From: Desulfobacterales bacterium
GTDB taxonomy: Bacteria; Desulfobacterota; Desulfobacteria; Desulfobacterales; SpSt-501
DNA length: 64,000 nt
Assembly: GCA_030834695.1 (NCBI GenBank)
Contig: JAUQXK010000140.1
Coordinates: 23,170 to 87,169 of the forward strand
Direction: 5' to 3'
In this document: one piece after another, positions 1 to 64,000 of the stretch
How the letters are laid out: every line of letters starts with the position of its first letter
Position numbering within the stretch: the first letter of the stretch is position 1
Made by a program: the position numbers and the translations under genes
Notes under the pieces: model-generated
What the model was told of the DNA's origin: nothing
Seen by the model: only the letters and a program-made list of their open reading frames with translations
Databases searched by the model: none

Positions 1-42
1 GTTCCATCGTTTCACTCCTTCTTTGACCCCTGGGGGTACGCG

Positions 43-660
43 TCACCGCTCCAAAAGCGGTCTGAGGTCTTGCAGCCGATCGATGTGATGATCGGCCGAA
101 AGGGACGGGTTGCGGTAGGCCACGAACGGAACCTCCGCCGCATGGGCCGTGCTCGCATCCACTTCCGAATCCCCGACGAACAGGGCCTGATGCGGCTCGG
201 TGTTGAAGTGCGTCAGAATTTTCAAAAGCGGATCGGGCGCAGGCTTCGGCCGCTCGACATCGAGCGAGGTCACCACGTAATCGAAACGGTCGGACAGTCT
301 GAATTCCCGCAGAAGATGCTTCATCGTGTCGGTGCGATTGGTGGCGATGGCCGTACGGAATTTCCCGTGCATCCAATCCAGCAAACCGACCAGACCGGGC
401 TCTATCGTCAGGTGCTTGAGGAATCCGCCATAGTCGATCGTTTTGCGGAAGTCATAGGCCGCCTGCCGCAGACGGTCGTCTTCAAAAAGGGTCTCCAGCG
501 CCTGTTGAATGGTGTGGGCGTGCACGAAGCGCAGCTGCTCCTCGTTCATCGCCGGCCGGCCGAAGTGCTGAAGGATGTGGTTGTAATAATGCCGGTTGGC
601 TTCCAGCGTGTCGAACAGCACGCCGTCACAGTCAAACGCCACCACGCGCACGTTCATCAT
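43..660 (-). CDS. HAD-superfamily hydrolase (phosphoglycolate phosphatase-like)
   Basis: 205-aa ORF. It has an N-terminal DxDxV/T nucleophile motif (VAFDCDGVLFDT), a later TNR motif and a C-terminal GDSEVD motif, all typical of HAD phosphatases. Confidence 0.85.
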   Translation of the reverse strand: MMNVRVVAFDCDGVLFDTLEANRHYYNHILQHFGRPAMNEEQLRFVHAHTIQQALETLFEDDRLRQAAYDFRKTIDYGGFLKHLTIEPGLVGLLDWMHGKFRTAIATNRTDTMKHLLREFRLSDRFDYVVTSLDVERPKPAPDPLLKILTHFNTEPHQALFVGDSEVDASTAHAAEVPFVAYRNPSLSADHHIDRLQDLRPLLER

Positions 661-661
661 G

Positions 662-1420
662 TCAGTTGGCTTTCTTTTCGAAGGACGGCTGCGCCCGCAG
701 GTAGACGTAAACCCGCACGTCTATCTCCGGCTGGAGCGGGTGGTCGGTTTTCACCCGCACCGTGTCATTGTAGGAACCGGCTTCCGTTCTCAGATTCTCC
801 ACCCGCAGGGCGTAGGCCGGCTTGCCGCCCTGGACGACCGGTCCCAACTGCACCTTGAGCTTGCCGTCGACGGCATACGTTTCCAGAATCTTGAACGGGT
901 ATTTCTCCTCGGGCACGATGCTGACGGAGCCCTGCAGGGTCTCACCGGATACACCGCGCAGGCTCAGCATCCGGGGGGTGATCGTGGCGAAACGGTCCAC
1001 CGGTCCGGCGATCGTCAGATGCACCACCGGCTCTTTCGGATCGTTGGTCATAACGTCGGCGGACTTTTCCAGCTTGCGACCGCCGTAGCCGGTCGTATCC
1101 ACTTTGATGGTGATTTTTCCCTCGCCGCCGGCGGGGATCTGTCTCGCATAGGAGACCGCTGCGCACCCTCAGCCGGTGCGCACGTCGCTGATGACCAGCG
1201 GCGCCGAGCCCTTGTTCATCACGACGAAATCATGGATGACCTTGGCGCCTTCGATCACCGGCTGGAACTCGAACGTTTTCTCCGGAAAAAAAACGGAAGC
1301 GCCGGGCTCCGAACCGCCGACGCCTGGAGCGGCGGCCTGGGCATGAACCGCACCAGCTAAAACGGCAAGGGCCAGGAGGGTCAGGATGATCGCTCCCGCC
1401 GCCGGACGATGACACTGCAT
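662..1420 (-). CDS. Secreted DUF1573-family protein with in-frame TGA (candidate selenocysteine at codon 84)
   Basis: ORFs 1169..1420 and 662..1102 share one frame and are interrupted only by TGA at 1169..1171. The frame stays open across 1103..1168. There is an N-terminal signal peptide (LLALAVLAGAVHAQA). Read-through gives ...PLVISDVRTG-[TGA]-GCAAVSYARQIPAGGEGKITIKV..., which matches the DUF1573 hallmark (..SCGCT..iPG..g.I.v) with TGA at the first Cys. Confidence 0.6.
1141..1156 (-). promoter_or_regulatory. Candidate SECIS-like hairpin downstream of the in-frame UGA
   Basis: On the mRNA strand, GUCUC-CUAUGC-GAGAC (5-bp stem, 6-nt loop) begins 13 nt after the UGA. The spacing is compatible with bacterial SECIS elements. 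The stem is short and I did no formal folding. Confidence 0.3.
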
Positions 1421-1552
1421 TCGGAATGTCTCCCACGTTGAAGTTGGCTCGACAGAGCCCGATTGTTTGATCCGAGTCGAATTTAAAAGAAAATTTTAGG
1501 TCGCACCGCCGTCAAAGTCAAGCCGGGGCCGCTGCGCTTCAGAACGGTCCGC

Positions 1553-3994
1553 TCACATAAGGTACAACGGATCCACATCGATGACCAATTTCACCCGGTT
1601 CCGGGCAAAACCGTGCGGATAAACGGCCAGCAACCGATCCACAAACCGGTGCAGCGCGGCGGCCTGCAGCGATTTTACCAAAATCTGCCAGCGGTAGTGA
1701 CCGGCGATCCGCGCCAGCGGGGCTTCGATCGGTCCCAGCAGCTGAAGCGCTTGGACCCAGCCCGGATCGGCGGCCTGCAGCGCCCGGCATTGCGTGCCGA
1801 GCGCCTCCGCCTGCTCGCGGGTGAAACGCTCATGGCGCCCGGACAGGCGCAGTTGGATCATCCGGGTGACCGGAGGATAGCCGAGCGCCTTGCGGAACCC
1901 GATTTCCGGTTCATAAAACGCGTTGAAGTCCTGAGCGCAGGCGGCCCGTATGCTGAAGTGGCCGGGGTTGTAGGTTTGCAGAATCACCTGTCCGGGACGG
2001 TCGCCGCGGCCGGCCCGGCCGGCCACCTGGGACAAGAGCTGAAAGGTGCGTTCCCCGGACCGAAAGTCCGGGAAACTCAGGGACAGATCCGCGCAGATGA
2101 CTCCCACCAGCGTGATCCCCGGGAAGTCATGCCCCTGGGTCACCATCTGGGTCCCGATCAGGATGTCGGTCGTCTTCTCGCGCAGCCCCTTGAGCAGCCG
2201 GAGAATGTCCCCCCGGCGCCGAGTGGTGTCGCGGTCCATGCGCGCCACCCGGGCCGCGGGAAACAGGGCACGGATCGCCGCCTCCACCTTTTCGGTTCCC
2301 ATTCCCAGGCGCTTGATCTGCTTGGACCCGCAGGCGCTGCAGGCAGCGGAAGCCGGCAGGCTGAAGCCGCAATAATGGCAACGGTAGGCGTTCTCCGCCT
2401 GGTGCAGCGTGAGGGAAATATTGCAGTGCCGGCAGCGCAGGGCCTCTCCGCAAGCGGCGCAGACCGGAAAATTCGCATACCCGCGCCGATTAAGAAACAG
2501 CAGCGCCTGCTCGCCGCGATCGAGGGTTGCGGCGATGGCCCGGTTCAGCTCGGCGCTGACGAAGCGCCCCGGACCGCGCAGATCCCGGCACTGGCGCAGG
2601 TCCACCGTGCGGACCTCGGGCAGGGATCGCGCCTCCATCCGTTCCGGCAGCACCAGCTCGGTGTATTTTCCGGAGCGCACATTGTAATACGACTGCAGCG
2701 ACGGCGTGGCCGACCCCAACAGCGCAACGGCGCCGCTCTGCTGGGCCCGCACCACCGCCAGGTCCCGTGCGCTGTAGTGCAGGCCGCCCTCCTGTTTGTA
2801 GGAGGCATCGTGCTCTTCGTCGACAATGATGACGCCCAGGTCTGAAAACGGCGCGAACACCGCCGAGCGCACGCCGATGGCGATCCGCACCTCCCGTCGC
2901 AGAATCCGCGTCCACTGGTCGAAGCGCTCGCCCGCGGAGAGTCCGCTGTGAAGCACGGCGACATGCTCCCCGAATCGGGCGCGAAACCGTCGTTCGGTCT
3001 GCGTGATCAGTGCGATCTCCGGGACCAGCACCACCACCGACTGCCCGGAGGCCATCGCCTGCGACGCCACCCGCAGATAGACTTCGGTCTTGCCGCTGCC
3101 CGTGACCCCTTTCAGCAGAAATGTCCGGAACCCCTTTCCCAGTGCGGCGCAAACGGTGCTCACCACGGCGTCCTGATCGGCGGTCAGCACCGGGGCCGTA
3201 TCGGGAAGGATGGCCTCACCGAAGGGGTCGCGGTAGAGCCTGCGCGCGAAAGTCTCCAGGTGACCGGAGCGCTCCAATGCCCTCAGGTGGGGGCGGGCAT
3301 TGGGCGTCTGGGCCGCGAGGGCGCGCACCGGCAGCTCTCCGGCAGCGGCCACCGCGTCGAGCAGGGCCTGCTTTTTCGGCGACAACGAGCCGTCGACCGG
3401 AGCCATAGACGGCAGCCGCACCCAGCGCTCCTGCAGGGCCTTGGTTCCTCCCGCCCGCAGCGTTCGCGTGCGCAGGATGTAACCGCGGCGCTGCAGGGTA
3501 GCCAGCACCGCGCCCGGGATGGCCGGGATGGACAGGACGCGCAGGGGTTTTCGACTCAGAAGGCCGAGAACCCGAGCCTCGTCCGCCGCCAAACCGCCTT
3601 CCGTCAAGCAGTCGCGCCCCGCGTCCGTGATACGCCACGTGGATGATTCGGCAACGGTTAAACCGCCGGGCAGCGCGGTCTGGATCACGGCGCCCAGCGG
3701 ATGCTTGTAGTAGTCAGCCGCCCAACGGAAAAGAGGAATCATGGAGGCGGGAAAGAGCGGCGCGTCATCCATGACGTCCAGAATGGGTTTGATTTCTTTC
3801 CCCTCCGGTGGCGACGCCGGTCCGAGAACATAACCGGTGGCGCGCCGCCGGCCGAAGGAAACCAGCACCCGCATGCCCGCCGCCACGGCAGACGCCAAAA
3901 CTTCCGGGACTCCGTAGGTGTACGTCCCCGGGACGGACATGGCCATCGCCACTTCGATGGTTTTTCCAGCGGCCTCTGCCGTTGAGCCAATCAT
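1553..3994 (-). CDS. priA: Primosomal protein N' (replication restart helicase PriA)
   Basis: 813 aa. Walker A motif GVTGSGKTEVY, DEEHD helicase motif II, and a Cys-rich zinc-binding insert (CAACGEALRCRHCNISLTLH..YRCHYCG..CSACGS), all characteristic of PriA. Confidence 0.95.
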   Translation of the reverse strand: MIGSTAEAAGKTIEVAMAMSVPGTYTYGVPEVLASAVAAGMRVLVSFGRRRATGYVLGPASPPEGKEIKPILDVMDDAPLFPASMIPLFRWAADYYKHPLGAVIQTALPGGLTVAESSTWRITDAGRDCLTEGGLAADEARVLGLLSRKPLRVLSIPAIPGAVLATLQRRGYILRTRTLRAGGTKALQERWVRLPSMAPVDGSLSPKKQALLDAVAAAGELPVRALAAQTPNARPHLRALERSGHLETFARRLYRDPFGEAILPDTAPVLTADQDAVVSTVCAALGKGFRTFLLKGVTGSGKTEVYLRVASQAMASGQSVVVLVPEIALITQTERRFRARFGEHVAVLHSGLSAGERFDQWTRILRREVRIAIGVRSAVFAPFSDLGVIIVDEEHDASYKQEGGLHYSARDLAVVRAQQSGAVALLGSATPSLQSYYNVRSGKYTELVLPERMEARSLPEVRTVDLRQCRDLRGPGRFVSAELNRAIAATLDRGEQALLFLNRRGYANFPVCAACGEALRCRHCNISLTLHQAENAYRCHYCGFSLPASAACSACGSKQIKRLGMGTEKVEAAIRALFPAARVARMDRDTTRRRGDILRLLKGLREKTTDILIGTQMVTQGHDFPGITLVGVICADLSLSFPDFRSGERTFQLLSQVAGRAGRGDRPGQVILQTYNPGHFSIRAACAQDFNAFYEPEIGFRKALGYPPVTRMIQLRLSGRHERFTREQAEALGTQCRALQAADPGWVQALQLLGPIEAPLARIAGHYRWQILVKSLQAAALHRFVDRLLAVYPHGFARNRVKLVIDVDPLYLM

Positions 3995-4152
3995 ACTATA
4001 ACCACCCTGAACTATTATAAATTATTTGAATATTTGAATCGCTGTCGCATTTGGGCTATAATATGTTTAGTTTTACAAGCTATCAAGGGGATCCCTGCGT
4101 CATGCGCCAGCATCGGAGATGGGATCCAAGATCAAGCAACCAGGAGGATATC

Positions 4153-4488
4153 ATGTCAGTGCGTAAGTGTGGATTGATGCTTGCGGTGGTGGCTGCGGTG
4201 CTCATCGGTTCGTTTGGGTCGCCGGCTTTCGCCTATCGGACTGCGACTTCGGATTGCATGGACCGGGATTACTATAGCGGATGCGAACAGGAGCCGACCG
4301 GAGGAATGATGATGTGGGACGCCCTGGTCATGCGTCCGGTCGGCATGGTCGGGACCGCGCTGGGTTCGGTGGTCTGGCTCGTCAGCTATCCATTCGCCTA
4401 CTGGGGTGGAAACACGGATGCCTCTACGGAGGCACTGGTCCAACATCCCTTCGAGTGGACCTTTCAACGCCCCCTGGGTGAGTTTTAA
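4153..4488 (+). CDS. Hypothetical small secreted/membrane protein
   Basis: ATG at 4153 is preceded by AGGAGG (4142..4147). Signal-like N-terminus MSVRKCGLMLAVVAAVLIGSFGSPAFA and a hydrophobic segment later in the protein. No family recognised. Confidence 0.55.
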   Translation: MSVRKCGLMLAVVAAVLIGSFGSPAFAYRTATSDCMDRDYYSGCEQEPTGGMMMWDALVMRPVGMVGTALGSVVWLVSYPFAYWGGNTDASTEALVQHPFEWTFQRPLGEF

Positions 4489-4533
4489 CTTCACTCAGCG
4501 CCCCTTAGCCCTGAACGCGCCGGCCGATCAATT

Positions 4534-4545
4534 GGGGGGGGGGGG
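4534..4545. repeat. G12 homopolymer tract (intergenic)
   Basis: 12 consecutive G read directly from the sequence (attGGGGGGGGGGGGctg), followed at 4557..4589 by a perfect 14-bp-stem hairpin CATCGCAACGCCTG/CAGGCGTTGCGATG. Confidence 0.9.
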
Positions 4546-4657
4546 CTGAAACCATCCATCGCAACGCCTGTCCTGCAGGCGTTGCGATGGGACGGGTGTC
4601 GATCAGGGCTGCCGGCGAAGAGCGCTCCCTCCCTGCGATCCAGAACCGACAGCAGGC

Positions 4658-5194
4658 ATGGCATCACCCCCGAGCATGAGTTCGACAACCTCGGCGCAAC
4701 CCGCCAAGAACGGCGGTTTCATGCCCAGAAAGGACCCAGCGCGAAAGCTGATCAGGCTGAGCCGCGACCTGGAGCAGGCGATCCTTCTGGTGATGAAGTA
4801 CATTGCGTACACGACGGGCGCCGAACCCTGCCAGGAAGAAATTGCGGCGGTCTTGAAATCCTATTTCACCCTCGACGAAGTCACCAATCAGCTCAACTAC
4901 CTGCGCAAAAAACCCCCGGATCGTGCCAGCCCAAGCTCTTTTTCCGGCTTTCAGCGCCCCACCATGCGCATCAATATGACCGCTGGTTCTCCGACGAACA
5001 GCCTGGCACGAGCCGGTTTTTTCATTCAGCCGATCGACGATGCCATCGGAGCGATCCGCCGCCACGCCCAGGCCCTGCTCGGCAGCGCCCCTTCCGATGA
5101 AAGCATCGCGATCAGCCTCAGGAGCAGCTTCATCCTAAGCGAGCTCAAGAATCAAATCGTACACGCCCGCAATCAACTGCACCGCCCGGATTGA
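4658..5194 (+). CDS. Hypothetical protein (start uncertain; alternative ATG at 4721)
   Basis: 178-aa ORF with sensible amino-acid composition. It has two internally similar roughly 27-aa helical segments (EEIAAVLKSYFTLDEVTNQLNYLRKK / ESIAISLRSSFILSELKNQIVHARNQL). No recognised family. Confidence 0.45.
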   Translation: MASPPSMSSTTSAQPAKNGGFMPRKDPARKLIRLSRDLEQAILLVMKYIAYTTGAEPCQEEIAAVLKSYFTLDEVTNQLNYLRKKPPDRASPSSFSGFQRPTMRINMTAGSPTNSLARAGFFIQPIDDAIGAIRRHAQALLGSAPSDESIAISLRSSFILSELKNQIVHARNQLHRPD

Positions 5195-5355
5195 CGGCGG
5201 ACCCGAAACCTCTTCCCGCCGAACCCCGGCTAGCGTGACACCGGTTTTCTTGCCGAAGTAGAATCCCCCCACCTTTCCATGCCGGACAGAATGGTTATGT
5301 TGACCGCTAATTGCCCTACTTAGAGCTGATGGACTCGTAAAACGTCATCCGAATC

Positions 5356-5480
5356 GATGACTTCGTAAAGAGGTCAAGATCAAGGCGCGCGAATCTCGTG
5401 GCGCGAGGCGTACGGACCGTACGCCGCAGTGGCAGCGAGATGACGCGCAACGCAGAGATTGGGCTATTTACGAAGTCATC
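5356..5480 (+). repeat. 125-nt structured palindromic intergenic repeat, copy 1 (family A)
   Basis: Terminal inverted arms GATGACTTCGTAAA...TTTACGAAGTCATC. Inner pairings GCGCG/CGCGC and ATCTCG/CGAGAT, plus a central GGCGTACG-loop-CGTACGCC hairpin. Four more copies in this window share the core GGCCAAGATCAAGGCGCGCGAATCTCG..GAGGCGTAC..GTACGCCGCAG..CGAGATGA.GCGCAACGC.GAGATTGG. About 25 nt upstream (5331..5355) is also shared with copy 2. Confidence 0.9.
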
Positions 5481-5517
5481 AGAATTCGACCCGGGACGTC
5501 CGGGTGGGGAGGCTGAA

Positions 5518-6240
5518 ATGAAATTCGATCGATTGCATCTCAGGGCCCTCATTGTCAGCGGTATGACGATAGCGCTTATCGGCGGCTGTGCCGGATGGCA
5601 GCGCTCCGGCCCCCCGCGCGAGCAGCTGGCCGATGCTTATGGACTGAAGGATTTCGAACAGGTGGAAGAACTGCGCTACACGTATAATGTTCAACTTCCC
5701 GACCGGGTGATCAGCCGGGCCTGGTCCTGGGAACCCAAGAAGGACCGCGTGACTTTCAGGGGCACGGCCGAGCAGGGTGGAACCGTCGACTATGAACGTT
5801 CGGTTCTGTCAGGCCCGGCGAGCGAACCCGTCAAAAAGGTGGACCCCTGGTTCGTCAACGACAACTACTGGCTGATTTTCCCCTTGCGCCTCGCCTGGGA
5901 TCAGTCGGCGACGGTCGCGGCCGATGAGTCCCCGGCACCGGTGCCCATCGGTGCGGGCCAAGCCAAGCGGCTCATCGTCCGGTACCCTTCGAACGAGGGC
6001 TACACCCCCGGTGATGTATACGAGCTTTTCATCGGTGCCTCCGAACGGATCGAGCAGTGGGTCTACCGGAAGGGGGGCGATCCAAAGCCGACCCGAATCA
6101 CCACCTGGGAGGACTACCGACGGGTGGGCCCTCTCACCCTGGCGCTGGACCATCGCGGGCCGGACGGCGTCTTCCGCGTTTGGTTCACCGACGTTGCCGT
6201 GCGGGTTTCCGGCCAATCCGGATGGATACCGGCGCGATAA
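5518..6240 (+). CDS. Hypothetical lipoprotein
   Basis: ATG at 5518 is preceded by GGGGAGG. Lipobox-like N-terminus MKFDRLHLRALIVSGMTIALIGGC. The upstream part of track ORF 5398..6240 runs through repeat copy 1, so I excluded it. Confidence 0.65.
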   Translation: MKFDRLHLRALIVSGMTIALIGGCAGWQRSGPPREQLADAYGLKDFEQVEELRYTYNVQLPDRVISRAWSWEPKKDRVTFRGTAEQGGTVDYERSVLSGPASEPVKKVDPWFVNDNYWLIFPLRLAWDQSATVAADESPAPVPIGAGQAKRLIVRYPSNEGYTPGDVYELFIGASERIEQWVYRKGGDPKPTRITTWEDYRRVGPLTLALDHRGPDGVFRVWFTDVAVRVSGQSGWIPAR

Positions 6241-6435
6241 TTTTCAGCCGGCCGCCCCCTCTTCCAAGGCGGTTGCCGCCTCGGCTCGTTTGAAACGGCC
6301 CATCGGAGATAAATTTGCTTCATCCAAATCGTTTTTTTTGATATCGTCGGTTCCGGCTGCGGCTGAGTAGCAACGGCGATAGCATCTCAGCCGCACCGCT
6401 TAGAATCATATTAAGGGTCTCATAATTGTCTTTAC

Positions 6436-6561
6436 GTCATTCCGGCGCGCTGTTAGCCGGAATCCAGTGAATTCGACCCGTTCTGGATGCCCCCGTATCG
6501 TGGTACGGGGCAGGCCCCGGATCAAGGATGTCCGGGGCAGGCTTATCACGTCCGGCATGAC
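6436..6561. repeat. REP-like multi-hairpin element (single copy in window)
   Basis: Outer arms GTCATTCCGGC / GTCCGGCATGAC. Internal hairpins TTCCGGC..GCCGGAA, CCCCGTA..TACGGGG and CCCCGGA..TCCGGGG. It resembles the GC-rich REP elements that produce spurious RGNDG-type ORFs (here RRNDV / RHDG). Only one copy is visible, so repetitiveness is unproven. Confidence 0.4.
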
Positions 6562-6619
6562 GGTACTGTTTCGAGACGATTCATAACGCTTTCGATGGAA
6601 GCACGAAAGAAAAACTGCA

Positions 6620-6979
6620 ATGCTCAATCACGTGGTGTTGATGAAGTTCAAACCGGAGGTTTCCGACGAGGACATCCGCGACCTGGAGAAAGCGCTGGAA
6701 GAACTGCCCAACCAGATCCTGGAAATCAAGATGTACGAGTTCGGACGCAACACCCTCCAATCGGACAGGTCCTATGACTTCGCTCTGATCGCTCTTTTCG
6801 CAAATCCGGGAGCCCTGGAGCGCTACCAAAAACACCCCGACCACTTGCCGGTGGTGGCAAAGGTCCGGTCCATGTGTGCGAACGTCGTAACGGTCGACTT
6901 CAACGGTTCGAACCCCAGCGCGACGGAGGCCGGCCCGCCCGAATGGGAAAGAGACCCCTGGGAACGTCTGAAACGATAG
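6620..6979 (+). CDS. Dabb-family stress-responsive alpha/beta-barrel protein
   Basis: Starts MLNHVVLMKFKPEVSDEDI... and contains ...ERYQKHPDHLPVV, the typical Dabb (stress responsive A/B barrel) signature. Confidence 0.8.
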   Translation: MLNHVVLMKFKPEVSDEDIRDLEKALEELPNQILEIKMYEFGRNTLQSDRSYDFALIALFANPGALERYQKHPDHLPVVAKVRSMCANVVTVDFNGSNPSATEAGPPEWERDPWERLKR

Positions 6980-7002
6980 CTGGAAGGGGGGCTCGGGGCA
7001 TC

Positions 7003-7425
7003 ATGCGCGCAGTGGCTCTTTTGATGGTCCTGCTGGCCGTGACCGGTTGCCTGGCCGGTTCTGAAGACGCCGCACCTGCCCGGATTGAATGGGTCCAGAA
7101 CCTGTCCGAGGGTATGCGGCTGGCTAACGAGTCCGGCAAACCGGTGATGCTGTTTTTTACCGCGGATTGGTGCGGTCCCTGTGTCGAGCTAAAAAAATAC
7201 GTTTTTTCGGACCGTCGCGTGGTCGCCGCATCCAAGCGTCTCATCAACGTATACATCGATGCGGACAGCAACACCGATGCGCTGGCCGTCTACAAGGTAC
7301 GCGGCATTCCAGCCATTTTTTTCCTGAACCCGCTCGGTGAAACCATCGCCAAATACACGGGCGACCGCTCCGTGGGCAGCTTCGTGAAACAAATGTCGGC
7401 GGTTGCCGACAAGCACACCCGCTGA
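7003..7425 (+). CDS. Thioredoxin-fold lipoprotein (thiol:disulfide oxidoreductase-like)
   Basis: ATG at 7003. Lipobox MRAVALLMVLLAVTGC. Thioredoxin active site in FFTADWCGPCVELKK. Confidence 0.8.
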   Translation: MRAVALLMVLLAVTGCLAGSEDAAPARIEWVQNLSEGMRLANESGKPVMLFFTADWCGPCVELKKYVFSDRRVVAASKRLINVYIDADSNTDALAVYKVRGIPAIFFLNPLGETIAKYTGDRSVGSFVKQMSAVADKHTR

Positions 7426-7771
7426 CCCCGACCGACACCCTGCTGCACCTGACATGGATTTCCGGAACACCCGGTTCAACGGCCGGCGAAGGGATGCGAA
7501 CGGATGAACCACGGCCGCACCGCACCCCGTTCCGCAGCCAGGCCACAGGGGCTTCGAAAATCCGGCGGCGCAAGCCATCCTGAATCTGATTCCGGAAAAT
7601 TCATGTTGTGCTTTCATCCGCTTTATATTACCATAAAATACAATAAATTCCTGTATGTACGGAGGAGTTGGGAATCGATCCGGGCGGACGCACCCCCGCA
7701 TGATTCCCCTGCGCATCGAATCGGATTCTTTCGTAGATCAGGCAACTTCCGAACCGGTACGGCCGCCATCC

Positions 7772-9271
7772 ATGAGCACACTTTCAGATATTGATGTCCG
7801 GGCCACCGTCAGCGCCTCGGTCATCGAGACATTCAGCTCCATGCTGTCCATGGAGATCAAGCCGGTTGAGGGGGAGCCCCCGCCCGGGCAGGGCATCCGG
7901 CGCATGGTGGGAACGCTCAATTTCGCAGGAAAAGTCACCGGCATCTTCAACACCCAGCTCACCTTTGATTTCGGACGCCTCATGGCATCGTCGCTGCTCG
8001 GAATGGAACCCGAGGAAGTCGAGTCCGGCACCGAGATCAGGGACCTCGTAGCTGAAATCACCAATATCGTCGGCGGCAATTTGAAATCCGCTCTGAACGA
8101 CAGCGGATACCCCTGCGTCCTCTCCACGCCCAGCATCACCTATGGAACCGACTTCAGCATCAAATCCCTCAACATGGACCGCTTTGACCGCTATGCGTTC
8201 CAGAAAGACGACCAGGTCCTGATCATCGAGGTCGGCCTCAAAGAACAAGAGGGGGCCGATTCCGGAATCGACTTCGGATCACCGGATGGCGCCAGCCGGG
8301 TACCGCATGTGGACCTTCAGAAGCTGGAGGCCCTGGACTACGGCAGACGGCTGGCCGACGCGGCCGTCGATGTGTTCGACACCATGTTCTCATTGAAGCT
8401 GGAGCGGATGGAACCCGTGTCGGCCGCAGGGCTCGAAGGGATGCGCTATATCTCCTCGGTGTGCTTTGCCGGCGACTCGACGGGGATCGTCAGTCTGCAT
8501 GTCGGCCAGGCGTTGTCACGCTTGATGGCGGCCAACATGCTGGGGATGGAGCCGGAGGAAATCGAAGGCACGAGCGAGATCGAAGACATGCTCGGGGAGC
8601 TGGGCAATATCGTGGGGGGCAACCTGAAATCGGCCTTGACCGATACCGGCCTGCGCTGCGCTCTGTCCACACCGTCCTTCACCATCGGCAGCGATTTCCA
8701 GATCGAGTCCCTCAACCTCGAACGCTTCGAGCGCCTCGCGTTCCGGCATGACAGCCACATCGTTTTGGTGGAAATGGGGCTGAAAATCTCCGAGCTCGTC
8801 AAAGCCGCGCCGCCCCCCGCCAGGGAGGTTCAACCCCGTGCCGAGGAGAGCAGGCCCCCGCCCGCCCGCCGGGATGCGCCCGTTGCCGCTGCGCCGGCGG
8901 CCCCGGCGGCCGCTCCTCCAAGGGCCCCGGCTCCGCCCGCAGCTCCGGCAGCCCCTTTCCAGGCCCAACCGGAGCCCTCCGCCACCCCGGAGGCGCGAGC
9001 CGCGCCGGAGGACCTCGGGCTCGACCTCCTGCTCGATATCCCGGTGGAACTCACGGTGGAACTGGGACGCACCAAGATGCCGATCCATGAACTGCTGAAG
9101 CTCCGCCCCGGCTCGGCCGTCAAGCTCGCCAAGCTGGAGGGCGAGGCCGTCGACATCCTGGCCAATGATGTTCTCATCGCCCGCGGGGAAGTGGTGGTCC
9201 GCCACGAAAAATACGGAATCCGAATCACCGAAATCACCAGCCGTGTGGAACGCCTGCGGGGACTCAAATAG
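7772..9271 (+). CDS. CheX-CheX-FliN fusion protein (FliY-like switch/phosphatase protein)
   Basis: Two tandem CheX/CheC-like modules, each with the E-x-x-N motif (AEITNIVGGNLKSAL and GELGNIVGGNLKSAL). These are followed by a Pro/Ala-rich linker and a C-terminal FliN/SpoA domain (LLLDIPVELTVELGRTKMPIHELLKLRPGSAVKL..GEVVVRHEKYGIRITEI). The start was chosen at MSTLSD (7772). Confidence 0.8.
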   Translation: MSTLSDIDVRATVSASVIETFSSMLSMEIKPVEGEPPPGQGIRRMVGTLNFAGKVTGIFNTQLTFDFGRLMASSLLGMEPEEVESGTEIRDLVAEITNIVGGNLKSALNDSGYPCVLSTPSITYGTDFSIKSLNMDRFDRYAFQKDDQVLIIEVGLKEQEGADSGIDFGSPDGASRVPHVDLQKLEALDYGRRLADAAVDVFDTMFSLKLERMEPVSAAGLEGMRYISSVCFAGDSTGIVSLHVGQALSRLMAANMLGMEPEEIEGTSEIEDMLGELGNIVGGNLKSALTDTGLRCALSTPSFTIGSDFQIESLNLERFERLAFRHDSHIVLVEMGLKISELVKAAPPPAREVQPRAEESRPPPARRDAPVAAAPAAPAAAPPRAPAPPAAPAAPFQAQPEPSATPEARAAPEDLGLDLLLDIPVELTVELGRTKMPIHELLKLRPGSAVKLAKLEGEAVDILANDVLIARGEVVVRHEKYGIRITEITSRVERLRGLK

Positions 9272-9377
9272 CTTACCCCGGCAATAAAATATGTTCCATT
9301 CGGCCCTATCACTCATCGGCGGGGCGCCCCGCCGAACCTCAGCTCAAGTTGAACCTGTTTGCTTGCCGGAGTAATAA
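9272..9377 (+). repeat. ~100-nt MITE-like repeat with TIR TTATTGCYCCGGCAA, copy (family B)
   Basis: Left end cttaCCCCGGCAAtaaa and right end TTGCCGGAGtaataa, with core ..TTCCATTCGGCCCTATCACTCATCGGCGG.. shared with the four other copies. It fills the gap between the stop at 9271 and the glpK stop at 9383 exactly. Confidence 0.75.
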
Positions 9378-9382
9378 TAACG

Positions 9383-10876
9383 TTACCTTCGGCTTTTCAC
9401 GCGTTCCACCGCCTCCGCCCAGCCGCGCTGAAGCTGCCGGCGCCTTTCCGGCTCGATCTTAGGCCTGAAGGTCTTCTCCGAGGTCCGCAGCGCCGCAACG
9501 TCCGCGCCGGATTTCCAGAACCCCACCGCCAGCCCCGATAGAAACGCCGCCCCCATGGCGGTAGACTCCAGGTAACGGGAGCGGTCGACGGGGCAACCGA
9601 GCAAATCCGCTTGGAACTGCATTAGAAAATCGTTGCGGCAGGCTCCGCCGTCCACCCGCAGCTCGGCGAGTTTCAGCCCGGTGGCCGTTTCCAGGGCCTC
9701 CGTCAGGTCTTTGGTCTGGAAGGCGATGCTCTCCAGAGCCGCGCGCACGATGTGCGCCCGGCTCGTACCGCGGGTAATACCCAGAATGCCGCCGCGGGCG
9801 TACATGTCCCAGTGCGGTGCGCCGAGTCCCGCAAAGGCCGGAACGACGTGCACCCCCCCGGAGTCCGTGACGCTTTCGGCCAGGGCCTGGGTCTCCGCCG
9901 CCGACCCGATCAGGCCCAGCCCGTCGCGCAGCCACTGAACCACGGCGCCGGCGATGAACACCGAGCCCTCCAGCGCGTAGCAGGGCCTCCCGCCGGCGTC
10001 GCAGGCCAGCGTCAGGAGCAACCCCGGTCCCGGATCGACCGGCGCCCGGCCGGCGTTGAGCAACAGAAAGCAGCCGGTCCCGTAGGTGTTCTTGGCTTGT
10101 CCGGCTTCAAAGCAGGCCTGTCCGAACAGGGCCGCCTGCTGATCGCCGGCGATGCCGGCGATGGGGATCTCGGCGCCGACGACGGCGGGGTCGGTCCGGC
10201 CGGCGATGGTGGCGGAGGGCACCACTTCCGGCAGAAGCGCTGCGGGGATGTCGAGCCAATCCAGCAGATCCGGGTCCCAGATCCGCTCGTGAATGTTGAA
10301 CATCAACGTCCGGGAGGCGTTGGTGCAGTCCGTGACATGCACCCGCCCGCCGGTCAGCCGGGCGATCAACCAGCTGTCCACCGTCCCGAAGGCGAGTTCC
10401 CCGAACCCGGCTCGCGCGCGCAAGCCGGGGATCTCATCCAGCAGCCACTTGAGCTTGGTCCCGGAAAAATAGGCATCCAGCAGCAGTCCGGTGCGTTCAC
10501 GAAACGGCTCCTCCAGGCCCTGGGCTTTCAGCTTTTCACATATGCCGGCGGAGCGCCGGCATTGCCAAACGATGGCGTTGTGAACCGGGCGGAGCGTTCG
10601 GCGCTCCCACACCACCGTGGTCTCGCGCTGGTTGGTGATCCCCACGGCGGCGATGCGGTCCGGCGTCAGGGCGCCGGCGGCCAAGGCCTGGCGCATGACC
10701 TGCAAAGTGGTCTGCCAGATCATCTCCGGGTCGTGCTCGACCCATCCCGGGCGGGGGTAGATCTGCGGAAACTCGGAATAGGCATCGGCGACCGGATGGC
10801 CGGCGGCGTTGACGATCAAGACCCGCGAACCGGTCGTGCCCTGGTCGATGGCTAGAATGTATTTTTCCAAGAACAA
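9383..10876 (-). CDS. glpK: Glycerol kinase
   Basis: 497 aa. Starts [17 protein letters not shown]. Full-length FGGY-family sugar kinase with strong GlpK-like conservation ([29 protein letters not shown]). Confidence 0.95.
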
Positions 10877-10980
10877 TCCTCCTGCGGCGGGTTGGTTTCG
10901 TTGGAACCGGTCTTTTTTCCGCGCGATGCTCGATACGGGATGCTGGATACTGGATGAGCTCGTGAAAAATCATCCGAATC

Positions 10981-11105
10981 GATGACTTCGTAAAGAGGCC
11001 AAGATCAAGGCGCGCGAATCTCGTGCCGCGAGGCGTACTTTCCGTACGCCGCAGCGGCAACGAGATGACGCGCAACGCAGAGATTGGGCTATTTACGAAG
11101 TCATC
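10981..11105 (+). repeat. 125-nt structured repeat, copy 2 (family A)
   Basis: Near-identical to copy 1 except for the central hairpin loop (TTTCC versus GGACC). The stop codon of the YbaK-like gene (11093..11095) lies inside its right arm. Confidence 0.9.
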
Positions 11106-11656
11106 TTCTGTGGTACGCGGATCACCTGCAGCGAATGCCCCGTCAGCGCGACGAATCGCTCCACTTCCTGCCGGGATATCACCAGCGTGGCCGTGTTCAC
11201 GAGCGGGTGAAATTGAAACGCGTCGGACTGCCAGAGATCTTCGTCCACAAAAAGGCTGACCGCGCCGCCCGGATCATTGAAGACCGCCAGCAGCGTCACG
11301 GCCCCGGGTTCGACGCCCAGGCAGCGCTGGAGGCGGTCGGCCGAACCGAAACCCAGACGGTTGGCGCCGATCGCCCCGGAGAGAGCCCGCAGGTCCACCT
11401 GCTTGGCCGCCGGCACGCAGACCAGGAAATGCCGGCGACCGGGCTGGTCCCGCAGGAAAAGGTTCTTGGTCCTGGCGCCGGGCAGCGGCGGCACCCGGCG
11501 CGCCGCCTCTTCGACGGTAAAAACCGCCGGATGCTCGCAGCGCTGGTAGACGATGCGGTGTTCGGCCAAAAAGGCATAAAAAGGCAACGGGTCCACAGGG
11601 ACGAATCTCCTCAAGTTATAATGCTCACCGGCGGCCCTCCCCGCCTCAAAGTGCAT
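11093..11656 (-). CDS. YbaK/ProX-family aminoacyl-tRNA deacylase domain protein
   Basis: Conserved YbaK/EbsC-type segments (HPAVFTVEEA..., TKNLFLRD, LGVEPGAVTLLAV, HPLVNTATLVIS). Start is uncertain: ATG at 11656 was chosen, while the track ORF extends to 11734. Confidence 0.7.
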   Translation of the reverse strand: MHFEAGRAAGEHYNLRRFVPVDPLPFYAFLAEHRIVYQRCEHPAVFTVEEAARRVPPLPGARTKNLFLRDQPGRRHFLVCVPAAKQVDLRALSGAIGANRLGFGSADRLQRCLGVEPGAVTLLAVFNDPGGAVSLFVDEDLWQSDAFQFHPLVNTATLVISRQEVERFVALTGHSLQVIRVPQKMTS

Positions 11657-11814
11657 CGACCGAACGGCTGGCGTGATATATAAATCGACGCAAGCGCAGC
11701 GGTCAACCGGAAAGCGGCGCGATGGCCTTGACACGTGAATGAATCTGCCGCTATAGGGAAATGCATTTTATGCCTAGCGATTCCAATCGGCAACGCAACT
11801 CAAACGGAGGCTTC

Positions 11815-12792
11815 ATGGCTGAAAACAGACTGCTCTACCTCTCCCAGGCCGACGTCGTCGCCACGGGTCTTTCCATGGCCGAAATCATCGCCGCGCTTGA
11901 AACCGCTTTTCGCGCCAAGGGCGAAGGCCGCACCGAAATGCCCCCCAAACCGGGCGTGCATCCCGGCGGCGGCAATAATTTCATCCATGCCATGCCGGCT
12001 TACATCCAGGACCTGCAATCCGCCGGGGTCAAATGGGTAAGCGGCTTTCCGGAAAACTACAAGCAGGGCCTGCCCTACATCACGGGGCTGCTCATCTACA
12101 ATGACGTGGCCACCGGCCTGCCCCTGGCCGTCATGGACTGCGTCTGGATCACCGCCAAGCGCACCGGAGCCGCCAGCGCCATCGCCGGGCGCCGCCTGGC
12201 CCGGCCGGAGTCCGCGGTGATGGGCATGTTGGGATGCGGCGTGCAGGGGCGCAGCCACGCCGAGGCTTTCCACGTGCTGTTTCCGCTCAAGAAAATTCTG
12301 GCTTATGATCAGGACCCCGCGGCGGCGCAAGGCTACGCTGAAGAAATCGGCAAACGCCTGAGCGTCGAGGCCGTCCCGGTCAAGACCCCGCGCGAGGCCG
12401 TGAGCGGCTGCGACATCGTGGTCACGGCCGGCCCCATCCTGAAGACGCCCCACGCCACCATCCAGGCCGGATGGCTGGAGGCCGGCGCCTTCGCGTCGCT
12501 GGTGGACTACGATTCCTACTGGAGCCGGGAGGCCCTGGCTCAGGCCGACAAGTTCTGTACGGACGATGTGCCGCAGCTGCGCTTGTACCAGTCCCTGGGG
12601 TACTTCCAGAACATACCGTCGATTCACGCCGATCTCGGCGAACTGGCCACCGGCAAGAAAAAAGGCCGCGAAACCCCCGCCGAGCGCACCATGACCGCCA
12701 ACCTCGGCCTGGCCATCGACGACATGGCGGTCGCTCCGCTGCTCTATCGGCGCGCCCAGGAAAAAGGCATCGGGACCTGGCTGCCCCTATAA
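11815..12792 (+). CDS. Ornithine cyclodeaminase/mu-crystallin family protein
   Basis: ATG at 11815 with AACGGAGG just upstream. OCD/mu-crystallin-like Rossmann segment (MGMLGCGVQGRSHAEAF) and an overall length of about 325 aa. Confidence 0.8.
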   Translation: MAENRLLYLSQADVVATGLSMAEIIAALETAFRAKGEGRTEMPPKPGVHPGGGNNFIHAMPAYIQDLQSAGVKWVSGFPENYKQGLPYITGLLIYNDVATGLPLAVMDCVWITAKRTGAASAIAGRRLARPESAVMGMLGCGVQGRSHAEAFHVLFPLKKILAYDQDPAAAQGYAEEIGKRLSVEAVPVKTPREAVSGCDIVVTAGPILKTPHATIQAGWLEAGAFASLVDYDSYWSREALAQADKFCTDDVPQLRLYQSLGYFQNIPSIHADLGELATGKKKGRETPAERTMTANLGLAIDDMAVAPLLYRRAQEKGIGTWLPL

Positions 12793-12898
12793 ACCCGGCC
12801 GCGACAGGCGGTCTGATTTACAATCGAGCATCAAGTATCCGGCATCCAGCATCACGGTGCGAGCGCAACCCTGGCTGCGGTGGAGGGATCGAAGCTAA

Positions 12899-14074
12899 AT
12901 GAACAACGACCGAACCTACGACATCGTCATCACCGGCGGCGGCATCATGGGCAGCGCCACCGCCTATTACTTGAGCCGCATGGCGCCCGGCCTGAAGATG
13001 GCCGTGGTGGAGCGCGACCCGTCCTATGCCCGGGCCTCCACCACGCTCTCGATGAGCAACGTGCGCATCCAGTTCAGCCTGAAGGAGAACATCCTGATCT
13101 CCCAATACGCCGTCCAGGTCCTCGATGCATTCGAAGAGGAAATGACGGTTGAGGACCGCCGGCCTCGGATTTATTACCATCGCGACGGCAACCTTTTTCT
13201 GGTGGGCGAGCAGAATCTGCAGGCCGCCCGGCGCGCCTACGATCTGCAGCTCAGCCTGGGCTGCCGCGTGCAGTGGTGGTCGCCGGAGCAGATCAAAGCA
13301 CATTACCCGCTCTACGATACGTCGGGCATGGTCGGCGGCACCTTCGGCCCCGACGACGGCCATTTCGACGCCTATGCCGCGTTGATGGCCTACAAGGCCA
13401 AGGCCCGGTCGCAGGGCGCGCACTACCTTAAGGGCGAGGTGGTGCGGATTCGGACCGCCGGCGGCCGGGCGGAGGGGGTGGATCTGGGTTCCGGCGAAAC
13501 ACTGTCCGCCGGATGCGTGGTCAACTGCGGTGGTGCCTGGGCGGCCCAGATTGCGGAAACCGCAGGGGTGAAGCTGCCGGTGATCCCGGTCAAACGCCAG
13601 GTGTTCGCTCTCGATCCGGCCGTCAAGCCGGAGGGGCCGCTGCCCCTGACCGTGTTGCTTTCGGGTCTCTATTTCCGCACCGAGACCGGCGGCCTGATCC
13701 TGCTCGGCAAATCCATGGAAGAGGACCCGGTGGGATTCAATTTCGCCTGGGACGACCAGCGCTTCATGGAGATTCTCTGGCCGGAGCTCGCCGAGTTCGT
13801 CCCGGCCTGGGACCGGCTCAAGCTGGTGCGCGGCTGGGCCGGGCTGTACGATGTCAACACCCTGGACCACAACGCGATCATCGGCGAGTGGCCGGAGATC
13901 GGCGGATTATTCCTTGCCACCGGTTTCTCCGGCCATGGCCTGCAGCAGGGGCCGGCGGTGGGCCGATACCTGGCGGAGTTGATCTTGAAGCAGCCCGCGT
14001 CGCTGGATCTCTCCATTTTCAACCCGCGCCGCGTTCTGGAGAACAAGCCGCTGAGCGAAGCCGGAATCGTGTGA
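12899..14074 (+). CDS. FAD-dependent oxidoreductase (DAO family, sarcosine/D-amino-acid oxidase-like)
   Basis: N-terminal dinucleotide-binding motif YDIVITGGGIMGSATAYYL and C-terminal GFSGHGLQQGPAVG, both typical of DAO-family flavoenzymes. Confidence 0.85.
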   Translation: MNNDRTYDIVITGGGIMGSATAYYLSRMAPGLKMAVVERDPSYARASTTLSMSNVRIQFSLKENILISQYAVQVLDAFEEEMTVEDRRPRIYYHRDGNLFLVGEQNLQAARRAYDLQLSLGCRVQWWSPEQIKAHYPLYDTSGMVGGTFGPDDGHFDAYAALMAYKAKARSQGAHYLKGEVVRIRTAGGRAEGVDLGSGETLSAGCVVNCGGAWAAQIAETAGVKLPVIPVKRQVFALDPAVKPEGPLPLTVLLSGLYFRTETGGLILLGKSMEEDPVGFNFAWDDQRFMEILWPELAEFVPAWDRLKLVRGWAGLYDVNTLDHNAIIGEWPEIGGLFLATGFSGHGLQQGPAVGRYLAELILKQPASLDLSIFNPRRVLENKPLSEAGIV

Positions 14075-14155
14075 GCGCATCCGCGGGAATCGACGGGAAC
14101 GGTGAGTTTATCCGTCGACCGGGACCTTGAATCCGCCGTAGGCCCTGCTGCGGTT

Positions 14156-15367
14156 CTATCGCCGATTGTCTTCCTCTACACAGGCACGGAGTCGATCCTG
14201 GAAATCCGGAATGGCGGCGGCAATCCGCACCCAGGCGGGCAGCATCGGAATACCGACCGGGTCGGCGACGAACTCGGCAATGGCGCAGCGCAATGAGCTG
14301 ACAAACGCTTCCACGGCATCAATCTCTTCATGACGGTCATAGAACAATCCGTTGATCAGCGACAGGCCGTGATATTTTTCGACGGCGATCTGCGCCTCCT
14401 GCATGTAGGCGGTCAATACCGTCCGGAAGAAGGCATCACTCATCACGATGCCGTCCTGTGACAGAAAGCGGAACAAGGCTTTGGCGATGTCGCAGGCCAT
14501 GCGGATCAGACCTTCTTGCGGCCGGTCCTTCTTCAGCACCTGGTGCTTGTGCTCATAGTTTTCGGCGATCTCGACCTGACAGATGCGATTCACCGACGCC
14601 CGCTGGTAGATTTCGCTCAACAGCGAGATTTCGAGGCCCCAGGTGGGCGAGATGCGGATTCCGGTGGCCAGGCTCGCCATCAGGGCAAACTCGCCGGACA
14701 GGGCGTAGCGAAAGTTGTCGAGATATGAAAGAAAGAGATTTTGCCCCAGGATCCGGCGCAGCGATCGAATCAGCGGAGTATAGAACAGCCGGGTAACCCG
14801 GCCGTAAAGCTTGTTGGTGACGCGCGCGTAGTAACCCTTGCTGAACTCGAATTCCGTGGCCGGGTGCACGACGGGATAGACCAGCCGGGCCAGCATCTCC
14901 CGGTTGTAGTTGACGATGTCGCAGTCGTGCGTGGCGACGGCGTATACACCGGGTTCGGACAGGATGTAACCCAACGTCATCCACACCGATTGCCCCTTCC
15001 CGGGATACTCAAGGTTGAACGTGGCTTCCCGGAGTTCACCGTAGAGGGCCTGCATGCCCGGGCCGTCATGCCACACGATTTTAGCGTCGATCGGAACCTC
15101 TCCGATAAACCGTTTGACCTGCTCGAATTGAGCCCGCTCGGCGCGGTCCAACGAAATGACGATCCGATGAAGGTAATGGACCTTCTTCAATTCGCCCAGG
15201 ATCCGGGGCATCGCCGGGGTTTCAAATTCCGCGTAGAGCGCCGGCAACAACAGAACGATTATTCTGCGCTGGGCAATCGCCTCAATCTCCTTCTCGAGCT
15301 CCTCGATCGGCCTGTTTTTCAACCGCTGCAGGACGGTGATGGCGCCTTGCTGCCAAAAATCAGCCAT
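14156..15367 (-). CDS. Glycosyltransferase, glucosyl/mannosyl-3-phosphoglycerate synthase-like
   Basis: 403 aa with a GT-A-type layout. It has the motifs GKGQSVW and ATHDCDIVNY (DxD-like). From memory it resembles GpgS/MpgS-type enzymes; the family assignment is tentative. Confidence 0.6.
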   Translation of the reverse strand: MADFWQQGAITVLQRLKNRPIEELEKEIEAIAQRRIIVLLLPALYAEFETPAMPRILGELKKVHYLHRIVISLDRAERAQFEQVKRFIGEVPIDAKIVWHDGPGMQALYGELREATFNLEYPGKGQSVWMTLGYILSEPGVYAVATHDCDIVNYNREMLARLVYPVVHPATEFEFSKGYYARVTNKLYGRVTRLFYTPLIRSLRRILGQNLFLSYLDNFRYALSGEFALMASLATGIRISPTWGLEISLLSEIYQRASVNRICQVEIAENYEHKHQVLKKDRPQEGLIRMACDIAKALFRFLSQDGIVMSDAFFRTVLTAYMQEAQIAVEKYHGLSLINGLFYDRHEEIDAVEAFVSSLRCAIAEFVADPVGIPMLPAWVRIAAAIPDFQDRLRACVEEDNRR

Positions 15368-15400
15368 TCAGCCCCCCTTCCGCCCGAGATGAGCTGGGAA

Positions 15401-15598
15401 TCAGTGTATGGGGCATTCCGCTCGACGCGCGGCAGCGAGTAAAAATACGGAGCTGACCAGCGCAGGCGCGGCAACGACAAGCCCGATGAACGGCAGCGTG
15501 ATCAGACTGATCACGGCGATCACCGCCCCGACCACCAGAAGAGTGATGCCGGCGCCGACGCTGAAAAGCCTCTCAGCGAGGCAGGATGTCGGATTCAT
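15401..15598 (-). CDS. Small two-TM membrane protein (hypothetical)
   Basis: ATG at 15598 is preceded by AAGGAGGA at about 6 nt. The 65-aa product has two hydrophobic helices (GAGITLLVVGAVIAVISLITLPFIGLVVAAPALVSSVFLL). Confidence 0.55.
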   Translation of the reverse strand: MNPTSCLAERLFSVGAGITLLVVGAVIAVISLITLPFIGLVVAAPALVSSVFLLAAARRAECPIH

Positions 15599-15776
15599 GG
15601 TTTTCCTCCTTGTTTCGGTCCTGCCCGGGATCGACCGACCGGCAGAGACAGCAGCGATCATCGCTGCACCGCTGGCAGCCGAAGCAGTCCCGGCAGGGAT
15701 GCTTTTTCGAGGCGGCCGGACAGGGCTTCGGCACGTACACTTTGCCGATCAGTCCTGGAACCCGCACGAATGTCAC
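15573..15776 (-). CDS. Small Cys-rich protein (hypothetical)
   Basis: GTG at 15776 is preceded by AAGGAGG at 5 nt. The 67-aa product has a dense Cys cluster (PCPAASKKHPCRDCFGCQRCSDDRCCLCR). It overlaps the next small ORF by 26 nt. Confidence 0.45.
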   Translation of the reverse strand: MTFVRVPGLIGKVYVPKPCPAASKKHPCRDCFGCQRCSDDRCCLCRSVDPGQDRNKEENHESDILPR

Positions 15777-16111
15777 GCGGTCCTCCTTTTCAAGCCTCAT
15801 GGCAAATTTTAATGCAGAGCGCTTCACATGCAAGCAGCGCTGATCCGAAGGCTTCAAAATCCCCTCGCCTCCGATCACAGCCACGTTGGCTTTTTTGTTA
15901 AAAACCTTTATTAAGGGAACATGGCAGGGGCCAGACCGACCCGTGCCCCCGCGGAAAGCCTCTTGTGTCGTTGGGCCGGTGAGAGAGGTCCCTGTTCATG
16001 AGGGCTGCGGAAGGAGCGCCCGCCGGCGGATGAAGGACCGGCCGTGCGCAGGCCCAAAATCAGAGAATGGCCTCCCCGGATCTTTCGGAGCGCTGCGATC
16101 GTGACCCTGCC

Positions 16112-16219
16112 GGCCGTCGTCGGCAACTTCGGGGCCAGCTTTCATTTTGTAAGACCGTTCCCTCCCCGTCGATGAGCGATATGGCCGTATCGAACATATT
16201 TTATTGCCGGAGCAATAAA
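16112..16219 (-). repeat. Family B MITE-like repeat, inverted copy
   Basis: The reverse complement reads TTATTGCTCCGGCAATAAAATATGTTCGATACGGCCATATCGCTCATCGACGG..., matching copies at 9272, 18200 and 28971. The left boundary is approximate. It lies 20 nt upstream of the PAS-LuxR start. Confidence 0.65.
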
Positions 16220-16238
16220 ACAAAGAGAGGATGATATC

Positions 16239-17540
16239 ATGCGAAAGGCCGCACGAACCCCGGCCGCCGCATCCCAGAAAGCGGCGGCGCCGCCGGTTGG
16301 CCCCCCGACCGAAACCGCCTTGAAGGTCAGCGAGGAAAAAGTCGCATTGATCCTCGATAAAATCCAAGACGGCTATTATGAAGTGGATCTAGAGGGCAAC
16401 TTCACCTTTTTCAACGACGGCCTGCTGCGCATTACCGGCTACCCGCCCGACAAAATGCTCGGCATGAATTACCAAAGAATCGTCGATGAGTACAACCGCA
16501 AGAAAGTCTTTGAAATGTTCAATCAGGTCCGCCTCACCGGCGTGCCGGCTTACGCCTTTGACTGGGAATGCATCCGCAAAGACGGCACCCGCCGGTACGT
16601 GGAAGTCTCGGTGACCCTCCGGAAAGATGCCGGCCAGAAGCCCAACGGCTTCATGGGAATCGCTCGGGACGTCACGGAGCGCAAGCTGGCGGAGCAGGCC
16701 CTCAAGGAAAGCGAGGCCCGCTATCGCATGATCATCGAGAATATCCAGGACGGCTATTACGAGGTGGACCTCGATGGAACTTACACGTTTTTCAATGAAG
16801 GGCTGCTGCGCATCACCGGCTATTCCCGCGAAGAGATGCTCGGCTTGAACAACCGCAGGATCGTCGATGAATACAACAACAAAAAAGTCTTCAGCACCTT
16901 CCACCAGATCTATCTGACGGGCGTGCCGGCCCACGCCTTTGACTGGGAGTGCATCCGCAGGGACGGATCGCGGCGGTGCGTCGAGGTCTCGGCGTCTCTC
17001 CGGCGCGACATCTACGGCCGGCCCGTCGGGTTCATGGGAATCGCCCGGGACATTACCGAACGCAAGAAATACCAGACGGAGCTCGAGGCCAAGGAAAACG
17101 AGTTGAGGCAGAAAAACAAGAGCCTTGAAGAAGCCAACACCGCGCTGAACGTTCTGATGAAAAAGATGGGGGAGCAGAGCAGCGCCGATGAAGAAACCCT
17201 GCGAAACAACCTCAACCGGGTCGCCATGCCTTACCTGCAGAAGGCCAGGGAGAACATCAAGGACAAGATCTCCCGAGGCCATCTGCGGCTCTTCGAGGAA
17301 AGTCTGAACTCAATTTTGTCGCCGGCGGGCCGCGGCCTATCGCCCAACATCCACAGTTTGACTTCAACGGAAATCGACGTGGCCAACCTCATCGTCCAGG
17401 GCCGGCGCACCAAGGAAATCGCCGATCTGCTGAAAGTCTCACCCAAAGCCATCGAAGTCCACCGCAACAACCTGCGTCGCAAATTGGGCCTCACCAATCA
17501 GAAGACCGGACTGCGGGCCCACCTGCTTTCGCTGCGTTAA
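16239..17540 (+). CDS. PAS-PAS-LuxR(HTH) transcriptional regulator
   Basis: Two highly similar PAS modules (QDGYYEVDLEGNFTFFNDGLLRITGY... / QDGYYEVDLDGTYTFFNEGLLRITGY...), a coiled-coil linker and a C-terminal GerE/LuxR HTH (LTSTEIDVANLIVQGRRTKEIADLLKVSPKAIEVHRNNLRRKLG). Confidence 0.9.
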   Translation: MRKAARTPAAASQKAAAPPVGPPTETALKVSEEKVALILDKIQDGYYEVDLEGNFTFFNDGLLRITGYPPDKMLGMNYQRIVDEYNRKKVFEMFNQVRLTGVPAYAFDWECIRKDGTRRYVEVSVTLRKDAGQKPNGFMGIARDVTERKLAEQALKESEARYRMIIENIQDGYYEVDLDGTYTFFNEGLLRITGYSREEMLGLNNRRIVDEYNNKKVFSTFHQIYLTGVPAHAFDWECIRRDGSRRCVEVSASLRRDIYGRPVGFMGIARDITERKKYQTELEAKENELRQKNKSLEEANTALNVLMKKMGEQSSADEETLRNNLNRVAMPYLQKARENIKDKISRGHLRLFEESLNSILSPAGRGLSPNIHSLTSTEIDVANLIVQGRRTKEIADLLKVSPKAIEVHRNNLRRKLGLTNQKTGLRAHLLSLR

Positions 17541-17605
17541 CGATCCAGCCCGGCTTCCGAAAAGAGCATCGGACGGGTTGCTTCTTGACCGCTTCCGCCG
17601 GCAAC

Positions 17606-17640
17606 CACTAGCCTTTCCCCATCGGATCTAGTGTTTTTTT
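17606..17640 (+). terminator. Possible weak rho-independent terminator after the PAS-LuxR gene
   Basis: CACTAG...CTAGTG stem (6 bp, 16-nt loop) followed by T7. The stem is weak. Confidence 0.35.
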
Positions 17641-17647
17641 AGCGTTT

Positions 17648-18217
17648 TTGTTGGGTTGTATCCTTTCGCCGCCATGTCTAAACAGAAGTGAATCAGGCAG
17701 CAAAAGCAAAACTTCGGAAACAGAGGCGGCCGTGAGCATCCATCATCTCGGAATCCGCAAAACAGACAAGGGCCATTTCACTCTCGTTCAATTGGACAAA
17801 ACCCAGAAACGGGTGACGGAAAAGCACTGTTCGGGAGAGTTGGAGGAGGTGATAGACCGCCTGCTGGATCGACGCGAAAAAACCAGCGCGCCGGAGCAAC
17901 GGGCGCGCGACTACGGCCCGGTTCTGGAAATCATTAAAAAACTGGCCCGGACCTATCCCTGTCTGAACGATGAGGACTTCCCGGCCAACTGGTCCGACTC
18001 GCTGGATCTTTATGGATGTTTGATCCATGAACTGGTCCGGCTCCGGATCGACATGGATTCCGAACGCCGGAAGCTGGCCGGGCTTATTTTCGACAGCGGC
18101 CCGGAATGGGTATGGAAAAACCGTCTGAGGCTGGTTGCGGAGCGGGTCTCGTCCCTAAGTCCTCACGACGATCAGGAACGGCCGCCGGAATCGTTGAATT
18201 TATTGCTCGGGCAATAA
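17648..18217 (+). CDS. Hypothetical protein (start uncertain; possible GTG at 17732)
   Basis: 189-aa ORF in a locally lower-GC stretch with normal-looking composition and no recognised family. Its stop codon lies inside the left arm of a family B repeat. Confidence 0.4.
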   Translation: MLGCILSPPCLNRSESGSKSKTSETEAAVSIHHLGIRKTDKGHFTLVQLDKTQKRVTEKHCSGELEEVIDRLLDRREKTSAPEQRARDYGPVLEIIKKLARTYPCLNDEDFPANWSDSLDLYGCLIHELVRLRIDMDSERRKLAGLIFDSGPEWVWKNRLRLVAERVSSLSPHDDQERPPESLNLLLGQ

Positions 18218-18295
18218 TAGCCGGTTCAATGCGGACATATCACTCATCGGCGGACCTCAGCGGGAGGTGCGCCTGTTCAATTGCCGGGGCAATGT
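18200..18295 (+). repeat. Family B MITE-like repeat copy
   Basis: TTATTGCTCGGGCAATAAtagccGGTTCAATGCGGACATATCACTCATCGGCGG...TTGCCGGGGCAATgt. Confidence 0.75.
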
Positions 18296-18525
18296 GCACC
18301 GGCGCCTCCGTGGGCACGATCTTGCTGCCGCCGGTTGGCGTTGCGTATCGGGCGGTGCCGGTATCCGCGTTCTCGACCTGGATGGCGTCGGGCCGGATGC
18401 CGCCACGCCGATCGCGCCGGCGCCCATCGACGTCGGAAAACGGCGGCGCGTGACGCCATCGGACCCGGGACGGGGATTCTTCTCTGACGTATTCGACCCC
18501 CTGAACGGATTAAATGGTTGCCGGA

Positions 18526-18948
18526 TCAGCGAGCGGCCTTCTTCCGGGCCACTGCCGCATTGAATTTGTCGGCATCGATGATAAACCGCTCGTGGGTCGC
18601 CTGGCAGATGGAATCAACGCCGTCGCTGGCATCGAGGGTAAATGTGAGTTTGCGGCCGTCCACCTTCTCAAGCCGGCCCTTGACGGTCACGCTGAACCCC
18701 GGCGGGGTCGCGGCCGTGTGGCTGAGATTCACCTGAATGCCGACGGTCTGCTGCCGCGGCCAGTCGATATGCGGGTTGACAAACCGGATGCAGGCGAACT
18801 CCAGCAGCCCCACCAGAAATCCCGTGGCAAGCACCTCCGGCATCCGCCCGCCCTCGGGAAACTCGGGGAACAAATAAGGTACGGTTTTTTCCGTCGGCAC
18901 CGTGTAGGCGAACTCAAAGGTCATGCCCGGCTCAAGTGCTGGTTTCAT
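18526..18948 (-). CDS. Hotdog-fold thioesterase (fluoroacetyl-CoA thioesterase-like family)
   Basis: 140 aa. The pattern GMTFEFAYTVPTEKTVP...VLATGFLVGLLEFACI...VGIQVNLSHTAATPPG is typical of this thioesterase family. Confidence 0.8.
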   Translation of the reverse strand: MKPALEPGMTFEFAYTVPTEKTVPYLFPEFPEGGRMPEVLATGFLVGLLEFACIRFVNPHIDWPRQQTVGIQVNLSHTAATPPGFSVTVKGRLEKVDGRKLTFTLDASDGVDSICQATHERFIIDADKFNAAVARKKAAR

Positions 18949-19462
18949 CGGTGTCCCTCCCTGGTATAATGAGCGTCCTTTTCGGCGCTCAGCGACGCGG
19001 AGTTGCTTTATTCTGGACGCGTTGACGGAGCAGTCGAAAGCGTCTTCGCCGAACTGTATCCGGGCCCGCCGCTACCGTCAAGCTCATGATTCACGCCGTC
19101 TGCCTGCCTAACATAACCGCATGGCATATTGAAGTTTTTGATTCGTTCTTCAAGGAACGGAAAATCACAGCCGGCCGATCTGATAAAGCGGGGCACGCCA
19201 CGGTCTTAGTCAATCCATTCCGAGGGCAGGCGCAACCGATAACAACCCGGCCTATCGAACATCGCACGTGGGCCTGGCGTTGAGGGGTTACGGGTGGTTT
19301 TCGGGTGGGGATGGGGAGAAATGGGTGACGAGTTCTAATTCCGGTGCAGTTGACACCTGCCCCGACAAGACCCACCTTTAAGTCGGATTAAAGAGATGGC
19401 TGCTGATGCCGAAAGTTTCCCACCATCCTTCTTTCGGCATCGAAGCCGTCTTCTTCTGATCT

Positions 19463-19508
19463 GAGGTGGCCTGTTTTCCCTCCTTTTGCCAGGCCACCTC
19501 TTTTCTTT
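19463..19508 (+). terminator. Plus-strand rho-independent terminator with no recognisable upstream plus-strand gene
   Basis: 11-bp stem GAGGTGGCCTG/CAGGCCACCTC with a 16-nt loop, followed by TTTTCTTT. On the minus strand no U-run follows the hairpin, so it is not an obvious recD2 terminator. Confidence 0.55.
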
Positions 19509-19572
19509 GTCGCTCCGGCGACCAACCGGCACATCTCCAGCCGAGGTCCATCGAAGCGGGGGGATTTCGAGA

Positions 19573-22068
19573 TCAGCGTCCCGGAGAGGCACAAAGCTTT
19601 TCAAGGAAGGTTTGGCGCTGGCTGGTGTCCTGGTTCTTCACCGCCATGGCCAACGCCCTGCGCGTTCCGACGAAAACAGCGAGCTGCTTGGCCCTGGTCA
19701 GGCCGGTGTAAATCAAGTTTCGGAACAGCATCTTGAAATGCTGAGTGAGCACCGGGATGATGACGGCCCCGAACTCGCTGCCCTGCGATTTATGGATGGT
19801 GATGGCGTAGGCGAGGTCCAGTTCCGGGATGTCATCGCGCCGGTATTCGACCGCTCGTCCATCCGGGAAAAAGTCAACCACACAGGTCAGCTCCTCGTTG
19901 TCGATGGCCGCTATCACCCCGATGTCGCCGTTGAACACCCCGAGGTCGTAGTTGTTCCTGCGGTGGATGACCCGGTCGCCGACCCGGAAAATCCGTTCCC
20001 CCACCTGCAGCTGGCTCTTGCCCTTCTGTGCCGGATTGGCGGACTCCTGGATCATGCGGTTCAATCTCAACGTCCCCAGGCTGCCGCGGGTCATGGGGGT
20101 GATGACCTGGATTTCGGTCCCCGTGCCGAGATATTTCGGAATCCACTCCAGGTAGAGCTTGCGGACGACATCGGATGCCGTCAGGCCGTAATGCAAAGAC
20201 GACCACGGATGAACCTTCTTCACGACGGCCAGCAACTCCTCGACTTGAGTGTCCGCCGCCAGCAGCCGTTCAAGGTCGACGTGCTGGAACTTCTTGGGGA
20301 TGACCAGCTCGGTTTCATACGGAACCACGGGCTCGTTGATCCGAAATTCATACGGGTTGTCAGGAGTCTCGGGTTCACGGTCGAGCCCGGCCGATTTGGG
20401 ATCGTGTCGTTTCCGGATCTTGGCGATGAACCCGAGCTGCTCCTGGGTGGCTTCGTCCGAGTCCAGAAAAAGGCAGTCGGCGCCCTCCTTCCATATGGCG
20501 GGCATTTTGAACGGCGAGTCGATGTACGGCAGCTCGCCGTGGTTGATCTGGTGGGCGTAGCGGATGATCAGGGACTCCTGCGCCTGCCGGAAGACCTGAG
20601 TCAGCCGGAAACAGGGAACGGCGCCCGAGGCGATCAAGTCCCTTAAAACGTTGCCGGCGCCGACGGACGGCAGCTGATCCGCATCCCCGATAAAAAGAAT
20701 CTGGCTGTGATCGGGAACCGCTTTGAGCAGGGAGGCGGTCAGGCTGATATCCAGCATGGAGCATTCGTCGACGATCAGGAAATCGACATCCAGGGGGTTG
20801 TCCTCGTTCTTCTTGAATTTCCCGATCTGCCACTCCAGCAGGCGGTGGATGGTCTTGGACTCGCTGCCGACCACCTCCGTCATGCGTTGGGCGGCGCGGC
20901 CGGTGGGAGCCGCGAGCAGGACCTTCACCTTCATCGCATCGAGCAGTTTGACCAGCACCCGGGTGGCCGTGGTCTTGCCGCAGCCCGGTCCGCCGGTCAG
21001 AATCGAAAACCGTTCACCGGCGATCCCCTGGACGGCGGCAGCCTGCTCGGCGCTCAGGGAGATGCCCCCGGCCTTGCAGTAAAGCCGAATCCAGTTCTCG
21101 ATTCGATGCCGGTCCACATCCGGCGCCTTCTGGATTCCCGCGACTCGTTTGGCGACGTAAAGCTCCTCGAAATAAAGGGTCCTGGAATAATAGCACGCTT
21201 CCGCCGCGCCGTCGGAGGTGGCGAGCGCTCGAACCATCAGCTGGCCGTCCTGCTGCATGCGCGTGAGCAGACCGGGCAGCCGCGGTCCGATGTCCATCTG
21301 CAGCAGCTCATTGACCTGGGTACGGACCTGGGATTCGGTCAGATAACAGTGGCCGAACTCCCGGCTGGCCGCCAGAACGTGTTTGATCGCGGCGGTGATG
21401 CGCTCGTCGCTGTCGCGCGCCAGCCCGATGCTGAGCGCCACCTTGTCGGCCGAAAAAAATCCGATCCCGTAGAAGTCGTTGGCCAGGCGGTAGGGATCCT
21501 CGGTCACATAGGGAATGGCGTTGTCGCCGTATTCCTTGTAAATCCGCACGGCGAACAGCGTGCTGATCCCGTGGGACTGCAGGAACATCATCACGTCCCG
21601 GATCGCGCGGTGTTCGGCCCAGGCCGCGCTGATGGTCTCCAGCTTCTTCTGGGCGATCCCGGCGATCTCGGTCAGCCGTGCGATCTCCCCCTCGAAGACA
21701 TCCAGTGCGTTCTCGCCGAAATGGGAGACGATCTTCCGGGCGGTTTTCGGGCCGACGCCCTTGATGAGTCCGGAGCCCAGGTATTTTTCGAGTGCGGCGG
21801 CGGAAGCGGGTTTTTTCTCAACGGCCTTGGTGGCTCTGAATTGACGGCCGAATTTGGGATGGGTCGTCCAGGCGCCTTCAAATTCCATCGTGGCGCCGGC
21901 GAAGACCTTTGTCTGGTGGACGATGACCGTCTCCTGCTGGCCGGGGCTGTTAAACGGAAACACCCGCAGGACCGACCAGCCGTTGTCCGGGTTGTGATAG
22001 GTCACCCGGTCGACGATCCCGCGCAGGGTTTCGGGGATGGTTGCTGTAAACGCGCCGGGAAGCTGCAT
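19573..22068 (-). CDS. recD2: RecD2-type (RecD/TraA family) SF1 ATP-dependent DNA helicase
   Basis: Start at MQLPGAF (22068), because the track ORF extension to 22194 reads through repeat copy 3. Walker A motif LTGGPGCGKTT, motif II FLIVDECSMLD, and C-terminal AITIHKSQGSEF and LIYTGLTRAK motifs typical of RecD-like helicases. Confidence 0.9.
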   Translation of the reverse strand: MQLPGAFTATIPETLRGIVDRVTYHNPDNGWSVLRVFPFNSPGQQETVIVHQTKVFAGATMEFEGAWTTHPKFGRQFRATKAVEKKPASAAALEKYLGSGLIKGVGPKTARKIVSHFGENALDVFEGEIARLTEIAGIAQKKLETISAAWAEHRAIRDVMMFLQSHGISTLFAVRIYKEYGDNAIPYVTEDPYRLANDFYGIGFFSADKVALSIGLARDSDERITAAIKHVLAASREFGHCYLTESQVRTQVNELLQMDIGPRLPGLLTRMQQDGQLMVRALATSDGAAEACYYSRTLYFEELYVAKRVAGIQKAPDVDRHRIENWIRLYCKAGGISLSAEQAAAVQGIAGERFSILTGGPGCGKTTATRVLVKLLDAMKVKVLLAAPTGRAAQRMTEVVGSESKTIHRLLEWQIGKFKKNEDNPLDVDFLIVDECSMLDISLTASLLKAVPDHSQILFIGDADQLPSVGAGNVLRDLIASGAVPCFRLTQVFRQAQESLIIRYAHQINHGELPYIDSPFKMPAIWKEGADCLFLDSDEATQEQLGFIAKIRKRHDPKSAGLDREPETPDNPYEFRINEPVVPYETELVIPKKFQHVDLERLLAADTQVEELLAVVKKVHPWSSLHYGLTASDVVRKLYLEWIPKYLGTGTEIQVITPMTRGSLGTLRLNRMIQESANPAQKGKSQLQVGERIFRVGDRVIHRRNNYDLGVFNGDIGVIAAIDNEELTCVVDFFPDGRAVEYRRDDIPELDLAYAITIHKSQGSEFGAVIIPVLTQHFKMLFRNLIYTGLTRAKQLAVFVGTRRALAMAVKNQDTSQRQTFLEKLCASPGR

Positions 22069-22099
22069 TGGAAAATGAAGGGTCGTTATCGCCCTTTTC

Positions 22100-22224
22100 G
22101 ATGGCTTCTCAATAAGGCCAAGATCAAGGCGCACGAATCTCGCGGCGCGAGGCGTACGTGCAGTACGCCGCAGCGACCGCGAGATGACGTGCAACGCCGA
22201 GATTGGACGTGTTGGGAAGCCATC
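22100..22224 (+). repeat. 125-nt structured repeat, copy 3 (family A)
   Basis: Arms GATGGCTTCTCAA...TTGGGAAGCCATC carry compensatory changes relative to copies 1 and 2. The right end overlaps the thiolase TGA stop (22223..22225). Confidence 0.9.
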
Positions 22225-23473
22225 AGAGCATTTCGAGGGCGCAGGCCATGGAGACCCCCCCGCCGCCGCAGAGCGTGGCCAGCCCCAGGGTCTTGCCGCG
22301 TTTCTTCATGGTATGCATCAGGGTGACCATGATGCGGGCACCGGTCGCGCCGACCGGATGCCCCAGGCCGATGCCCGAACCGTTGACGTTGGTGATCTCG
22401 CGGTTCAGCCCGAGTTCCTTCTCCACTCCCAGATACTGGGCGGCGAAGGCTTCGTTCACTTCGATCAGCTCGAAGTCGGCCAGCTGGAGCCCGCTGCGTG
22501 CCAGCAGCTGCTTGACGGCCGGCACCGGCGAAAGACCCATGACGGACGGGTGGCAGGCGCCCCGGCCGACCGCTTTGATGCGGGCCAGGGGCCGGATGCC
22601 GAGCTCCATCGCCCGATCCGCCGACAGGATCACGATCGCGGCCGCGCCGTCGTTGATGCCGCTGGAGTTGCCCGCCGTGACCTTGCCGAACTCCGGAACG
22701 AAGGCCGGCGGCAGCTTCCGGAGCTGGTCCAGCGTGATCCCCGGCCGAAAGTGCTCGTCCTTGTCGAAGACGATCGGGTCCCCTTTGCGCTGCGGAATGA
22801 CGACCGGGACGATCTCTTCCTTGAAATCGCCGTTTTTCGTGGCGCGTTCGACGTTGTTGTGGCTGCGCAGCGCGACGAGGTCCATCTCTTCCCGGCTGAT
22901 GTTCAGATGCTGGGCGACGAACTCCGCCGTGGCGCCCATGATGTACGGCTTTCCCTTGAACCGGCTGAGCGGCGGCTGCGAGGCATCCACGGGTCCGTTC
23001 TCGGGATGCGGGATCAGGTGAGAGCCGCAGTGCAGGCCGCGCATGATGTTGTCCACGAATTCCTGGTCCTGCAGCCGGCAGCCCCACCGGGCGTTGAAGA
23101 CCGAATAGGCCGCACCGGACATGTGCTCCGCTCCGCCGGCCAGCACCGCATCGGCCATCCCCGCCTGGATCATGGCCATGCCCGAAAGAGTGGCCTCCAT
23201 GCCCGAGATGCAGACCCGGTTGATGGTCGCGGCGGTCACGGTGTCGGGGATGCCGGCCATCAGCGCGGCGATGCGCGTCATGTTCATGGAGTCGACGGGT
23301 TCCAGACAGCAGCCGAAGCGCACGTCGTCGATCCGGGCCGGGTCGATGCCGGCCCGCTCCACGGCGGCTTTCATGGCGACGCTGGCGATTTTGGTCACAT
23401 GCAGGTCCCGCAGGGTTCCGCCGAAAGCTCCGATGGCGGTTCGACAGGCCGAGGCGATGACGACATCTTTCAT
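22223..23473 (-). CDS. Acetyl-CoA C-acetyltransferase (thiolase)
   Basis: 416 aa. Starts MKDVVIASACRTAIGAFGG. Active-site region NRVCISGMEA and C-terminal GGGGVSMA, all thiolase family signatures. Confidence 0.92.
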   Translation of the reverse strand: MKDVVIASACRTAIGAFGGTLRDLHVTKIASVAMKAAVERAGIDPARIDDVRFGCCLEPVDSMNMTRIAALMAGIPDTVTAATINRVCISGMEATLSGMAMIQAGMADAVLAGGAEHMSGAAYSVFNARWGCRLQDQEFVDNIMRGLHCGSHLIPHPENGPVDASQPPLSRFKGKPYIMGATAEFVAQHLNISREEMDLVALRSHNNVERATKNGDFKEEIVPVVIPQRKGDPIVFDKDEHFRPGITLDQLRKLPPAFVPEFGKVTAGNSSGINDGAAAIVILSADRAMELGIRPLARIKAVGRGACHPSVMGLSPVPAVKQLLARSGLQLADFELIEVNEAFAAQYLGVEKELGLNREITNVNGSGIGLGHPVGATGARIMVTLMHTMKKRGKTLGLATLCGGGGVSMACALEML

Positions 23474-23650
23474 GCAATGCTCCTTTCCAGTGCAGGTGAG
23501 TTCCCGATGGTCAGCCGATTTCAGTCGTTGCCTGCGCGCATCCTATGAAAAGCCCCTGGGGATTGTCAAGGCCAAGCGGCGCGACGTCCCGGAGAGGCTG
23601 GCCGGGGTGGGCCGGATGGAAAAACAGCCGGGAAGCGGCAGAGCCTTCCG

Positions 23651-24403
23651 TCAGGCCGGCCGGGCGGCCGGCGAGAGAAGGCCGGCGGCATCGCGGTCGA
23701 GCAACACGTCGCAGCCCGGATGCGTTCGCAGGATAGAGGCCGGCACCATCGGTCCGATTTCGCCCTCGAGACAGGTCTTGACGGCATGGGCTTTGCGCTT
23801 CTCCAGCACCGTGCAGAGAATGCGGGCCGCTTTCAGGATCTGTTTCACCGACATCGAAACGGCCTGCCGCGGGACGGCGCCGATCGAGTCGAACCACCCT
23901 TCCCCGACCTGCTGTCTCCGGCAGGCCTCATCCAAATCGACCACGATGAAGGGAATCTCGGTGGCGAAGTCCGCCGGGGGGTCGTTGAAGGCGATATGTC
24001 CGTTCTCGCCGATGCCGATGAAGGCGACGTCGATCGCCGCGGCGGCGATGGCGGCGTTCAGCCGTACCAGCTCCGCGGACAGGTCGGCCGCATCGCCCTG
24101 GATGAAGTGGACGCGTCCCACAGGGACCCGGCTCGTCAAGCGTTCCCGGAGGTAGCGCCGGAAACTCGCCGGATGGCTGGGCGGAATCCCGACGTACTCG
24201 TCCAGGTGGAACATGGTCGTCCGCTCCCAGGCGATCCCCGGCGCTGCGGTCAGACGCCCCAGGAACTCGATTTGGGAATTGCCGGTGGCGGCCACGAACG
24301 CGGCCCGTCCTCTTGCGGCGATGGCGTCCCTGAGAACCTCGGCGGCCGTCTCGGCCGCCGCCTGCGATGCCGCGGCCGCGCTGTCGTAAACTTTGAGGTT
24401 CAT
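23651..24403 (-). CDS. Glucosamine-6-phosphate deaminase/6-phosphogluconolactonase family (NagB-like) protein
   Basis: 250 aa. Contains ATGNSQIEFL, FHLDEYVGI and IGIGENGHIAFNDPP, as in NagB-type deaminases/isomerases. Confidence 0.8.
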   Translation of the reverse strand: MNLKVYDSAAAASQAAAETAAEVLRDAIAARGRAAFVAATGNSQIEFLGRLTAAPGIAWERTTMFHLDEYVGIPPSHPASFRRYLRERLTSRVPVGRVHFIQGDAADLSAELVRLNAAIAAAAIDVAFIGIGENGHIAFNDPPADFATEIPFIVVDLDEACRRQQVGEGWFDSIGAVPRQAVSMSVKQILKAARILCTVLEKRKAHAVKTCLEGEIGPMVPASILRTHPGCDVLLDRDAAGLLSPAARPA

Positions 24404-24524
24404 GATCCCATCCCAAAAGGGTATTTATGGCTTCGGCAAAACTATGCCGAGGTTCGTCCTTCCGGCGCAAGCCGGAGTCCCGGCTGGGAGTGGATGCCGA
24501 ATCAGGGCCTGAGAGGCCGTTTCC

Positions 24525-25691
24525 CTACCTCTTCAGGTCCACCCGCCGGCCCTCTTCCGCCGACACGTAGCCGGCGTAGATGACCTCGACGGTCTCGTGG
24601 GCCAAGAGCAGGCCGGACAAGGGTTCGCGTTGTTCGCGCACGGCGTCGACAAAATCCTCCATCTCCTGGGGATAGCCGCGCATCCAGTCCTCGTCCGGGC
24701 TGGGGAACTGCCAGCCGCCCTTGGTCTCGACCTTCTCGGTGATGTACTCGTCCCCCCAGACGGCTCCGTCCGGAGCATAAACCTGCAGGCTGGTGTTGGG
24801 GTTGATGTTCACCTGGACCACGCCGTTGCTCAGATAGGCCGTGAGCAGGTTCTTGACCCCGCCCAGGCTGACGTCCGTGGACATGACCGCCGCCTTGGTC
24901 CCGTCCTCGAAGGTGAGCAGGGCCGCCGACCAGTCTTCCACGTCCTCCCAGGAGTGCACCAGCCATTTGCGGTTTTCGGCCTGGAACGCCGGCACCTTCG
25001 TGAGCTGCCCCACGTCGGCGATGACCGACTTGACCCGGATGGGCTTGCCGTGCTTCTTGAGCCCTTCGTAGTGCTTGAGGTGGATGACGGCGCCGATGGG
25101 GTGCGAGCCCATCCGCAGCATGGAGCCGCCCCCCGCCGTGGCCCAGCGGCGGGAGTATGACGCATGCGAGCCGGAGTGGCTTTCTTCGGCGCGCAGGTCC
25201 AGGAGCGTTCCCCCGCCGGCATCCATCAGGCGGCGCAGTTTGGCCACCGGCGGTGCGTAAACGAAGTTTTCGGCGTAGCCCAGGATCACCCGGTTCCGCC
25301 GGCAGGCATCCGCCACGGCGTCGGCGTTCTGCATGGTCTCGGCCATCATCTGCCGGCGCGTCATTTGATCGGCCGCGACGAAGCAGCCGGTGAGCGGCTT
25401 TTCCATCACGATGTGCTTGCCGGCCGCGGCGCAGTCGATGGCCAGGCGGTGATGGAGGTGGGTCACCACGGGTAGCGACACGAGCTGGATGTCCCGACGC
25501 TCCAGCAATGCGCGATGGTCGGTGTAGACATTCGGGATGTTGAACTTGCGGGCGAACGCCTCGGCGCTCTCCCGGGTCTTGGAGCAGACCGCCAGGATCT
25601 CGCATTTGACCCCGCGCAGTTTGCCCAGGGCCTGGGCGTGCAGGTCCGCCGCAAACCGCGAACCGATGATGCCGATGCCGATTTTTTCCAT
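24525..25691 (-). CDS. Gfo/Idh/MocA-family NAD(P)-dependent oxidoreductase
   Basis: N-terminal Rossmann motif KIGIGIIGSRFAADLHAQA and the EKPL motif (IVMEKPLTG). Confidence 0.85.
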   Translation of the reverse strand: MEKIGIGIIGSRFAADLHAQALGKLRGVKCEILAVCSKTRESAEAFARKFNIPNVYTDHRALLERRDIQLVSLPVVTHLHHRLAIDCAAAGKHIVMEKPLTGCFVAADQMTRRQMMAETMQNADAVADACRRNRVILGYAENFVYAPPVAKLRRLMDAGGGTLLDLRAEESHSGSHASYSRRWATAGGGSMLRMGSHPIGAVIHLKHYEGLKKHGKPIRVKSVIADVGQLTKVPAFQAENRKWLVHSWEDVEDWSAALLTFEDGTKAAVMSTDVSLGGVKNLLTAYLSNGVVQVNINPNTSLQVYAPDGAVWGDEYITEKVETKGGWQFPSPDEDWMRGYPQEMEDFVDAVREQREPLSGLLLAHETVEVIYAGYVSAEEGRRVDLKR

Positions 25692-25704
25692 GCAGCAACT
25701 CCTT

Positions 25705-27234
25705 TCAGGACTCCGTCGAGGTGGCGCCCGCGCGGCGGCGGCGAAAGACGGCGGCCAGGGCGCGCCGGAACCATGCCATGCGGGAGAGGATGACCAGCAG
25801 CGTGATGCCGAGCAGGATCATCGAGATGGGCCGGGTGAAGAACGGGGTGATGTCGGCATCCGTGCGGATCAGCGCCCGGCGCAGATTGACGTCCACCATA
25901 TCCCCTAAAATGATCCCCAGAACCAACGGAGCCGCCGGGTAGTTGTACTGCCGCATGGCATAGCCGAGCAGGCCGAAGGCGAGCATGACCCACAGATCGA
26001 AAACGCGTACGTTGATGGCGTAGGAGCCGATCACGCACAGGGTGAAGACGATCGGCATGAGCAGGGGCCGCGGCACCATCAGGATCTTGATCTGGAGGCG
26101 CACGCCGAGCAGGCTGATCAGCAGCGAGGCGGATGCGGCCAGGATCAGCATGGCGGTGATCTCCCAGATGTAGTTGGGAAACTCCACCATGAGCAGCGGC
26201 CCGGGCCGGATGCCGTGCAGCCACATCGCCCCCAGCAGCACGGCGGCGGGCGCGCTGCCCGGCACCGCCAGCGAGAGCACCGGGACAATGGCCCCGCCGA
26301 TGCAGGCGTTGTCGCCGGTCTCGGCCGCCATCAGCCCCTCTTTCGAGCCCTTGCCGAACAGCTCGGGGTGCTTGCTGGCGCGCTTGGCGAAATCGTAGGA
26401 GATCCAGGAGGCCACGTCCTCGCCGACCCCCGGGATGATCCCGATGATGACGCCGATGACCCCTGAGCGCAGCATGTGGAACCAGTTCCGGCTGATGTCG
26501 ACCCACTTGGGCAGGATGCGGCCGACCTGCTTCGGTATCTTGATATGGGTCTTCTCGCGCATGACCGCGAAGACCTCGGCCAGGCCGTAGGCGCCGACCA
26601 GGACCGGGATCAGCGAAAAGCCGCCCCGCATCTGGTCGAACCCGAAGGTGAAGCGGGCATAGGCGGCGATCCCTTCCTGCCCGACCAGGGAGAGCAGCAG
26701 GCCCAGAAAGCCCGCGATCCAGCCCTTCAACGGATCGGTGGGGGCGGTCAGGTTTCCGCAGACCACGACCCCGAAGATGCCCAGCCAGAAAAACTCCCAG
26801 GACTGGAACTTCAATGCGAGTTGGCCCAGAATCGGGGTCAGGAAGGCCAGGCACATGATGCCGAACACGGTCCCGATGTAGGAAGAAGTGGCCGAAAGGC
26901 CGATGGCCGGGCCCGCCTCGCCGCGCTGCGCCAGGGGAAACCCGTCCAGCGCGGCGGCGGCGTTGGCCGGCGTGCCCGGGATGTTCAGCAGAATCGAGGA
27001 GCGACTGCCGCCGGTGATGGCGCCCACGTACACGCACAGGAGAATGATGATGGCGTACTTCGGGTCCATGCCGAACGTAAGGCCGGTGAGCAGCGCGATG
27101 CCCATGGTGGCCGTCAGGCCGGGCAGCATGCCGACCACGGTGCCCACGAAGGTCGCCCAGAGCACGTGGAACAGCACCATGGGGCTCAGCAGGTTCCAGA
27201 TCTCGACCAGGATGTTGTAGGGACCTTGCAGCAT
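25705..27234 (-). CDS. tctA: Tripartite tricarboxylate transporter, large permease TctA
   Basis: 509-aa polytopic membrane protein with TctA-type conserved segments (GTVVGMLPGLTATMGIALL, PGTPANAAAALDG, IPGVGEDVASW). Confidence 0.88.
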   Translation of the reverse strand: MLQGPYNILVEIWNLLSPMVLFHVLWATFVGTVVGMLPGLTATMGIALLTGLTFGMDPKYAIIILLCVYVGAITGGSRSSILLNIPGTPANAAAALDGFPLAQRGEAGPAIGLSATSSYIGTVFGIMCLAFLTPILGQLALKFQSWEFFWLGIFGVVVCGNLTAPTDPLKGWIAGFLGLLLSLVGQEGIAAYARFTFGFDQMRGGFSLIPVLVGAYGLAEVFAVMREKTHIKIPKQVGRILPKWVDISRNWFHMLRSGVIGVIIGIIPGVGEDVASWISYDFAKRASKHPELFGKGSKEGLMAAETGDNACIGGAIVPVLSLAVPGSAPAAVLLGAMWLHGIRPGPLLMVEFPNYIWEITAMLILAASASLLISLLGVRLQIKILMVPRPLLMPIVFTLCVIGSYAINVRVFDLWVMLAFGLLGYAMRQYNYPAAPLVLGIILGDMVDVNLRRALIRTDADITPFFTRPISMILLGITLLVILSRMAWFRRALAAVFRRRRAGATSTES

Positions 27235-27241
27235 ACCGGCC

Positions 27242-27739
27242 TCAGGGCAGCGGGACCAGGAAAATCTTGTTGAAGACGACCGCCAAGCCGGTCGTGGCCA
27301 ACCCGCTGACCAGAGCGATCACCCACCAGGAGGCCGCCCGGAACATGGCCATGGTGACGAAGAGATAGGCCCCGGTCGTGATGTAATAGGGAATCCCGCG
27401 CCCCAGCGAAAGAAGATAGGCCACGCACAGCAGCAAAACCAGCCCCAGTCGCTTCGTCTGGGGGTTGGCCAGATAGTTCCGGAGGTCCACTCGGGAGACG
27501 GGAATGCGGGCCCCCGGCCTCCGGCAGGCCCGCACCAGGAGCGTCACGGCCATCCCCAGGAGCCCGAGGCCGAGCAGACCCGTCACGAGACCGGGTCCGG
27601 CATAGGCCGGGAAACCTAGGAACTCACGTGGCATGCGCCAGCTCTCGACGATGACGAACAGGGCGACCACGATCAGGATGACGCCGGCATAAATGTCCTG
27701 CTTGCGGAAGGGGTAATCCACTTGGGGTTCACGGTTCAT
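27242..27739 (-). CDS. tctB: Tripartite tricarboxylate transporter small membrane protein TctB
   Basis: 165-aa four-TM protein located between tctC and tctA. Its start codon and first codons (MNREPQ) lie inside the GGTTCA heptamer repeat region. Confidence 0.75.
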   Translation of the reverse strand: MNREPQVDYPFRKQDIYAGVILIVVALFVIVESWRMPREFLGFPAYAGPGLVTGLLGLGLLGMAVTLLVRACRRPGARIPVSRVDLRNYLANPQTKRLGLVLLLCVAYLLSLGRGIPYYITTGAYLFVTMAMFRAASWWVIALVSGLATTGLAVVFNKIFLVPLP

Positions 27740-27842
27740 GGTTGAAGCATCTTGATGGGTTCACGGTTCACGGTGACCGGTTCACGGTTCCAGGCTCAAG
27801 ACCGGGAAACCGTTGAACCGCTGAACCGTGAACCGCTGAACC
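27724..27842. repeat. GGTTCAN heptamer tandem repeats forming a long imperfect hairpin (family C)
   Basis: GGTTCACGGTTCA(T)GG...GGGTTCACGGTTCACGGTGACCGGTTCACGGTT faces AACCGTTGAACCGCTGAACCGTGAACCGCTGAACC. The same heptamer arrays occur at 52951..53030 and 54068..54108. Confidence 0.85.
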
Positions 27843-27851
27843 ATTACCATT

Positions 27852-28877
27852 TTATTGCTTGGGCTTGGGGATGTTGAACTGGGCCGGTGAAATTTTGGCC
27901 GACCCGGTGTCGAAGAGCGTCCACGTGACGATGGAGGCGACTTCCTCCATTTTCTTGTCGGCCTCGGCCCCTTTCAGGTTGACCAGGAATACCGCTTTTT
28001 GGTCGGCGAACTTGGCCAACGCCTCGGACTTGGCCGCGGCGTCGAATGCCTTGTTGACCGCGGCGACCACCTCGGGCGGCGCGCCCTTGGCGATCATCAG
28101 ACCGAAATGGGAGCCGATGGAGGGGAAGTTCGGGTAGTATTTGGTGATCGGCGGGACTTCGCCGAAGCCGGAGATGTTCAGCGGCCGGTCGCTCATGTTG
28201 GCAAGGGGCTTGAGCTTGCCGGCGCGGATCATGTCGGCCTGCTCCATGGAAAGCTGCATGACCACGTTGGACTCCCCGGAGATGGTGGCAACCACCGCGG
28301 GGTTGCCGCCGGCATACGGAACGTGCTTGGCCTTCACTCCCAGGGTGGTGTTGAAGACTTCGAGCGCGGTGTGGCCCGAAGAGCCGACGCCGGCCGAGGC
28401 CACCGCCACCTGTCCCGGTTTTTCCTTCATCATCCGCACCAAGTCCGGCAGGTCCTTGGCCGGGTAGTCGGCCGTCACGGCGATGATGTTGGGGGTCATC
28501 AGGGCGTACCACTGGTTCCAATCCCGATGGGTCACCTTCATGAGGTCCAGCACCGGGTAGTTGACCACCGAGACGTCGGCATTGCCCGTCCAGGTGTAGC
28601 CGTCCTTGGGGGCGTCATAGGCGTTCTGCATGCCGATCGCCCCCGAAGCCCCCGCCGTGTTGACCACCGATATCCGCTGGCCCAAAACCTTTTCCATCTC
28701 GCTGGCCAGAATGCGCACGGTGAGGTCCGTGGCACCGCCCGCCGGCCACGGCACGATGGCCGTGATGGTCTTGGTCGGCTTCCATTCCTGCGCCGCCACC
28801 GGCCCCACCCAAACGAACACCCAAAAAAAGGCCAGCACCAACCACGCAGCACTTCCGAATGTTTTCGCTCGCTTCAT
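27852..28877 (-). CDS. tctC: Tripartite tricarboxylate transporter substrate-binding protein TctC (Bug family)
   Basis: 341 aa with a signal peptide. Bug/TctC signature PWPAGGATDLTVRILA..., and the gene is adjacent to tctB and tctA. Confidence 0.88.
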   Translation of the reverse strand: MKRAKTFGSAAWLVLAFFWVFVWVGPVAAQEWKPTKTITAIVPWPAGGATDLTVRILASEMEKVLGQRISVVNTAGASGAIGMQNAYDAPKDGYTWTGNADVSVVNYPVLDLMKVTHRDWNQWYALMTPNIIAVTADYPAKDLPDLVRMMKEKPGQVAVASAGVGSSGHTALEVFNTTLGVKAKHVPYAGGNPAVVATISGESNVVMQLSMEQADMIRAGKLKPLANMSDRPLNISGFGEVPPITKYYPNFPSIGSHFGLMIAKGAPPEVVAAVNKAFDAAAKSEALAKFADQKAVFLVNLKGAEADKKMEEVASIVTWTLFDTGSAKISPAQFNIPKPKQ

Positions 28878-28970
28878 TGGACGTCCTCCTTTTTGAGGTC
28901 ATACCCGCACAACTCCGGTTTCCTATAGATACCGGAAGCCGCTTCTTGAAGTCAAAGCTAATTTCGCAAC

Positions 28971-29065
28971 TTATTACCCCGGCAACAAGATCGGTTCAAT
29001 GCGGCCATAGCATTCATCGCCGCACCTCGGCTTACGTTGCGCCTTTTCACATACCGGAGCAATAA
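28971..29065 (+). repeat. Family B MITE-like repeat copy
   Basis: TTATTACCCCGGCAAcaagatcGGTTCAATGCGGCCATAGCATTCATCGCCG...ataCCGGAGCAATAA. The ends are inverted repeats of each other. Confidence 0.75.
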
Positions 29066-29093
29066 ATTCGCGTCGGCGCCCATCGACGGGAAT

Positions 29094-29363
29094 TTAATTT
29101 TTGCACCGGAAAGGCAAAAAATGATGGAAGCAATAGCTCGCCGTGTCGCCGTATGGTTTTCCGGTCGCGGCGATGCACTCGGCGACCGTCTGCTTGGACT
29201 GGTCTGGATAATCCGGTCGCGTTTCCTCGGTTTGCTTGCAGGCGACACAGATGGGCTGGTGGTCGAACACCGAAAGGATCCGCGGCTCCTCTCGCTCCAG
29301 GGATTTCCTGCAACGCTGGCAGCGGCTGGCACAGGACAGTTGTTTTTCCCAATGCGTTTCCAT
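29094..29363 (-). CDS. Small Cys-rich (zinc-ribbon-like) hypothetical protein
   Basis: ATG is preceded by GGGAGG. The 89-aa product has CxxxCxxC and CxxC pairs (CASRCQRC...CVAC). Confidence 0.5.
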   Translation of the reverse strand: METHWEKQLSCASRCQRCRKSLEREEPRILSVFDHQPICVACKQTEETRPDYPDQSKQTVAECIAATGKPYGDTASYCFHHFLPFRCKN

Positions 29364-29682
29364 TCAGACCTCCCGTTTCACCGATTCGGGCATCGGCTGG
29401 TTTTATGGTGACGATTATCACGCTGCTCCGGTTTTTCAAGGGTGGGCGTCTCGGCTGCGTTTCATAGAATTTTACTCTTGAATGGCCTCATTCCGTTTAC
29501 TTGCCGGAGTATTTAAGGTTTGACTTGCCAAGGCAGATTGAGTATGAGTGGAATCGACGTGGCGCCCCGTCCATCGTGATGTCTTTTCCCGATCTACTCT
29601 TCTCTCAGCTGAGATCGCTGGTTCATGTGCTCCCTTCCATTTCATACGGCCGGCGCCGATTCATCCGCGCCAGGAGGTCAGC

Positions 29683-32424
<2,742 letters not shown>

Positions 32425-32435
32425 GGAGCAAAATG

Positions 32436-32528
32436 CGATTCCTCCGGCAAACGTTGGCAACTTCAGCCGTGGCCCGGCGATGAGGGATATGGCCGCAATT
32501 GGATATCGTTCATTGTCGGAGCAACAAA
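32436..32528 (-). repeat. Family B MITE-like repeat, inverted copy
   Basis: The reverse complement reads ..TTGTTGCTCCGACAATgaacgatatCCAATTGCGGCCATATCCCTCATCGCCGG... It lies 12 nt after the ppdK stop. Confidence 0.7.
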
Positions 32529-32867
32529 GGTGAGATTCTATGCAGCCGGCCTTGTGTCGCGAGACATTTATGATTCAATTTCAACCTGGAACAGACCGCC
32601 GCCCGCCAGTTCTTGCAGCGACAGGCATGGGTCATCCTCGCGTCGATGCGGCGAACCGGTCCGGCCGGCCTGTCTCATATTGGAAGGGCCATTAAGCGGG
32701 CTGCGACGATTGGATCGATCCGTAACATTCCGGGATCAATAACTTTTTAAGATCGGAGCCGGACGTTCGCGGTCTGGCACGAGTTTTGATTACCTTATCG
32801 CCTTCCCTGTTCAGAAAGCTGGTTTTCATCTTCATCACCCCATGACATCACCAAAAGGAGAAACGAC

Positions 32868-33365
32868 ATGAGCAAGACCGAAAAGAACCTGAAAGACGCT
32901 TTCGCCGGTGAATCCCAGGCCAACCGCAAGTATCTCGCCTTTGCCCAGAAGGCCAAGGCCGAAGGTTATCCCCAGGTTGCCAAGCTGTTCCGCGCGGCGG
33001 CCGAGGCCGAGACCGTGCATGCCCACACCCATCTGCGCACCCTGAAAGGGGTCAAGAGCACCCTGGAGAATCTCAAGGAAGCACTGGGCGGTGAGACCTA
33101 TGAGTTTCAGACCATGTACCCGCCCATGATCGCGGACGCCAAGGCCGAGGGCGACGAGGCCGCCGTGCGCACCTTCACCTATGCCAATGAAGTCGAAAAA
33201 GTGCATGCCGCGCTGTACCAGAAGGCGATCGACAGTCTGAGCAATCCCCAGGTGGACGTGGACTATTATGTCTGCTCGGTTTGCGGCTATACCTGCGAGA
33301 TGGAAGCCCCGGACGAATGCCCGGTCTGCAAGGCCAAGAAAAAGGCCTTTTCCAAAATCAGTTGA
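32868..33365 (+). CDS. rbr: Rubrerythrin
   Basis: 165 aa. Diiron ferritin-like domain (NLKDAFAGESQANRKYLAFA, EAETVHAH, E..E..H) plus a C-terminal rubredoxin-type CSVCGY...CPVC. Confidence 0.95.
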   Translation: MSKTEKNLKDAFAGESQANRKYLAFAQKAKAEGYPQVAKLFRAAAEAETVHAHTHLRTLKGVKSTLENLKEALGGETYEFQTMYPPMIADAKAEGDEAAVRTFTYANEVEKVHAALYQKAIDSLSNPQVDVDYYVCSVCGYTCEMEAPDECPVCKAKKKAFSKIS

Positions 33366-33419
33366 GCGTTCCCGATAGACGCTCCGCCGCGAGCAGGGCG
33401 TTTATGAGAGGAAAATGAA

Positions 33420-33629
33420 ATGAAGTGCCCCGTGTGCGGCTGTCAGAATTTTTTTGTCAGGGACCCGGCAGACGAATTTGAAACGTTCGAGTTCAGCGTG
33501 GCCTCGGGCGATGTTCGCTTCCGGGCGGATGCCGAGAAAGCGGCGGCACCTGAGGTTCAGGAAACGACCGAGACCTTCTGCAACAAGTGCGCCTGGCATG
33601 GAAAATTTCAGGAGTTGAAAAAGCCTTGA
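33420..33629 (+). CDS. Small zinc-ribbon-like hypothetical protein
   Basis: 69 aa with N-terminal CPVCGC and C-terminal CNKC pairs. It is followed by a strong terminator. Confidence 0.5.
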   Translation: MKCPVCGCQNFFVRDPADEFETFEFSVASGDVRFRADAEKAAAPEVQETTETFCNKCAWHGKFQELKKP

Positions 33630-33658
33630 CTTTTTTCTGGCACTGATTGTTTTGCATT

Positions 33659-33697
33659 AAAAATTGCCGGCGCCGCCAGCGCCGGCAATTTTTTTTT
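33659..33697 (+). terminator. Strong rho-independent (bidirectional-looking) terminator
   Basis: A5, then an 11-bp GC-rich stem ATTGCCGGCGC/GCGCCGGCAAT with a 5-nt loop, then T9. Confidence 0.85.
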
Positions 33698-33783
33698 GCA
33701 CATTTTTGTGTTGACACCGCAATCGAAAAGGCGCTAAAGGTTAAACATATATACATCTATATCAATCTTCCCCCTCCTCTCGG

Positions 33784-34545
33784 GTGATCGGGATGAGCCA
33801 GATTCGACATTCGGCCAAGCTGCGGCACGGCGTTCCGGTCCCCATCTACTACCAACTCCAGGAACTCATTCTCAAAGACATCGAAAACGGCAACCTGCTG
33901 CCCGGCGCCATGATTCCTACCGAACAGCAGCTGGTGAAATCCTATGGCGTCAGCATCGGCACGGTCAAAAAGGCTATTCTGAACCTCGTCAATCAAGGCT
34001 ATCTTTACCGGATCCAGGGCAAAGGTACTTTCGTCACCGGAACGACGCTGCGCAGGGAAAGCCTGCGGTACTACCGGCTGCTTGACGATTTCGACGGACA
34101 GGAAAGCAACCTGGCGGTGAAACCCATCGGCATAAGGAAGGTGCCCGGTTTTGTTCCGGCCAATCGCTTTCTGCAAATCCGGTCAGACCAGCCCTTGTTC
34201 GAACTGAAACGAATCTTTCTCATGGATGGTACCCCTGCGGTCTTTTCCATCAGCTATCTGCCGCAGAACCTTTTCAAGAAATTATCGGATTATCCGTCCA
34301 TCGAATTCGAAAAAAAACCCTTGTACGCCACCATTGAAGAAAAATACGGCATTCCGACCATCAACAATCTAGAGCTGATCCGCGCGTGTTTTCCAGACAC
34401 GGAAGCGGCCGGCGTCCTGGGTATCCCGATGAGCCTTCCGGTGCTTTATCTGGAAATGTTGGCGTTTACCTATCGCCGCCGGCCGTATGAGTATCGTCGC
34501 GCCTACTGCATCACCAGCGCGAAGAAAATCTTCCGAGAGTACTGA
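33784..34545 (+). CDS. GntR-family transcriptional regulator (HutC subfamily, UTRA effector domain)
   Basis: N-terminal winged helix (PIYYQLQELILKDIENGNLLPGAMIPTEQQLVKSYGVSIGTVKKAILNLVNQGYLYRIQGKGTFV) and a roughly 150-aa C-terminal UTRA-like domain. Confidence 0.88.
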   Translation: MIGMSQIRHSAKLRHGVPVPIYYQLQELILKDIENGNLLPGAMIPTEQQLVKSYGVSIGTVKKAILNLVNQGYLYRIQGKGTFVTGTTLRRESLRYYRLLDDFDGQESNLAVKPIGIRKVPGFVPANRFLQIRSDQPLFELKRIFLMDGTPAVFSISYLPQNLFKKLSDYPSIEFEKKPLYATIEEKYGIPTINNLELIRACFPDTEAAGVLGIPMSLPVLYLEMLAFTYRRRPYEYRRAYCITSAKKIFREY

Positions 34546-34598
34546 TTCCCCGCCGGTCGAATCTGGCAAGCGGGGTTTCCAACTGAGGGAGGTGCGTT

Positions 34599-35966
34599 AT
34601 GGCGAAAAGCCCGGTGAGCAACGCGTTGGACATTGAAACGATCGTCAAATTCGAGAACGATCACGTTCTTTATCCATGGACCCACCAGAAGGGGCTCCGG
34701 CCGTTCGTGGCCGAACGGGGCAAAGGCAATTACATATACGGTGCGGACGGCAGGCAGTATCTCGATTTTTCCGCACAGTTCGTCTTCAGCAACCTGGGCC
34801 ATGCGGATGATCGGGTCGTGAAGGCGATCTCTGACCAAGCCGCAAAGCTGCCAGCCGTTAATTCCCAATGGGCCACGGAGCCCAAGGCGCGTCTGGGAAA
34901 ACTCATGTCGGAAATCACTCCGGGGGATTTGACCAAGTGCTTCTTCTCCACCGGTGGCACGGAAGCGAATGAAGGCGCCATGAAAATCGCCCGGCTCGTT
35001 ACCGGCAAGCACAAGATCATCGCTCGGTACCGTGCCTACCACGGCTCCACCTACGGTTCCATGTCGATGTCGGCCGATTTTCGCAACTGGGCCTACGAGC
35101 CGGCCGTTCCGGGAGTCCTGCATTGTTTAGAACCCTACTGTTACCGGTGTCCCTTCGGAGCCAATTATCCCGGCTGCGATCTGCGCTGCGCCCGGCACGT
35201 GGAGGACATCATCCAACGCGAGGGCGGTGCGCGGCGGGTCGCCGCCTTCATCGCCGAGCCGATTATGGGGCCCGGCGGCATCATTGTGCCCCCGGACGGG
35301 TATTGGCAACAGGTGCGCGAGATCTGTACCAAATACGAAATGATTTTGATTGCCGATGAAGTCATGACGGGATTCGGACGCACCGGAAAATGGTTCGGGG
35401 TTGAAAACTGGGACGTGGTCCCCGACGTATTGACGACGGCCAAGGGCATCACCAGCGGGTATGTGCCGCTGGGCGCTACGTGCGTGCGCGGATGGGTGGC
35501 GGACAAATTCGAGGAACTACCCTATCTTCACGGCCACACGTATTCAGGGCATACGTTGGCCATGGCGGCTGCCGTGGCCGCTATTGAGGCCTACCGCGAA
35601 GACGACCTGATCAATCGTTCCGCCCGGATGGGCGACTACCTCATGGGCAAAATGCGCGAACTTCAGGACAAGCACCCCTCCGTCGGCGATGTCCGCGGCA
35701 AGGGGCTCTTCTGCGGGATGGAACTGGTCAAGAGCCGCAAGACCCGCGAGCCGAGCCACGAGGCATTGATGGAGCCGCCGCGAGCGGCGACCAGCAAGAT
35801 GAAAATTCTATCCAGGATGATGCAGGAGGGGGTTTACATTCTGGCGGGCGCCGCGAGCGTTCTCATGCTGACCCCTCCGCTGGCGATCACCAAAGACGAG
35901 ATCGACCACGCCATATCCGTGATCGACAACGCCCTCGAGATCTCGGATGCCGAATACCAGCACTAA
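34599..35966 (+). CDS. Class-III (omega) aminotransferase, taurine/beta-alanine-pyruvate transaminase-like
   Basis: 455 aa. Contains STGGTEANEGAMKIAR, IADEVMTGFGRTG and the PLP-lysine context LTTAKGITSGYVPLG. Confidence 0.88.
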   Translation: MAKSPVSNALDIETIVKFENDHVLYPWTHQKGLRPFVAERGKGNYIYGADGRQYLDFSAQFVFSNLGHADDRVVKAISDQAAKLPAVNSQWATEPKARLGKLMSEITPGDLTKCFFSTGGTEANEGAMKIARLVTGKHKIIARYRAYHGSTYGSMSMSADFRNWAYEPAVPGVLHCLEPYCYRCPFGANYPGCDLRCARHVEDIIQREGGARRVAAFIAEPIMGPGGIIVPPDGYWQQVREICTKYEMILIADEVMTGFGRTGKWFGVENWDVVPDVLTTAKGITSGYVPLGATCVRGWVADKFEELPYLHGHTYSGHTLAMAAAVAAIEAYREDDLINRSARMGDYLMGKMRELQDKHPSVGDVRGKGLFCGMELVKSRKTREPSHEALMEPPRAATSKMKILSRMMQEGVYILAGAASVLMLTPPLAITKDEIDHAISVIDNALEISDAEYQH

Positions 35967-35984
35967 CTTCGAAAGGACAGAAGT

Positions 35985-36740
35985 GTGACGGGGCCCCCAG
36001 CAAGAGAAGTGAAGGTCGAAGTGGTCGGGTTGACGAAAAAATTCGGAGATCTTCTGGTCCTCAATGACGTCAACTTCAGCGTGGCCAAAGGCGAGTTCCT
36101 TGCGATTGTCGGCCCCACCGGCTGCGGCAAGACCACTTTTTTGAACCTGCTTTCGAAGCTCATTCCGGCATCCGAAGGGCAGATTTTGATCGATGGCAGC
36201 GAGGCGGACCCTAAAACGCACAACCTGGCGTTCGTCTTCCAGGAGCCCTCCTCGCTTCCTTGGCTGACGGTCAGTCAAAATGTGGAGTTCGGCATGCTGA
36301 TCAAGGGCGTCCCGCCCGGCGAACGGGAACGCCGCCTGCGCAGCATCCTCGATATCGTGGGGCTGGCGGACTGCGCCAATCTATTCCCGAACCAAATATC
36401 GGCCAGCATGGAGCAGCGCGTGGCTGTTTCGCGGGCGTTCGCCACCAACCCGGACCTGCTGCTCATGGATGAACCCTACGGCCAGCTGGATGTCAAATTG
36501 CGTTTCTACCTGGAGGATGAGTTGCTCAAGCTGTGGCGGGAGCTCGGAGCGACGGTCATTTTCGTCACCCACAACATCGAGGAAGCCATTTACGTCGCGG
36601 AGCGTATCCTCGTCCTCACGAATAAACCCACGAGCGTCAAGGCAGAGATCCATGTGGACCTGCCCCGGCCGCGAAGTTTCATCGACGAAGCCTTCATCGA
36701 CATTCGAAGGCAGGTCACGGATCTCATTCGGTGGTGGTGA
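35985..36740 (+). CDS. ABC transporter ATP-binding protein (NitT/TauT family)
   Basis: Walker A GPTGCGKTT, a signature-like ISASMEQRVAVSRAF, and Walker B LLLMDEPYGQLD. Confidence 0.9.
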   Translation: MTGPPAREVKVEVVGLTKKFGDLLVLNDVNFSVAKGEFLAIVGPTGCGKTTFLNLLSKLIPASEGQILIDGSEADPKTHNLAFVFQEPSSLPWLTVSQNVEFGMLIKGVPPGERERRLRSILDIVGLADCANLFPNQISASMEQRVAVSRAFATNPDLLLMDEPYGQLDVKLRFYLEDELLKLWRELGATVIFVTHNIEEAIYVAERILVLTNKPTSVKAEIHVDLPRPRSFIDEAFIDIRRQVTDLIRWW

Positions 36741-36832
36741 TCGGCGAAGCTTGTTTCTCAAAAACGCGGGGTCCGGAGACGAGCTGGCTGACATGCGAGG
36801 TGACCCCGGAAACCGAAAAAGGGAGGTGGATC

Positions 36833-37894
36833 ATGAATCACAGGTTAAAGAAATTGGTCATCGCTCTCGCCGCATTGATGCTTCTGCTGCCCGGGACGCT
36901 GCCGGCTCAGGGCCCCATCAAGCTCAACGTAAGCCAGCAGCCGGAATTCGAGTCCTTCCTCACCTGGCAGGCGATCCAGGACGGCACCCAGAAGAAATAC
37001 AATCTGGACATGAAGCTGGTGTATTTCGACTCCGGCATGCCGCAGGTGGAGGCGCTGCCGGCCAAGCAGTGGGATGTGGGGGAAGTCGGTGCCGTGCCGA
37101 TGACCATGGCGGCCCTGCGATATCAGGCCTACATGATCGGCATGACCCACGACGATGGGTTCAACAACTTCGTGCTGGTGCGCCCCAACAGCGATATCCT
37201 CAAAGTCAAGGGGCACAACTCCAAGTACCCGAATATCTACGGCTCCCCTGAAACGGTCAAAGGCAAGACGGTTCTGACCACGACCGTTTCGTCGGGACAC
37301 TATGTCTTGAGCACCTGGTTGAAGCGTTTGGGCCTTTCCGACGCCGATGTGAAGATCCTGAACATGGAACAGGGGCAGGCGGTCGCCGCATTTGAATCGG
37401 GCCAGGGCGATATCGTCTCGCTGTGGGCACCCTTCACCATGACCGGGCTGAGCAAGGGGTGGAAGAAAGTGGCCAACGGCGAGGACTGCGAGGGCATCGT
37501 TCCGCTGGTGATCATCACGAGCAAGGAGTTTGGGGATAAGAACCCGCAGCAAGTGGCGACCTTCCTGAAGATGTACTTCGATCAGGTGACCCGGCAGAAG
37601 AAGGAAACCGTTCAGCAGGCCGCCCAGTACCAGAAGTTCCTCAAGGAATGGGCCGGGGTGGAGCTGAGCCAGGACATGTGCAAGATGGATATCGAGTTGC
37701 ATCCGATGTACGACCTCAAGAAAAACCTGGAGGTATTTGACGCTTCCAAAGGCAAGAGCCAGGCCCAGGTCTGGATGGAAAATCTCTCGCAGTTCTTCAC
37801 CGACAACAAACGCTTTACTCCGCAGGAGCGCGAAAAAGTCCTGAACACCCCGTTCATCACGGACAAGTTCCTCAAAATCGCAGCCGGCATGTAG
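36833..37894 (+). CDS. ABC transporter periplasmic substrate-binding protein (NMT1/SsuA/TauA-like)
   Basis: ATG at 36833 with GGGAGG upstream. Signal peptide MNHRLKKLVIALAALMLLLPGTLPAQG. The gene sits between the ATPase and permease genes of a NitT/TauT-type system. Confidence 0.8.
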   Translation: MNHRLKKLVIALAALMLLLPGTLPAQGPIKLNVSQQPEFESFLTWQAIQDGTQKKYNLDMKLVYFDSGMPQVEALPAKQWDVGEVGAVPMTMAALRYQAYMIGMTHDDGFNNFVLVRPNSDILKVKGHNSKYPNIYGSPETVKGKTVLTTTVSSGHYVLSTWLKRLGLSDADVKILNMEQGQAVAAFESGQGDIVSLWAPFTMTGLSKGWKKVANGEDCEGIVPLVIITSKEFGDKNPQQVATFLKMYFDQVTRQKKETVQQAAQYQKFLKEWAGVELSQDMCKMDIELHPMYDLKKNLEVFDASKGKSQAQVWMENLSQFFTDNKRFTPQEREKVLNTPFITDKFLKIAAGM

Positions 37895-37958
37895 CGGCGC
37901 TGCCGACCCCGGCGGCGGACGCGCACGCCCGCCGCCGGGGCCTTTCACAGGTGAATCC

Positions 37959-38765
37959 ATGAACCCGGATACCCGGCTGAAGGACCCTCTGAGCTTAAGA
38001 GTAACCCCCTGGATCAGCTTTATCGGCTTTTTCGTCGTCTGGCAGCTGCTGATCGACACCGGAATCGTGCCGCGCATCCTGCTGGCCTCGCCGGCTGAAG
38101 TGGGGCAGCTGTTCATCGACAAGCTGACCAACCCGGATCCCGACGGAGCGGTCCTCCTGACCCATACGATGGTCAGTCTGCTCGAAGCGGTGCTCGGTTA
38201 TGTGCTGTCCCTCGTGATCGGGATCCCGCTGGGGCTGCTGATGGGATGGTTCGTAGTGGCGGAAGGATTGGCGCGGCCCCCGTTCGAAATGATCCGCCCC
38301 ATTCCGCCCGTGGCGTGGATCCCGTTGGCGATCTTCTGGTTCGGCATCGGGCTGACAGGCAAGGTTTTCATTATCTGGGCCTGCGGCGTGGTCCCCTGCG
38401 TGATCAATGCCTACACGGGTGTTCGCATGACCAGCCCCACCCTCATCCAGATGGCACGAACCTACGGTGCGTCCGACTGGCAAATCTTCACCAAAATCTG
38501 CGTCCCTTCCGCCCTGCCGATGGTGTTCGGCGGGCTGCAGATCGCGCTGGCCTTGGCCTGGACCACGCTGGTGGCGGCCGAATTGATTGCGGCCAACGAG
38601 GGGCTGGGCTACCTCATCACCATGGGGCGCCGGCTGTTGCGGCCGGACATGATCGTTCTCGGGATGATCATGGTCGGACTGACCGGCTGGATCATCGGCA
38701 ACATCATCGACCGTATCGAGCGAAGGCTGACCGCCGGCCTCGAGCGGGGAGGAGCCGCAACGTGA
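37959..38765 (+). CDS. ABC transporter permease (NitT/TauT family)
   Basis: 268-aa protein with about 6 TM segments. It carries the BPD-type EAA-like loop (AAELIAANEGLGYLI). Confidence 0.88.
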   Translation: MNPDTRLKDPLSLRVTPWISFIGFFVVWQLLIDTGIVPRILLASPAEVGQLFIDKLTNPDPDGAVLLTHTMVSLLEAVLGYVLSLVIGIPLGLLMGWFVVAEGLARPPFEMIRPIPPVAWIPLAIFWFGIGLTGKVFIIWACGVVPCVINAYTGVRMTSPTLIQMARTYGASDWQIFTKICVPSALPMVFGGLQIALALAWTTLVAAELIAANEGLGYLITMGRRLLRPDMIVLGMIMVGLTGWIIGNIIDRIERRLTAGLERGGAAT

Positions 38766-39610
38766 ACGCCGCGTTGGAACACCCCACGACCGTTCAGGGC
38801 CTTCAGCGACACAAGTCTCCCGCCGCGATCCTGCGACGGCTGCTCAAGAACCGCTACGTCCTCTACCTCGTTTCGATTTCCGGCCTCCTGCTTATCTGGC
38901 ATTTCTCGGCCGTCAATTTTGCCACCTCCAAGTACATGCCCACGCCGTGGATGGTGTTGAAGGAGCTCTGGCGCATCGCTCATGAAAACCTCGCCGGAAA
39001 GGACCTATTGGGCCACCTGTGGTCCAGCCTGCATCGGGTGCTGATCGGCTTCGCCATCGGTTCGGCCGTCGGAGTCCCCCTGGGGCTTTTCATGGCCCTC
39101 AACCGGTATATCAACAACCTGGTGAAACCGGTTTTCGACCTGATCAAGCCGATGCCCCCCATTTCATGGATCTCACTCGCCATCCTGTGGTTCGGCATCG
39201 GGGAGGAGTCCAAGGTGTTCATCATCGCCATCGGCGCCTTCGTCCCGGCCCTGATCAATTCCTATAACGGAATTCGCCTGGTGGACCCGGCCCTCTACGA
39301 CGCCATCCGCATGCTGGGGGCCAACCGCTGGCAGACGATGATGGAAGTGACGTTCCCCGCCGGGTTCCCGGCGCTCTTCGCCGGGCTTCAGATTTCCCTC
39401 AGCGTCGCCTGGAGCTGTGTGCTCGCAGCGGAGCTGGTCAGCGCCAGATCGGGGATGGGCTTCCTCATCATCTTGGGGATGACCATGTCCAACCCCTCCA
39501 TGATTCTGAGCGGCATGGTGGTCATCGCCGTTACGGCCTATCTCATAACCGTGGTGCTGAGCAAGGTGGAAAAATGGGTGTGCCCGTGGAAAGTGGAGCT
39601 GCCGCAATGA
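38762..39610 (+). CDS. ABC transporter permease (second subunit)
   Basis: GTG at 38762 overlaps the previous stop (GTGA). The membrane protein has the motif AAELVSARSGMGFLI. The upstream part of track ORF 38246..39610 is an out-of-frame overlap and was excluded. Confidence 0.85.
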   Translation: MNAALEHPTTVQGLQRHKSPAAILRRLLKNRYVLYLVSISGLLLIWHFSAVNFATSKYMPTPWMVLKELWRIAHENLAGKDLLGHLWSSLHRVLIGFAIGSAVGVPLGLFMALNRYINNLVKPVFDLIKPMPPISWISLAILWFGIGEESKVFIIAIGAFVPALINSYNGIRLVDPALYDAIRMLGANRWQTMMEVTFPAGFPALFAGLQISLSVAWSCVLAAELVSARSGMGFLIILGMTMSNPSMILSGMVVIAVTAYLITVVLSKVEKWVCPWKVELPQ

Positions 39611-40377
39611 CGGCCGAAACCGTTAAAATCGAATGCCGGAACGTCAGCAAGATTTTCAAGCAGCGCGCCGGCACGGTTCAGATACCGGTCCTGGACGACA
39701 TCAGCCTGCGCGTGCTGGAAAATGAATTCCTGGTGATCGTCGGCCCCGGCCAGTGCGGAAAAACCACCCTGCTGCGGATCATTGCCGGTTTTGAAACCCC
39801 GACCGCGGGCCATGTCCTGCTCGACGGGAAAGAGATCTCCGGACCGGGGCCCGACCGCGGAATGGTGTTTCAGAAATATACGCTGTTTCCCTGGCGGACC
39901 GTGATGGCCAATGTCGAAATGGGCTTGAAGCTGCGGGGCATGGCCAAAAAGGAGCGCCGGGAGATCGCCGGCCATTACATCCAGTTGGTCGGGCTTCAAG
40001 GTTTTGAGAAAGCCTATCCCCACGAGCTGAGCGGCGGCATGAAGCAGCGGGTGGGAATCGCCCGGGCCTACGCGAACGATCCCAAAGTTCTCCTGCTGGA
40101 CGAGCCCTTCGGGCAGCTGGACGCGCAGACCCGCTACCTGATGGAGCAGGAGACCGCCCGTATATGGTCGGCGGAGAAAAAAACCGTGATTTTCGTAACC
40201 AACAGCATCGACGAGGCAGTCTACCTGGCGGACCGCATTATCACCCTGGAGGGGAAGCTGCCCGGCCGGGTGAAGTCTTCCTATACCGTCCATCTGCCGC
40301 GTCCCCGGGAACACATCGACAAGAAATTCCTCGAGCTGCGCCATCAGATCACCGAAGAGACGGAACTGTTGCTCTAG
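39607..40377 (+). CDS. ABC transporter ATP-binding protein (second ATPase)
   Basis: ATG at 39607 overlaps the previous stop (ATGA). Walker A GPGQCGKTT, signature LSGGMKQRVGIARA and Walker B LLLDEPFGQLD. Confidence 0.9.
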   Translation: MTAETVKIECRNVSKIFKQRAGTVQIPVLDDISLRVLENEFLVIVGPGQCGKTTLLRIIAGFETPTAGHVLLDGKEISGPGPDRGMVFQKYTLFPWRTVMANVEMGLKLRGMAKKERREIAGHYIQLVGLQGFEKAYPHELSGGMKQRVGIARAYANDPKVLLLDEPFGQLDAQTRYLMEQETARIWSAEKKTVIFVTNSIDEAVYLADRIITLEGKLPGRVKSSYTVHLPRPREHIDKKFLELRHQITEETELLL

Positions 40378-40409
40378 CCGGACAGAATTCTCGAACCGAA
40401 GGGGGAAGC

Positions 40410-41735
40410 ATGCGCCGTCCGGAAAAAGCCTACCGGCCGCTTGAAACGTCCGATTCCTATGACACGATCACGCAGCAGCGAGAGACCTTCATGTCGCCGT
40501 CTCTGCGGACCTTCCAAGCCTATTCGCGGCCGCTCGTGTTGAAACGCGGGGAGGGGCAATATCTGTGGGATGTCCACGAAAAGAAGTACGTGGACCTCAT
40601 GGCGCAGAACCTGTGCATCAGCGTCGGATACAATCATCCCCTGGTGAACAGCGAGGCGAAGCGGCAGATCGACCGGCTGGCCCACTGCACCACCATGTAC
40701 GCCCAGTCCATGCCGTCGCATTTCGCAGAAGAACTGGTGGGCCGATTCCCGCCAGGCCCGGAATGGGTGGCCCATTTCGTCAACAGCGGCTCCGAGGCCA
40801 TTGACCTCGCCATTCTGATGGCGCGTCTTTTCACAGGCCATTTTGAGATTATTGCCTTGCGGAACGGCTATCACGGGCTGCACTTCGGCGCCATGGCGCT
40901 GACCGGCATTCAAAGCTGCCGCCAGCCGGTACCGTCCGCCCATGGCATCCTGCACGTGCCCAATCCGGACAGTTATCGCGGGGTTTTCGGCAGTGCCGTC
41001 GCCCCCTATGTCGATGAAATCGGCCACGCCGTCATGGCTTCGACGCCCGGTCGAATCGCGGGGTTCATCGCCGAGCCCATCCAGGGCTTTGGCGGGGTGA
41101 TCCCGCTGCCGCCGGGGTACCTTGCCGGTGCATTTGAACGCACTCGGGCGGCCGGCGGAGTCTGCATTGTGGATGAGGTCCAGACCGGTTTCACGCGCAC
41201 CGGTTCTCACTACTGGGGGTTTCAGGCGCAGGGGGTCCTTCCGGACATCATCGTGTTGGGAAAGGGCATCGGCAACGGGTTCCCATTGTCTGCGGTCGTG
41301 GCGAAGCGCGAGATCGCCGAAGCGATGGCCCGCAAGAAGTTTTTCAATACGTATGGGTCCAATCCCATATCCTGCGCCGCCGGCCGCGCGGTTCTGCGGG
41401 CGATCGAGGAAGACCGGACCCTGCGCAATGCCGATGAAACAGGGGATTACCTGAAACAACGGCTGCTGGGCCTCCAGGCGAAGCACGAGCGGATCGGCGA
41501 TGTGCGCGGCAGCGGCTTGATGCTGGGAGTTGAACTCGTAAAAGACCGTTCCACCAAAGAACCGGCGGATGTCGAAGCGGGCAAAGTGGCTGCGCATGCA
41601 AGAGACAACGGGGTCATCGTCGGCAAGGGCGGCGTTTTCGGCAACGTCCTGCGCATCAACCCGCCGCTGTGCATTGAACGGCATGACGTCGATTTCGTTG
41701 TGGACATCCTGGATCAGGGCTTCCGCTGCATCTGA
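40410..41735 (+). CDS. Class-III aminotransferase (alanine-glyoxylate aminotransferase 2-like)
   Basis: ATG at 40410. Contains NSGSEAIDLAILMAR, VDEVQTGFTRTG and the PLP-lysine context IIVLGKGIGNGFPLSAV. Confidence 0.88.
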   Translation: MRRPEKAYRPLETSDSYDTITQQRETFMSPSLRTFQAYSRPLVLKRGEGQYLWDVHEKKYVDLMAQNLCISVGYNHPLVNSEAKRQIDRLAHCTTMYAQSMPSHFAEELVGRFPPGPEWVAHFVNSGSEAIDLAILMARLFTGHFEIIALRNGYHGLHFGAMALTGIQSCRQPVPSAHGILHVPNPDSYRGVFGSAVAPYVDEIGHAVMASTPGRIAGFIAEPIQGFGGVIPLPPGYLAGAFERTRAAGGVCIVDEVQTGFTRTGSHYWGFQAQGVLPDIIVLGKGIGNGFPLSAVVAKREIAEAMARKKFFNTYGSNPISCAAGRAVLRAIEEDRTLRNADETGDYLKQRLLGLQAKHERIGDVRGSGLMLGVELVKDRSTKEPADVEAGKVAAHARDNGVIVGKGGVFGNVLRINPPLCIERHDVDFVVDILDQGFRCI

Positions 41736-41822
41736 GCTTCAGCGGCGGCACGCGATCCGGGTGGCCTCGCTGCCGCGGGGGCTGCGGGTTTTCTCCTCAC
41801 TATCTTGGCTAAGGGATATGCA

Positions 41823-43487
41823 ATGAAACCAGATTTTCCAGTGATTAAGGCGGACATTCTGATTGTTGGCGGGGGCAGCGCCGGCGCCATGGCCGCCATC
41901 CGGGCCAAGGAAATCCATCCGCACCAGGAAGTGGTGGTTCTCGAGAAGGGCGATGCCAAGTACTCGGGTTGCATTGCCCGGGGGATGGATGCGCTCAACA
42001 TCGTGGCGGTCCCCGGCGTGGCCACGCCCGAACTGTACGTAGAGTCCAACAGCCTGGCCTGCGAGGGCATCATGGACGAGCCGGTCAACTACAAGATGGC
42101 CGAGCGTTCGTATGAGCTGATGCAGAAGCTGGTCAGCTGGGGCGTGTGCTTTCCGGTGGACGAGAAAGGCAATTATGAGATTCTCCAGGTCCATCCGAAG
42201 GGCCGTTTTTGCGTCACCATGAAGGAGCCGGAGTTGAAGGTCATCCTTGCCAGGCGGATGATGGATTTGGGAGCGCGGGTCATCAATCGCAGCATGGCCT
42301 TGGAGCTGATCAAGGACGACGGTCGCGTCTGCGGGGCGCTGGCGGCGAATGTGCGCACCGGGGAGGTTTTCGGCATTCAGGCCAAAAGCGTTATTTTGAC
42401 CGCCGGCGGCACGGCGCGTTTCGGCCTTCCCAACAACGGCTACCTTTATGGCGTCTATGATTTTCCCGGCAATACCGGGGACGGATACTGCCTGGCGTAC
42501 CGAGCCGGAGCCGAATTGAGCGGCTTTGAATACACGCTGGTGTACTATATCGTAAAGGACATCAACGCCCCGCTGCTGTACATCACCCTGACCCGAGGCT
42601 GCCACTTGGTGAATGCCATGGACGAGCGGCGCGACAAAGACCACCCTTCCATCCGCACCATGTTCCTCGAACATCTTGAAGACCGCGGTCCTTTGCGCAT
42701 CAAACTGAGCCATTTGCCCGAGGAGAAGATCCGCGAGATCGAATCGATCCTGTTCACCACGGAGCGGCCGGCGTGCGAGCGGTTCTATGAGGGGCGCGGA
42801 ATCGATTTTCGGAGCGGGGAGATCGAACTCTGGCCCACGGAGGTGTTTCTTTGCGGCGGCCACGGGTTGACGGGCGTACGGGTGAACGAGCGGGCGGAGG
42901 CCAGCGTGCAGGGACTCTATGCCGCCGGAGATACCTCATTGGTGGCCCGGGGCCATCTGTCCGGCGCATTCGTGTTCGGCGAGGTCGCCGCCGAAAATGC
43001 CACGGAATACGCAGCGAGCGTCCCCCACCGGCAGCTGGATCCTCAAGCGGCAGCGGCGTTCTTCGACAAGCGCAGCCGGAGAATGGGTCAGAAAAACGGT
43101 ACCGTCACCATCGAAGAGTTCGAGTACAAGGTACGGCGGCTGATTAACGACTACATTCGTCCCCCGAAGAACGAGTACAAGCTCAATCGCGCGCTGTGGT
43201 GGATGGATCGCTTCCGACGGGAGCTCAGCGAGATGGTTCGGGTGGAAGACGCCCATGACCTGTTCAAGACCTATGAGGTGGAGAATATCATCGAGTGCGC
43301 CGTCCTCAGTGCGACTGCGTCCAAAGAGCGCAGGGAAAGTCGCTGGTTGCCCTGGCACTACCGCAGCGACTTCCCCACGAGAGACGACTCCCAATGGTTG
43401 AAACACATTGTGCTGACCCAGGGGGAACCGGGAGGCGGTGTAAACGTCACTTACAAGGACATCGTCCGGATGAAGAAAGGTGATTAG
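41823..43487 (+). CDS. FAD-binding oxidoreductase, fumarate reductase/succinate dehydrogenase/APS-reductase-alpha-like flavoprotein
   Basis: N-terminal ADILIVGGGSAGAMAAIRA, plus later VILTAGGTARFG and LYAAGDTS motifs, with a length typical of the FrdA/AprA superfamily. Confidence 0.8.
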   Translation: MKPDFPVIKADILIVGGGSAGAMAAIRAKEIHPHQEVVVLEKGDAKYSGCIARGMDALNIVAVPGVATPELYVESNSLACEGIMDEPVNYKMAERSYELMQKLVSWGVCFPVDEKGNYEILQVHPKGRFCVTMKEPELKVILARRMMDLGARVINRSMALELIKDDGRVCGALAANVRTGEVFGIQAKSVILTAGGTARFGLPNNGYLYGVYDFPGNTGDGYCLAYRAGAELSGFEYTLVYYIVKDINAPLLYITLTRGCHLVNAMDERRDKDHPSIRTMFLEHLEDRGPLRIKLSHLPEEKIREIESILFTTERPACERFYEGRGIDFRSGEIELWPTEVFLCGGHGLTGVRVNERAEASVQGLYAAGDTSLVARGHLSGAFVFGEVAAENATEYAASVPHRQLDPQAAAAFFDKRSRRMGQKNGTVTIEEFEYKVRRLINDYIRPPKNEYKLNRALWWMDRFRRELSEMVRVEDAHDLFKTYEVENIIECAVLSATASKERRESRWLPWHYRSDFPTRDDSQWLKHIVLTQGEPGGGVNVTYKDIVRMKKGD

Positions 43488-43489
43488 CC

Positions 43490-45103
43490 GTGCGAATCAA
43501 CCTGCTGGAATCGCTTTCCGACAATATCGTGGTCGACCGGGACAAATGCACTTATTGCGGAGTGTGCGTCGAGACCTGCATCTTGGACAATCTGCGCATG
43601 AAGCTGGCACCGTGCAGCCACGCCTGCCCCTTGGGCGTAAACTGCCAGGGCTACGTGCAGCTCACCCAGCGTGCGCGAGACGAAGAAGCTCTTCGGGTGC
43701 TTGAGGAGAAGCTGCCCTTCCCCGAGATTCTGAGCCGACTCTGTTCGCAGCCGTGTGAAGCGGCCTGCCATCGAAAAAAGATCGAGGGGCAAGCCGTCAA
43801 TATACGGGGTCTGAAGCGTTACCTGACCGAACGGTACGAACATCAGGAAGCCCCCCTGCCGCGAGTGGCGGCGGCGACCGGGAAAAAAGTGGCCGTCGTC
43901 GGAGCGGGACCGGCCGGCCTGACGGCGGCCTATGATTTGAGAAGGCTCGGCCATGAGATCATCCTGTATGACGGCGAAAGCGAGCCGGGCGGAATGCTCC
44001 GCTGGGCGGTTCCGGAATTCCGGCTGCCGCGCCGAATTCTAAATCGAGAACTGGAGCGTCTGGCCAAGCTGGGTGTCGTCTTTAAATGCGGTTCGAAATT
44101 GGGGCGTGACGTGGAACTGAAGGGCCTTCGCCGCGATGCCCATGCGGTTCTGATCGCATTCGGATGCACGCGCCACAAGACCCTGGGAATTAAGGGCGAA
44201 GAACTACCCGGTGTCATTCATGCGCTGCCCTTCTTAAAATCGATCCGGGAAGGCCGGCCTCAGAAGGTTGGCCTCAAGGTGGTCGTCATCGGCGGCGGAG
44301 ATGTAGCGCTGGATTGCGCCCAAAGCGCCAAACGACTGGGAGCCGCGGCAGTGGTGGTGATTAGCCTGGAACAGGAATCCGACCTGCCGGCGCACCCAAA
44401 CGTGGTCCGTGGAGCCAGCGCCGAAGGAGTGGTTTTCCGAGGAGCCTGGGGCCCTCAGGCCATCGTCGGCCATACGGGCCGCCTGGAAGGGGTTCAACTG
44501 AAGAAGTGCGTTGCGTTGTTTGACGCCGACTCCAACTTCAGGCCGGCCTATGACGTCTGCCAGACGGATTTTGAGTCGGCGGACACGGTTGTTGTCGCCA
44601 TCGGCCAGCAGGCCGAACCAGGGGGCCTGGTCGACGAGGGGATCTGTTCGGGGCAGGCTGTAGACTGCGACCGGCTCACCCTGCAGACGGCCTTGGCAGA
44701 TGTTTTTGTTGCAGGGGATTTTATCAGCGGCCCCTCTTCGGTCGTTCATGCGATGGCGAGCGGCCGTAACGCAGCCGAATCCATCCATCGCTATCTGCTC
44801 GGGGAAAACTTAAAATTCGGCCGCAACTATATGGGCCCTTGCGAAACCGAGTTTTCGATCGACTCCTCCCGCGGGAACTCGGCCGCACGTTCTGAAAATC
44901 CGTTGCGCGCGTTCAATGGCCCGGGAGATTTTGAGGAGTTGGAGCTGCCATTTAACGCGGAAACCGCCCGGCGGGAAGCCGGTCGGTGCTATTCCTGCGG
45001 TCAGCCGTTCGGCAAATACCGAACCTGCTGGTTTTGCCTGCCGTGCGAAGTTGAATGCCCGCATCAAGCGCTTTGGGTAGAGATCCCCTATTTGCTGCGA
45101 TAA
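43490..45103 (+). CDS. Iron-sulfur/NAD(P)-binding oxidoreductase, glutamate synthase small-subunit (GltD)-like with ferredoxin modules
   Basis: N-terminal CTYCGVCVETC ferredoxin motif, a GltD-like Cys region (APCSHACPLGVNCQGYV..CSQPCEAAC), dinucleotide folds KVAVVGAGPAGLTAAYDL and VVVIGGGDVALDCA, and a C-terminal CYSCG...CWFCLPCEVECP. Confidence 0.8.
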   Translation: MRINLLESLSDNIVVDRDKCTYCGVCVETCILDNLRMKLAPCSHACPLGVNCQGYVQLTQRARDEEALRVLEEKLPFPEILSRLCSQPCEAACHRKKIEGQAVNIRGLKRYLTERYEHQEAPLPRVAAATGKKVAVVGAGPAGLTAAYDLRRLGHEIILYDGESEPGGMLRWAVPEFRLPRRILNRELERLAKLGVVFKCGSKLGRDVELKGLRRDAHAVLIAFGCTRHKTLGIKGEELPGVIHALPFLKSIREGRPQKVGLKVVVIGGGDVALDCAQSAKRLGAAAVVVISLEQESDLPAHPNVVRGASAEGVVFRGAWGPQAIVGHTGRLEGVQLKKCVALFDADSNFRPAYDVCQTDFESADTVVVAIGQQAEPGGLVDEGICSGQAVDCDRLTLQTALADVFVAGDFISGPSSVVHAMASGRNAAESIHRYLLGENLKFGRNYMGPCETEFSIDSSRGNSAARSENPLRAFNGPGDFEELELPFNAETARREAGRCYSCGQPFGKYRTCWFCLPCEVECPHQALWVEIPYLLR

Positions 45104-45141
45104 GAATTGCGGCGGATGTGAGCCGCCGCGCCGACTTGGAT

Positions 45142-47868
<2,727 letters not shown>

Positions 47869-47917
47869 CCGAATTCACCGAAGCGGGAATCGCCGCCGGC
47901 GCCGGCGGCGACTCCCT

Positions 47918-48316
47918 TTATTGGAGGAGGCGCCGGACGGCGCGGGAGATGAGGTCGGCCAGGCGCGAAACCGCCCGGATCAAAAGGCGCCAGCCGGCGC
48001 GGGCGGCCTGCCCGACGAGGCCGGGAGTGGCCGCCGCTGCGCGCAAGGCCGGCGGCCTGGCTTCGAGCTCGGCGACCCGGGCCCTGAGGCGGCCGGTTTC
48101 GCGTTGCATTTCCGCGCGCAGATCGTTCAACGAGGTCGCCAGCGACCGGGCTTTGGTTTCAGCGGCTTCGCGCCCGGAGCGCGCGTCCTGGATCTCCGCG
48201 GCGAGCCGGCGTTCGCGCGCGCGTGAGCGCAGGCCTTGCAGCATCCAGGCCATGCCGGCGCCGATCAGGGCGGCGGCCGCCAGGAAGACCAGAACCTCGC
48301 CGATCAGGTATGCCAT
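47918..48316 (-). CDS. Hypothetical membrane-anchored coiled-coil protein
   Basis: N-terminal TM helix (MAYLIGEVLVFLAAAALIGAGMAWML) followed by an Arg/Ala/Glu-rich helical region. It lies directly downstream of the OmpA/BON gene on the same strand. Confidence 0.5.
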   Translation of the reverse strand: MAYLIGEVLVFLAAAALIGAGMAWMLQGLRSRARERRLAAEIQDARSGREAAETKARSLATSLNDLRAEMQRETGRLRARVAELEARPPALRAAAATPGLVGQAARAGWRLLIRAVSRLADLISRAVRRLLQ

Positions 48317-48329
48317 GAAAAACCCTCCT

Positions 48330-49304
48330 TTACTGGATCAGGATCAGCTCCACCCGGCGGTTCATGGCCCGGCCTTTGCGGGAGTGGTTGTCCATCAGGG
48401 GCCGGCTGTCTCGGTAGCCGCTCGTTTGCAACCGTGCGCCGTCGATCCCTGCCGCCACCAGCCGGTCGGCGACCGTCCGGGCCCGCCGCAGGCTTAAGCG
48501 TTGATTGTAGGACTGGGGGCCGCGCGCATCGGCGTGTCCAGCCACCTCGATCCGCACCTCCGGCCGCTTTTGCAGCGCCTCGACGATCTCACGCAGCCGC
48601 GGTTCGCTCTCCGGGGTCAGACGGGAGCCGCCGAATTCGAAGTGCAGCAGCGGCAGCTGCAGCCGGGCCGGCGGGGGCGCCGGCGCCGGATCGGGTGGTG
48701 CCGACGGGCTTTCCAGTGGGGCGGACGGCCTTTCCGAATGCGGCTGGGCCAGCGCGGCGTCAATCGGCGCCGGGGGCGTCGGCATGGCGGGCATCGCCGC
48801 CGCGGCAACGCCCGGCGGATCGGATGGTGAAGCCGCGGCCGCCTCCGCGCGGGCCTCCGGGGGGGTGGCGCCGGCGGCTGCCGGGTGAGCGGGTCGCTCC
48901 GCCGGCGGTGACGGCTCCGGTGTCGCTGATCGCGAAACGGGTGCGGCCGGCTGAAGCGGCGTGGCTTCCAGCGGCGCTACCGTCAGCTGATCGCGGACCG
49001 TGCGAACGCCCCGGATGGAGGAGGCGATGGCCCGCATTCGGGCACGGGTGTAGGCGTCGGGCACCTCGCCGCTCAAGATGACGGTGCGGCCCTCGACCGT
49101 TACGGCGGCGCGGGGGTCCAGGCCGGCGGTCTGCAGTGCGGCGAGGGTGCGGCCGGCGATGTCCCCGGGGACATGGCGCACCGCCCACACCACTCCCGCC
49201 GCTGCCAGGACCAACAGGGCGGCAGTCCCTGAAAGCCATATCCGGCGGCGTTTGCGGCGATCGTCCTCGTTGAGCATGGATGGATTCATGACCCGGTTGG
49301 GCAC
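48330..49304 (-). CDS. OmpA-family protein with BON domain and Pro/Ala-rich linker
   Basis: C-terminal OmpA-like peptidoglycan-binding domain (VAGHADARGPQSYNQRLSLRRARTVADRLVAAGI...NRRVELI). There is an N-terminal TM segment and a BON-like segment (VTVEGRTVILSGEVPDAYTRARM). Confidence 0.88.
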   Translation of the reverse strand: MPNRVMNPSMLNEDDRRKRRRIWLSGTAALLVLAAAGVVWAVRHVPGDIAGRTLAALQTAGLDPRAAVTVEGRTVILSGEVPDAYTRARMRAIASSIRGVRTVRDQLTVAPLEATPLQPAAPVSRSATPEPSPPAERPAHPAAAGATPPEARAEAAAASPSDPPGVAAAAMPAMPTPPAPIDAALAQPHSERPSAPLESPSAPPDPAPAPPPARLQLPLLHFEFGGSRLTPESEPRLREIVEALQKRPEVRIEVAGHADARGPQSYNQRLSLRRARTVADRLVAAGIDGARLQTSGYRDSRPLMDNHSRKGRAMNRRVELILIQ

Positions 49305-49377
49305 CGCCGGCCAGCGGGTCCGGGCCGGTCGGTGCGATCCCTCTCGCGAGGTGGATAACCCGACGCCGTCTGAAAAG

Positions 49378-50192
49378 TCAACTGCCGCCGACCGGAGCTG
49401 GTCGGAGGGTGGCGCGCTTCAGCTCGGCCACCCGGCCGGCGAGGATCTCGGGCAGGTCCGGCCGGTCGAGATGCTCCTCGATCAGGCGCTCGAAGGCGCT
49501 GCCGACGACGACGCCGTCGGCGATCCGGGCGACGGCGGCGGCCTGCGCCGGAGACGAAATGCCGAATCCCACGCAGATCGGAAGCCGGGTGACCGCGCGC
49601 AGCTCGTGCAGCTGCCTGGCGATCTCCTCCGGCCGCAGTCCCCCGCCGCCGGTCACACCCAGCTGGGAGACATGGTAGAGGAAGCCCGAGGCGGAGCTCG
49701 CGATCCGTCGCATGCGCTCCGGCGGGGTGGTGGGCGAGGTCAGCCGGATCAGGCACAGGTCGTTGTCCGGCCAGCGGCCCGTCAGTTCGGCCGATTCCTC
49801 CGGGGGCAGGTCGACCACGAGCAGCCCGTCCGCCCCGGCCGTACGGGCGTCGCGGTGGAAGGCCGCCGCACCGTAGGCCAGGATGGGGTTGTAGTAGCTG
49901 AACACGACCATCGGGATCTGGGTCTTGCGGCGCAGGACCGCGATCATGTCGAGCACCTGGACCAGGCCGACGCCGGCCGCCAGTGCCCGGGCCGAAGACC
50001 GCTGAATGACCGGGCCGTCCGCGGTCGGGTCGGAAAAGGGGACACCGAGTTCCAGCAGGTCCAGACCGGCTGTACACATGGCCGTGACGACCGGCAGGGA
50101 ACGACCCACGTCGGGATCGCCGGCCGTCACAAATCCCACCAGGGCCTTCTCGTTCCGGCGGGCGAGCCGCGCGAAGGTTGCATCGATCCGGT

Positions 50193-50196
<4 letters not shown>
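49378..50196 (-). CDS. trpA: Tryptophan synthase alpha chain
   Basis: Starts at [12 protein letters not shown] (50196). Contains [18 protein letters not shown] and GFGISSP, which are TrpA signatures. The rest of track ORF 49378..51591 is an out-of-frame shadow over trpB. Confidence 0.93.
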
Positions 50197-51439
<1,243 letters not shown>

Positions 51440-51443
<4 letters not shown>

Positions 51444-52135
51444 GCGAATATCCTCCTCCTTGCCGCGGCCATTGAAACGGCCGCGATGAGTTGCTCGACT
51501 TTGCGGATGTCCTTGCGTCCGGGGCCTGCCTCCACGCCCGAGCTGACGTCGATGGCGTCCGGCAATGCCGCGCGAACGGCCAGCGCGGCATTTTCCGGAG
51601 TAAGCCCGCCGGCCAGGATCAGGGGGTGGTGCCGGGCCAGGGGTCCGGCCCGGCCCCATTCCCAGTCCCGGGCGTTTCCGCCGGGCTGGGGGCCTTTTCC
51701 GCATTCCACCAGGAAGGCGGACGCATTGAACCGGGGTGCTTCCGCGAAGCCCGGCGCCCGATCGGCGAAGAGCGCCTTGATGACGAAGAGCCCCTGACCG
51801 AGCAGCCGGTCGACGAACTCCGGCGTCTCGCCGCCGTGGAGCTGGACGGCCGCCAAGCCGGTGCGATCAACGATGCGCATCACGTTCTTGAAGGACTCGT
51901 CCACAAAGACCCCCACGCAGGCGATCTCCGGCGGCAGCGCACGGCGGATCTCCGCGGCGATGGCCGTATTGACGTTCCGCGGGCTGCCGGAATAAAACAC
52001 GCAGCCGATGGCCGCCGCGCCCGCCCGGGCGCAGGCAAGCGCCTCTTCGACGCGGGTCAGCCCGCAGATCTTGACCTGGACGCCGAGGCCTTTTTCCGGA
52101 GATGCGCCGGCACCCGGCTGTTTAGTCTTCTGCAT
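51440..52135 (-). CDS. trpF: Phosphoribosylanthranilate isomerase
   Basis: Contains [19 protein letters not shown] and IDVSSGVE, which are TrpF motifs. It overlaps the trpB start by 4 nt. Its own start may lie further in (GTG near VQVKICG). Confidence 0.88.
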
Positions 52136-52931
52136 TTTCTTTTTCTCCCCTGAGCATTTTCAGAAAACCCGCCGGGTTTTCTGAACGGACCAGGCTTTCG
52201 CCGATCAGGAAATTGAACAGCCCCTGCTGCTGGTAGCGCCGAATATCCTCGCGGGTCTTGATCCCGCTGGCGGCCACGGCGGTCTGGCCCGGCCGCATCT
52301 GCGGCAGCAGGCCCAGGGTGTGGCCGAGGTCGGTGTCGAAGGACGCCAGGTTGCGGTTGTTGATGCCGATCAGGCGGGCGCCGGCGCAGCCGGCCGCCTG
52401 CAGGTCCGCCTCGGTATAGACTTCGACCAGGGCCGTGAGGCCGAGACCGGCGGCCAGGCCGATCAGATCGGCCAGCTCGGCCTCCGACAGAATCCGCACG
52501 ATCAGGAGCAGCGCGTCGGCCCCCATGGCGGCGGACTCATAGACCTGGTAGTCGCAGACGATGAAGTCCTTGCGCAGGACCGGAAGGGGCATGGCCGCGC
52601 GGGCGCGCACGAGATCAGCGGGCGAGCCCATAAAAAAATTCTTTTCGGTCAGCACCGATAGGGCCGCCGCGCCGCCGGCCGCATAGGCCGCCGCCAGGCC
52701 GGCCGGATCGAGATCCGCCCGGATCGCGCCCTTCGAGGGGGAGGCGCGCTTGACTTCGGCGATGATGTTGACGCCGGACGGGCCCGGCGCCTTGAGCGCG
52801 TCGCCGAACGGCCGGAGGTCCCGCCGCGCCTCGGCCGCTTCGCGCACGCGCTTCAACGGAACGTCCCGCCGGGCGGCCGCGACCTCCGCCCGCTTGGCGG
52901 CGACGATGCATTCTAAAATGTCATTGGGCAT
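52122..52931 (-). CDS. trpC: Indole-3-glycerol phosphate synthase
   Basis: Contains IIAEVKRASPSKG, LRKDFI, LVEVYTE and IGINNRNL, which are TrpC motifs. Confidence 0.93.
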   Translation of the reverse strand: MPNDILECIVAAKRAEVAAARRDVPLKRVREAAEARRDLRPFGDALKAPGPSGVNIIAEVKRASPSKGAIRADLDPAGLAAAYAAGGAAALSVLTEKNFFMGSPADLVRARAAMPLPVLRKDFIVCDYQVYESAAMGADALLLIVRILSEAELADLIGLAAGLGLTALVEVYTEADLQAAGCAGARLIGINNRNLASFDTDLGHTLGLLPQMRPGQTAVAASGIKTREDIRRYQQQGLFNFLIGESLVRSENPAGFLKMLRGEKENAED

Positions 52932-52950
52932 GTGGGTGTTCTCTCTGTCA

Positions 52951-53030
52951 AGGTTCAGTGGTTCAACGGTTCAGCGGTTAATGGGTTCAAGACAGTTTAT
53001 AACCCCTTTCAAACCGTGAGCCGTGAACCT
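52951..53030. repeat. GGTTCAN heptamer hairpin repeat (family C) in the trpC-trpD gap
   Basis: AGGTTCAGTGGTTCAACGGTTCAGCGGTT ... AACCGTGAGCCGTGAACCT, followed on the plus strand by T6. Confidence 0.8.
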
Positions 53031-53034
53031 TTTT

Positions 53035-54051
53035 TCATCCGTTCTCATTTGTGAAGGCGACCAACCGCTCCAGCTTGGTGCGCGCCGCGCCGGTGTCGAT
53101 CGACTCGACCGCCAGGCGCAGGCCGGCCTCGAAGGTGTCGGCCCGGCCGGCCGCCATGAGCGCCGCCGCAGCGTTGAGCAGCACGACCTCGCGCGCACCG
53201 CCCGGCTCTCCGCTCAGGATGCGCCGGGTCAGCGCGGCGTTGAAAGCCGGGTCGCCGCCGGCGACCTCGGCCGGAGCCGCCCGCCGGCCCAGGAAGCGCT
53301 CCGGCGCGATGTCATAGGTGCGGATGAGCCCGTCCCTCAGCTCGGTCACGCGGGTCGGCGCGCACGCCGAGACTTCGTCCAGGCCGTCGTGGCCGTGCAC
53401 GACCAGGGCGCGGCGCGAACCGAGCAGCCGCAGGGCTTCGGCGAACATCTCGGTCAGCTGCGGGGCATAGACCCCCAGCAGCTGGCAGTCGGCGCCGGCC
53501 GGGTTGGTGAGGGGGCCGAGCATGTTGAAGATGCTGCGGATCCCCAGCTCCTTGCGCGCCGCGGCCGCATGCCGCATGGCGCCGTGATAGAGCGGCGCAA
53601 ACAGGAAGCCGATGCCGATTTCCGCAACAGCCTCTTCCACCCGGTCGGGCGGGGTGTCGAGGTTGATTCCCAGGGCCTCGATCAGGTCGGCGCTGCCGCA
53701 GCGGCTGGAAACGGAGCGGTTGCCGTGCTTGGCCACGGTCACGCCGCAGCCGGCGACCACGAAAGCCGTGGTGGTCGAGATGTTGAAGGTGCCGGTGCCG
53801 TCTCCGCCCGTGCCGCAGGTGTCCACCACCGCCGGCGCCGCGGCCTGGATGCGCCCGGCGCGCCGGCGCATGGCGCGCGCGGCCCCGGCCAGCTCCTCGA
53901 AGGTCTCGCCCTTGGTGGCGAGCGCGGCCATGAAGGCCGTGATCAGGGCGTCCGAGAGCGCGCCCGAGAAGATCTCGCCGATCATCGCGGCCATCTGGTC
54001 GGCGCTCAGGTCCTGGCGCCGGGTGATCGTTCGCAGGTGTTCACGGAACAT
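53035..54051 (-). CDS. trpD: Anthranilate phosphoribosyltransferase
   Basis: Contains VDTCGTGGDGTGTFNISTT, VAKHGNRSVSS and NPAG, which are TrpD motifs. Confidence 0.94.
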   Translation of the reverse strand: MFREHLRTITRRQDLSADQMAAMIGEIFSGALSDALITAFMAALATKGETFEELAGAARAMRRRAGRIQAAAPAVVDTCGTGGDGTGTFNISTTTAFVVAGCGVTVAKHGNRSVSSRCGSADLIEALGINLDTPPDRVEEAVAEIGIGFLFAPLYHGAMRHAAAARKELGIRSIFNMLGPLTNPAGADCQLLGVYAPQLTEMFAEALRLLGSRRALVVHGHDGLDEVSACAPTRVTELRDGLIRTYDIAPERFLGRRAAPAEVAGGDPAFNAALTRRILSGEPGGAREVVLLNAAAALMAAGRADTFEAGLRLAVESIDTGAARTKLERLVAFTNENG

Positions 54052-54067
54052 AATGTCCTCCTGAAAA

Positions 54068-54108
54068 GGTTCAACGGTTCACGGTTCAGCGGTTTTCCAA
54101 CCGTGAAG
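54068..54108. repeat. GGTTCAN heptamer repeat (family C) upstream of trpD
   Basis: GGTTCAACGGTTCACGGTTCAGCGGTTttccAACCGTGAAGC. Confidence 0.75.
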
Positions 54109-54143
54109 CTGCCATACTCGATGCGGAAAGCCCCTTCCACATC

Positions 54144-54268
54144 TATGGCTTCGTAAGAAGGCCAAGATCAAGGCGCGCGAATCTCGCGGAGCGAGGCGCA
54201 CTGCCCGTACGCCGCAGGGACAGCGAGATGAAGCGCAACGCAGAGATTGGCCTTGTTACGAAGCCATC
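54144..54268 (+). repeat. 125-nt structured repeat, copy 4 (family A)
   Basis: Arms ATGGCTTCGTAA...TTACGAAGCCAT. The right end overlaps the trpG TGA stop (54267..54269). Confidence 0.9.
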
Positions 54269-54851
54269 ACCCATAAATCGTCTGATGGGTCATCTTTAAG
54301 AAATTGCGCAGCAGCCGCTTGCCCACGGTGGTCATGATGGATTCGGGGTGGAACTGCACGCCCTCCGTGGGGTGGCTGCGGTGGCGCAGGCCCATGACCT
54401 CGCCGTCCTCGGCTTCGGCGGTCACCTCCAGGCAATCGGGCAGCGACTCGCGCGCGACGGCCAGCGAATGGTAGCGCATGGCCTCGAACGGGCTCTGGAT
54501 TCCCTGGAACAGTTCGCGGCCGTCGGCCGTGACCGCCGAGGTCTTGCCGTGCATCAGCCGCCGGGCGGCCCGCACCTCTCCGCCGAAGGCCAGCGCGATG
54601 GCCTGATGCCCCAGGCAGACGCCCAGGATCGGGATCCGGCCCGAAAAGCGCCGGACGGCCGCGACAGTGATGCCCGCGTCCTCGGGCCGTCCCGGGCCCG
54701 GGGAGATGACCAGCCCCCGGGGGCCGAGGGCTTCAAGCTCCTCCAACGTCAGGCTGTTGTTGCGGGCGACCCGCACCTCCGCGCCCATCTGCATCAGGTA
54801 CTGGTAGAGGTTGTAGGTAAAGGAATCGAAGTTGTCGATCATGACCAGCAT
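54267..54851 (-). CDS. trpG: Anthranilate synthase component II (glutamine amidotransferase)
   Basis: Contains MLVMIDNFDSFTYNLYQY, the class-I GATase catalytic Cys in GVCLGHQ, and GVQFHPES. Confidence 0.94.
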   Translation of the reverse strand: MLVMIDNFDSFTYNLYQYLMQMGAEVRVARNNSLTLEELEALGPRGLVISPGPGRPEDAGITVAAVRRFSGRIPILGVCLGHQAIALAFGGEVRAARRLMHGKTSAVTADGRELFQGIQSPFEAMRYHSLAVARESLPDCLEVTAEAEDGEVMGLRHRSHPTEGVQFHPESIMTTVGKRLLRNFLKMTHQTIYG

Positions 54852-54913
54852 GGGGCCTCCTAAAGTTCATAAAGTGTCTAAAGTTGATGAACTCATCAAA
54901 AGCCGTCTCTTTC

Positions 54914-55036
54914 GATGGCAGCGTATAGCGGCCAAGATCAAGGCGCGCGAATCCCGCGGAGCGAGGCGTACTGGGAGTACGCCGCAGCGACTGCGAGATG
55001 AAGCGCAACGCCGAGATTGGTCTATATATGCTGCCA

Positions 55037-55038
<2 letters not shown>
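54914..55038 (+). repeat. 125-nt structured repeat, copy 5 (family A)
   Basis: Arms GATGGCAGCGTATA...TATATGCTGCCATC; the TTC-to-AGC change is compensated by GAA-to-GCT. The right end overlaps the trpE TGA stop (55037..55039). Confidence 0.9.
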
Positions 55039-56512
<1,474 letters not shown>

Positions 56513-56526
56513 GTTTCCTCCATAAC

Positions 56527-56564
56527 GCGAAAGGGCCGTGGGATGCTTCCCACGGCCCTTTCGC
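56527..56564 (-). promoter_or_regulatory. Strong hairpin immediately upstream of the trpE ribosome-binding site
   Basis: mRNA strand GCGAAAGGGCCGUGGGA-AGCA-UCCCACGGCCCUUUCGC (17-bp stem), ending 7 nt before the GGAGGA Shine-Dalgarno. One arm (UCCCACGGCCC) resembles the 3' arm of the upstream terminator (GCCCACGAUCC), so alternative pairings are possible. Confidence 0.6.
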
Positions 56565-56607
56565 AATAAAAAAGGATCGTGGGCTTTTATGGAGTTGCCC
56601 ACGATCC
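56565..56607 (-). terminator. Leader terminator (candidate trp attenuator)
   Basis: mRNA strand GGAUCGUGGGC-AACUCCAUAAAA-GCCCACGAUCC followed by UUUUUUAUU. It lies between the WWW leader ORF and trpE. Confidence 0.65.
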
Positions 56608-56641
56608 GTTGCGTCAGTTCAGCTGGTCTCGTTCGCGCAGG

Positions 56642-56722
56642 CTACCCCGTAGGATGGGCCCGCCACCACCATGAACAGCGTTTAAGGTTCGAATCAAATG
56701 TGTGGATCGTTTTCGGTTTCAT
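56642..56722 (-). CDS. trpL: Candidate trp operon leader peptide (26 aa, three consecutive Trp codons)
   Basis: ATG AAA CCG AAA ACG ATC CAC ACA TTT GAT TCG AAC CTT AAA CGC TGT TCA TGG TGG TGG CGG GCC CAT CCT ACG GGG TAG gives MKPKTIHTFDSNLKRCSWWWRAHPTG. A weak GGAAAG sits upstream. The ORF is about 35 nt upstream of a terminator hairpin and 130 nt upstream of trpE. Confidence 0.6.
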   Translation of the reverse strand: MKPKTIHTFDSNLKRCSWWWRAHPTG

Positions 56723-56795
56723 TTTTTTCTTTCCAAATCGGCGCCCAGCTTACCGGAATTTTTAAGCCTGTCAAGGCTTTTTTTGACGCTTCTCC

Positions 56796-59700
56796 TCACT
56801 CCGGTTTCTTGCCCTTCTTCGCCCCGGCCGCATCCAGCTTGCGCCGCAGCGAATTCAAATCTTTCGCGATCTGCTTCCGGGCTCCGGCCATGGCGATCAA
56901 GAAATCGATCTGATCCAGGACGGAGGCAAATTCGCGCGGGCTGCCCAGCAGGGCCGCATCGCGGTATTTATCGGCGATGAGCTTGGTCTGCCTGGCGGTC
57001 AGCTCGCCCTGACAAAGGACCTGCAACAGCTCGGCGTCGACCCGCATGACAAGGGTCCAAAAGCTCTTCTCCTTCTCGATCGCCCGGTCGAGCTCCGCCT
57101 GCACTTGATGGAGCAGCTGCAGCCGTTCCGAACCGGTTGCGTCGTTGAACGGCGGGATGCCTTTCTGCCATGCCAGGCAAACTTCCGCCGTCAGCCAGTT
57201 CAGCAGCGGATAGGCGTCGAAGCGGCCCTGGTCCTGGGCCAGCTCGAACGCGGCACGGTAGAAGTGGGTCATTTGGGCCAGCGCGGCTTCCCGGCCGTCT
57301 GCGCTGATCCAGGCCTTGCGCTTGTAGGAGCCGGCGAGCAGGGCCAGGCGCTCGCCGGTCTTGGCCAGAACGGGCCGGCCGACCCCATCCGGCTTCTCGC
57401 CGGATCCCGGAGTGAGCCCCATGACCATCTCCAACAGGTGAATGGCCTGGTCGATGTCGGGCAGGAGGGCCGCACAGTTTTCGCCGCTCATTTTACGGGC
57501 CGCCTCGCGGGCCTGAAGGTTGGCCAACTGTTCGATGTCCCTCAGGGTCATCTGGCCGTCTTCGGCATGCAGGGCCTTTTGATAGTAGCGGACGGCACGA
57601 TCGAAGGCCTTCGCCTCTCCGAAGGCCCGGCCCAGCGCGGCGCTGACGCTTCCATGCGCGAGCCAGTTCTTCTGCTTCAGCCAGCGTGCGGACGCCCGCA
57701 GGCGTTTCTGCTCGGCGGCCGTGTCGACCACGGCCATGGTCTTAAGCCGGGCGGCGGTGTTGTTGAGATTCGCCGCCGCCTCGGCGGGGCTCACCCAATC
57801 GATGCCGCGGCGCTCCGGGTCGCCGGCGTCCTGCCGGACCAGGCGATAGTCCGGGTCGCCGTAACATTGGAAGGCGCCCCAGGTGTTGGTGGTCCGATAG
57901 CGCTCGAACGTCGCCTGGCGCGCCGCCTTCACGGCCCGGCCGAACGGCAGGCCCTGCAGCATCTGCTGATAGAACGTGGTGGCGAATACCTCGGCGGCGG
58001 TGTCGACCACCGCCCACCCGGCAGCGACCACCGCGCGCACGCCCATGCGGATGAATTCGGTGGCCACGTTGGCGGCGATGCGGTTGTAGTCGCTGCGTTC
58101 GTTGCGTTCCTCCGGGCTGCGCTGATCTCCGCTCTCGATATACCCCAGGTGGCAGCAGTTGATGAACACCAGCTCCGGCACGAAGCGCATCTGCCGGACT
58201 TCCTGCGGCGAGAGCACGGCATCGTCCCCGATGATCATGCCGGTCACCGGCTGGACGGATGGTGGCTGCTTGGCGAGCAGCGGTTCGGAGAGCTTTTGGC
58301 CGCAGGTTTTGCAGTTGTCCGCGGTTGGGGGCCGATACCGATACACGCCATGGCCGGCCAGATGCAGCACCCGGTAGGCGCGGGCGTAAAGCGCGTGGAT
58401 CACCTGGCGGCTGTCCGGACGGATGCGCGTTTCCACTTGGAACCCGCCCTGGCCGGACAGCTCGCGGCTGACGGCCTCCGCTTCGGACTGCGCGCCCTTG
58501 AGCTCGGGATAGCGGCTGACCGGATCCCCGATCACCAGCGCCGTGGGCTCGGTGACCCCGCGGATCGAGCTGCGGAATTCCACCGCTTCGAGCTGCCGCA
58601 GCAGGCCGTGCTCGACGAACAGCGGTCGTTCGCTCTGGCTCCAGCGGTCGTCGAGCAGTTCCCAGGGGTAGCGCGCGGAGGCTTCGTCCAGCAGCAGCAC
58701 CAGGTCGTTCTGGGCCGTTGCGGCTTCCTTGATTTCGTTCGGCAGCAGCAGCTCATAAAGCGTTCGGGCGACCGTGCGGTTGTCCGACGTCATGCGGATG
58801 GACTGGGCGATGAATTGGTCCACCAGCGTCTGCTGGGTCGACAACAGGCGCACCTCGGTCCGCGCCCGGCGGGTGGACGCGGCGAACCGCAGGCCCCCGT
58901 CCCCGGCTTCGCCGGCCGGCTTGCCTCCCAGAATCTGCAGCCGCTGCCACCACCCCGGCGGCTCCTCGTAGCTGACACGGCAGAGCCCGCTTTCGCTGGG
59001 GTGCAGGTGCAGGCGGCCGTCGAAGTCGAAGTCGCCGCGGAGCGATTCCTGAGCCGTCAGCGACTTCAAGGCCTTGACGGCCAGAATGGCCTGATCCTGC
59101 CAGAGCTCGATGAATTCGATCTCGCGGATGCGTTCGCTCTGTTGGGCCGACGCCAGCGCGCGGTTGGCGTGCCGGACAGCCTCCAGAAGGGCGAAGATCG
59201 AGTCGCTCACCGGCATCCCGCCGGCCCCGGTCCCGATCAGGAGCGCGCTGACGCCCAAATCGTGCGACGCACGGCGGTCTTCTTGCGCATCGGCCGCATC
59301 GATGGCGAATTCGCGCCACTCGGCCACGTATTCCAGCAGGGCGCGCGCCGTGGTCTGGATCAGGGCGGACGCATTCAGGCTGCCGACGGTGCCCAGACCG
59401 ACGACGATCGCCCCCCGCGGCAGCGCCTTGGCGTTCGAACGCAGCCGGGGGTTGATGAAGATGGCGCTGGTGTCGAGGGCGCCCGGGTAGATGCCGAGCC
59501 GGTGGCGGCTGTCCAGCAGCCCTTCCAGAGTCGTGTCCAGGCTCTTTTCGGCGCTGATGATGGTGTCGCCGGCGTAATGACCGACGGCGACCGGATGGCG
59601 GGCATAGCGCAGGTTTCCATGAATGACCCGCACCGCCACCGCACGCTCGCGCCGGGGCCGCGGACGCCGGCGCGGGGATCCGCCGATGACGCCGGCGGCC

Positions 59701-64000: not shown

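What the first reader, a model, noticed from the sequence alone, without database searches (positions are those of the whole stretch)
662..1420. In-frame TGA at the first Cys of the DUF1573 CGC motif: candidate secreted selenoprotein
Two minus-strand ORFs (1169..1420 and 662..1102) share one reading frame. They are separated only by a TGA at 1169..1171, and the frame is open across 1103..1168.

Reading through gives a 252-residue protein with a signal peptide and the sequence FEFQPVIEGAKVIHDFVVMNKGSAPLVISDVRTG-[UGA]-GCAAVSYARQIPAGGEGKITIKVDTTGYGG. This aligns with the DUF1573 (PF07610) consensus as I remember it (..f.f.N.G...L.I..v..SCGCT.......i.PG..g.i.v.....). The UGA falls exactly where the first Cys of the CGC motif belongs. 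A stop at a conserved redox Cys is the classic Sec/Cys signature rather than a random nonsense mutation.

A small hairpin (GUCUC-CUAUGC-GAGAC) starts 13 nt downstream. I do not know of DUF1573 being an established selenoprotein family, so this may be a new Sec-containing family member.
Basis: partly seen in the sequence, partly recalled or inferred. Interest (0 to 1): 0.62.

Follow-up and report, generated by a model that had tools for sequence, protein, structure and literature searches.

The report
Known DUF1573/OS_HP2 selenoprotein gene, confirmed
The in-frame TGA is a genuine selenocysteine codon in an exported DUF1573 protein, but this family (OS_HP2, motif U-G-C) has been catalogued as a selenoprotein since 2007-2008 and has its own NCBI model, so the finding is correct but ordinary.

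Summary
One minus-strand frame (1420..662) is open except for a TGA at 1171..1169, in the context VRTG-U-GC.

With Cys standing in for Sec, the 252-aa read-through scores 146.5 bits (cutoff 100) against NCBIfam NF041425, "OS_HP2 family (seleno)protein". It scores 67 bits against Pfam DUF1573.

In 30 orthologues from other species of the same genus and order, 25 have TGA in the same column and 5 have Cys. Nearly all of these genes sit between priA and a HAD hydrolase gene.

The hairpin GUCUC-N6-GAGAC, 12 nt after the UGA, is kept in all Sec forms with compensatory changes. It is held by the rare Arg codon AGA/AGG and is lost in the Cys forms.

The genome has selA, selB, a canonical tRNA-Sec and two selD genes that are themselves selenoprotein genes.

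The novelty claim fails. Zhang & Gladyshev 2007 and 2008 and the 2022 and 2026 reviews already list OS_HP2 / DUF1573 (PF07610, UxC/UGC) as a predicted selenoprotein family.

One caveat: the genome also carries a selC*-selB*-cysS* (tRNA-ReC) system, reported to read SECIS-linked UGA as Cys. Some Cys insertion at this codon therefore cannot be excluded.

The biochemical role of the protein remains unknown.

The parts
662..1420 (-). OS_HP2 / DUF1573 selenoprotein gene (252 codons plus the TGA stop at 664..662)
   Evidence: single open frame with one internal TGA. NF041425 146.5 bits (cutoff 100). PF07610 67.1 bits.
1169..1171 (-). In-frame UGA = Sec84, first position of the U-G-C motif (Cys86 codon TGC at 1165..1163)
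   Evidence: same column is TGA in 25 and Cys in 5 of 30 orthologues.
1139..1158 (-). SECIS-type hairpin. Core stem GUCUC (1156..1152) / GAGAC (1145..1141), loop CUAUGC, with an outer C1158-G1139 pair across a G.A mismatch. The core stem begins 12 nt after the UGA.
   Evidence: 82.6% of cells paired against 28-45% when the partner is slid; compensatory changes GCCUU/AAGGC and GCCUC/GAGGC; mean dG -7.7 kcal/mol in Sec forms against -1.4 in Cys forms; Arg codon AGA/AGG in 23 of 24 Sec forms with Arg at this position against CGG/CGC in Cys forms.
1340..1420 (-). Predicted signal peptide (residues 1-27: MQCHRP + hydrophobic core + AVHA|Q). Inferred.
   Evidence: Sequence; low-confidence helix at 11-18, then a disordered linker 21-36 before the folded domains. 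No signal-peptide predictor was available.
1004..1288 (-). DUF1573 / OS_HP2 Ig-like beta-sandwich domain (residues 45-139). The U-G-C lies in the turn between strands 75-82 and 87-91.
   Evidence: pLDDT above 90 over most of the domain.
695..988 (-). Second Ig-like beta-sandwich domain (residues 145-242), no Pfam match
   Evidence: strands 145-242, pLDDT about 95; tandem Ig-like/ASH-type structural matches, including 2qsv.
1493..1521 (-). Promoter-like site TTGACT-17-TAAAAT in the priA-OS_HP2 spacer
   Evidence: 10 of 12 consensus matches. A consensus match only.
43..660 (-). HAD-family hydrolase gene. Its ATG lies 1 nt after the selenoprotein stop. Conserved downstream neighbour.
   Evidence: HAD_2, 112 bits; directly downstream in 28 of 30 orthologous loci.
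1553..3994 (-). priA (primosomal helicase), conserved upstream neighbour
   Evidence: PriA domains; present upstream in 26 of 30 orthologous loci.

Best explanation
This is an ordinary, intact member of the already described OS_HP2 / DUF1573 selenoprotein family.

How it most likely works:
- The mRNA is translated from ATG 1420.
- At UGA 1171..1169 the small hairpin that begins 12 nt downstream recruits SelB-GTP-Sec-tRNA(Sec), and selenocysteine is inserted as residue 84.
- Translation continues to the true stop at 664..662.
- The 252-aa product has an N-terminal signal peptide and is exported to the cell envelope.
- There it folds into two tandem Ig-like beta-sandwich domains. The U-G-C triad sits on an exposed beta-turn of the first domain.

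Shown here: the family membership, the Sec/Cys column, the Sec-linked hairpin and the machinery.

Inferred: export, and the chemistry of the U-G-C site. My best guess is a redox-active selenylsulfide (CxC-type) or a soft-metal/sulfur-binding site, possibly helped by the invariant His63. I hold that guess with low confidence.
For: Family membership:
- NF041425 'OS_HP2 family (seleno)protein' scores 146.5 bits against a cutoff of 100.
- All 39 aligned relatives match the same model.
- PF07610 scores 67 bits across the UGA.

Sec/Cys column:
- TGA is in the same column in 25 orthologues at 43-92% identity, and Cys (D/S-CGC) in 5.
- Orthology is supported by the conserved order priA - gene - HAD.

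Hairpin:
- It is conserved in the Sec forms with compensatory pairs.
- Sec forms use AGA or AGG for the Arg at this position in 23 of 24 cases. AGA is only 29 of 1347 Arg codons in the window's long ORFs.
- In the Cys forms the same VSYPRQ peptide is encoded without the hairpin.

Machinery in the same genome:
- selA 532 bits.
- selB, a 675-aa frame.
- tRNA-Sec 75 bits, anticodon UCA, G73.
- Two selD genes, each with its own in-frame TGA.

Code: the gene's own terminator is also TGA, so TGA is not generally reassigned.

Against: - There is no direct protein evidence (75Se labelling or mass spectrometry) for this gene. As far as the papers I read show, the family as a whole also rests on bioinformatic prediction.
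- The hairpin is short (5-7 bp) and has no conserved G in its apical loop, unlike the E. coli-type SECIS.
- No Rfam model matched the region.
- Its fold energy in a 66-nt context is not exceptional (z = -0.96).
- The 5 Cys forms represent only about two independent Sec-to-Cys or Cys-to-Sec events.
- The genome also has a tRNA-ReC/SelB*/CysS* system that could put Cys at this codon.
Confidence: 0.9

Rival explanations
1. The UGA is decoded, wholly or under selenium shortage, as cysteine. The genome's second system would do this: a tRNA-Sec-shaped tRNA with UCA anticodon and U73 (selC*/tRNA-ReC), charged by a CysRS paralogue and delivered by a SelB paralogue to SECIS-linked UGA codons. The protein would then exist as a Sec form and a Cys form.
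For: -: a second tRNA-Sec-like gene on contig C11, anticodon UCA, discriminator U, CCA encoded.
- directly downstream is a SelB-like factor (GTP_EFTU, Beta-barrel_SelB) that runs off the contig. Contig C36 starts with a SelB-wing_3 C-terminus followed by a CysRS gene (399 bits).
- the same tRNA, 96-100% identical, is in at least 8 other genomes of the genus. In one, on a 307-kb contig, it is followed contiguously by selB* and cysS*, so it is native and not contamination.
- PMC13582414, citing Vargas-Rodriguez et al. 2018, states that tRNA-ReC decodes UGA as Cys in the presence of a downstream SECIS, and that in such genomes UGA may be read as Cys.
Against: - The full Sec pathway is also present and intact, including Sec-containing SelD.
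- If Cys were the usual product, TGC would serve without the cost of recoding, and the UGA would not be kept in 25 species.
- Presence of tRNA-ReC does not track the Sec or Cys state of this gene.
- Which SECIS elements SelB* recognises is unknown.
Confidence: 0.25
2. The TGA is a real stop. The locus would then be a pseudogene, an assembly or sequencing error, or two separate small genes (an 83-aa N-terminal peptide and a 146-aa protein starting at GTG 1102).
For: - Automatic gene callers do split it: public protein collections hold mainly the 146-aa C-terminal fragment of the Sec forms.
- Reads could not be inspected.
Against: - The same TGA is in the same column in 25 species, with the frame kept on both sides.
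- One Pfam/NCBIfam domain spans the codon.
- Cys stands at that column in the remainder.
- The Sec-linked hairpin is conserved.
- A random nonsense mutation or sequencing error would not recur across genomes assembled independently.
Confidence: 0.02
3. TGA is reassigned genome-wide to a sense codon (Gly or Trp), as in some candidate phyla or Mollicutes.
For: None beyond the open frame.
Against: - The gene itself, and its neighbours, terminate at TGA or other stops as expected under table 11.
- The column alternates specifically with Cys.
- The relatives named in public records are Desulfobacterales/Thermodesulfobacteriota, which use the standard code (established knowledge).
Confidence: 0.01

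Closest known systems
OS_HP2 family (seleno)protein (NCBIfam NF041425), the same as the 'DUF1573 domain-containing protein' selenoprotein (PF07610, motif UxC/UGC). First predicted in deltaproteobacterial symbionts of Olavius algarvensis (Zhang & Gladyshev 2007, PMC1976440). Later found in the GOS selenoproteome (PMC2398784) and listed in the reviews PMC9312934 and PMC13188914.
   Same: - The domain, and a score well above the family cutoff.
- Sec at the first position of U-G-C.
- A stem-loop downstream of the UGA.
- The same broad lineage: sulfate-reducer-type Deltaproteobacteria, now Desulfobacterota.
- It is a member of this family.
   Different: Nothing of substance. This report adds detail not seen in the papers I read:
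- Conserved priA - gene - HAD synteny across the order.
- Cys-form orthologues (the 2007 table listed 0 Cys homologues).
- A comparative definition of the hairpin. OS_HP2 was the one new family not drawn in the 2007 SECIS figure, whose legend covers five of the six families.
Cys-containing DUF1573 proteins (PF07610; for example the Porphyromonas gingivalis protein of unknown function, PDB 2qsv)
   Same: Ig-like beta-sandwich fold, often in tandem; the conserved C-G-C turn; exported. 2qsv is among the structural matches.
   Different: They have Cys in place of Sec and so no SECIS. Sequence similarity to 2qsv is too low for phmmer. Their function is also unknown.
Cys-Sec (G-C-U) DUF1573-like proteins of Chloroflexota and others, noted by earlier agents of this scan
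   Same: The same fold family with an in-frame UGA in the Cys motif.
   Different: In those proteins Sec follows the Cys (C-U). They are reported as uncatalogued and as lying in copper gene clusters. Here the motif is the catalogued U-G-C, and the neighbours are priA and a HAD hydrolase, not copper genes.
tRNA-ReC / SelB* / CysS* recoding system (Vargas-Rodriguez et al. 2018, as described in PMC13582414)
   Same: The genome's second tRNA has the defining UCA anticodon and U73 discriminator. It is followed by a SelB paralogue and a CysRS paralogue.
   Different: It is not part of the finding's locus. It matters only as a possible alternative decoder of the same UGA.

Membership tests
OS_HP2 / DUF1573 selenoprotein family | Scores above the curated cutoff of NCBIfam NF041425 | tested here: met
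   146.5 bits against a cutoff of 100, residues 46-141 on profile 2-97/98; all 39 aligned relatives match.
OS_HP2 / DUF1573 selenoprotein family | Pfam PF07610 (DUF1573) domain | tested here: met
   67.1 bits against a cutoff of 26.1, residues 45-139.
OS_HP2 / DUF1573 selenoprotein family | In-frame UGA at the first position of the UxC (U-G-C) motif, aligned with Cys in homologues | tested here: met
   U-G-C in 25 orthologues and C-G-C in 5, all in the same column.
OS_HP2 / DUF1573 selenoprotein family | Bacterial SECIS-like stem-loop shortly downstream of the UGA | tested here: met
   a conserved hairpin 12 nt downstream, with covariation, specific to the Sec forms. It has no conserved apical-loop G, and no Rfam model matched.
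OS_HP2 / DUF1573 selenoprotein family | Host genome encodes selA, selB, selC and selD | tested here: met
OS_HP2 / DUF1573 selenoprotein family | Selenium actually incorporated (75Se labelling or mass spectrometry) | not testable with these tools
   No experimental data.
tRNA-ReC (selC*) Cys-recoding system (side observation) | tRNA of 80 nt or more with UCA or GCA anticodon and discriminator U (criteria as used in PMC13582414) | tested here: met
   92 nt, anticodon UCA, acceptor AGGGGCAA/UUGCCCCU followed by U, then CCA.
tRNA-ReC (selC*) Cys-recoding system (side observation) | Linked SelB paralogue and CysRS paralogue | tested here: met
   (own genome, split over contigs C11 and C36); contiguous on a 307-kb contig of a same-genus genome.
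tRNA-ReC (selC*) Cys-recoding system (side observation) | Inserts Cys at SECIS-linked UGA in this organism | not testable with these tools
   Needs mass spectrometry or a reporter assay.

The most novel reading that the evidence does not exclude
This UGA, like the genome's other selenoprotein UGAs, is decoded in two ways. It is read as Sec by SelB/tRNA-Sec when selenium is available, and as Cys by the native selC*-selB*-cysS* system when it is not. The cell would then make a Sec form or a Cys form of this conserved envelope protein from one gene. Because this gene has natural Cys-form orthologues in the same genus, it would be a convenient test case for what the ReC system does physiologically.
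Probability: 0.25. Interest if true: 0.45.

Novelty: already known. Interest (0 to 1): 0.15.

Why it matters
It matters little for discovery. The family, its Sec position and its Pfam link have been in the literature since 2007-2008, and NCBI has a naming model for it.

The practical value is for annotation. Public protein sets mostly carry only the truncated 146-aa fragment of these genes, so this gene should be annotated as one 252-aa selenoprotein.

Minor additions from this work:
- The Sec forms are positional orthologues across a whole order.
- The SECIS hairpin is now defined comparatively.
- Sec-to-Cys switches are accompanied by loss of the hairpin.

The coexistence of a tRNA-ReC system in the genus is a reminder that a UGA plus a SECIS does not prove Sec in these organisms.

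The biochemical function of DUF1573 and its U/C-G-C turn is still unknown.

Tried and rejected
- **Rfam:** the whole window at gathering thresholds gave nothing. The region 1000-1300 at E<=10 gave only a chance 11-nt snoRNA match and no SECIS model hit.
- **Single-sequence fold:** the 66 nt after the UGA fold no better than shuffles (z = -0.96). Only the comparative analysis made the hairpin convincing.
- **Second hairpin:** a stronger hairpin at about +34 to +55 nt (UCCCCGCC...GGCGAGGGA) was considered as the SECIS. It overlaps the P-A/P-G-G-E-G codons, forms in the Cys forms too (mean dG -8.1 against -11.7) and lies further from the UGA than usual. I treat it as mostly a by-product of coding, though it is not excluded as an accessory element.
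- **PDB sequence search:** no hit.
- **Fold search:** only generic tandem Ig/ASH-like matches and 2qsv, itself of unknown function, so no functional lead.
- **Gene neighbourhood:** priA, a HAD hydrolase, then a convergent PAS histidine kinase, MsrAB, SulP and Usp. None of these suggests a role, and there are no copper genes of the kind earlier notes reported for the C-U subfamily.
- **Contamination as the source of the second tRNA-Sec-like gene and SelB fragment:** rejected, because the same tRNA occurs on large contigs in same-genus genomes.
- **Vargas-Rodriguez 2018 paper:** the paper itself is not held. I cite it only through PMC13582414 and through reference lists.

Full report
**1. Observation**

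On the minus strand one frame runs from ATG 1420..1418 to the stop at 664..662. It is interrupted only by TGA 1171..1169, which is codon 84 of 252. The hairpin GUCUC (1156..1152) - CUAUGC - GAGAC (1145..1141) begins at the 13th nucleotide after the UGA.

**2. What the protein is**

I read the TGA as Sec, which the search programs receive as Cys.
- The product matches Pfam DUF1573 (PF07610): 67.1 bits, residues 45-139, matched straight through the UGA position.
- It matches NCBIfam NF041425, "OS_HP2 family (seleno)protein", at 146.5 bits against a curated cutoff of 100.
- All 39 relatives that I aligned match the same model.

An AlphaFold2 model built from that alignment has mean pLDDT 86.9. 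It shows:
- a low-confidence N-terminal helix and linker, consistent with a cleavable signal peptide (MQCHRP, a hydrophobic core, then AVHA|Q; this is inference);
- two Ig-like beta-sandwich domains (about residues 45-142 and 145-242);
- the U-G-C triad in the turn between strands 75-82 and 87-91.

Structure search returns only generic tandem Ig/ASH-type folds and 2qsv, a P. gingivalis protein of unknown function. Sequence search of the PDB finds nothing.

**3. Is the UGA a Sec codon?**

I searched 60 genomes of the same genus and order with stops read through.
- 55 of the 61 genomes searched (the window's own genome included) have a homologue.
- Most of the matches carry exactly one in-frame TGA.

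I then aligned the 30 best loci.
- The TGA is in the same column in 25 loci, at 43-92% identity to the query. The motif there is T-G/A/D-U-G-C.
- The other 5 loci have Cys there (D-C-G-C or S-C-G-C).

These are positional orthologues. The HAD hydrolase gene lies directly downstream in 28 of the 30 loci, and priA lies upstream in 26 (domain assignments).

The same genome encodes:
- selA, 532 bits;
- selB, a 675-aa frame;
- a canonical tRNA-Sec: 75 bits, UCA anticodon, G73, CCA;
- two selD genes, each with its own in-frame TGA.

The gene's own terminator is TGA, so the codon is not reassigned genome-wide.

**4. The SECIS element**

- In the 23 distinct Sec-form sequences, the 5-bp core stem is paired in essentially every sequence. 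An 8-pair version of the stem has 82.6% of cells paired, against 28-45% when the 3' partner is slid by 1-3 columns.
- There are compensatory changes: GCCUU/AAGGC in L037 and GCCUC/GAGGC in L041.
- The stem is held together by the Arg codon. 23 of the 24 Sec forms with Arg at this position use AGA or AGG. AGA accounts for only 29 of 1347 Arg codons in the long ORFs of this window.
- The Cys forms encode the same peptide (VSYPRQ) with CGG/CGC and GUU. They lose the hairpin: mean dG is -1.4 kcal/mol against -7.7 in the Sec forms.

Caveats:
- The hairpin is short and has no conserved G in the loop.
- It matches no Rfam model.
- It is unremarkable when folded alone.
- The Cys forms stem from only about two independent events.

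**5. Comparison with what is known**

OS_HP2 ("Olavius symbiont's hypothetical protein 2") was reported as a new selenoprotein family by Zhang & Gladyshev in 2007 (PMC1976440, Table 2). Their 2008 GOS paper lists it as "OS_HP2 pfam07610 UxC" (PMC2398784). [quoted passage not shown] The window's gene meets every sequence-level criterion of that family, as set out in the membership table.

Its suggestion of novelty is not. What this analysis adds is modest:
- order-wide synteny;
- Cys-form orthologues within the genus;
- a comparative description of the hairpin, since OS_HP2 was not among the five families drawn in the 2007 SECIS figure, judging from its legend.

Public protein collections mostly hold only the 146-aa C-terminal fragment of the Sec forms. 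The practical consequence is an annotation fix.

**6. A caveat found on the way**

The genome has a second tRNA-Sec-shaped gene (contig C11). It has a UCA anticodon but discriminator U73, followed by CCA.
- Directly downstream is a SelB-like elongation factor that runs off the contig.
- Contig C36 begins with a SelB winged-helix C-terminus, followed by a CysRS paralogue.
- The same tRNA, 96-100% identical, occurs in at least eight other genomes of the genus.
- In one of them, on a 307-kb contig, it is followed contiguously by the SelB paralogue and the CysRS paralogue. It is therefore native and not contamination.

This fits the selC*/tRNA-ReC system. According to PMC13582414, citing Vargas-Rodriguez et al. 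2018, that system decodes SECIS-linked UGA as Cys. That paper warns that in such genomes a UGA may be translated as Cys. I cannot exclude that some Cys is inserted at codon 84, for instance under selenium shortage. The intact Sec pathway and the retention of UGA in 25 species argue that Sec is the main product.

**7. Function**

The recoding mechanism is well supported. The biochemical role is not.

The neighbours give no lead. They are priA, a HAD hydrolase tightly linked downstream, then a convergent PAS histidine kinase, MsrAB, SulP and Usp. A promoter-like site in the priA-gene spacer suggests the gene has its own promoter.

My best guess is that the exposed U-G-C turn forms a redox-active selenylsulfide of the CxC type, or a binding site for a soft metal or sulfur species. 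Either could involve the invariant His63 on the neighbouring strand (invariant columns). This is inference, and I would give either variant no more than about one chance in three.

**8. Verdict**

This is a real selenoprotein gene that belongs to a family already catalogued. Confidence is 0.9, novelty is "already known", and interest is low (0.15). The most novel reading still open is dual Sec/Cys decoding of this codon by the two coexisting systems (probability about 0.25).

Noticed in passing
Own genome, outside the window: G000:C11:4806-4897 (L003 1502-1593) and downstream; G000:C36:1-1898 (L011): A selC*-selB*-cysS* (tRNA-ReC-type) system. It comprises a tRNA-Sec-shaped tRNA with UCA anticodon and U73, a SelB paralogue split over two small contigs, and a CysRS paralogue. 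It coexists with the canonical selABCD genes. It is conserved in at least 8 other genomes of the genus and is contiguous on a 307-kb contig of G019 (L062).
   Followed up: yes
Own genome: G000:C65:4743-5663 (L043) and G000:C5:32516-33436 (L044): Two selD (selenophosphate synthetase) genes, each with one in-frame TGA, so both are presumably Sec-containing SelD.
   Followed up: no
Relatives: for example G004:C58:5106-5798, G020:C30:225208-225864 and G021:C6:84825-85490: Many genomes of the genus carry a second, more distant OS_HP2 paralogue (about 40% identity) that also has an in-frame TGA. One (G004:C58) has two TGAs. The window's own genome has only the single copy.
   Followed up: no
Public protein collections: The Sec forms of this gene are represented almost only by the truncated 146-aa C-terminal ORF (GTG 1102 equivalent), labelled 'hypothetical protein' with no Pfam domain. 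Only the Cys forms are called full-length as DUF1573 proteins. This is a systematic mis-annotation.
   Followed up: partly
window 1286-1311 (-): A small hairpin followed by a run of eight T inside the coding region (codons ...SVFFPE...) is flagged as terminator-like by the consensus scan. The FFPE peptide is conserved in the orthologue consensus, so this is probably a coding coincidence.
   Followed up: no
L049 4151-5401 (-) = G000:C83, about 4 kb beyond the window's left edge: A fused MsrA-MsrB (PMSR + SelR domains) methionine sulfoxide reductase gene, next to a SulP transporter and a universal stress protein gene. No in-frame stop was seen in it.
   Followed up: no
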